21,327 nucleotides of DNA from an uncultured delta proteobacterium (lineage in GTDB: Bacteria > Desulfobacterota > Syntrophobacteria > BM002), in the NCBI GenBank assembly GCA_963712115.1, contig CAVQGX010000048.1, positions 1 through 21,327 of the forward strand. The letters are read 5' to 3'. The translations under genes were made by a program, and so were the position numbers. Within the stretch, counting starts at the first letter, position 1, and each line of letters opens with the position of its first letter. The notes beneath the pieces are model-generated. The model was not told where the DNA came from. It worked only from the letters and a program-made list of their open reading frames with translations, and made no database searches. Of this stretch, positions 1 to 21,327 are shown in pieces.

Positions 1-1081
1 AAAAACTTGTTTCGTTTTCACCGCCGACATACACAGGCATGTCAGTCCGCACAAGGGCAAACTGCTGGTGTATCTGCTGATGTGAACCACCTAGCTTATA
101 ACCCGAAACAGAGAGATCAAAACCGTAATTTTGTCCCCAAATAACTGCGTTGAAAGGCAAAGTGCCTCCTGATTTATTGCGCTCTTTTATTTCATTGAAA
201 ATTGACATGCGTAAGTTTTCCAAATCATTTTTCCCCAACCGCACCCTTCCGGTGGGTACTGGCAATCCGAGTTCAGCTGCCAGCTGAACGTATATTCTCT
301 GGTAATAAAGGAAACGAAGACCAGAAAGATCATTCGGGGTGAGTGAACTGATCGTGTAGCGAACAGTATCATGAGCTATATTCGCCGCGTAATGACCCCA
401 GGGAATATAACTGTTTTCACGGAGGTATTCCCACATGTGTGTGTCACCCTCCGTATATTCCCCAACAATGGGGCTTTTCCCTTGCACCCCAGGAATCAAG
501 ACCATGTGCCTTTTGTAAGCGTCAGGTAGAAAAGGATTATTAGACACCAACTGGAACAAATGGTGGTCTAAAATGGCTGGACATAACTGGCCTGCGTCAT
601 CCTGTTGGTAGAGCCTGCCGGAAACAATATTAGTGCTCTGGTCATAGACAAACTCGCATGATCGCTCAGCCAGAGAAGCCAGGATTTCCGGATCAGTGGA
701 GGAGGAGGCAAGTGACAATAGCGCTGCTCGCGAATGATTTTGAATGGTAGGGTTTGCCCGCCCTTCATCGGGTCTTTCGGAGAGTTCACGGAAGGGGTTA
801 CAGCCGCCTACGGTTTGGTCGGCCTTTGATTTGAGAATAAAGGTGGCTCCCATAAAGGGAAAAGCATTGGGAATCTCGAAAACCCATGCTCCGGCGGGAA
901 CTTGTACATCCTTTTCAGGGAAGTTCGCCGCATTATCGACTACTTCCTGATTCAAGGTTCGTCCTAAGTGTACAATGTAGTCATTTTCCCGCAAATTGGT
1001 GGCTTTGAATCTAGGTTTTTGGATTCCGTAGACAAATTCACCTGATGGGGCGACACAGGTGCCGGGAAAGAGGTCCTTCAT
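1..1081 (-). CDS. Uncharacterised protein, >360 aa, 3' end outside the window; possible GalT/HIT-superfamily motif
   Basis: Manual translation: ATG at 1081 after AGAAAGGAAGGGCA, open with no stop for 360 codons to the window edge (MKDLFPGTCVAPSGEFVYG...WEYLRENSYIPWGHYAANIAHD...IWGQNYGFDLSVSGYKLGGSHQQIHQQF...). Absent from the ORF track because it has no stop in the window. Confidence 0.85.
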   Translation of the reverse strand, partial: MKDLFPGTCVAPSGEFVYGIQKPRFKATNLRENDYIVHLGRTLNQEVVDNAANFPEKDVQVPAGAWVFEIPNAFPFMGATFILKSKADQTVGGCNPFRELSERPDEGRANPTIQNHSRAALLSLASSSTDPEILASLAERSCEFVYDQSTNIVSGRLYQQDDAGQLCPAILDHHLFQLVSNNPFLPDAYKRHMVLIPGVQGKSPIVGEYTEGDTHMWEYLRENSYIPWGHYAANIAHDTVRYTISSLTPNDLSGLRFLYYQRIYVQLAAELGLPVPTGRVRLGKNDLENLRMSIFNEIKERNKSGGTLPFNAVIWGQNYGFDLSVSGYKLGGSHQQIHQQFALVRTDMPVYVGGENETSF

Positions 1082-1330
1082 TGCCCTTCCTTTCTAAGCT
1101 TGATTTTATTTATAAGCGATGAGATACCAGTCAATGATAGGTATGTCAATTTGATTGAAAAGCAGAATGGCAGACTATGGTTTGCCTTTTACACTCACTC
1201 TACCTTACACCTATCATTGACCAAATTTGGCGTTTTGGGACCATATTTGCCCATCACCGTTAATCTGTTCGATACCACTCCATCAATATAACTTGCGGTA
1301 ATTAATATAATTTTAGACATTTTTACGTTT

Positions 1331-1346
1331 TGGCATCAATTGTGCT
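1331..1346 (+). promoter_or_regulatory. Sigma-54 (-24/-12) promoter candidate
   Basis: TGG-CATCAATTGT-GCT: GG-N10-GC spacing, about 70 bp upstream of the PilZ gene at 1418. Confidence 0.6.
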
Positions 1347-1417
1347 GAATTGGAAGAACAAGAGCAGAAAATGGAGGCTCTCAAGAAAATCTCCAATCGT
1401 TAGGGGAGGAAATAAAA

Positions 1418-1822
1418 ATGCTACCAGAAACAAAATCAACAAGCAGAGCACAGGTTAAATGGCCTGTTACCATGAATACTGATGAGGGACCTGCGGATGG
1501 GGTCATAACAAATATTAACAACAATGGAGCCTTTATTCGTTGCCGCAAACCGTTACGGCTGACTGAAACCTGTAAACTCACTATCGAATCTTCCGAGCGC
1601 CAGATCCAGGATGTGGTTGTAGAGGTAGTGTGGACTAACATTTATGGGCCGGACGACGACCTTACCCCCCGCGGTATGGGAGTCCGCTTTACAGGCTTGC
1701 CAGAGGCGGAGCAGAAATTTCTCCGAGGACTTATCAGGATGATCAAAGAGGAGAGGAGCGTTGAAAAGGTATCGAAGGATCCAGAAATAGACCTTGATCA
1801 GACTGTTGAGATGTTACATTAA
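1418..1822 (+). CDS. PilZ domain protein (degenerate c-di-GMP motifs)
   Basis: SD GGGGAGG; R-x-x-V-x-W-P-V, NINNNGAFI and VVW...GMGVRF match the PilZ pattern; RxxxR is reduced to KSTSR. Confidence 0.85.
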   Translation: MLPETKSTSRAQVKWPVTMNTDEGPADGVITNINNNGAFIRCRKPLRLTETCKLTIESSERQIQDVVVEVVWTNIYGPDDDLTPRGMGVRFTGLPEAEQKFLRGLIRMIKEERSVEKVSKDPEIDLDQTVEMLH

Positions 1823-1842
1823 GTTCATTTACTTCTTTAGAT

Positions 1843-1889
1843 AAAAAAAGGACAGCGGAGTTTTCAGCTCCCCTGTCCTTTTTTCTTTT
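1843..1889. terminator. Rho-independent terminator, probably bidirectional
   Basis: AAAAAAAGGACAGCGGAG-loop-CTCCCCTGTCCTTTTTT: GC stem with A-tract before and T-tract after, just downstream of the stop at 1822. Confidence 0.85.
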
Positions 1890-1927
1890 CAACTAAATCC
1901 CAAGTAAATGCAGTTACTAAGGTGCTC

Positions 1928-1943
1928 TGGCATGCTTCCTGCA
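1928..1943 (+). promoter_or_regulatory. Sigma-54 (-24/-12) promoter candidate
   Basis: TGG-CATGCTTCCT-GCA with exact GG-N10-GC spacing, after the terminator and upstream of the next PilZ pair. Confidence 0.65.
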
Positions 1944-2050
1944 AATATAGTTCAAGGACGGGAATCACACCCTATTCAAACCAGTCGCGCATTTACCTGG
2001 CCCTGTCTCGATTGATCAGGGCTGAGGTAGATTGCCAGGATAAACTGCTC

Positions 2051-2401
2051 ATGGGTGCTATGAAAGACAGACGTTCACACCTAAGGACTGCTGTAGATTG
2101 GCCTGCCATGGTCATAACCCCTGGAGCGTGCATAGGAGGTGAAATAAAAAATCTAAGTCCATCAGGTGCCTTTTTTCACTGCTTTACTGAACCCGAGCGG
2201 GGCCAACCTCTGCGCTTGGTCTTTAGGGATCCAATTCGCAAGAAACTTATAGTGCTGACAGCAGAAATGGCATGGTCAAACATCGCAAATTCCGACGACA
2301 TAAGTTCTTGTGGAATAGGAATTGAATTCAGCAATACCTTAAGTTATGAGCAGTTGTTTCTCGACACTTGGACCTCGGAACATCTCCAAGCTACAGTCTA
2401 A
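2051..2401 (+). CDS. PilZ domain protein
   Basis: DRRSHLR (RxxxR), NLSPSGAF (D/NxSxxG), GIGIEF. Start at ATG 2051 or 2060 is more likely than the ORF-track start at 1922. Confidence 0.85.
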   Translation: MGAMKDRRSHLRTAVDWPAMVITPGACIGGEIKNLSPSGAFFHCFTEPERGQPLRLVFRDPIRKKLIVLTAEMAWSNIANSDDISSCGIGIEFSNTLSYEQLFLDTWTSEHLQATV

Positions 2402-2488
2402 AAATTACATAACACTCTAATGTTTCAACAAAGAGTTGAAGTGAAATGGTGCTCTCAGTGGGAACCTCTCTGTCTCGAGGATTTGAAA

Positions 2489-2857
2489 ATGACGCGAGGA
2501 GTTGAAAGGCGGTTGCAACCGCGAGTCGAGATTAGATGGCCTGTTACGGTCTTAACCACCCAAACGACAATTGAAGGTGAGATCCACAACGTAAGTCCCT
2601 CCGGAGCTTTCATCTCTTGTAAGGCTGTTCCTCCACTGGAGGGTAGTTTTTTTATAATAATTAAACCTCCCGAGCGGCAAACAATCAGTGTTGCAGGCAA
2701 GGCGGTGTGGTCGACTACCCTAGAGACCGAAGAAAGCAACCCAATTCTTGGAGTGGGTGTCCAATTCACAAATATCACTCCAGGAGATCTCAGATTCTTG
2801 AACCAATTTGTTAAGAGCTACAAAAATGAAAAGAGGCCGCTAGATAAAATTACCTGA
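2489..2857 (+). CDS. PilZ domain protein
   Basis: ERRLQPR, NVSPSGAF, AVW...GVGVQF. GAGGA SD before ATG 2489. Confidence 0.88.
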   Translation: MTRGVERRLQPRVEIRWPVTVLTTQTTIEGEIHNVSPSGAFISCKAVPPLEGSFFIIIKPPERQTISVAGKAVWSTTLETEESNPILGVGVQFTNITPGDLRFLNQFVKSYKNEKRPLDKIT

Positions 2858-3068
2858 AGTATGCCTTCGATCTTTAATCCTACCCTTTTTCCCCTTAAAT
2901 AATCTAATACTCTGGAGCCGGATATTTCATTACAGGTCCTGAAATCTGCTTCTTCCCCGCATAGCCGGATGTTCCACGGGCCAGGTTAAAGTTAAATCGC
3001 TTTGTTGATAAAGATGCGAGCTGTTTTCGAGTACTGGAGTATTTTGATGCTTGAGTAGCTAAAGATTC

Positions 3069-3202
3069 CAAATAAATCACAATGACCAACATTTAAAATC
3101 CCAAACTTTTGCATATTTATAAAATTATTCGAAATTTGTTTTGGTCATTGAAAATTGGAATTTAGGATTTGTTTGTAATTTGGTGCTTGGGATTTGGGAT
3201 TT
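3069..3202 (+). repeat. Imperfect palindromic intergenic repeat with ~7-nt periodicity (copy 1)
   Basis: CAAATAAATCACAATGACCAA...GTTTTGGTCATTG...TTGGGATTTGGGATTT. Aligns nearly end to end with the reverse complement of 4882-5018. Confidence 0.85.
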
Positions 3203-3327
3203 CATTACTCCATCACTCCGTTGACTCCGGAATGCTCGCGCATCAAGGAAAGACGTTATGAGCACCCATCCCTATGGGTGGAGGTCAAAGATTGTCAATC
3301 ACCGTTAATTTTTGTAAGGTTTGTGAT

Positions 3328-3807
3328 ATGTGTAAAAGGGAATCTTTCATTTTTCGCCCTGCCAAGGAAAAAGATCTAGAATTCATCAGCAAGCTGTCGG
3401 CTGAGGCGTTCTCAAAATACGGGCATTATGACGAAATCGTCCCTGCTTGGTTCGAGGAGCCGGCTGTGATTACGGAAGTCATTATGGAGAAAAGTGCTAC
3501 CCTGGGTTTTGCCATGCTCGTATTGGAACGTAAAAAAGTATTTGGGTTCAGGGAAGCGCACCTCCTAGCCATCGGCATCTTATTGGAGCATCAGAGAAGA
3601 GGTGTTGGTACCGCTTTGTTAGAGCATATGGAGGAAATAGCGCGGAAATACAACGCCGTCGAGATTAATCTCTGGACTGCAGTTGATAATGAACCGGCTT
3701 ATTCCTTCTTTCAAAAGGCGGGCTTCAAAATCAAAAGGTTTGAAAATTATTATTATCCTAAAGGTCAAGCGGCGCTATCCATGAGCAAAAGGCTTGACTA
3801 CACATGA
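3328..3807 (+). CDS. GNAT family N-acetyltransferase (RimI-like)
   Basis: Motif A HQRRGVGTALL, DNEPAYSFFQKAGF and the RimI-like tail NYYYPKGQAALSM. Start probably ATG 3328. Confidence 0.9.
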   Translation: MCKRESFIFRPAKEKDLEFISKLSAEAFSKYGHYDEIVPAWFEEPAVITEVIMEKSATLGFAMLVLERKKVFGFREAHLLAIGILLEHQRRGVGTALLEHMEEIARKYNAVEINLWTAVDNEPAYSFFQKAGFKIKRFENYYYPKGQAALSMSKRLDYT

Positions 3808-3827
3808 TGGGGCCTGGCCATTAGATA

Positions 3828-4856
3828 TTACAAAAACGATTCTACTTGTGCTGCCATTGGGAGGAGGCCGAAGATTCCCCCTGTATGGATAAATACGATT
3901 CTATCACCAAACACTTCCGGGTTCCGCTTCAGTTCCTGGGTCATTCCGTAAAAAGCTTTGCCAGTGTAGACCGGATCAAGAATTATACCTTCAGTGCGTG
4001 CCACTTCCACAAGAAGAGATAGCACCTGAAAACTTGCTTTGCCGTATCCCTCTCCCACATAGCCGTCGACTATGTGGATATCTTCTTGGGCGGAAAATGG
4101 GATTTCCAGTTTGTAGTTCGTTATGGCGGCATTGCAGATTTCACCTACCACGTCCATGAAATAATTCCTATCGTTGCAAACATTAATTCCTACGACCTGA
4201 GCTTCTAGTCCAACCAACCTTACTCCTAAAACAAGCCCGGCGGTAGTACCCCCGGAACCTGTAGCATGAATGATGGTCGTAGACCTGTCATTGTTGCCCA
4301 GGAGATCCTCTAGATCTTTAGCCAGCTCCTCCACCGCACGGACATAACCCCAGGCGCCCAGTACGTTGGAGCCCCCTTCGGGTATAACGTAAGGGGTTTT
4401 CCCCGACCTTCGAAGCGATTCCGCTTCACGCTCAAGCATTTCAGTGCGGCGGCCGTACTCCTCAAAGGTGAGCCAGACAATCTCTGCCCCAACCAGCCGG
4501 TCGAGTAATATATTTCCTTCGGCGGGCGGCGGATTCGCCGGATTACGGGTCCGGAGGAGTAACCGCGCCTCGAGTCCCAACTTAGCAGCGGCGATTGCCG
4601 TTGCCCTAGCGTGGTTCGACTGCGCAGCCCCACATGTCAATACTGTGTCGCTACCTTTCGCCAGAGCATCGGCAAGGAGGAATTCAAGCTTTCTCACTTT
4701 ATTGCCCGTAAGTTCAGCGCCCGTGAGATCATCTCGTTTGACGTACACTTCGACGCCTAATCTGTCGCTCAATCTTGAGAGGGGCTCGAGGGGCGTAGGA
4801 GTCCGGGCCAAATCTAAACGGGCGGGGTAGGGGATTTTTCGCGTTTTTTTGTTCAT
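3828..4856 (-). CDS. dcyD: D-cysteine desulfhydrase / ACC-deaminase-family PLP enzyme
   Basis: [24 protein letters not shown] (PLP lysine), [39 protein letters not shown]. Substrate is not proven. Confidence 0.9.
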
Positions 4857-4881
4857 TTCCTTCTCCTCAACTTAAAAGGAC

Positions 4882-5018
4882 AAATCCCAATTCCCAAGCA
4901 TCAAACTACAAATAAATTCCTAAATTCCAAATTCCAATAACCAAAACAGATTTGGAACGCCTTTATAAATATGAGTAAAAGTTTGGGATTTTAAATTTTG
5001 GTCATTGTGATTTATTTG
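4882..5018 (-). repeat. Imperfect palindromic intergenic repeat (copy 2, inverted relative to copy 1)
   Basis: Its reverse complement reads CAAATAAATCACAATGACCAAAATTTAAAATCCCAAACTTTT...TGCTTGGGAATTGGGATTT, matching 3069-3202. Confidence 0.85.
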
Positions 5019-5213
5019 TGATTTGTAATTTGAAATTTCCAATACCCGAGTACCCAAATAAAATTATATCTTAACCCCACGGGTGGTCTTTGTTAAAATG
5101 ATGATTATCTAGACTGTTTATGCCAATCTAGATAAAGCGCTGGCAGAACTAGAGTAACATAATTCAGCAAGGTGGCACACACCAGGGCCGAAATTGGAAG
5201 AAGGAGAAGAGAG

Positions 5214-5723
5214 ATGAACATGAAGCACTATGTCTTGGTCTTATTTTTGGCAGCAGTTTTATTTTCACTACCCTCTTGTGGTCATTACGTAAAATCTTAT
5301 TCTAAGCCAGGTATCCACCTTCAAGGAAAAAGCCTGGGAATAATGCCTTTCTCCTGTAACATCCCCGAGGTCGGAAAGGTCGTCAGCGACACTATAGGAG
5401 CTGATCTTCTTGAATCGGGCTTCAAAATTGTGGATCGCACCCAGATTGGAAAAATCCTTCAGGAGGAAGGCATCAGTTACCTGGAGATTGATTTCCCCGA
5501 TTACAGTAAGATCGGCAACTTAGCTGAGGTTAATTTTCTCCTGGTTGGAAGTGTTGCCTTCTCGAGCGCCACAGTGAGGTTGGTAGACACAGCCACTGGG
5601 GAAACACTGATAATTACAGTGTTCCGACCGAACCGGATCACTGACAGCGCTTCCGCCGTTGATATGGGGCAGTATCTAGGCAAATCGATAGGTAGAGAAC
5701 TGACTAGGGCCGGAAAACTTTGA
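5214..5723 (+). CDS. Lipoprotein, CsgG/HfaB-like fold
   Basis: Hydrophobic signal with LPSC lipobox; GFKIVDRTQIGKILQE, KIGNLAEVNFLLVGSV and VRLVDTATGE are typical of CsgG/TolB-N-like domains. Confidence 0.75.
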   Translation: MNMKHYVLVLFLAAVLFSLPSCGHYVKSYSKPGIHLQGKSLGIMPFSCNIPEVGKVVSDTIGADLLESGFKIVDRTQIGKILQEEGISYLEIDFPDYSKIGNLAEVNFLLVGSVAFSSATVRLVDTATGETLIITVFRPNRITDSASAVDMGQYLGKSIGRELTRAGKL

Positions 5724-5753
5724 TTTGATAAGAGGTTATTTGAAACATCAGGG

Positions 5754-8425
5754 CTAGGACTCACTTGTAATAGCAATGGTAGTCTGTGAGGAGCTCTCGC
5801 CAGTGCCATAGGCAAAATCTGCCGACTCCAGCGAATCTTGGGATGCCAAGCATGCACATTGCACCCCGTGCATCCTATTCAATACCAGTCTGAACATAAA
5901 TTCCAATACGCCATAGGCTGAGATGTTGGGTGCAGATTTATCTAATAATTGCAGCATCTGTGTTTGCAGTTCCAGTTGCAGTTTAAGTCCTTCCAAATCT
6001 CTTAGTAGTAAAATAACTCGAGACCTATCTATTTGTTTCTTTTGGTCACCAGGGTCACTCTCCCACTTCTTTCTGAGATCTTTAGTTTTTTGGTAGGAGC
6101 ACGAGATCAACAACTGACGGTCCTTACCACTCATAGGTATAATTTGGGTGTTAACCCGTTGGCCTATCTCATTGGCTAACCGCTGCCTTTCATCAGAGGC
6201 AATTTCTCTGAACATTTTCTTGGCTCTGTCAAAAATTTGCACATTCAAGGATTGAAAAGTCTCTTCCTTCTGAGCCATTTTTTCTTTGAATTCACCTACT
6301 GCACTATTCCAAAAGGCTTCATTTACACTGTGGAAATGTTCTTGTTCTCTACCTTTGTGGGCTCTCATTGCTTTAATTATACCGGGCACCATCCTGGCAG
6401 TCCTTTCGAACAAGGGAAGTCCAGTAATCGCCCGGTAGATTATGGCGATAACGGCGTACCAATCCTGAAGGTGCAATATTGTGGTCAAATCGTCATAGAG
6501 CCGAGTTAGCAGGTTGTTGTCGAAAAATTGGGAGGGTGTGGCGTACTGAGGGGTGCCACCTAATGGTGGCTGATCTGCAGTCTTTTTACCTGACTTTTCC
6601 AGAATCACTGCAGTTTCAACATCGATAAGTCCTATTTTGTACTCCTTGGGATAGGCAAGGAAACCTGGGTATTTGTCTTTATTGCCTGCCACCAGCATAT
6701 TGTCTGGCTTGAGATCCCTCATTGCGACCTTCTTTTCATGCAAATGGGCCAGCAACTCGAGGAGGTTTGTAATAATTCCCTCCATGTAGCCTTTGTTTTG
6801 GACAAATGCTGCTTGGTGAATTGATTTCCTTACATTATCGCGGATAGTTTGAATGGCTTTCAGATTTTCACCGATGATTCCGTCCAAAAGCCTATTTATC
6901 CAGACAATGAATTCTGCACTCAATCCCTCGTCGACTTGCTTCACTCTCTCTCCCACTAAATGGATAAAAAACCATGTCTTTGTTTGATAGGGCGAAGGGG
7001 GAGTTGGCAGATTAAATTGTTTGATTAGTTTATTTAATTCAGACTCATATTCTTTGTACAGTTTTTCAATCTCCAGAAAGAAAGGTATGTTCTCACTACC
7101 GTATCTGTCCTCAAACTTCCTGTAGTCTCCTACAACTTCGGAATTTTTTCTAATTTCATCATAGACCTTTTTCTCGGTGTCGTGAAAAGCTTGGATAATA
7201 TGGCCGAGAAAATAATATTTGGACAGATCCATAAAAAAAACAAAGGTGTTGCCTACGCGCAAATATTTTTGCAGCTCTGAAAATATGTTTAGAAACTTTA
7301 GGTAATCCTCTTCATTGTCCTCAGAGGGTAGCTCTCCTTCTTGGTCAAATCGCTGTATCAATTTCAGGATTACCGCGGCGCTTGGAATAATGCATTCCTT
7401 CATGGAAAGTCTCTTCACAATGCGTCTTTCTTTTTTGAGAATGTCCATGTACTTAGTAAGATCATTTATCGGAATTGGAGGTATCTTGATGACTAGGTGA
7501 TAATCGTAGATTACATAAAAGCACTTACTTCTGCTGCCAGTATCTTCTCCGATAGGACCAATTGTCATGCGTCTTGACTGCCAGTCGCCATCTTTCATTA
7601 CCCGCAACTCGTAAATGTAATTGGGAGCGAAAGAAAGGGAGTCCACCAGTCGAATTTCTGCCGGGCTGTCTTTTAATGCTCGCAGCCTATGTTTGTGTAT
7701 ATCCAGAAAGAACCTCACGATTGTCTCTTTGAGTTCCAAGTCCGGGTCATGGAGGGGCCTGGAAACCTCAGGCGAAAACGGAGTTTCGCTGACTGTTTTG
7801 TCATCAACGTCTTGTCGGCTTTTGAAACAGACGTTTTGTCGATCTGGACGATCCGGAAACAGATGGCAAGCTCAAAAAGTAATATCCCCAGGGGTGCTGC
7901 CCATATAACTATGGGGACAGCGGTGACATTGGATGCTATTGTCAGTCCAGGAATGAAGAGAAGAAGTGCTCGCGTCAGAAATCTAATGTGCTTTTTTATT
8001 TTGTCTAGCGATTGTTTTTGAGTCTGGAGATACTTTTGATCTCGCCTGCGAACGTCTCTCACGGATCTGATCAGGATCACTTCCGCTAGGGATTCAAGGA
8101 TATTGGCAAAAATAAGGAGGAAAACAATTTGACCTAAAACTAATGGAGCAATATTGAACCAAGTGGAAAGTTCTTTTTCAAAAAACAACCTCCTTTTGGC
8201 AAAATAAAATGCAGCTAGGGGAATCAATAAAGTGAATAGATTGGTCAACCTATAGAGGCTTTGTTTGTCGAATAAGTTCTGAATATTGAAGACCCACTCA
8301 CAGAATGTCCTGCGCAAAATGGTATATGTCCATCGCCAGACAAACAAACTTGCCACGAAAATACCAATTGAGATGAGGTAGGCTTCTAAGGTGTTTCCAT
8401 ATTTTGTGATGTAGAGAAAATCCAT
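5754..8425 (-). pseudogene. Membrane-anchored atypical Ser/Thr kinase-like protein split by one frameshift (pseudogene or sequencing error)
   Basis: A multi-TM ORF (start ATG 8425, MDFLYITKYGNTLEAYL...) overlaps an upstream-open extension of the kinase frame (...DVDDKTVSETPFSPEVSRPLHDPDLELKET); one missing base near 7810-7825 would join them. Kinase motifs: LVIK, MRDLKPDN, IDVE, GGTPQYATP, DWYA. Confidence 0.75.
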
Positions 8426-8599
8426 CGTCCACTCTCCGTCCAGACCGATCCGCTCCACGGATCGCACACTATCCCGAAGAGTGAGTGCAAGAAAAAAGCC
8501 AAGTCGAAAGTGGGTTTTCGGATTGACATGATCCATCTGTTTCCTTTAGCCTGAATAGTACGCATAGCTGGATATATTCTCGCCCAAGAGTTTTCGTCT

Positions 8600-11500
8600 A
8601 TGGAAACGAATCCATACCTTACAAAAAAGCCGTGCAAAAATTTGTCGCCTAAAACATCTGTGAAGAACACAGTTCTTTTTTTCATTATCATCTCATTTCT
8701 ACTGCCGGCATGCTCAAAGAAAATGTCTTTGGAAGAGGCCAAGGAAGTATCTATCTCTATAAGCGGAAAATCCTTTGTCCCTCCACCTCGCCGCATTGAT
8801 GACATTACGAAAATCCTTGATGAGAAGCCCCCTGATTCGACAACTGTTGAAAACCTCCAGTCAACAGCTGACTCGGTTCCTTCGGCAGGCGCGAGCACGG
8901 TGGAACTCCAGGAGTTCTATTATCAGCGGGGCATTGCTGCTGCAACACTTGGTCGATATAAACAGAGTTTAATGGACCTTCGCCAGGCCGTGAGCTTGTT
9001 CGGAGATTTTTCCTCCAGGACGCCTACAATTCATAAAATGATCATAGACTCGGCCCTGGCGGAGGCTCGAGTCAACAATTTCAGAGCAGGAATCGAGTTT
9101 GCGGAACGAATGCGGACGAAGTTTCCTAATTGGGCAGGAGTGAACAATTTGCTGGTCTCTTTATATGCTCTTGCTGGCGACTTGGAGAGTGCCGAAAAAG
9201 CCAGGGATCGGGCGCTTGAAATAATGTCGAAATGGCGAGACTCTTCCAACAACAACATCTGGAGGCGATACAACAGCGCGGGTGATGAAGGCTGCAATAT
9301 TAGAGGCCGGAGGCCGTTACCAGGAAGCCGAATTTTTGCGAAGAATAGCACTCAGGCTCAGCATGACTGCCACGGTAAAATCAGAATACCCCAGACCCCC
9401 CATTTTATGCCGTCGTTGGTTGGCAATAAATCTAATGGCACAGAGCCGCTTGGTAGAAGCGGAGGTGGAGGCACGACAGGCATTGTTAGACGCCATAAAT
9501 ACGTTTGGCAGTAGATCCCTGGACACGCGATGGAGTGTTGAGGTTCTGGCCAATATATTGTCAAAGCAGGGTCGGCATGGGGAAGCGGAAAGGCTACTTG
9601 TAAAACTTATTAGCATGATGAAAAATGGTGGAATATCAGATGATTCTCCAGTAATGGGTTGGACCAGATATGAGCTTGGGAATGTGTTAATTGAACTGGG
9701 AGATTGGTCAGGAGCGGCGAAAGAATTTCGCTTGGCGCGGGTCAGTCTGGAGAAAGAGCCTGCCATTTTCAAGAATAGATATCTGCTAAGAACAGCCCCG
9801 GCCTTGGCCCAGTTGAGAACGGGTGATCCGAAAAATGCCTTAGAATTGTTGCAAAAAGCTCAACAAACCGCTGAACAGGATCTGGGGATAGATCACCAGA
9901 GAACAAGAGAAATCCTCGGTCTACTCGCAGTTGCTCTTTTCGATACCGGGGATACTGCACGGGCATTAGATTTATTCTCTAGTGAGGTTCCCAAATTGCT
10001 GGAAAATGGAGCTGTTGGCGCGCAACAAAAGAAGATGATACTGGAAAGATACATTGACTTGCTCGCTCGAAATCAGGGGTACCTCAGTTGAAGGAAAAGC
10101 GGGTGTCAGCGCTGTGGCTGAGGCTTTTCGCATCGCCGGAGCGCTTCAAGCACAGTCGGTCCAATACGCTCTTGCTCAAAGCCTAACGCGAGCCGCCCTG
10201 AATACTCCGGAAATGGCTGATATTGCCCGGCGCGAGCAGGACGCCAAGATACAAATCGATGCACTGGAAACCTTACTTTCCGACCATCTGGCAGCACCGG
10301 TGGATCAGCAATACCCAGAGGTAGTGGCGGAACTGCGGGAAAGCATAACCAGGTTGCGCCATGCCCATGACGGTGCTGCTCGAACAGATTAAAATAGAAA
10401 CCCCCAAGTACGCTAAGCTGCTCAGTCCACCGCCGGCAACTGTGGAGGAGGTGCAGGAACAGCTTCGCTTGGGCGAGGCCCTGGTCTCGATTCATCCTAC
10501 TGTTTCAAAAACCTATGTATGGGCAATAACATCAGAGGGCAATGTCCAATTTGCCGTTGCACCCTTTGGCAAAACCTATGCTAACGAATCCATAAGACTC
10601 CTGCGCAGAGCTCTCGCTCCTGAAGCTCAAACCTTTGGAGATATATCCGAATTTGATCTGGCGCGGGCTTACGAGCTCTACTTCAACCTCCTCAAACCAG
10701 TCGAATCTACCTGGAAAGGGGCGAGGGACCTAATAATCGTTGCAACTGGACCGCTAGCTCAGATACCGTTTTCAATTTTACCCACCGCCCCTGTCAGCCT
10801 TGGAAAGGAAGAAGGAGAACTCTTCAGTAAATATAAAAACGTCCCGTGGCTCATTCGTCGAGTTTCTATAACGAGAGTTCCCACAGCCTCTTCTTTTATC
10901 AGTTTACGTACTCTTCCTATGAGTGCTCCTTTTCGTAAGGCTTTTTTAGGTTTTGGCGATCCTTTTTTTAATATAGAACAGCTAGCTCAGGCGAAGGAAC
11001 AAAGAATCGATCGTAAATTAGTGCTGGCAAAGCGAGGAAGAGCTTTGCATGTTCGAGGTATCCGGGTCACCGAAAGCGGCACGCTTGACAACGACTCGAT
11101 CACCTCAATCAATTTGGCTCTGTTGAATCGCCTCCCTGACACTGCCGGGGAGATAATGGGCATTGCCAAGGCATTGGATGCCGATTCCTCTCGAGACGTT
11201 TTTTTGGGCGAAAGGGCGTCAGAGAGCCAGGTCAAAGCCATGGATATGTCTGACCGCCGGGTAATAGCTTTTGCTACCCATGCTCTGGTGCCAGGTGATT
11301 TGGATGGTTTGGATCAGCCCGCCCTTGCTCTTTCCTCACCGGTAGTTACGGGTGAAGCTGAAGATGGCCTTCTAACCATGGAAGAAATCTTTCAATTGAA
11401 ACTCAATGCCGACTGGGTTGTGCTCTCGGCCTGCAACACCGGTGCTGCGGAAGGAGCGGGTGCCGAGGCTGTTTCGGGTCTCGGCCGCGCATTTTTCTAC

Positions 11501-11770
11501 GCTGGAACTAGAGCGCTTCTTGTTAGCATGTGGCCGGTAGAAACAACCTCGGCTAGAAAGCTTACCACTGGGCTTTTCGCCTATCAAAGGGACAACACAA
11601 AGATCTCCCGGGCAAGAGCACTCCGCCAGTCCATGCTTGCACTGATTGATGGCCCGGGATTGAAGGATGAGGCTACCGGTAAAGTTGTCGCAAGTTACTC
11701 ACATCCGCTTTTTTGGGCTCCCTTTGTCATAGTCGGAGAGGGCGGGGCACCGCTCTTGACTGAGAAGTAG
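8600..11770 (+). pseudogene. TPR + CHAT (caspase-like protease) lipoprotein split into four ORFs by three +1 frameshifts
   Basis: LPAC lipobox, TPR-like helices, CHAT motifs GFGDP, RLPDT, FATHAL (His), VLSACNT (Cys), HPLFWAPF. Removing one base near 9280 (GGG), 10070 (AAA or GGGG) and 10367 (CCC) gives one continuous frame. Confidence 0.85.
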
Positions 11771-12045
11771 GGTTTAAATATTTGGCCTTTCTTACCTATA
11801 ACTTCATCATCTTGTGCTAGGGCAGAAGTTTAGCTTAATCTAAGCTCACCCCTCTTCCTTTGAACGACCCCAGTTAAAACTAAAATGGTCGCTTGCACTC
11901 CAGATATGACGCCAGAGGCTCACCCTTTGGGTCCCTGTAAGCTCGGCGGTGGGGGTTTGTGATCCTTAAACATTGATTATCTTCAGTGGATATGTGGTAT
12001 AAACGCAGCAAGGTTGAAGAGCTACATGAAGCTAGAGGGTTCAAC

Positions 12046-12390
12046 ATGAAAAAAAATGATTGGATGTATTTTGTGAATGTCCTGCTCTTTGTGGACATCT
12101 GTTCTATTTTCGCCATCGGACTACTTTTGGCTGTTGTAATCCCTTCCGGCAGGGGTCGTTATACAGAAAAATATTTCATTGGATTACACAGGCACGATTG
12201 GGCAGATCTTCACTTCTACCTTGCACTATTCCTAGTAGTGCTTTTGATCTTGCATGTCTGGTTGAACTGGAAATGGGTGGCCCAGGCTACTAAGAGATAT
12301 TTCTCTGACCGATGGAAGAAAGCCCTAGTAGGTTTGTCTTGTGCTTGGCTAATTGTGCTTCTCTTTGGTTGGGTGATAATGAAATTTTGA
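12046..12390 (+). CDS. DUF4405-like small membrane protein
   Basis: Three TM segments with FIGLHRHDWADLHFY...LILHVWLNWKWV, the His pattern of DUF4405. Start ATG 12046 after GAGGG. Confidence 0.8.
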   Translation: MKKNDWMYFVNVLLFVDICSIFAIGLLLAVVIPSGRGRYTEKYFIGLHRHDWADLHFYLALFLVVLLILHVWLNWKWVAQATKRYFSDRWKKALVGLSCAWLIVLLFGWVIMKF

Positions 12391-12400
12391 CGATAATGAC

Positions 12401-12526
12401 TGGAAGCACAAGTTTGATCTTCGACCATATTGGAAAGCCGACAAGGAAGCAAGAAACGGGAAGTTGAATATCTGGTCACAAGAGAATTATGTTTATCCGA
12501 AGGAGTGGAGGAAGGGGAAGCGTAGA
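12401..12526 (+). pseudogene. 3' remnant of a thermonuclease (SNase-like) gene
   Basis: Translates as WKHKFDLRPYWKADKEARNGKLNIWSQENYVYPKEWRKGKRR, matching the SNase C-terminal pattern A..EAR..K..IW......P.EWR. No start or catalytic half. Confidence 0.6.
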
Positions 12527-12530
12527 AAGA

Positions 12531-12590
12531 CAACTATATTTTGTGAGAGAGTAAATTTAAGCGGAGTGTGAATTAATGGATGTAATCCAC
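12531..12590 (+). repeat. Composite box + dif-like site, copy A (interrupted by the IS1111-type element; continues at 13882)
   Basis: CTATATTTTG 12534-12543, 22 bp, GTGTGAATTAA-TGGATG-TAATCCAC|TTT from 12566. Confidence 0.8.
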
Positions 12591-12605
12591 ACCTATGAAA
12601 AAGCT

Positions 12606-12776
12606 GTTTGTCAAGTCAAAGATCTCTGTAACTGCCCGCTTGTAACCACGATATTGGGCTCATCGCCAAACACCTATCCGTGTTCACTCAAAGATGTCAC
12701 ACTATCATGTATGTGATAAACGGCGTCCCAATCACTTTCTCGGCCTCACCTTTTGTGGGCCATGTGGATTAACGGG
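12606..12776 (-). ncRNA. Bridge/seekRNA candidate of the IS1111-type element
   Basis: Two consecutive stem-closed internal loops on the minus strand, carrying TAATCCAC + GAAAGTG (target flanks) and ATCACA + ATAGGTGT (circle junction). Exact RNA ends are unknown. Confidence 0.8.
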
Positions 12777-13793
12777 TTACGCACATACAGGATAGGTCTC
12801 CATGTAAGGTGTTTGGTTTTTCCAAACGTAGAAAGCGTACTGCAAGATCTTATGGGCTGTGGCCACAATGGCCTTTTGATAGCCCGCCTTGACGATTCTT
12901 CTCCGGAAGAAAACACGCAAGCGGCAATTTTGCATTCTGGCTGCAGCCTGGGCAGCTTCGACCAGGGCGGTGCGCAGGTAGCGGGATCCTTGTTTGGTTA
13001 TCCTGCCCCTTTTCTCTTTGCCAGCACTGGCATCTAAACAAGGCACCAGACCAGCGTAAGAAGCCAGGTTCCGATATGAGCGAAAGCGGGAGATATCGTC
13101 TACCTCCGCTACAATGAACATGGCTGTGATAGGTCCAATGCCAGGGATAGTCATAAGAAGCTGGGCTGTATGGTTTTCCTTTGCCAGGACACGGACTCTT
13201 TTGCTTAAAGGCTCAATCTGCTCTTGGAGCCCTTGATAAAGTGAAAGATAAGTCTCGACTTGTCGGCGGTGGTAATCTGGCAAGTCAATCTCTTTGATAT
13301 AGCTCAATCCCTGAATACCAAAAAGATCGCTAAAAGGACTTCTGAAATTATTCTTCATCAGCAGCATATGAATACGGTTCTTCATGCGGGTGGCATCTCG
13401 AACCAATCTGCTTCTATGACGAAGTAGTTCCTTGAGTTTGCGTGTCTCAAGGCTGCTTACATGAACGGTAGAGATCAAATCATCCCTTAGAAGCTGAGCC
13501 AGCATATGAGAGTCTATCTTGTCGTTTTTGATCTTGGCCGAAGCAATGGCCTTGGTCTTCACTGGATTGGAGATCGCAACCTCAAAACCTTCTCCCGTAA
13601 GAAGATCATACAGCCAGTACCACGATGACATAGATTCAATGACGATTTTGCTCTCTTTGTCTAGGGTCGCAAAGTAAGCCAAAATGTCCTCTTCTACATT
13701 CTGCAGGTTGGATCGGGTGACGATCTTTCCATCTTCATCGATAGTAGTAATAAAAGATGTTTTCTTGTGTAAATCAATCCCAGTATAATACAT
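12777..13793 (-). CDS. IS110-family DEDD transposase/recombinase
   Basis: GIDLHK, IES, KNDKIDS (DEDD), IPGIGP, YAGLVP...ASAG (catalytic Ser region), ITKQGSRYLR. SD AAGGAGG. Confidence 0.97.
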   Translation of the reverse strand: MYYTGIDLHKKTSFITTIDEDGKIVTRSNLQNVEEDILAYFATLDKESKIVIESMSSWYWLYDLLTGEGFEVAISNPVKTKAIASAKIKNDKIDSHMLAQLLRDDLISTVHVSSLETRKLKELLRHRSRLVRDATRMKNRIHMLLMKNNFRSPFSDLFGIQGLSYIKEIDLPDYHRRQVETYLSLYQGLQEQIEPLSKRVRVLAKENHTAQLLMTIPGIGPITAMFIVAEVDDISRFRSYRNLASYAGLVPCLDASAGKEKRGRITKQGSRYLRTALVEAAQAAARMQNCRLRVFFRRRIVKAGYQKAIVATAHKILQYAFYVWKNQTPYMETYPVCA

Positions 13794-13981
13794 GGTGGCT
13801 ACCTCCTTTGTTTTGGGTTTCCCTCAAAGACCCCTTGTATAATACAAGGCCTCGAAGGAGGTAGCTTTTTCATATGATCACTTTCACAGTTCTCGAGATC
13901 AGTTTACCTTACTCATCATTAGTTAAGATCGCTCTCTCCTATTCAACCATCGAGTTTTTGCCAAAAAAAAGCTTCTCTCCC

Positions 13982-14010
13982 TTGACACTCATTGATTTTT
14001 AGATAATAAT
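13982..14010 (+). promoter_or_regulatory. Sigma-70 promoter candidate for the PKD gene
   Basis: TTGACA-17 nt-AATAAT, about 150 bp upstream of the CDS. Confidence 0.4.
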
Positions 14011-14156
14011 TTAAGAAGGTTATGTGCAAATTTCTGCTTACTTTTGACAGATAATTACACAAGTCACATTCCTGCGCTCTAATGCCCTCGATTTCAGATC
14101 ACTCTGTAATCTCAGAATAGGTGCTGAATATCTAACCAGTTGAATAAAAAACAACT

Positions 14157-16337
14157 ATGGTTATGTTGATGAAAACACGTTTCTTAACCACTTTCCTCTT
14201 TATTTTTCTCTTCCATACTTTTTCAGCCTCACAAGTTTTCGCAAAGGCTAAGGCAGGACGAGACCAAACCGTGGAAGAGGGTGACACGGTAATTTTGGAT
14301 GGATCTACATCGTATCTTAAAGGTGGCATTGACACTTATCAGTGGCAACAGACGGGCGGAAGCCCGACAGTGGTTCTAATAGGGGCTAATTCGGCTCATG
14401 CTAGTTTCGTTGCCCCAGATGTTGGAGTTGGTGGGACATTACTAACTTTTCAACTAACTGTCAGCAATGGTTCTGGGAAGTCTGATAAAGATACCACTAG
14501 GGTCCGTGTACTACATAGTAACGATCCGCCCATAGCAGATTCCGGCGATGACCAGACAGTGGACGAAGAAACCACAGTTACCCTGGATGGATCCAATTCT
14601 TATGATCCGGATCCTGGCGACAGCATTACTTATAAATGGGAGCAGATAGGGGGAAGCTCGACAGTAGAGTTGACTGGTGCTAATTCAGCGAAGGCAAGCT
14701 TTACTGCACCTAATGTTCTTAACGACACAAAACTGGACTTCCAGTTAACCGTCACTGATAGTTCAGGTTCCTCCGATACGGATAGAACTTCTGTGAATGT
14801 GCGAGGAGATAACGATCCTCCAATTGCAGAGGCAGGTCCGAATCAGAATGTAAATGAAGGCAGTCTTGTTATTTTGAATGGATCCAATTCTTATGATTCG
14901 GACCTTGGTGATACCATCACTTACCAGTGGATACAGACTGGTGGGAACCCGACTGTTACGCTGAACGGAGCAAATACAGCCACCCCTAGTTTTACCGCTC
15001 CAAATGTTAGAGTAGAAGGAGCATCGTTAACTTTCAAGTTGACAGTGACTGATTTCGGCAGGTTGGAAGATAGCGATACTACAGTTGTAAATGTAAGCTT
15101 CGTGAACCAACCGCCTATAGCTGATGCTGGTCCAAATCAGACGATGGGGGAGGAGACTGAGGTTACTCTGGACGGATCCAATTCCAGTGATCCGGACCAA
15201 GGCGATGGCATTAAATCTTATCGGTGGAGGCAAACAGCTGGATCTGAAGTAAAATTGTCTGACGACAGGGCGGTCAAATCCACCTTTAAGGCCCCGAATG
15301 TGGTAGGTAGCAGATCACTTACATTGGAATTAACGGTTACCGATTTTGGGGGATTGCAATCTTCAGATACTACGATTGTCAATGTGACCGGAGACAATGA
15401 TCCTCCCACGGCAGATGCGGGTCCTGATCAAACGATGGGGGAGCAGACTGAGGTTACTTTGGACGGATCCAATTCCAGTGATCCGGATGATGGAATCAAA
15501 TCTTATCGGTGGAGGCAAACAGCTGGACCTCTGGTCACTTTGTCTAATCCTCAGGCCAAGAAACCCACCTTTAAGGCTCCGAATGTGGTAGGTAGCAGAT
15601 CACTTACATTCGAATTAACGGTTACCGATTTTGGGGGATTGCAATCTTCAGATACTACGATTGTCAATGTGACCGGAGACAATGATCCTCCCACGGCCAA
15701 AGCAGGAATTGATCAGACGGTCGAAGAAAATACTATAGTTGTCCTAGACGGCTCCACTTCATTTGATCCGGATGGCGGCATTAAGTCCTATCAGTGGGAA
15801 CAAATAGCCGGACCAGCGGTAACCTTGTCCGACCCGACTGTAGCTCAACCTAGCTTTACGGTTCCGAATGTTGGAGCAGATGGAGTATCACTAACCTTCG
15901 AGATGACCATAACGGATGTAGACGGTTTGCAGTCAGCGGATACTGTGATTGTAAATGTCACAGGGGATAATGATCCTCCCGCAGCAAATGCTGGAATTGA
16001 TCAGACGGTGCTGGAGAAAGGTACAGTCACTTTAGACGGCTCCACTTCATTTGATCCGGATGACGGCATTGCATCATATCGGTGGAAACAGGTAGCAGGA
16101 CCCTCGGTCACCCTTTCCGATCCCACAGAGGATCGACCGACCTTTGAGGCTCCAAGTTTTGATGACAGTGGTGACCAACCACTAATCTTTGAGTTGATAG
16201 TTACAGATAATGGCGGTTTGCAGTCTAGTGATTCAACAACTGTTTCGGTCTCAAATTATGAGAAAGATAACCCGGGCGCATCGGGAGGCGGTTGTTTTAT
16301 CGACACCGCAGCCTACGGGTTCCGTAGGGCAAAATAG
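14157..16337 (+). CDS. Secreted/surface protein with seven tandem PKD/REJ-like Ig domains and a C-terminal GGGCFI motif
   Basis: Signal peptide; seven repeats of AxAGxDQTV...LDGSxSxD...YxWxQ...FxAP...LTVTD; ends GASGGGCFIDTAAYG (CFI-box-CTERM-like). Confidence 0.9.
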   Translation: MVMLMKTRFLTTFLFIFLFHTFSASQVFAKAKAGRDQTVEEGDTVILDGSTSYLKGGIDTYQWQQTGGSPTVVLIGANSAHASFVAPDVGVGGTLLTFQLTVSNGSGKSDKDTTRVRVLHSNDPPIADSGDDQTVDEETTVTLDGSNSYDPDPGDSITYKWEQIGGSSTVELTGANSAKASFTAPNVLNDTKLDFQLTVTDSSGSSDTDRTSVNVRGDNDPPIAEAGPNQNVNEGSLVILNGSNSYDSDLGDTITYQWIQTGGNPTVTLNGANTATPSFTAPNVRVEGASLTFKLTVTDFGRLEDSDTTVVNVSFVNQPPIADAGPNQTMGEETEVTLDGSNSSDPDQGDGIKSYRWRQTAGSEVKLSDDRAVKSTFKAPNVVGSRSLTLELTVTDFGGLQSSDTTIVNVTGDNDPPTADAGPDQTMGEQTEVTLDGSNSSDPDDGIKSYRWRQTAGPLVTLSNPQAKKPTFKAPNVVGSRSLTFELTVTDFGGLQSSDTTIVNVTGDNDPPTAKAGIDQTVEENTIVVLDGSTSFDPDGGIKSYQWEQIAGPAVTLSDPTVAQPSFTVPNVGADGVSLTFEMTITDVDGLQSADTVIVNVTGDNDPPAANAGIDQTVLEKGTVTLDGSTSFDPDDGIASYRWKQVAGPSVTLSDPTEDRPTFEAPSFDDSGDQPLIFELIVTDNGGLQSSDSTTVSVSNYEKDNPGASGGGCFIDTAAYGFRRAK

Positions 16338-16375
16338 TTTGTGATAGGAAAAAGTTGATCGGGGCGGAATTTTAG

Positions 16376-16404
16376 AAAGGCAAGACATTGGTCTTGCCTT
16401 TTTT
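16376..16404 (+). terminator. Rho-independent terminator
   Basis: AAAGGCAAGAC-ATTG-GTCTTGCCTTT-TTT after the PKD gene. Confidence 0.85.
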
Positions 16405-16455
16405 GCTTTACCATCTGAAGTTTCTGCTGGTCTGCTTAAACTGTGCATACTTTAA

Positions 16456-16991
16456 CTTGAAAATTCCCCGCAGCTTGCTGCGGGGTCTCTCCCTGTGCTA
16501 ATCAGGGAGTATGTCAGATGATACAGTAAGCAAAGGTTACCATTGCGCTTGGCAAATTCACTATCACATCGTATTTCCGGTGAAATACCGCAAAGCATTG
16601 TTGGACTTGGAAGTGGTGGAAATCATTGTAGAGACGGCTGAAGGTATTGCTGAGAGGTATGCCATTGAGATGGAAGCCATTGGTTGTGACAAAGAACATA
16701 TACACCTGCTATGTGGTGCCCATCCAAAGATAGCACCCGGTAGGATTGTTCAGATATTCAAAAGTATCACGGCACGCGAAATATTTCGACGTAAGCCATC
16801 AGTGAAAAAGGAGCTCTGGGGTGGCGAGTTTTGGACAGACGGCTACTATGTTGCAACAGTTGGTGAAAGGGCCAACTGGGATACAGTAGAAAAGTACATC
16901 AAGAGCCACGGTAGACCCAAAGCCGATCTCAAACAACTCAAACTGTTCGAATAAGGTTTGATACCCTGCAGCTTGCTGCAGGGTCATTCAT
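16456..16991 (+). mobile_element. IS200-type element (tnpA only)
   Basis: Subterminal hairpins CCCCGCAGC-TT-GCTGCGGGG (16466-16485) and ACCCTGCAGC-TT-GCTGCAGGGT (16963-16984). Right end probably TCAT at 16991 with guide GATA, by analogy with IS608 pairing rules. Left end uncertain by several bases. Confidence 0.88.
16511..16954 (+). CDS. tnpA: IS200/IS605 Y1 (HUH) transposase
   Basis: YHIVFPVKYRK, EHIHLL (HUH), KSITAR, LWGGEFWTDGYYVATVG, KYI (catalytic Tyr). Confidence 0.97.
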   Translation: MSDDTVSKGYHCAWQIHYHIVFPVKYRKALLDLEVVEIIVETAEGIAERYAIEMEAIGCDKEHIHLLCGAHPKIAPGRIVQIFKSITAREIFRRKPSVKKELWGGEFWTDGYYVATVGERANWDTVEKYIKSHGRPKADLKQLKLFE

Positions 16992-17041
16992 TCTAAACTT
17001 TTGTATTCTCACATTTAGGCACCACATCTAGGGTAAAGCGA

Positions 17042-17220
17042 TCACTTTTTTCTCTTCTTCCTCCTAAACTCCCAAGGCGATATGCGATCAGGATCAGCCC
17101 ACAATCCTCGCTTGTCCATCCTGGCCCCTATCTGCAAGCCCTTCCAAGTCTCACAAATGGGATGGTGGCAATGCTTCCAATATACCCACGCCAGACCAGC
17201 ATTGAGCAGTTTTTCTCTTT
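17042..17220 (-). pseudogene. 3' remnant of a thermonuclease (SNase-like) gene
   Basis: LLNAGLAWVY...C..W..LQ..AR..KRGLWADP..ISPWEFR is the SNase C-terminal half. The DGDT and DRYGR catalytic parts are not found upstream. Confidence 0.8.
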
Positions 17221-17316
17221 TTCGTAATACCCATCCTGGCATCAATATTGCCGTACTATTCTACGTATAGGATTTCAATAATGGAATACAACCCTTCTAA
17301 CACAAGGGAGGTTGTT

Positions 17317-17487
17317 ATGGTTCAGCCAGGTGCTATGGTTGCCGCAATTATTGGTGTAGCAAAAGGGGCAAAAAAAATGGTGGAAGCGGACCGCATACAT
17401 CTAGAGAGACTTAAAACTGACCCTGAGTACCGTGAGGCAGTTGAAAGGAAGAGGAAAGAGCTGAAAGAGAAATCGAATAAAGAATAG
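17317..17487 (+). CDS. Small hypothetical protein (56 aa)
   Basis: Strong SD AAGGGAGG before ATG 17317; hydrophobic N-terminus then a charged helical tail. Confidence 0.6.
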   Translation: MVQPGAMVAAIIGVAKGAKKMVEADRIHLERLKTDPEYREAVERKRKELKEKSNKE

Positions 17488-17529
17488 CAAAAGGCAAGAG
17501 AAACCAGCATATGTTACCTTGCATGGCAA

Positions 17530-17559
17530 TTGACACACAAGGTTCGCCCATCCTATACT
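17530..17559 (+). promoter_or_regulatory. Sigma-70 promoter candidate
   Basis: TTGACA-18 nt-TATACT upstream of the methyltransferase locus. Confidence 0.5.
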
Positions 17560-17703
17560 TCTTCCAATCGAAAGGGAGTTCTTATCAGTATTTTAACCCC
17601 GTCAGGGTCTAAGGAATTTGCGATTGAAAGTGTTGAGTGACGCGTCTCACCTGATTGCCAACTCTGCATCTTCTCGCGTATACAGAAAATACAGGTGGAA
17701 AAG

Positions 17704-18759
17704 ATGATGAAACAGCTCTTAAAAGAAGTCCTTCCTCCGTCAGCAATCGGCTGGCTCCAACGATTGAAGCTCAATTATTCTTTATCCCGTCGATACAAGC
17801 GAATGCCGTTTGAAATCGGCGATATTCTACCAGGATCTTTTAAGACGACCTAGGAGTCTGTCGGAGTACCTCTTTATTGGACACTTGGTGGTCATCGTGG
17901 CCCTAATGGGACCCTAAAACGGCGAATGGAGTGGTCAACGTTAGTCAGAATGCCAGTGCGACTGAACCTTGCGTCCCTATTTTTCCATTGAGAGCTAGTT
18001 AGTCCGACACACTCCTAGGCTGATCTTGAGGAAAAACACTCACCTGAGTTTAAAAAAATTATGGCTAAAATGGTGAGCTTCCTCGGCGCAGGTCCGATTG
18101 GCCCCAACAAGTATTGGGAATACCCGTGGGTCATTAAAAACCTAGATTTAAAACCGGGCATGACTTTTCTAGATGCCGGGTGTGGCCGTGCCCCGATTCA
18201 ATATTTTTTGGCTGACCTAGGAATTCGGGTCAGTGGAATTGACCCAGAGGAAAACGTAGCTTGGCATGGAATTGACCGAAGATTGGCTAGAAAATTTTCT
18301 TTGGATATCGACTACCGAGTAGAGGGGATGGAGAAGATAAGTTATCCGGACGAGTTCTTCGATCGAGTCGCCTCCGTTTCTGTACTTAAGCACTGTCGTG
18401 CGAAGCCAGTTAAAAAAGAGTGGACTGTTCCTCAGAATGCTGAAGATCGAAAACTTCACGGCAAAATGATTCAGGAAATGGCCCGCGTGCTTAAGAATGG
18501 CGGGCTCCTCATAATCACACTCGATATTATCTTCCCGAAAAATGGAGCGATCTTAGAGGCCAATATCGACGTTAAAAACCTCATCGACTGCGGCAAAGCT
18601 GATGGCCTTGACCTGTTGGGTTTTGAGGGGCCCGAAGCGTATTACGGATACGAGGGTTTTGATATCCATACTCTCGAAAAACGACCGGGGCTTGATATCC
18701 AGGATTACGAAGGAATCGTGGGTACCTCTTTGGGCTTGGTGTTTAAGAAGTTGCCTTAA
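17704..18759 (+). pseudogene. Class I SAM-dependent methyltransferase with its 5' part interrupted by a MITE (catalytic part 18061-18759 intact)
   Basis: WEYPW, FLDAGCG, YPDEFFDRV, EMARVLKNGGLL. The upstream 49-codon ORF MMKQLLKEVLPP...GSFKTT (17704-17853) is in frame with the downstream part once the MITE is removed. Confidence 0.75.
17850..18018. mobile_element. MITE, 161 bp, with CTAG direct repeats
   Basis: TIRs GAGTCTGTCGGAGTA (17854-17868) and TAGTCCGACACACTC (18000-18014), 13/15 matching. CTAG on both sides; no transposase. Confidence 0.85.
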
Positions 18760-18988
18760 GCAACTTTCCGCTCTTCAGACTGTGTCTTAGGAAGCGATAT
18801 CTCAAAGGTAGTATGAGGGGTGCCAGAGGGAATCTCGAAGTGACCGCCATGATCGAGAACAACTCTTCGTGAGATACTCAGACCCAGCCCCGTGCCTTTT
18901 CCTACTCTCTTAGTCGTAAAAAACGGCTGCAAGAAGGACAGTTACCTGATGAGGTTATTGATAAAGTGCTGCATTGGTTGAAAGAGAT

Positions 18989-19120
18989 GTGGCACAAACT
19001 CAGAGAACCCCCCTTACACCTTTTAAATGCCCCAAGTGCAAACTCACCATCATGGCTATACCAGATGACAAAGTGTGTCCTGTCTGCGGGAGTTCGTTGC
19101 AGCAACTTGTGAAGCGTTGA
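18989..19120 (+). CDS. Small zinc-ribbon protein (43 aa)
   Basis: GTG start; MAQTQRTPLTPFKCPKCKLTIMAIPDDKVCPVCGSSLQQLVKR with CPKC and CPVCG. Shorter than any ORF in the supplied track. Confidence 0.6.
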   Translation: MAQTQRTPLTPFKCPKCKLTIMAIPDDKVCPVCGSSLQQLVKR

Positions 19121-19124
19121 AAGC

Positions 19125-19234
19125 CAACTATATTTTGTACCGACATGAAACTCAGCAAAGTGTAAATTAAGGGATGTTATGCAAAGTCTGATCACATCCC
19201 TTCCTGCTACCCACCTCACTTTCTCTGGTTGCCC
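19125..19234 (+). repeat. Composite box + dif-like site, copy B
   Basis: CTATATTTTG 19128-19137, 22 bp, GTGTAAATTAA-GGGATG-TTATGCAAAGT 19160-19187, tail CCTCACTTTCTCTGGTTGCCC. Confidence 0.85.
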
Positions 19235-19353
19235 ACAATTGGAATTTTATTTCTCAAAATATGACCTAAAATGCCTAGGCTTCCATACCTGGTTTTCAGC
19301 ATAATACCGGCTAAGCTATTATAGATAAACGAAAAACCAACCAGACTCCTGCC

Positions 19354-19368
19354 TGGCACAATTATTGT
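19354..19368 (+). promoter_or_regulatory. Sigma-54-like promoter candidate before the tRNA-like element
   Basis: TGGCAC-AATTA-TTGT (GT in place of GC at -12). Predicted start about 19380, just before the tRNA-like 5' end. Confidence 0.45.
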
Positions 19369-19386
19369 TTAGTCAAGATGCATTGT

Positions 19387-19464
19387 GGAGGCGAGACTCA
19401 GCAGTTGGGACAATAAAAGTTTGCGGTGCTGGGGTCGTGGGTTCGACTCCCACCGCCTCCACCA
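19387..19464 (+). ncRNA. tRNA-like RNA / degenerate tRNA gene
   Basis: 78 nt: acceptor stem GGAGGCG/CGCCTCC, discriminator A, encoded CCA, perfect T-arm GTGGG-TTCGACT-CCCAC. D and anticodon stems do not pair canonically. Confidence 0.7.
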
Positions 19465-19481
19465 AACAAGGAAAATGTTGA

Positions 19482-19769
19482 ATGATGCTCCCCTGCTCAC
19501 AATGTAGCAAGATATGTTTTCTAGATGACTTCCATGAGATTGACTACTCTGCTGAGGGATTCTCTGCTTTCTGCAGCAAGGAGTGCAAGGATAATTGGTA
19601 CTCAAGAGTACCTCCAGAGTATGATTCTGACTGCACTTGTGAGGGGTGCAAAAGGACACTCGGGCAGGGAAAATCACCTGTTGAATTTTGGTCCTATACA
19701 GAACCTTATTATTTCTGTGGTCAAATGTGCAGAGATAAGTGGTTACTGGGCATTTCGGATAACCTGTAG
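19482..19769 (+). CDS. Small Cys-rich protein with two tandem TRASH/FCS-like metal-binding motifs
   Basis: CSQC...FCSKECKDNW and CEGC...FCGQMCRDKW. Confidence 0.7.
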   Translation: MMLPCSQCSKICFLDDFHEIDYSAEGFSAFCSKECKDNWYSRVPPEYDSDCTCEGCKRTLGQGKSPVEFWSYTEPYYFCGQMCRDKWLLGISDNL

Positions 19770-19803
19770 CCAAATTCGAATCACCTCTGAGATAGGAAAT
19801 AAT

Positions 19804-19980
19804 TTGAGAGCAAACCGAGGCATTCGGGCATTAATAAAGATTTACAAGAATATATTCCGCATTCCAGAGAACCTTAATCACTACTTAGAGAAAGACCACA
19901 GAGCCGCAGAAAGGAAATTCCTGAAGCATGCGCTAGAATAGCGCAGAATCGAAAACGAAGAAGAACTTTTCGAAGAATGA
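19804..19980 (+). pseudogene. Small hypothetical gene with an internal amber codon at 19939-19941
   Basis: TTG start after ATAGGA; MRANRGIRALIKIYKNIFRIPENLNHYLEKDHRAAERKFLKHALE*RRIENEEELFEE*. The final TGA overlaps the next ATG (ATGA). Confidence 0.45.
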
Positions 19981-20066
19981 TACCTTCGCCTACTCCAAAA
20001 GATTTAACTGTCATGATTTTCCTCGCTTTTGCCTGGTGGTTATTGTTAGTCGGGATAGTCCTCTAA
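19977..20066 (+). CDS. Possible 29-aa single-TM peptide
   Basis: MIPSPTPKDLTVMIFLAFAWWLLLVGIVL; ATGA overlap with the upstream frame. Confidence 0.35.
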   Translation: MIPSPTPKDLTVMIFLAFAWWLLLVGIVL

Positions 20067-20116
20067 ATGGCGCAGCAGTGAAAACAGATTAGGCACATAT
20101 TCATTTTTCAAAGAAC

Positions 20117-20290
20117 ATGAAAAATATTGCTTGCTACGTTCTATGGGGATTCCTCGTCCTTCTCCTCATTAGTTTTTCTACCGCACTTCTGGAAACATTA
20201 TTGCACGTCAGGATACACTATTACTTAATAAATACAGTTTTCGTCCTGGCCCTGGTAGCTCTGCACTACTTTAAATTTCGCAAGAGTTGA
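20117..20290 (+). CDS. Small two-TM membrane protein (57 aa)
   Basis: MKNIACYVLWGFLVLLLISFSTALLETLLHVRIHYYLINTVFVLALVALHYFKFRKS: two hydrophobic segments with basic ends; weak SD. Confidence 0.55.
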   Translation: MKNIACYVLWGFLVLLLISFSTALLETLLHVRIHYYLINTVFVLALVALHYFKFRKS

Positions 20291-20420
20291 ATACACATAC
20301 ACGGCCTTATCCATAAAATCCTCTCCACCTGGCTCTACCGGACTCACCCACCCAATTCCCTGAATACCTCGGCACTGAAATCAGCTCTTCTTTAATTTCT
20401 ATCATGGTTGCCTTAACCTC

Positions 20421-20515
20421 TGCCAATATCTTGTGTCAGAGTAAATTCCAGGATAGTGTGAATTAAGGGATGTAATGCAAAGTCTGCCCCCCCTCCATGC
20501 TGCCACCCCCACTTT
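20421..20515 (+). repeat. Composite box + dif-like site, copy C
   Basis: CAATATCTTG 20424-20433, 22 bp, GTGTGAATTAA-GGGATG-TAATGCAAAGT 20456-20483, tail GCTGCCACCCCCACTTT. Confidence 0.85.
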
Positions 20516-20528
20516 GAGTCAAGACCTA

Positions 20529-20544
20529 TGGCATAATTAGTGCA
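20529..20544 (+). promoter_or_regulatory. Sigma-54 (-24/-12) promoter candidate
   Basis: TGG-CATAATTAGT-GCA, about 45 bp upstream of the PilZ gene. Confidence 0.65.
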
Positions 20545-20586
20545 TCTCTGCTCCCCAAAAACAAATCAATCTGGGAGAAACGTAAG

Positions 20587-20970
20587 ATGCTTGGAAAACC
20601 TGGTATTAAATATCCAAAAGCTCCAGTTAAATGGTACGTTTCAGCGCAAGCTGGTAGTAAGGAAATTGCCGGAGTAACAAAGGAACTTAGTACACGCCAA
20701 GCGTATATTTGTTGCTCTGAACCATTACGCCTTAAAGAAGTTTTTGATTTGGTGATTGCTTCTCCTGAGCGTGACATACCGATCAAAGCAGAAGTCGTCT
20801 GGTCGAATAAATACGGATATGATGACCAAATTACGCCGCGTGGAATGGGTGTTCGCTTTGTAGAAATCTCTGAAGAAGACCGAAGACTCATTGCCGAAGT
20901 GGTAAACGAGCATGATCTAGTGAAGATTGCGGCTGATTATCTGGATACCTTGGAGACAGACAATAATTGA
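20587..20970 (+). CDS. PilZ domain protein (degenerate c-di-GMP motifs), paralog of 1418-1822
   Basis: SD GGGAG; AEVVWSNKYGYDDQITPRGMGVRF versus VEVVWTNIYGPDDDLTPRGMGVRF in the 1418 gene. Confidence 0.85.
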   Translation: MLGKPGIKYPKAPVKWYVSAQAGSKEIAGVTKELSTRQAYICCSEPLRLKEVFDLVIASPERDIPIKAEVVWSNKYGYDDQITPRGMGVRFVEISEEDRRLIAEVVNEHDLVKIAADYLDTLETDNN

Positions 20971-21105
20971 AAATTTGCGCACCAGTTGACCCTAAATCTG
21001 CAGTCCTCAAAATAACAACTGTATCTCAAAAGCGTCAGCTACACTTTTTACGTCCCTGGGCTCCAACGCGACCCCTACGGTCTGAGTTCGCTCTCGCTTG
21101 ACAGA

Positions 21106-21260
21106 TATCAATATCTTGTGCCAGATCAAATTCTCGCCGAGTGTGAATTAAGGGATGTAATATTAAGCCCGACTGAGATCCTTGGGAATTAAGCATTGTT
21201 CGATCTTATTTCAGCTCAAACCTGTCCGTACTGCCAACCTCACTTTCTCTGTGGTTGCCC
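21106..21260 (+). repeat. Composite box + dif-like site, copy D
   Basis: CAATATCTTG 21109-21118, 22 bp, GTGTGAATTAA-GGGATG-TAATATTAAGC 21141-21168, longer insert, tail CCTCACTTTCTCTGTGGTTGCCC. Confidence 0.85.
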
Positions 21261-21327
21261 GGAGTGCAGGGACCACATCAGACTTTTTTCCTATTTACAT
21301 AAGAATTGTTTTATAATAAAATAAGTA

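Follow-up and report, generated by a model that had tools for sequence, protein, structure and literature searches.

The window, by which we mean the whole stretch of 21,327 nt analysed (contig C48 of the 4.9-Mb source assembly G000), carries four direct copies of a repeat, A to D, which delimit one long module and two short cassettes and lead into a further module (Table 1). A repeat search of the window placed them in one 62-nt family (D4; copies at 12525, 19119, 20415 and 21100, with 71-77% identity to the reference), and their 19-nt cores start at 12565, 19159, 20455 and 21140, which confirmed the copies named in a preliminary description of this DNA made from its letters alone. The upstream box reported there (CAAYTATATYTTGTG type) is present at 4/4 copies, and the PilZ gene was verified by Pfam. 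Other gene calls had to be revised: the frame taken for an "SNase stub" is 62 aa long and had no Pfam match, the small Zn-ribbon ORF stands on sub-threshold matches, and the tRNA-like RNA is better described as a tmRNA-like acceptor/T-arm mini-gene, which comes close to the Rfam gathering score and in which ARAGORN calls nothing. None of the 12 PF00589 matches of the genome lies on C48, so the absence of a tyrosine recombinase from the contig, also claimed earlier, was borne out.

The IS110-family insertion sequence in copy A is outside the repeat system and uses the site as target. The other three copies of this element likewise abut cores of the same type (T1, see below), and one metagenome contig joins 12589 to 13879 without the element, one side of this joint being 23 nt only.

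Table 1. Positions of sites, modules and genes in the window.
Feature	Position	Strand	Remarks
T1 site copy A	12525..12589	+	box, linker, left arm, centre (ATGGATG), right-arm start
Putative crossover, copy A	between 12582 and 12583
IS110-family insertion sequence	12590..13878	-	1289 bp, in right arm of copy A
IS110-family transposase gene	12777-13793	-	Pfam PF01548 and PF02371
Right-flank remainder of copy A, displaced	13879..13935	+	CACTTTCACAG... hairpin module; similar right-flank modules elsewhere
Module A-B	12583..19176	+	6.6 kb
PKD-repeat surface protein, module A-B	14157-16337
IS200-like Y1 gene, module A-B	16511-16954		own flanking hairpins
Methyltransferase, module A-B	17695-18759		split by 165-bp MITE at 17849-18013
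Small Zn-ribbon-like ORF, module A-B	18974-19120		sub-threshold Pfam matches only
T1 site copy B	19119..19187	+	left unit and 29-nt core 19159-19187; putative crossover between 19176 and 19177
Cassette B-C	19177..20472	+	recurs in G006:C70
tmRNA-like mini-gene, cassette B-C	19387-19464		Rfam 46 bits, gathering score 47
Small ORFs, cassette B-C	19482-19769 and 20117-20290
T1 site copy C	20415..20483	+	core 20455-20483; putative crossover between 20472 and 20473
Cassette C-D	20473..21157	+	recurs in G006:C432
PilZ-domain gene, cassette C-D	20587-20970		PF07238
T1 site copy D	21100..21168	+	core 21140-21168; putative crossover between 21157 and 21158
Next module start	21158..21327	+	right arm, hairpin module, CCTCACTTTCTC tail; runs off contig end

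Anatomy, types and distribution of the sites

Allowing at most two mismatches, a degenerate 19-mer had 93 matches in the 4.9-Mb assembly, far more than chance would give, and its reversed control had 0. By their centre the sites, which we call T sites, belong to two types, T1 (AGGGATG, 91 copies in G000) and T2 (AAGTATG, 56 copies), giving 147 extragenic 29-nt imperfect palindromes. Both types have the same plan of upstream box, invariant 11-nt left arm, invariant 7-nt centre and degenerate right arm, with the accessory box about 31 nt upstream. Alignment of 90 T1 and 56 T2 sites shows hardly any variation in left arm and centre, the right arm retaining only T.AT..A.A.T; conservation is highest in the centre and lowest in the right arm. 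By symmetry the T1 core is 11-7-11 (AGTGTGAATTA / AGGGATG / TAATnCACAGT) instead of the 11-6-11 proposed before, and the CACTTT tail, thought to be common to all copies, is a subfamily feature found within 80 nt of 17/91 T1 and 2/56 T2. The T2 type, the grammar of inverted pairs and the resemblance to REP/BIME elements were missing from the preliminary description.

At the fixed position -31 a CAAN4TTR match occurs in 27/91 T1 and 11/56 T2 sites against 3/147 control windows, and we take this motif to fit the IHF consensus. The complementarity between left and right arms is 7.07, compared with 7.03 in shuffled pairings, and 664 of 2000 shuffles reach 7.07; hairpin selection on the T sites is absent, and the stem has no compensatory covariation. 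The arm sequences, TAATTCACA and TAATCCACA, differ by a single base from the DnaA-box consensus given in PMC6006769.

Among the genomes compared, the T-site 18-mer belongs to one uncultured group of relatives of sulfate reducers: 16 of the other 17 genus genomes have it and so does the one sister genus (1/1), which keeps both centre types, as against 0/22 further relatives. An exact 22-mer scan matched almost solely records of uncultured Desulfobacterota-type MAGs. G000 is the genome richest in sites; the single-contig genomes G002 and G013 have 31 and 17, respectively. No T site was found in the collections covered by a viral contig scan and a plasmid BLAST, and literature searches based on abstracts and paper passages gave no description of the family. 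As a site family the T sites appear to be new; among described systems, their likeness is to integron cassettes and to the dif modules of Acinetobacter.

Array genes are short, mostly co-oriented and promoter-poor, each being followed by a site. The cargo is enriched in PilZ signalling genes: of 150 array ORFs, 24 have a PilZ domain. Proteins with FHA or TPR domains and cyclases recur too. A promoter/terminator scan at the boxes gave 10 promoter-like sites where 14.2 were expected, and no consistent promoter. Genes are co-oriented with T1 in 24/30 and 24/29 segments; such co-orientation is not required by tyrosine recombination and counts against the sites being recombination sites.

Arrangement of neighbouring sites and breakpoints of homology

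The grammar was counted over 110 neighbouring site pairs. Direct T1-T1 pairs (35/110) are followed in number by T1 and then inverted T2 (32/110), which enclose 0.7-8.5 kb of cargo, and by inverted T2 and then T1 (30/110), which enclose left-unit linkers. Among the latter, 21 are 53-111 nt apart; these close doublets are spaced by 53-54 or 108-111 nt, and a terminator-like hairpin lies at the middle of the longer ones. Direct T2-T2 pairs number 11/110, and same-type inverted pairs and direct T1/T2 pairs occur once each (1/110). In all, 62/110 pairs are inverted T1/T2 and 46/110 are direct (T1-T1 and T2-T2), and, as in dif modules, modules lie between sites of opposite orientation and their kinds alternate.

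That the repeats bound exchangeable gene units, as first proposed, was upheld by homology, which breaks at the cores. In the assembly, 16 site pairs have 60-300 nt of right flank in common and at most 12 nt of left flank (9 of 16 share 300 nt), 4 pairs have only the left flank in common (300 nt) and 4 have both; as the MAG has 6% contamination, some of these "within-genome" duplicates may be co-assembled strains. Both short cassettes of the window recur from core to core in G006, B-C on C70 (query 58-1372, 89% identity, unrelated flanks) and C-D on another contig, C432 (query 1362-2062, 88%). In alignments, left-arm and centre variants are inherited together with the left flank, and the right flank goes with positions 19-20. 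Two chimeras with a T1 left part and a T2 right part break between core positions 15 and 19, in the sequence ATG/TAAT; since the crossover is placed within the core by these two alone, the data are statistically compatible with homologous recombination in the 22-nt identity. The breakpoints are spread beyond a single point: in 3/7 informative left-shared pairs and in the orthologous cassette of G000 and G006, identity ends in the stretch of 18-40 nt that separates box from core.

Metagenome contigs were drawn from 4 runs of 4 studies, parts of the window that they leave uncovered carrying no weight, and the word share was 0.32-0.35 in 17 metagenome runs. At copy C such contigs cease matching at 20476 or begin at 20512. 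Contigs of four metagenomes hold site-to-site joints but no trustworthy circle or deletion junction; the sides of these joints are just 20-31 nt, so they weigh neither for nor against excision. In G016 and G006, a 433-nt J-domain-like gene takes the place of 6 kb at the array locus of C31, and this difference is a replacement rather than a clean insertion.

Proposed recombination at the sites and its likeness to known systems

We consider it about an even chance (roughly 0.5) that the T sites belong to a system of site-specific recombination, acting in trans, by which gene modules of the chromosome are shuffled. On our best reading of the comparisons they would be closest to dif modules and integron cassettes, and the main rival would be a REP/BIME-like palindrome family. 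The exchange would occur at or beside the junction of centre and right arm, so that the upstream DNA would keep box, left arm and centre and the downstream DNA would keep the right arm. Units between direct T1 sites would then act like integron cassettes, a gene and then its site. The cargo of an inverted T1/T2 pair may act in the manner of a dif module of Acinetobacter, or of a natural unit of cassette exchange with two incompatible sites.

The exchange would be performed by a tyrosine-type recombinase. By elimination, the conserved XerC/XerD-like pair is the candidate, with the right arm as putative XerD-like half-site and the exchange on that side. The pair is present in 18/18 genus genomes (scored for presence only), and in 7/18 it makes up the sole PF00589 genes; it is all there is of this family in G002, G013, G016, G007, G001 and G003, and the single contigs of G002 and G013, which carry sites, have two PF00589 genes each. 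The dif of the genus is TCTGATAA-TGTATA-TTATGTAAACT, with one exact copy in 12 of the 14 other genus genomes searched. The T1 right-arm consensus TAATnTAAAGT agrees with the XerD half TTATGTAAACT at 8/11 positions, and the left arm agrees with the XerC half at 5/11. Thus the dif/Xer likeness that had been claimed for the repeats holds for the right arm and fails for the left arm and for the centre, which has 7 nt in place of the 6 of an 11-6-11 site resembling host dif. T sites differ from host dif, which is separate and single-copy.

Several other enzymes were tried and rejected. No serine recombinase was found in G000. An IS110-family enzyme as general factor is missing from G002 and G013, an integrase of 411 aa that adjoins two arrays (C39, C11) exists in 4/18 genus genomes only, and IntI has a patchy distribution and a different attC beside its gene. 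As to long Y1 (HUH) proteins, none was found in G000, and their conservation from species to species is poor. A second dif-like site in G002 was dropped as a border of mobile modules; it flanks housekeeping genes.

Acinetobacter pdif modules, according to PMC13141974, have inverted neighbours and two alternating module kinds (arm A or arm B inside), and fused modules with direct sites occur too; sites react with each other if their central spacers are identical, and two crossovers at matching sites can replace a single module. A dedicated IS family targets pdif sites according to PMC10132070. T modules share the logic of these modules, the closest described system, and are similar in being bounded by short sites with no recombinase inside and in having an IS family, here IS110, that targets the sites. 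Unlike the plasmid pdif sites, T sites are chromosomal (about 150 in G000, an uncultured Desulfobacterota) and are not copies of host dif. They have just two centre sequences, fixed across two genera, and a conserved accessory box beside one arm; their inverted neighbours are nearly always of different type, and direct arrays are as common as inverted pairs.

With integron cassettes the T arrays have in common the short, mostly co-oriented genes placed directly before a site, a cassette order that differs between relatives, and a crossover that would split the site as in attC, its last part going to the next cassette. However, T sites have no AAC/GTT boxes, are conserved in sequence and not in structure, and exist in an inverted second type, and most site-carrying genomes are without IntI. 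The integron-like array of the preliminary description is therefore to be understood as an analogy; the integron integrase of this genome has its own, different classic attC.

In the shufflon of plasmid R64, the sfx sites of the Rci tyrosine recombinase are conserved in one arm and in the 7-bp centre but poorly so in the second arm, and they drive inversions inside one gene cluster adjoining rci. T sites are asymmetric in the same manner, with conserved left arm and 7-nt centre and degenerate right arm; they differ in having no linked recombinase, and their modules appear to be exchanged, not merely inverted.

Competing explanations and wider meaning

It is possible, though in our opinion unlikely, that T1 and T2 are the two palindromic-unit types of a REP/BIME/REPIN-like family, with alternating orientation and fixed linkers, which a HUH (Y1/RAYT-like) nuclease spreads or a structural or regulatory role keeps in place, shuffling being a by-product of repeat recombination or single-strand cleavage. 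The sites certainly look the part, and this look counts against recombination sites: short, imperfect, extragenic palindromes in more than 100 copies (147), two alternating types, fixed-length linkers with 21 inverted T2/T1 doublets at two spacings, an IHF-like match enriched in the linker, and arms targeted by an IS110-family element. IS110-type elements target REPs too. According to PMC2817692, PMC3337134 and PMC3333891, REPs stand in alternating orientation and as doublets, and PMC6006769 describes Y1 proteins that carry a DnaA-C-like domain and for which no REP is known. One Y1 protein of this kind is encoded in G002, and Y1_Tnp genes exist in 16/17 other genus genomes.

Yet the border of the exchanged unit crosses the palindrome, each arm assorting with its own flank, and without covariation of the stem the whole palindrome does not behave as a unit. 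The centre, which would be the loop, is the most conserved part and invariant, and the right arm is the least conserved. T sites have no GTAG-type foot and no cognate RAYT flanked by them: 5 of 6 Y1 loci examined are without flanking T sites within 2 kb, the sixth (L165 in G018) having a T1-like site about 600 nt off, and the Y1 gene of the window has a flanking hairpin (D16) different from T sites. Between G002 and G013 the long Y1 proteins share just 42% identity, there is no close homologue in G000, and long Y1 genes are also found in genera without T sites, e.g. G020. Moreover, 32 inverted pairs hold genes and 35 pairs are direct arrays, and BIMEs are not known either to enclose genes between inverted partners or to form direct arrays.

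That the inverted T2/T1 composite of 92 to 150 nt is itself a MITE, with left units as terminal inverted repeats and lone T1 sites as decayed halves, seems improbable to us. About ten composites are alike over 73-131 nt, with TA on both sides and inverted ends, isolated composites lie between ordinary genes in G013, and other true MITEs exist in these genomes. But the flanks are conserved inverted right arms (core A27 and T29 in 79/90 sites) and not random target DNA, and only 21/91 T1 sites form a close doublet with an inverted T2, the others standing alone directly after stop codons. No matching transposase family recurs in the 150 array ORFs, of which 3-4 have HTH transposase-type domains, and where an empty site was looked for, the locus proved to be rearranged and had no clean insertion; the genes flanking the G013 composite are unlinked in other genomes, which makes its insertion boundary unreadable.

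Still less credible is a transcribed RNA motif, either a leader or trailer hairpin with a GGA loop (CsrA-type binding site) or an mRNA-stabilising stem-loop. T1 can be folded as an 11-bp stem with the loop AGGGAUG, which contains GGA, the sites are co-oriented with genes, and PilZ and other signalling cargo would fit post-transcriptional control. Against this, Rfam at E up to 1 matches no T site, stem covariation is absent, and the boxes have no consistent promoter; T2 has no GGA on either strand and is antisense to genes, yet shows equal left/right asymmetry, and the two hairpin halves sit in different exchangeable units.

Finally, we give almost no credit to the idea that a sedentary chromosomal integron has unusual attC sites here, or that these are integrase-less attC clusters, recombined by IntI: a true integron integrase does exist at C27:2356-3300 (TIGR02249, 486.9 bits, cut-off 265), small co-oriented genes are each followed by a site and the inverted T2/T1 composite could fold like an attC hairpin with mismatched centres, but intI is neighboured by different, classic attC-like repeats (3 copies between C27:566 and C27:1711), the AAC...GTT and R''/L''...L'/R' boxes are absent from T sites, which break at ATG/TAAT and not, by box sequence, at G/TT, and IntI occurs in 3/17 other genus genomes and in none of the single-contig site carriers G002, G013, G011 and G018.

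Returning to recombination sites, a wider and more tentative reading, which we would rather doubt than accept, is a new kind of chromosomal gene shuffling with two incompatible site classes, driven by something other than an integron integrase or the Xer reaction in its classical form. Cargo between unlike inverted sites, mostly signalling genes such as PilZ, would then undergo natural recombinase-mediated cassette exchange. A candidate factor may be a HUH nuclease fused to a DnaA-C-like domain that would read the DnaA-box-like arms; another may be an unconventional pathway in which XerD alone exchanges strands.

If the T sites are recombination sites, they would represent large-scale modular gene exchange in the chromosome outside integrons, in an uncultured Desulfobacterota lineage of sediment metagenomes. 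The "dif module" idea would extend beyond the Acinetobacter plasmids where it was described, and cassette exchange between two incompatible site classes would have a natural case. The cargo suggests rapid diversification of c-di-GMP and other signalling. Were recombination demonstrated, the sites could also serve as new orthogonal recombination tools. T sites are short, invariant and abundant.

Site anatomy and distribution

The window is one complete contig (G000:C48) of a 4.9-Mb assembly in 70 contigs, with completeness of 94.4% and contamination of 5.99%. A repeat search of the window recovered the four repeats of the preliminary description as a 62-nt family with a 19-nt core (Table). Scanning the genome for the core pattern with at most two mismatches gave 93 places, against 0 for the reversed control, and these matches form clustered, co-oriented arrays, often at the ends of contigs or on short ones.

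Anatomy was read from 92 copies aligned in register. In this first type of 29-nt palindromic site (T1) the left arm AGTGTGAATTA and the 7-nt centre AGGGATG are invariant, the right arm (consensus TaATnyamAsT) is weakly conserved and forms an imperfect inverse of the left one, and a box of type CAAnATnTTGTGCC stands about 31 nt upstream. Sites of the second type (T2) share this arm, mostly with G at core position 7, and have the centre AAGTATG and a related box of their own. With up to two mismatches allowed, the assembly holds 91 T1 and 56 T2 sites. Strict CAAN4TTR was found at -31 in 27/91 T1 and 11/56 T2 sites and in 3/147 control windows; we take it to agree with the IHF consensus and treat it as a lead only. 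The CACTTT tail, earlier thought common to the four copies, is present at some sites and marks one right-flank subfamily (17/91 T1 sites), the longer tail CCTCACTTTCTC occurring in 10/91. Downstream of 23/91 T1 sites stands a different right-flank module, a hairpin that ends in an ATTACTCRWTC-like motif.

Genome-wide, both T1 and T2 cores keep ATG and then TAA across the inferred crossover, the centre ending in ATG and the right arm beginning with TAAT. The cores carry stop codons in two of three forward frames, and at copy A, a T1 site of the window, an open frame without start codon enters the core and ends at its TGA.

The T1 18-mer (at most one mismatch) was present in 16/17 other genus members and in the single sister-genus genome, and in 0 of 22 further relatives searched, with the reversed control giving 0 everywhere. 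The sister genus retains both centres, the box and the inverted composite. An exact 22-mer scan with one genome per species gave at least 96 stretches; titles among the matches listed were nearly all uncultured Desulfobacterota, Syntrophobacteria or Desulfobacteraceae MAGs, with a few short contigs from bins of other phyla. T sites were not found in the viral contigs or the plasmid collection scanned, and no description of the site family was found in the literature searched.

Module boundaries and arrangement

We consider T1 and T2 to be site-specific recombination sites with a probability of about one half. The 300-nt flanks of all 147 G000 sites were compared pairwise. In 16 pairs the right flank was common over 60-300 nt (the full 300 nt in 9/16) and the left over 12 nt or less; 66 pairs had the left flank alone in common, most of them just the repeated 73-131-nt composite and four the full 300 nt; four pairs had both. 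In alignments the left-arm variants and the centre go with the left flank, and core positions 19 and 20 with the right flank. Two chimeras, each with T1 and T2 left units (box to centre) on one right flank (sites C3_116808 with C28_12324 and C13_14642 with C60_8688, named by contig and position), narrow the break down to core positions 15-19, which fits the centre/right-arm junction ATG|TAAT as the putative crossover.

The DNA between window copies B and C matched another genome of the genus, G006, at 89% identity (query positions 58-1372), and that between C and D at 88% (1362-2062) on a different contig; both matches run from one core to the next, and the DNA beyond them is unrelated. Two results speak against crossover at one fixed point. 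In the G000/G006 pair, the 18 nt from box to core have been replaced. Within the genome, 12 pairs match in the far-left flank (4 plain duplicates, 1 IS-related, 7 others); of these 7, 4 break at the core and 3 lose identity 18-40 nt upstream of it. Because of the 6% contamination of G000, some within-genome duplicates may be co-assembled strains.

Neighbouring sites less than 12 kb apart made 110 pairs. Direct T1-T1 accounted for 35 (spacing 130 nt to 10 kb), T1 then inverted T2 for 32 (0.7-8.5 kb), inverted T2 then T1 for 30 (spacing 53-54 or 108-111 nt in 21 of them), and direct T2-T2 for 11; same-type inverted and direct T1/T2 occurred once each. The long doublet (108-111 nt) has a GCGGAG...CTCCGC T-run hairpin at its centre. 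Under this grammar cargo extends either from a right arm to a T1 left unit, as in a cassette, or between the right arms of two unlike sites, and the short linkers separate two left units. In 24/30 T1-T1 and 24/29 T1-T2 segments the largest ORF runs in the direction of T1; in 8/9 T2-T2 segments it runs opposite to T2.

Among 150 non-identical array ORFs of at least 90 aa (154 qualified, the four shortest being left out), we found PilZ (24), FHA (8), IS110 transposases (6), TPR proteins (4), and receiver, cNMP-binding, LuxR-type and cyclase domains (3 each); no recurring recombinase family besides IS110 was among them. The window cargo comprises a PKD-repeat protein, an IS200-like gene, a methyltransferase, small Zn-finger-like ORFs, a tmRNA-like mini-gene and a PilZ protein. 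The mini-gene has the acceptor stem and T-arm alone, with A-U instead of G-U as third acceptor pair. It scored 46 bits against Rfam RF00023 (gathering score 47), with 11 nt in place of 294 internal model positions, and ARAGORN made no call there. Its cassette B-C is also present in G006, G011, G017 and G005 of the genus and on a second G000 contig (C53).

Of the described systems, the Acinetobacter dif modules come closest and share the logic of this arrangement: modules alternate between inversely oriented sites, spacer identity governs which sites react and two crossovers replace a module (PMC13141974); an IS family targets those sites (PMC10132070). The direct T1 arrays resemble integron cassettes.

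A family of REP/BIME-like palindromes is a less likely explanation. The repeats have the look of REP, BIME or REPIN elements, but unit boundaries cut the palindrome, no cognate RAYT was found at the six Y1 loci inspected and the stem shows no covariation (T1 arm complementarity 7.07/11 against 7.03 in shuffled pairings, the observed value being reached in 664/2000 shuffles). As a lead, the T-site arms TAATTCACA and TAATCCACA are one base off the DnaA-box consensus quoted in PMC6006769, a paper on Y1 nucleases that carry a DnaA-C-like domain and have no known REP. One such nuclease is encoded in G002, a single-contig genome; its homologue in G013, another, is only 42% identical, and none was found in G000.

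Candidate enzyme and related systems

No tyrosine recombinase is encoded on the contig, as had been stated, and a search of G000 gave no serine recombinase. An integrase adjoining two arrays was rejected, being present in just 4/18 genus genomes. The single contigs of G002 and G013 carry 31 and 17 sites, no IS110, and just two PF00589 genes apiece, both Xer-like (about 298 and 357 aa). Two PF00589 hits (E 1e-8 or better) were found in 7/18 genus genomes, one of the two in G006 being not Xer-like, and G009 has the Xer-like pair plus a fragment. By this distribution, the Xer-like pair are the sole tyrosine recombinases that every site-bearing genome shares. Compared with dif, the T1 right-arm consensus matches the XerD half at 8/11 positions and, at positions 24 and 26, where its mirror symmetry with the left arm is broken, shifts towards that half; between the left arm and the XerC half just 5/11 match. 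Since the centre goes with the left flank, strand exchange would be made by the protein sitting on the right arm.

Of the interpretation that had been proposed, a cassette or module system acting in trans is retained, and a plain dif-like Xer site is not supported. The dif site (TCTGATAATGTATATTATGTAAACT) is separate, with one exact copy in G000. Of 14 other genus genomes searched, 11 have one exact copy, and there is one further copy at one mismatch. A second dif-like site with dif's arms and the centre TTAATC was also seen; in G002 it is inverted, 8.6 kb from dif, with housekeeping genes (MurJ, LptE, LeuRS and a DsrC-like gene) between.

Taken jointly, MITE, attC and RNA readings are less probable still. 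The T sites were rejected as attC of the genome's integron, whose complete IntI (486.9 bits, cut-off 265) adjoins three classic attC-like repeats of other sequence and was found in just 3/17 other genus members and 0/4 single-contig genomes with sites; a known RNA family was ruled out with Rfam. Of nine attC-like matches in G000, five have a T2 core in the same orientation 55-59 nt away, each time at the 3' end of a different cargo gene, and the pairing recurs in G002 (locus L009). The integron and T-site systems seem to be joined at a fixed point.

Mobile elements and other repeats

All four G000 copies of the 1289-bp IS110-family element adjoin a GTGTGRATTA arm. Copies C36_19664, C41_2039 and C42_18344 are at the left arm and the window copy, in opposite orientation, at the right arm; one metagenome contig lacks the insertion at copy A. 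The 165-bp MITE is absent from contigs of three metagenome runs (X2, X4, X7; sides 69-255 nt) and also stands after several T2 sites, e.g. C60_2410 and C4_8698.

Coordinates of sites and other features (window positions unless a contig is given)
Feature	Location	Remarks
62-nt repeats, copies A-D	12525, 19119, 20415, 21100 (starts)	
19-nt core AGTGTRAATTAAKGGATGT	12565, 19159, 20455, 21140 (starts)	
Inverted repeats	3060-3202 and 4882-5027	59-65 nt, 73-83% complementary
342-aa ORF	3828-4856 (-)	between these repeats; outside array
IS110-family element	12590-13878 (-)	1289 bp; in right arm of T1 copy A
IS200-like Y1 transposase gene	16511-16954	within 16463-16985; flanked by two direct 25-nt hairpin copies (ATTCCCCGCAGCTTGCTGCGGGGTC)
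165-bp MITE	17849-18013	23-nt inverted ends (CCTAGGAGTCTGTCGGAGTACCT...); splits methyltransferase gene
tmRNA-like mini-gene	19387-19464 (+)	cassette B-C
185-nt MITE	G000:C31:158500-158684	locus L118 7500-7684; about 30-nt inverted ends (TAGCCCGGATATTTCATGAA...)
IntI	G000:C27:2356-3300	
Integrase and attC-like repeats	G000:C27:1-3303	locus L001; contig start
Second dif-like site	G000:C49:23175-23199; G002:C1:280948-280972	
T2 sites paired with attC-like match	C27_118256, C31_156391, C13_18485, C42_183888, C54_12954	G000

The 25-nt hairpin is a repeat family separate from T1/T2. The 185-nt MITE has dozens of copies in genus genomes, at 91-97% identity.

Follow-up and report, generated by a model that had tools for sequence, protein, structure and literature searches.

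An IS1111-group insertion sequence, probably guided by RNA, at one position of a genus-wide extragenic palindrome in an uncultured delta proteobacterium

The window analyzed here is a stretch of 21,327 nucleotides from the genome of an uncultured delta proteobacterium. An insertion sequence (IS) of the IS1111 group lies at 12592-13880 on its − strand, with a length of 1289 bp when the core is counted once. A first-pass annotation had placed an IS1111-type element in the right arm of the first copy (copy A) of a repeat family, and both the element and its position in that arm were confirmed: an IS110-family open reading frame of 338 amino acids is present at 12777-13793 and is matched by both Pfam and NCBIfam models. 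The parts of the element are as follows.

12592..13880, − strand: IS1111-group insertion sequence, one core copy (13879-13880) included; ends placed by alignment to relatives and by the 7/3 bp rule
13863..13880, − strand: left end, TGATCAT (7 bp, transposase strand), then the subterminal inverted repeat
12777..13793, − strand: transposase (recombinase) gene, 338 aa; Pfam and NCBIfam matches, DEDD and Ser residues aligned to IS621
12592..12605, − strand: right end, the subterminal inverted repeat, then 3 bp AGG (transposase strand)

The transposase carries the Pfam domains DEDD_Tnp_IS110 and Transposase_20 (PF01548, E = 6e-26; PF02371, E = 5e-29) and scored 266 bits against the NCBIfam model NF033542, 'IS110 family RNA-guided transposase', for which the cut-off is 140. 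In a phmmer alignment to IS621 (8wt6), the residues D (GIDLHK), E (VIESM), D and D (KNDKID), and S (LDAS) faced the catalytic residues of IS621, whose roles have been established (PMC11208158). Judged from this alignment, the DEDD set and the catalytic serine appear to be present in the window transposase.

In the available text of two papers (PMC11187229; PMC11208160), the IS1111 group is described as having subterminal inverted repeats that measure 7-17 bp and are set in from the tips by ~ 7 bp (left) and 3 bp (right), and a non-coding region that is long downstream of the gene and short upstream. All of the complete elements compared here (8/8) have a subterminal inverted repeat of 11-12 bp, with 7 bp beyond it at the left end and 3 bp at the right end, and the non-coding ends of the window IS measure 87 nt on the left versus 185 nt on the right. 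Since the inverted-repeat layout and the short left and long right non-coding ends are marks of the group, the element was assigned to it; every IS1111 feature that could be tested was found in the window IS. Four copies of the IS, carried by C48 (the window contig), C36, C42, and C41, are present in the same genome (G000; total 4.9 Mb, 70 contigs, 94% complete) and are 91-98% identical. These copies were aligned with four distant relatives from other Desulfobacterales-type metagenome-assembled genomes (MAGs), which have 66-74% protein identity. On the transposase strand, the alignment gave a left end of TG-ATCATATGAAAAAGC... and a right end of ...GCTTTTTCATAGG-TG, so that the right end reads ...CATAGG and the left end starts ATCATATG.... 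The dinucleotide TG (CA on the window + strand) is present at both junctions, 12590-12591 and 13879-13880, and was taken as the core because these are the only bases common to both junctions across all elements.

The ends differ slightly from those first proposed. Removal of 12591-13881, as in the first-pass annotation, does yield the string given there when read directly, but both ends are off by two bases in total, the element being 12592-13880, and the restored site given there lacks the two bases CA, which stand between ...TAATCCA and CTTTCACAG. Three independent observations support the corrected ends. No other ends place the subterminal inverted repeats 7 bp and 3 bp in from the tips, the rule given in the available text of PMC11187229; in the closed genome of a sister species, a site free of the insertion reads ...GGATGTAATCCACACTTTCACA (L038:6192-6243, − strand); and uninterrupted paralogues in the same genome share the spacing of the restored site.

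The window segment 12592-13880 is thus described here as an intact IS1111-group (IS110-family) insertion sequence that very probably picks its target by means of an RNA. The features of its right end on which this reading draws are listed below.

12592..12776, − strand: predicted seek/bridge RNA gene, the 185-nt non-coding right end; long-right-end criterion as worded in the available text of PMC11208160 and PMC11187229
12723..12782, − strand: predicted target-binding stem-loop, with a closing stem, an internal loop holding two guides, and a terminal hairpin; RNAalifold, nine elements
12763..12772, − strand: putative 5' guide, complement of the core top strand and 8 nt of right target (T-site arm); 6-8/8 positions match in 9/9 elements
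12733..12741, − strand: putative 3' guide, sense of 7 nt of left target and the core, equal to CACTTTCTC on the + strand; 5-6/7 positions match in 8/8 elements
12671..12677, − strand: candidate donor guide, equal to the right-end tip and core; kept in 9/9 elements

RNAalifold, applied to the right ends of nine elements, predicted a stem-loop with an internal loop of ~ 10 nt on each side. Across the nine aligned elements, the stem columns do not change and variation falls in the two loop strands, which are the guide positions. Compensatory change was seen in only 2 of the 47 pairs of the consensus fold, and because covariation is so limited the predicted RNA structure rests on conservation and analogy. 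A second loop of the right end reads ATAGGTG in all nine elements, the same as the right-end tip followed by the core, and may act as the donor guide. Rfam matched no family to the right end; with E values up to 10, only noise was returned within 12400-14000.

The 3' loop strand consists of the 7 nt left of the core, the core itself, and AT, the first two bases of the left end. Guides and flanks covary among the elements. In the eight elements with both flanks known, the guides agreed with their own flanks at 11, 12, 12, 12, 13, 13, 13, and 14 of 15 positions, and a ninth element, with one flank, agreed at 8/8 guide positions; non-cognate pairings between own-genus elements and distant relatives gave 4-8/15 (36 pairings). 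The 7-nt guide taken by itself agrees with its own flank at only 5-6/7 positions. Between the closest copies, those on C48 and C36, 5 of the 15 guide positions differ versus 24 of 1277 other positions (Fisher p = 1e-5). In the available text of PMC11187229, IS1111 seekRNAs carry the complement of the top strand first and then the match to the bottom strand, and the two guides overlap at the crossover; guide order and core overlap in the elements studied here (n = 9) are the same.

The most probable reading of these data is that a seek/bridge RNA is encoded in the 185 nt that follow the recombinase gene, and that the internal loop of its first stem-loop would hold two guides. The 5' guide would pair with the top strand, over the core TG and the next 8 nt, while the 3' guide, which is the sense of the 7 nt ahead of the core together with the core, would pair with the bottom strand. 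The circularised element would recombine with the target at the 2-nt core, and the core would then be present at both junctions. We infer that the RNA is transcribed and processed, that a circular intermediate forms, and that the element may be active at the present day. A circle junction, an empty site, or a joint across the IS was not seen in the covered parts of contigs from four public runs. In two of these runs the match of the contigs to the window breaks off at 13882, and one RNA library yielded IS-like contigs that were 90-95% alike and may represent DNA or relatives.

The repeat in which the IS lies, termed the T site, is represented by four copies in the window (A-D), of which copy A is split by the insertion.

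12525..12591, + strand: T-site copy A, left part (left module, left arm, 7-nt spacer, inner right arm), ending with the first core CA at 12590-12591; repeat family and genome census
12566..12586, + strand: 21-nt T core of copy A, differing from the family consensus at one spacer base (T instead of G)
13881..13900, + strand: T-site copy A, outer right arm and beginning of the right module
19119..19232, + strand: T-site copy B with tail (exact 9-mer at 19217-19225)
20415..20510, + strand: T-site copy C
21100..21256, + strand: T-site copy D with tail (exact 9-mer at 21241-21249)

A degenerate pattern located 155 T cores in the genome, and the 21-mer core had 125 genomic matches at ≤ 4 mismatches versus none in 622 kb of shuffled sequence. 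In its fullest form the T site reads AAAGTGTGAATTA-AGGGATG-TAATyCACACTTT (13-7-13). The left arm, the spacer, and a module of ~ 45 nt on the left side are conserved; the right arm is degenerate. There are two types of spacer: a classifier assigned 99 sites to AGGGATG, and AAGTATG accounts for most of the other 56 and goes with more perfect arms. The restored copy A had been described as folding into two short stems; a better fold is a palindrome with an 11-bp arm, a 7-nt spacer, and an 11-bp arm, and the folding energy is not unusual, with z = −0.91 for a natural uninterrupted site, z = +1.19 for copy D, and z = −1.73, a weak value, for copy B. The 21-mer was present in 16/17 genomes of the genus and in the single genome of a second genus (1/1), and in 0/3 further genera of the family, while a reversed control pattern gave no matches in any genome. 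Rfam returned nothing at gathering score for the window and nothing on the T units of 18900-21327, and a full-text literature search with two T core strings returned no paper. The one notable Rfam match in 18900-21327 was a tmRNA fragment.

The targets of the four own-genome copies were restored next to one another. On the transposase strand, with hyphens setting off the core, they read ...GAAAG-TG-TGGATTAC, ...AAGAG-TG-TAAATTAA, ...AAAAG-TG-TGAATTAA, and ...CGAAG-TG-TGAATTAA. All four (4/4) lie at one T-site position, and since the sequence beyond the T unit is unrelated among them, they represent independent insertions. The left arm was used in three of the four and the right arm in one, the window copy, which sits on the other strand in copy A and fits its site at 6/7 and 7/8 guide positions; the opposite orientation is explained by copy A being a nearly perfect palindrome, with arms complementary at 10/11 positions. 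The guides agree with the consensus of the repeat; within the genus they would be tuned to a single left-arm position of the T site, ...AAG-TG-TGRATTAA.... In sister species, where the IS is mostly represented by fragments at contig ends and the kin genomes are non-independent samples, 8 of 10 IS junctions were at this same position; four were right-end junctions (G015, two in G011, G003) and four left-end junctions (G018, G006, two in G005), and the remaining two (G016, G010) were not assignable to a T site. The distant relatives, at 66-74% protein identity, lie at unrelated sequences that fit their own, different guides.

The four 17-mers coded by the guides had 16, 11, 15, and 8 genomic matches at ≤ 2 mismatches, of which 14, 10, 15, and 6 were T left arms and 2, 1, 0, and 2 were truncated T units; the guide-coded target matches T sites exclusively. 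At ≤ 3 mismatches, 35-68 matches were observed versus 9-15 in a shuffled genome. It could be argued that the IS has no such preference, and that the common flanks arose because the IS was duplicated with its surroundings, or by chance; ~ 20 nt on the repeat side are indeed common to the copies. However, the flanks are unrelated past the T unit, the guides vary among copies in step with the local site variant, and the junctions of other species are at T sites too, all of which makes this explanation highly improbable. Specialisation of the IS for the T-site family, as put forward in the first-pass annotation, is therefore supported, since the own copies and the sister-species junctions share one T position and all close 17-mer matches are T sites. 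That annotation had also proposed to tabulate the flanks of IS copies and homologs, and within the genus these flanks were T sites for the four own copies and for 8 of the 10 sister-species junctions; insertions at non-repeat sequence that would speak against specialisation were not found there.

The right guide had further been reported as an exact match in the tails of copies B (19217) and D (21241), next to left flanks that do not match, and the same was found here. The 9-mer CACTTTCTC, which is the 3' guide with the core on the + strand, occurs three times in the window, at 12733-12741 (inside the IS), 19217-19225, and 21241-21249; dinucleotide shuffles had a mean of 0.31 occurrences and 0/100 reached three. 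Genome-wide it is exact in 8/151 T units. As the other guide does not fit there, the tail matches at 19217 and 21241 read, at the level of sequence, as half-sites. Six of the nine tail bases follow from the palindrome, which dictates CACTTT as its outer right-arm motif, the complement of AAAGTG in the left arm, and the remaining three are either unexplained or due to chance. An alternative in which the CACTTTCTC tail is the inverted partner of the unit's own left flank was rejected: it applied to 8/151 units versus 6.5 ± 2.3 for permuted 9-mers and 8 in an upstream control, and an inverted-partner tail was found in copy B (fold) and one other unit only.

The nature of the T site itself was considered separately. 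The first-pass annotation called the repeat dif-like, and on that reading it would be a substrate of XerC/XerD, with the IS adapted to Xer sites in the way that attC-targeting IS1111 elements are adapted to integrons. An 11-6-11 register does exist, in which 17/28 positions agree between the restored copy A and the genome's own dif, the best alignment for copy A, with 8/12 in the XerD-side arm; T sites match dif at a mean of 15.5/28 positions versus 12.8 for shuffled T sites (99th percentile 16). XerC/D-like genes are present in the genome (C62, C30). Acinetobacter provides a precedent, as far as the partly available literature describes it, in that modules there are flanked by Xer sites and an IS targets pdif and dif sites; the IS family that reportedly homes to these sites is unrelated to IS1111. 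The genuine dif, AGTCTGATAA-TGTATA-TTATGTAAACT, is nevertheless a separate, single-copy site (G000:C43:75937-75963) that is found in 20/22 genomes of the family and is conserved letter for letter in most of it, whereas T sites number 155. In addition, the XerC-side arm of copy A agrees with dif at only 5/10 positions, the most symmetric reading of the T site has a 7-nt spacer, both T spacer types are unlike the dif spacer, and two AT-rich palindromes are partly expected to look alike. The likeness to dif can therefore be used only loosely, as a weak and purely architectural one, and a role of the T site as a Xer substrate is improbable.

A reading of the T site as attC was likewise rejected: in a crude scan, RYYYAAC/GTTRRRY boxes were found at none of the T sites in the window. 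The genome does encode an integron integrase (TIGR02249, 487 bits) at C27:2329-3303, which is adjoined by canonical attC sites of another sequence family, and only 11 3' halves of that family occur genome-wide.

The T site has the REP/REPIN features of a short, imperfect, extragenic palindrome with many copies and inverted doublets, and it could be a selfish or structural repeat of this type, with no role in recombination, that merely serves the IS as an abundant and harmless landing pad. Of the 155 T cores, 150 lie outside open reading frames of at least 150 aa and five inside, although such frames cover 75% of the genome. There are 17 inverted (divergent) doublets with fixed spacing, 12 at 77-78 nt and five at 134-135 nt, and in a closed sister genome T sites are found between ordinary genes as well. 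REP homing is, moreover, an established property of IS110/IS1111 elements in the available text of PMC11208160, PMC12288879, and PMC11187229. On the other hand, none of the four matches to PF01797 (Y1-transposase) in the genome represents a RAYT gene flanked by T sites: the window match has another hairpin at its flanks, two are on contigs that lack T sites, and the fourth has its nearest T site 124 kb away. The T sites are also crowded on few contigs, at intervals of 0.7-1.5 kb and after small open reading frames, their left and right modules assort independently at the core, and modules bounded by T cores reappear in other contexts. This explanation is possible, and we hold it only tentatively.

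Around the core, the two halves of T units assort. Where T units share a left half and differ in the right half, divergence begins at +15 to +28 (nine pairs), and where they share a right half and differ in the left, divergence ends at −6 to +3 (seven pairs). Recurring modules were examined in three cases. A 1.9-kb segment common to C3 and C28, with 90% identity, begins in the T core, the spacer type differing between the two, and ends short of the next T unit, at a terminator ahead of that unit's left module. Window segment 19157-20471, from T core B to T core C, recurs in G012 with 89% identity between two T sites and with unrelated neighbors, and segment 20461-21161, which spans cores C to D, is found again on a different G012 contig. 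These three examples, in which T-bounded modules are shuffled within and between species, are the evidence, as distinct from the targeting by the IS, that T sites are more than inert repeats. Several phage-type integrase genes were also noted near T arrays; one integrase adjacent to an array lies at G000:C39:10724-11977.

It could be that a tyrosine recombinase distinct from both XerCD and IntI carries out crossover at the T site, and that the T-bounded segments are cassettes of an integron-like system that does not use attC. The arm-spacer-arm layout with its two spacer types would fit such a role, as would the half-site pairs that diverge near the core, the start of the C3/C28 segment within a T core, the recurrence of the two window segments in another species, and the integrase genes near the arrays. 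Note, however, that the tests made here link no recombinase to T sites, that right-side homology stops at the start of the T left module and not within the core, that repeats are often found at synteny breaks without being recombination sites, and that the module examples number three. On balance this reading is somewhat unlikely. A bolder version, which we regard as unlikely, is that T sites are the crossover sites of a genus-wide shuffling of cassettes that is neither integron nor classical Xer, that the two exclusive spacer types could allow directed exchange, and that the IS1111 element has co-evolved with the sites by rapid retuning of its guides to site variants. The description preferred here is more restrained: the T site is a genus-wide extragenic palindromic unit that behaves like a REP/REPIN and is also found at the borders of shuffled gene modules.

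The targeting of T sites by the IS had been offered as independent support for the repeats being functional. This step does not hold, because IS110/IS1111 elements home to any repeat that matches their guides, REPs included. Homing of such elements to REPs, attC sites, and transposon ends by means of a programmable RNA is already in print, as the available text of PMC11208160, PMC12288879, and PMC11187229 sets out. The IS described here adds no new principle, guided homing to repeats being known, and its value is as comparative material: it is a clean natural case of seek/bridge-RNA programming, in which the putative guides and the flanks of nine related elements can be compared directly. Nearly identical copies from a single genome diverge chiefly in their guides, and one copy indicates that either arm of a palindromic target can serve. 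Of more interest than the IS are the module borders at T cores; the same genome carries a small, ordinary integron as well. If T cores are acted on by a recombinase, they would constitute a second, unrecognised cassette system.

Among known systems, the closest are ISPa11 (IS1111, targeting REPs) and IS621 and ISPpu9 (IS110, also targeting REPs), which, in the available text of PMC11187229, PMC12288879, and PMC11208160, likewise have a DEDD recombinase, a 2-nt core, and a fixed orientation to the arm. As far as those accounts go, the apparently RNA-guided choice of one position in an abundant extragenic palindrome is shared with all three, and ISPa11 further resembles the present element, with its predicted guide RNA, in that this RNA lies 3' of the gene and leads with the top-strand complement. 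The present element differs from them in its host lineage, its relatives being in Desulfobacterales-type MAGs, and in its repeat: unlike their targets, the T repeat stands in cassette-like arrays and has two spacer types, and one copy of the IS uses the opposite arm.

The IS1111 elements that target attC (ISPst6, ISKpn4) resemble it in homing to one end of a palindromic site that bounds gene cassettes, in the available text of PMC11187229, but the T site is not attC, and the attC sites by intI in this genome are a separate, small family. A parallel is also provided by the reprogramming of seekRNAs between ISEc11 and ISXne4, close relatives that differ mainly in their guides and whose targets differ accordingly, as the available portion of PMC11187229 describes; here, the reprogramming is seen among copies in one genome and between variants of one repeat family. 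Finally, the pdif modules of Acinetobacter and their IS1202-family elements, in the accounts available in part, share with the T sites the arrangement of many arm-spacer-arm sites that bound accessory modules, with an IS at a fixed position. The pdif sites are, however, close copies of dif, which T sites are not, and the IS at T sites belongs to another family and is probably guided by RNA.

The genome that carries the window contains an integron integrase gene (TIGR02249) accompanied by at least three classical attC sites and small reverse-strand open reading frames upstream (G000:C27:1-3303); the array extends past the start of the contig. In the same genome, a classical attC 3' half was found 55-57 nt after each of four cores of T2, the AAGTATG-spacer type of the palindromic extragenic T repeat.

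T2 cores with an attC 3' half downstream
G000:C13:18488
G000:C31:156394
G000:C42:183891
G000:C27:118259

An attC 5' half was absent upstream of these four cores, and the loci are hybrid sites. A second dif-like site was observed in two other genomes (G004:C1:280948-280974 and G005:C48:5156-5182), where the arms are as in the genuine dif and the 6-bp centre is different. This site could be the junction of a Xer-integrating element.

Within the window, the module bounded by two T cores (19157-20471), which is present again in other species, contains a tmRNA fragment at 19387-19464 on the forward strand (Rfam RF00023; score 46 bits, gathering threshold 47, E = 1.8e-16). ARAGORN called no gene. 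The fragment may be a relic attachment site left by an ssrA-integrating island.

The left end of the IS1111-group insertion sequence was also encountered as a 93-nt palindrome at locus L024 (G005:C172, ~1500-1593), consisting of two such ends placed head to head and lying between two oppositely oriented T left modules. This arrangement looks like a recombination product of two inverted copies of the insertion sequence. In the public sequencing runs X1 and X3, compared across window positions 11900-14500, summed contig depth rose roughly 10- to 40-fold over the insertion sequence relative to its flanks, and relatives of the element are therefore abundant in these sediment samples; contig depth is a poor measure.

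Elsewhere in the window, a stretch of ~170 nt (~17848-18022) is another multi-copy element: ten or more further contigs of the same genome carry it with 98-99% identity, and a second genus has matches of 73-78% identity. Inverted repeats of ~60-65 nt, 83% complementary (3060-3170 and 4915-5027), bracket a reverse-strand open reading frame (3828-4856), and together these may form another mobile element. A forward-strand frame of 726 amino acids (14157-16337) contains at least six tandem repeats of 285-294 nt. A Y1 transposase is encoded at 16511-16954 on the forward strand (PF01797, 116 bits), with a GC-rich hairpin on either side (16463-16487 and 16961-16985), the two copies being 88% alike. 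The hairpin repeat bears no relation to the T sites, and the transposase frame with its hairpins is an IS200-like or RAYT-like unit.

Follow-up and report, generated by a model that had tools for sequence, protein, structure and literature searches.

A probably intact IS1111-group insertion sequence with a predicted two-loop guide RNA directly after its transposase gene

The closest described systems are the seekRNA-dependent insertion sequences of the IS1111 group (ISEc11, ISKpn4, ISPst6 and ISPa11; PMC11187229) and the bridge-RNA element IS621. IS1111 transposases are described as 330-350 aa long with the motif GL-P----S(t)G, TA variants being occasional (PMC11187229). Their seekRNA lies downstream of the transposase gene, carries the top-strand match 5' of the bottom-strand match, and is essential and reprogrammable (PMC11187229). 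Subterminal inverted repeats, natural retargeting and the use of REP (repetitive extragenic palindrome) or attC targets have likewise been reported for IS1111 relatives (Siddiquee et al. 2024, PMC11187229), and for 93.0% of the IS1111 elements a bridge RNA has been predicted in the right end (RE; Durrant et al. 2024, PMC11208160). For IS621, so-called handshake guides have been described, whose additional bases form pairs with the DNA that is not their cognate partner (Hiraizumi et al. 2024, PMC11208158).

We analyzed a stretch of 21,327 nucleotides, here called the window, and conclude with high confidence that positions 12592-13878 hold an intact IS110-family element of the IS1111 group, with a predicted two-loop guide RNA directly after the transposase gene. 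The element is a good fresh example of a known RNA-guided kind; the kind of system itself is not new. The element and its insertion site are made up of the following features:

12592..13878, minus strand: insertion sequence (IS) of 1287 bp, delimited by the shared span of four genomic copies, the ends of relatives, a contig that skips the element, and empty sites
12777..13793, minus strand: transposase gene, 338 aa, identified by Pfam, NCBIfam and alignment with IS621
Within the transposase: catalytic residues D7, E53, D91, D94 and S256 (the last in GLVPCLDASAG), from the alignment with IS621
13863..13874, minus strand: left-end copy of the subterminal inverted repeat, TATGAAAAAGCT, 12 bp, 4 nt from the terminus
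12594..12605, plus strand: right-end copy of the subterminal inverted repeat, TATGAAAAAGCT, 12 bp, 2 nt from the terminus
12590..12591, no strand: core CA (TG in the orientation of the IS) on the RE side; in relatives TG is constant at both ends and its neighbours vary
13879..13880, no strand: core CA (TG in the orientation of the IS) on the left-end side, the second copy of the 2-nt duplication
12517..12591, plus strand: host repeat unit holding the target, with hairpin arms GTGAATTA and TAATCCAC; the repeat resumes after the IS from 13879

The genome to which the window belongs (4.9 Mb, 70 contigs) contains four copies of the IS, namely the one in the window and those on contigs C36 (98% identity), C42 (91%) and C41 (91%). 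When the four copies were aligned, similarity started at ...CCTATGAAAAAGCT (12592) and stopped at ...CATATGAT (13878). The left end (LE), which is the transposase-proximal one, begins with ATCATATG at 13878, while the RE closes with ...TTCATAGG at 12592, and these ends are conserved among relatives of the window element. As in the IS110 family at large, a short core is repeated at both junctions, insertion is site-specific and there are no terminal inverted repeats. The 12-bp subterminal inverted repeat is kept in relatives and lies within the 7-17 bp range of the IS1111 group. Also in keeping with that group, the non-coding DNA downstream of the transposase gene (185 nt; 12592-12776) is longer than that upstream of it (85 nt; 13794-13878), and the RNA covariance model R1 introduced below matches there, at 12654-12781. 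The 338-aa frame is intact in the window and C41 copies, both of which keep all catalytic residues, and the transposase is frameshifted near codon 45 in the C36 and C42 copies (loci L002 and L003). Despite the broken frame, the latter two copies keep the RNA, with guides that match their own flanks. Among 121 other genomes of the class, none had the transposase at an E-value of 1e-60, a level reached in the window's own genome only.

Two further observations were made in the window. An outward-facing TTGACA (12609-12614, minus strand) lies 17 nt from the RE terminus and is kept even in relatives of ~40% identity. A role as -35 box, in a junction or an outward promoter, is possible, and no good -10 box at normal spacing from it was evident in the modelled circle junction. 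Further along, positions 19431-19464 resemble the 3' part with which a tRNA or tmRNA closes, having a T-arm, an acceptor stem and CCA. Neither ARAGORN nor Rfam called a full tRNA or tmRNA there, and the stretch may be the attachment-site remnant of an integrated element.

The 338-aa protein matches Pfam families PF01548 (DEDD_Tnp_IS110; 91.5 bits) and PF02371 (Transposase_20; 101 bits), as well as NCBIfam NF033542, 'IS110 family RNA-guided transposase', with 266 bits against a cut-off of 140. Its residues D7, E53, D91, D94 and S256 align on D11, E60, D102, D105 and S241 of IS621 (chain 8wt6_A) in an alignment that is weak as a whole (53 bits) and covers mostly the C-terminal domain. The protein thus combines the N-terminal DEDD RuvC-like domain with the C-terminal Tnp domain and catalytic Ser that mark the IS110 family. 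An annotated transposase of the ISEc11 family shares 30% identity over 294 aa (E 8e-25), and the best identity in the plasmid collection does not exceed 39.7%. Its length fits the IS1111 group; the motif GLVPCLDASAG reads GL-P----S and then A where the group has G. The initial annotation had spoken of a complete, compact RNA-guided recombinase. The protein family matches, the element anatomy and the covariation of guides and flanks described below agree with an intact IS110/IS1111 member; 'compact' does not apply, since 338 aa is a normal size in a family of 330-350-aa transposases (PMC11187229).

Directly after the gene, a conserved block spans from the stop codon (GCG-UAA-CCCG) to ...GGCGAUGAGCCC in RNA sense. 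Its parts, all on the minus strand, are:

12654..12781, minus strand: conserved core of the bridge/seekRNA, ~128 nt, overlapping the stop codon TAA (12777-12779); defined by alignments A1 and A2 and model R1
12763..12771, minus strand: 5' guide of the target loop, UAAUCCA-CA, predicted to pair with the top strand (IS orientation) of core and RE-side flank; identical to 12583-12591
12742..12761, minus strand: target-loop hairpin GGCCCAC-AAAAG-GUG-A-GGCC, 2 bp of which show compensatory changes
12731..12739, minus strand: 3' guide of the target loop, GAAAG-UG, followed by AU; same sense as LE-side flank and core
12712..12717, minus strand: ATCACA, earlier proposed as a guide; a linker in the 5' strand of the donor loop
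12704..12708, minus strand: 5' guide of the donor loop, AUGAU, reverse-complementary to the first five LE bases (ATCAT); covaries in distant relatives
12670..12677, minus strand: 3' guide of the donor loop, AUAGG-UG-U, i.e. the last five RE bases, the core and one base that tracks the flank

The first part of the RNA consists of a CCCG/UGGG stem enclosing the 5' guide, a GGCC hairpin and the 3' guide with its AU. In the second part, a CGCCG/UUGGCG stem encloses an 18-nt 5' strand ending in AUGAU-NN, a GUG-A-CAY...GUG-AA-CAC hairpin and the strand GG-AUAGG-UG-N. The CCC...GGG and CGCC...GGCG closing stems, the GGCC hairpin and all strings quoted in the initial annotation are indeed present where it had placed them. 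Among 43 aligned sequences, 97.9% of the cells form standard pairs, compared with 24-41% when the partners are slid. The target-loop hairpin occurs in the compensatory variants CAC/GUG, CAU/AUG, CAG/CUG and CGC/GCG, and the compensatory changes in two pairs of this first hairpin (15 cells) were equalled in 0 of 500 shuffles. Since most of the other stems never vary, they speak neither for nor against the fold, and covariation supports the target-loop hairpin only. Two G-U pairs are kept in all or almost all sequences (43/43 and 41/43), and therefore only the transposase strand fits the fold.

It had been suggested that the region be folded and covariance-modelled. Covariance model R1, built from the alignment, scored 146.8 bits at the RNA in the window and, across the genome, picked up the four IS copies and nothing else. 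It also matched downstream of the gene in relatives of 38-44% protein identity (L101, 34 bits; L104, 18.8; L108 and L109, 17.4; L097, 10). Minimum-free-energy folds were uninformative, being no better than those of shuffled sequences (z -0.26 over 200 nt, z -0.76 over 128 nt). Rfam gave no match at gathering thresholds over the whole window, and none in the non-coding region at E-values up to 10.

With regard to expression, a scan for sigma-70-type promoters in 12450-14000 found 0, with 2.2 expected. In metatranscriptomes, contigs covering 12653-13801 with at least 88% identity came from four libraries, which belong to four studies. These are assembled contigs, which show no strand, ends or level and may stem from relatives or from DNA; the stretches that they leave uncovered (12606-12651 in two runs, and 13802-13893) are uninformative. 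Nor do contig stops near 12653 mark the end of the RNA, since the contigs have loose ends and the sequence diverges there. Judging from the covariation and by analogy with the described elements, an RNA is presumably made from the region, and the guides would act as RNA.

The target loop is related in sequence to the DNA on either side of the IS. As had been claimed, TAATCCAC is both the reverse complement of 12764-12771 and the left flank at 12583-12590, and GAAAGTG, the reverse complement of 12733-12739, complements the right flank at 13879-13885 (CACTTTC). Both matches turned out to extend to 9 nt: on the RE side TAATCCACA (12763-12771, minus strand) equals 12583-12591, and on the LE side GAAAGTGAT (12731-12739, minus strand) is also what the minus strand reads at 13877-13885. 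One internal loop thus carries two guides that are complementary to opposite target strands and overlap at the core, as in seekRNA and bridge RNA systems. Within the genome, the 5' guide and the RE-side flank agree in every copy, reading TAATCCA in the window, TAATTTA in C36 and TAATTCA in both C42 and C41. The corresponding pairs of 3' guide and LE-side flank in the four copies are GAAAG/GAAAG, CAGAG/AAGAG, GAAAG/AAAAG and CGAAG/CGAAG, with one mismatch in two of them.

To extend this comparison, relatives were collected by protein query, which yielded 7 loci in metagenome-assembled genomes of Desulfobacterota (23-75% identity) and 74 in metagenome contigs. The conserved RNA anchor was present in 55 of the 85 element sequences examined, and the anchor-bearing elements comprised 19 distinct variants of guide 1 (the 5' guide) and 26 of guide 2 (the 3' guide). 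Counting one locus per distinct guide, 109 of the 152 non-core positions of guide 1 agreed with the flank of the same locus (n = 19; shuffles averaged 60.7 and reached at most 93), as did 119 of the 182 of guide 2 (n = 26; shuffles averaged 56.8 and reached at most 86); for neither guide did any of 100000 shuffles reach the observed score. A contiguous run of at least 7 nt from the core was seen for guide 1 in 39/49 loci, 24 of them with 10/10, as opposed to 5.3% of 2144 cross pairs, in which guides were set against the flanks of loci bearing a different guide. For guide 2, runs of at least 6 nt occurred in 30/41 loci and in 4.0% of 1592 cross pairs. The guide-1 match was shorter than 7 nt in 10/49 loci: L058 and L061 had no match, L065 and L066 a partial one, and L037 and L056 one near-core mismatch, while L038 and L085-L087 failed the contiguous count through a guide that lacks a base pairing with the first core base. 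In L086 and L087 the guide does match the flank beyond this unpaired base. The misses on the LE side (L054, L069 and L087) may come from automatic end-finding or from contig assembly, and metagenome contigs can be chimeric.

The same flanks define the core. In relatives, the flank adjacent to the LE always ends in TG, preceded by G, T, C or A, and that adjacent to the RE always begins with TG. Both target guides contain the TG/CA core, and only TG is duplicated. The CAC or AC core proposed in the initial annotation was consequently rejected in favour of TG in the orientation of the IS (CA on the plus strand): the base before TG varies in relatives, and its match in the window copy is coincidental. 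The same conclusion follows from DNA without the insertion. A paralogue of the right flank in contig C39 runs uninterrupted through ...AATCCA-CA-CTTTCGC, and the orthologous intergenic repeat in a congener genome (G008) reads ...TAATACA-CA-CTTCC..., also uninterrupted. In addition, one contig from RNA library X16 joins 12589 to 13879 and so skips 1289 (1287+2) bases; since this is one contig only, whose one side measures 25 nt, it carries little weight by itself.

Locus L088 differs at the core. Here CA replaces TG at the right-end junction (CATAGG-CA-TCTCAAAAAA), the LE junction retains TG, and the 5' target guide is complementary to CA in the place of the core. In this lineage the two target guides hence differ at the core just as the junctions do (CA at the RE, TG at the LE). 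Locus L058 has the same flank as L088 with a guide that does not match, and may therefore be a chimeric contig. That the core need not be identical on both partners in this clade is unlikely; if it were true, the RNA would set the core of each half-site and the recombinase could join DNAs with differing cores.

The left flank in the window forms the end of a repeat whose core reads GTGAATTAAGGGATGTAAT, and the genome has 108 copies of this repeat (allowing at most 3 mismatches) on 30 contigs. These repeats stand in same-orientation runs, often ~0.7-1.5 kb apart, between small unrelated genes, and occur in the window at 12517-12592, 19111-19183, 20426-20479 and 21100-21161. The repeat was present in 17/17 other genomes of the genus and in 1/4 other genera of the family, and a reversed-pattern control gave 0 matches. 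Upstream of GTGAATTAAGGGATGTAAT is a semi-conserved ...ATATCTTGTGCCAG... block, often with a terminator-like hairpin, and downstream is one of about three sequence classes. The C36, C42 and C41 copies occupy the left arm, which is conserved (...AAAG-TG-TGAATTAA); that of the window is inserted at the imperfect inverted right arm, on the opposite strand. Free sites with at most one mismatch to the 15-nt target number 17 for the window copy and 6, 29 and 15 for the others, where chance predicts 0.42. The repeat resembles REP sequences, and insertion into it matches the REP-targeting reported for this IS family (PMC11187229).

AttC sites had first been suspected as the target because the genome has an integron integrase and the repeats come in cassette-like runs. 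The attC sites adjacent to the integrase (C27:1-2300) proved to be a different, canonical family from the 108-copy repeat. The contig concerned (C27:1-3300) carries the integron integrase (2356-3300; TIGR02249, 486.9 bits, cut-off 265) with small cassettes reaching the contig edge, and has at least three canonical attC sites of the CCTAAC...GGTTAGG type. As a possible source of the repeat, a REP-associated transposase was also considered and rejected. The Y1 gene at 16511-16954 scored 29 bits against a cut-off of 80 for that class and 128 bits as IS200, and the window thus contains a 147-aa IS200-type Y1 transposase gene there (NF033573).

The second loop of the RNA relates to the ends of the IS itself. 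Because the IS ends never vary among close relatives, it is the distant relatives that decide which bases are donor guides. The pairs formed by LE bases 1-5 and the 5 nt aligned with AUGAU are ATGAT/ATCAT in the window, GTCAT/ATGAC in L101, GACAT/ATGTC in L104, GTAAT/ATTAC in L108 and GCAAT/ATTAC in L097. Complementarity holds for 5/5 bases in four of the five lineages (the window, L101, L104 and L108/L109) and for 4/5 in L097. The 3' strand of the loop equals the last five RE bases plus TG, being ATAGG-TG in the window and L101, and AGAGA-TG in L104 and L097, where the RE closes with CAGAGA; L108 agrees at 4/5 bases. In the window, AUAGG-UG accordingly corresponds to RE and core and AUGAU to LE bases 1-5, with the core outside the 5' guide, and the two bases after AUGAU, where the complement of the core would be expected, vary freely (AG, AU, AA, CC, AC, UA and GG). 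Three of the four guides that had been assigned in the initial annotation were hence retained, namely both target guides and ATAGGTGT at 12670-12677, whose ATAGG and TG are RE terminus and core. The fourth, ATCACA, matches the circle junction only under a 3-nt core and gave way to AUGAU as the LE donor guide: it varies in close relatives (ATCACA, ATCAGA, ATCGAA or ATCGTA) with unchanged IS ends, and is absent from distant ones.

Additional bases follow both 3' guides. The base after the core in AUAGG-UG-N is the first base of the target flank in 43/49 loci, including all 7 with G or C instead of U, and mismatches are confined to the L071 group (4 loci), L035 and L093 (mis-parsed). By analogy, the last base of ATAGGTGT would behave like the handshake position of IS621. 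The AU after the 3' guide of the target loop equals the first two LE bases and is invariant in all A1 sequences.

Three other readings of these data were weighed. That the short matches are due to chance, or are a by-product of insertion into a palindromic repeat, might be argued from their length of 7-9 nt and from the flanking repeat, which is an imperfect palindrome (GTGAATTA...TAATCCAC). However, the same positional match recurs in unrelated flanks such as GATATCA, TTTTTCGA, GAATATCG and CTAGAAGC, and together with the 0/100000 shuffles for either guide and the 5.3% and 4.0% of cross pairs this already refutes the idea, to which we attach next to no probability. It is less far-fetched, though still rather improbable, that the first loop alone guides, in the manner of a short seekRNA, and that the second stem-loop is a scaffold or a 3' structure of the mRNA. 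Recognition of the IS ends could then fall to the flanks and to the protein, the latter acting through the subterminal inverted repeats. For ISEc11, an 82-nt short seekRNA was reported to be better for transposition than the long form, and retargeting also needed changes in the donor flanks (PMC11187229). Since this target-loop-only form is sufficient in ISEc11 (PMC11187229), the second loop may be dispensable here too. In the present element, moreover, the 5' donor guide is only 5 nt long and excludes the core, and end covariation is absent within close relatives, where the IS ends are constant. Nevertheless, both donor guides change with the IS ends in distant relatives, ATAGG becoming AGAGA along with the RE, and the post-core base tracks the target flank in all 7 non-U loci, which argues for a loop that reads the donor.

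The remaining alternative accepts the two-loop architecture but regards the window copy as a relic that is now silent, making neither RNA nor transposase, so that the match of guides and flanks merely records a past insertion. The promoter scan that found none, the frameshifts in two of the four copies, the absence of the element from the other 121 genomes of the class at E 1e-60 and the weak expression evidence all fit such a history. Conversely, the window and C41 copies combine intact frames, catalytic residues and ends with perfectly matching guides, and unoccupied matching sites persist in the genome. As copies of 91-98% identity bear different guides at different sites, activity has probably been recent, and we consider a silent relic unlikely, if somewhat less so than a single guiding loop. 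An intact two-loop element remains the reading that we prefer.

Among described elements, the seekRNA IS1111 group shares with it the 330-350-aa DEDD transposase and subterminal inverted repeats (PMC11187229), the long downstream non-coding region with the top-strand guide 5' of the bottom-strand guide (PMC11187229), and the natural retargeting of related copies (PMC11187229). Like ISPa11, it has a repeated palindromic host sequence as its target, and like the attC-targeting IS1111 elements (ISKpn4, ISPst6 and ISPa25) it is inserted at a fixed point of a repeated sequence that is foldable and associated with cassettes, although its target is not an attC site. It differs from the ISEc11 family in sharing only 30% protein identity and in an RNA of unrelated sequence that starts at the stop codon, and from the seekRNA group as a whole in having SA rather than SG or TG in the Ser motif. 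The seekRNA account, in the parts on which we draw, gives target matches only (PMC11187229), whereas a second loop reading the donor is evident here by covariation. That layout is found in IS621, which likewise has two internal loops, target first and donor second, with one guide per DNA strand in each, a 2-nt core common to target and donor, handshake-like bases after the 3' guides, and a DEDD plus Ser transposase. In contrast to IS621, where the RNA is in the LE upstream of the gene, the RNA in the window is in the RE downstream of it, the guides come in mirrored order with respect to the gene for the transposase, the core is TG instead of CT, and the LE-side donor guide does not cover the core. 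Reading the plus strand would give the IS621 order, i.e. left target, right target plus 2 nt, left donor, and right donor plus 1 nt.

Starting from the observed element anatomy, covariation of guides with flanks and IS ends, 2-nt core and empty sites, the following mechanism can be proposed. In the target loop, the 5' strand UAAUCCA-CA would pair with one DNA strand of the core and the flank on one side, and the 3' strand GAAAG-UG with the opposite strand of the core and the flank on the other side. Together, these guides would specify the 14-bp site GAAAG-TG-TGGATTA (TAATCCA-CA-CTTTC on the plus strand). The second loop would read the joined IS ends of an excised circle, AUGAU pairing with the LE terminus ATCAT and AUAGG-UG with the RE terminus and core. 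The bases after the 3' guides (AU and U) would match the other DNA partner, as handshake guides do in IS621. The circle would then be inserted by recombination at the TG core, with TG alone being duplicated. That there is a circle as intermediate, and in which order the strands are exchanged, is presumed here by analogy with the known systems.

No principle is altered by this element. What it adds is a natural data set for a system first described in 2024, with 19 and 26 variants of the two guides, each in a matching site, and with single-base retargeting among the copies of one genome. It also presents an IS1111-type RNA with the full IS621-like layout of target loop, donor loop and handshake-like bases when read on the other strand. 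Annotators can read the target, core and ends of such an element straight from the sequence. Being a distant orthologue, with which plasmid-borne relatives share at most 40% identity, and having an RNA of ~128 nt that abuts its gene, it may help the engineering of bridge recombinases.
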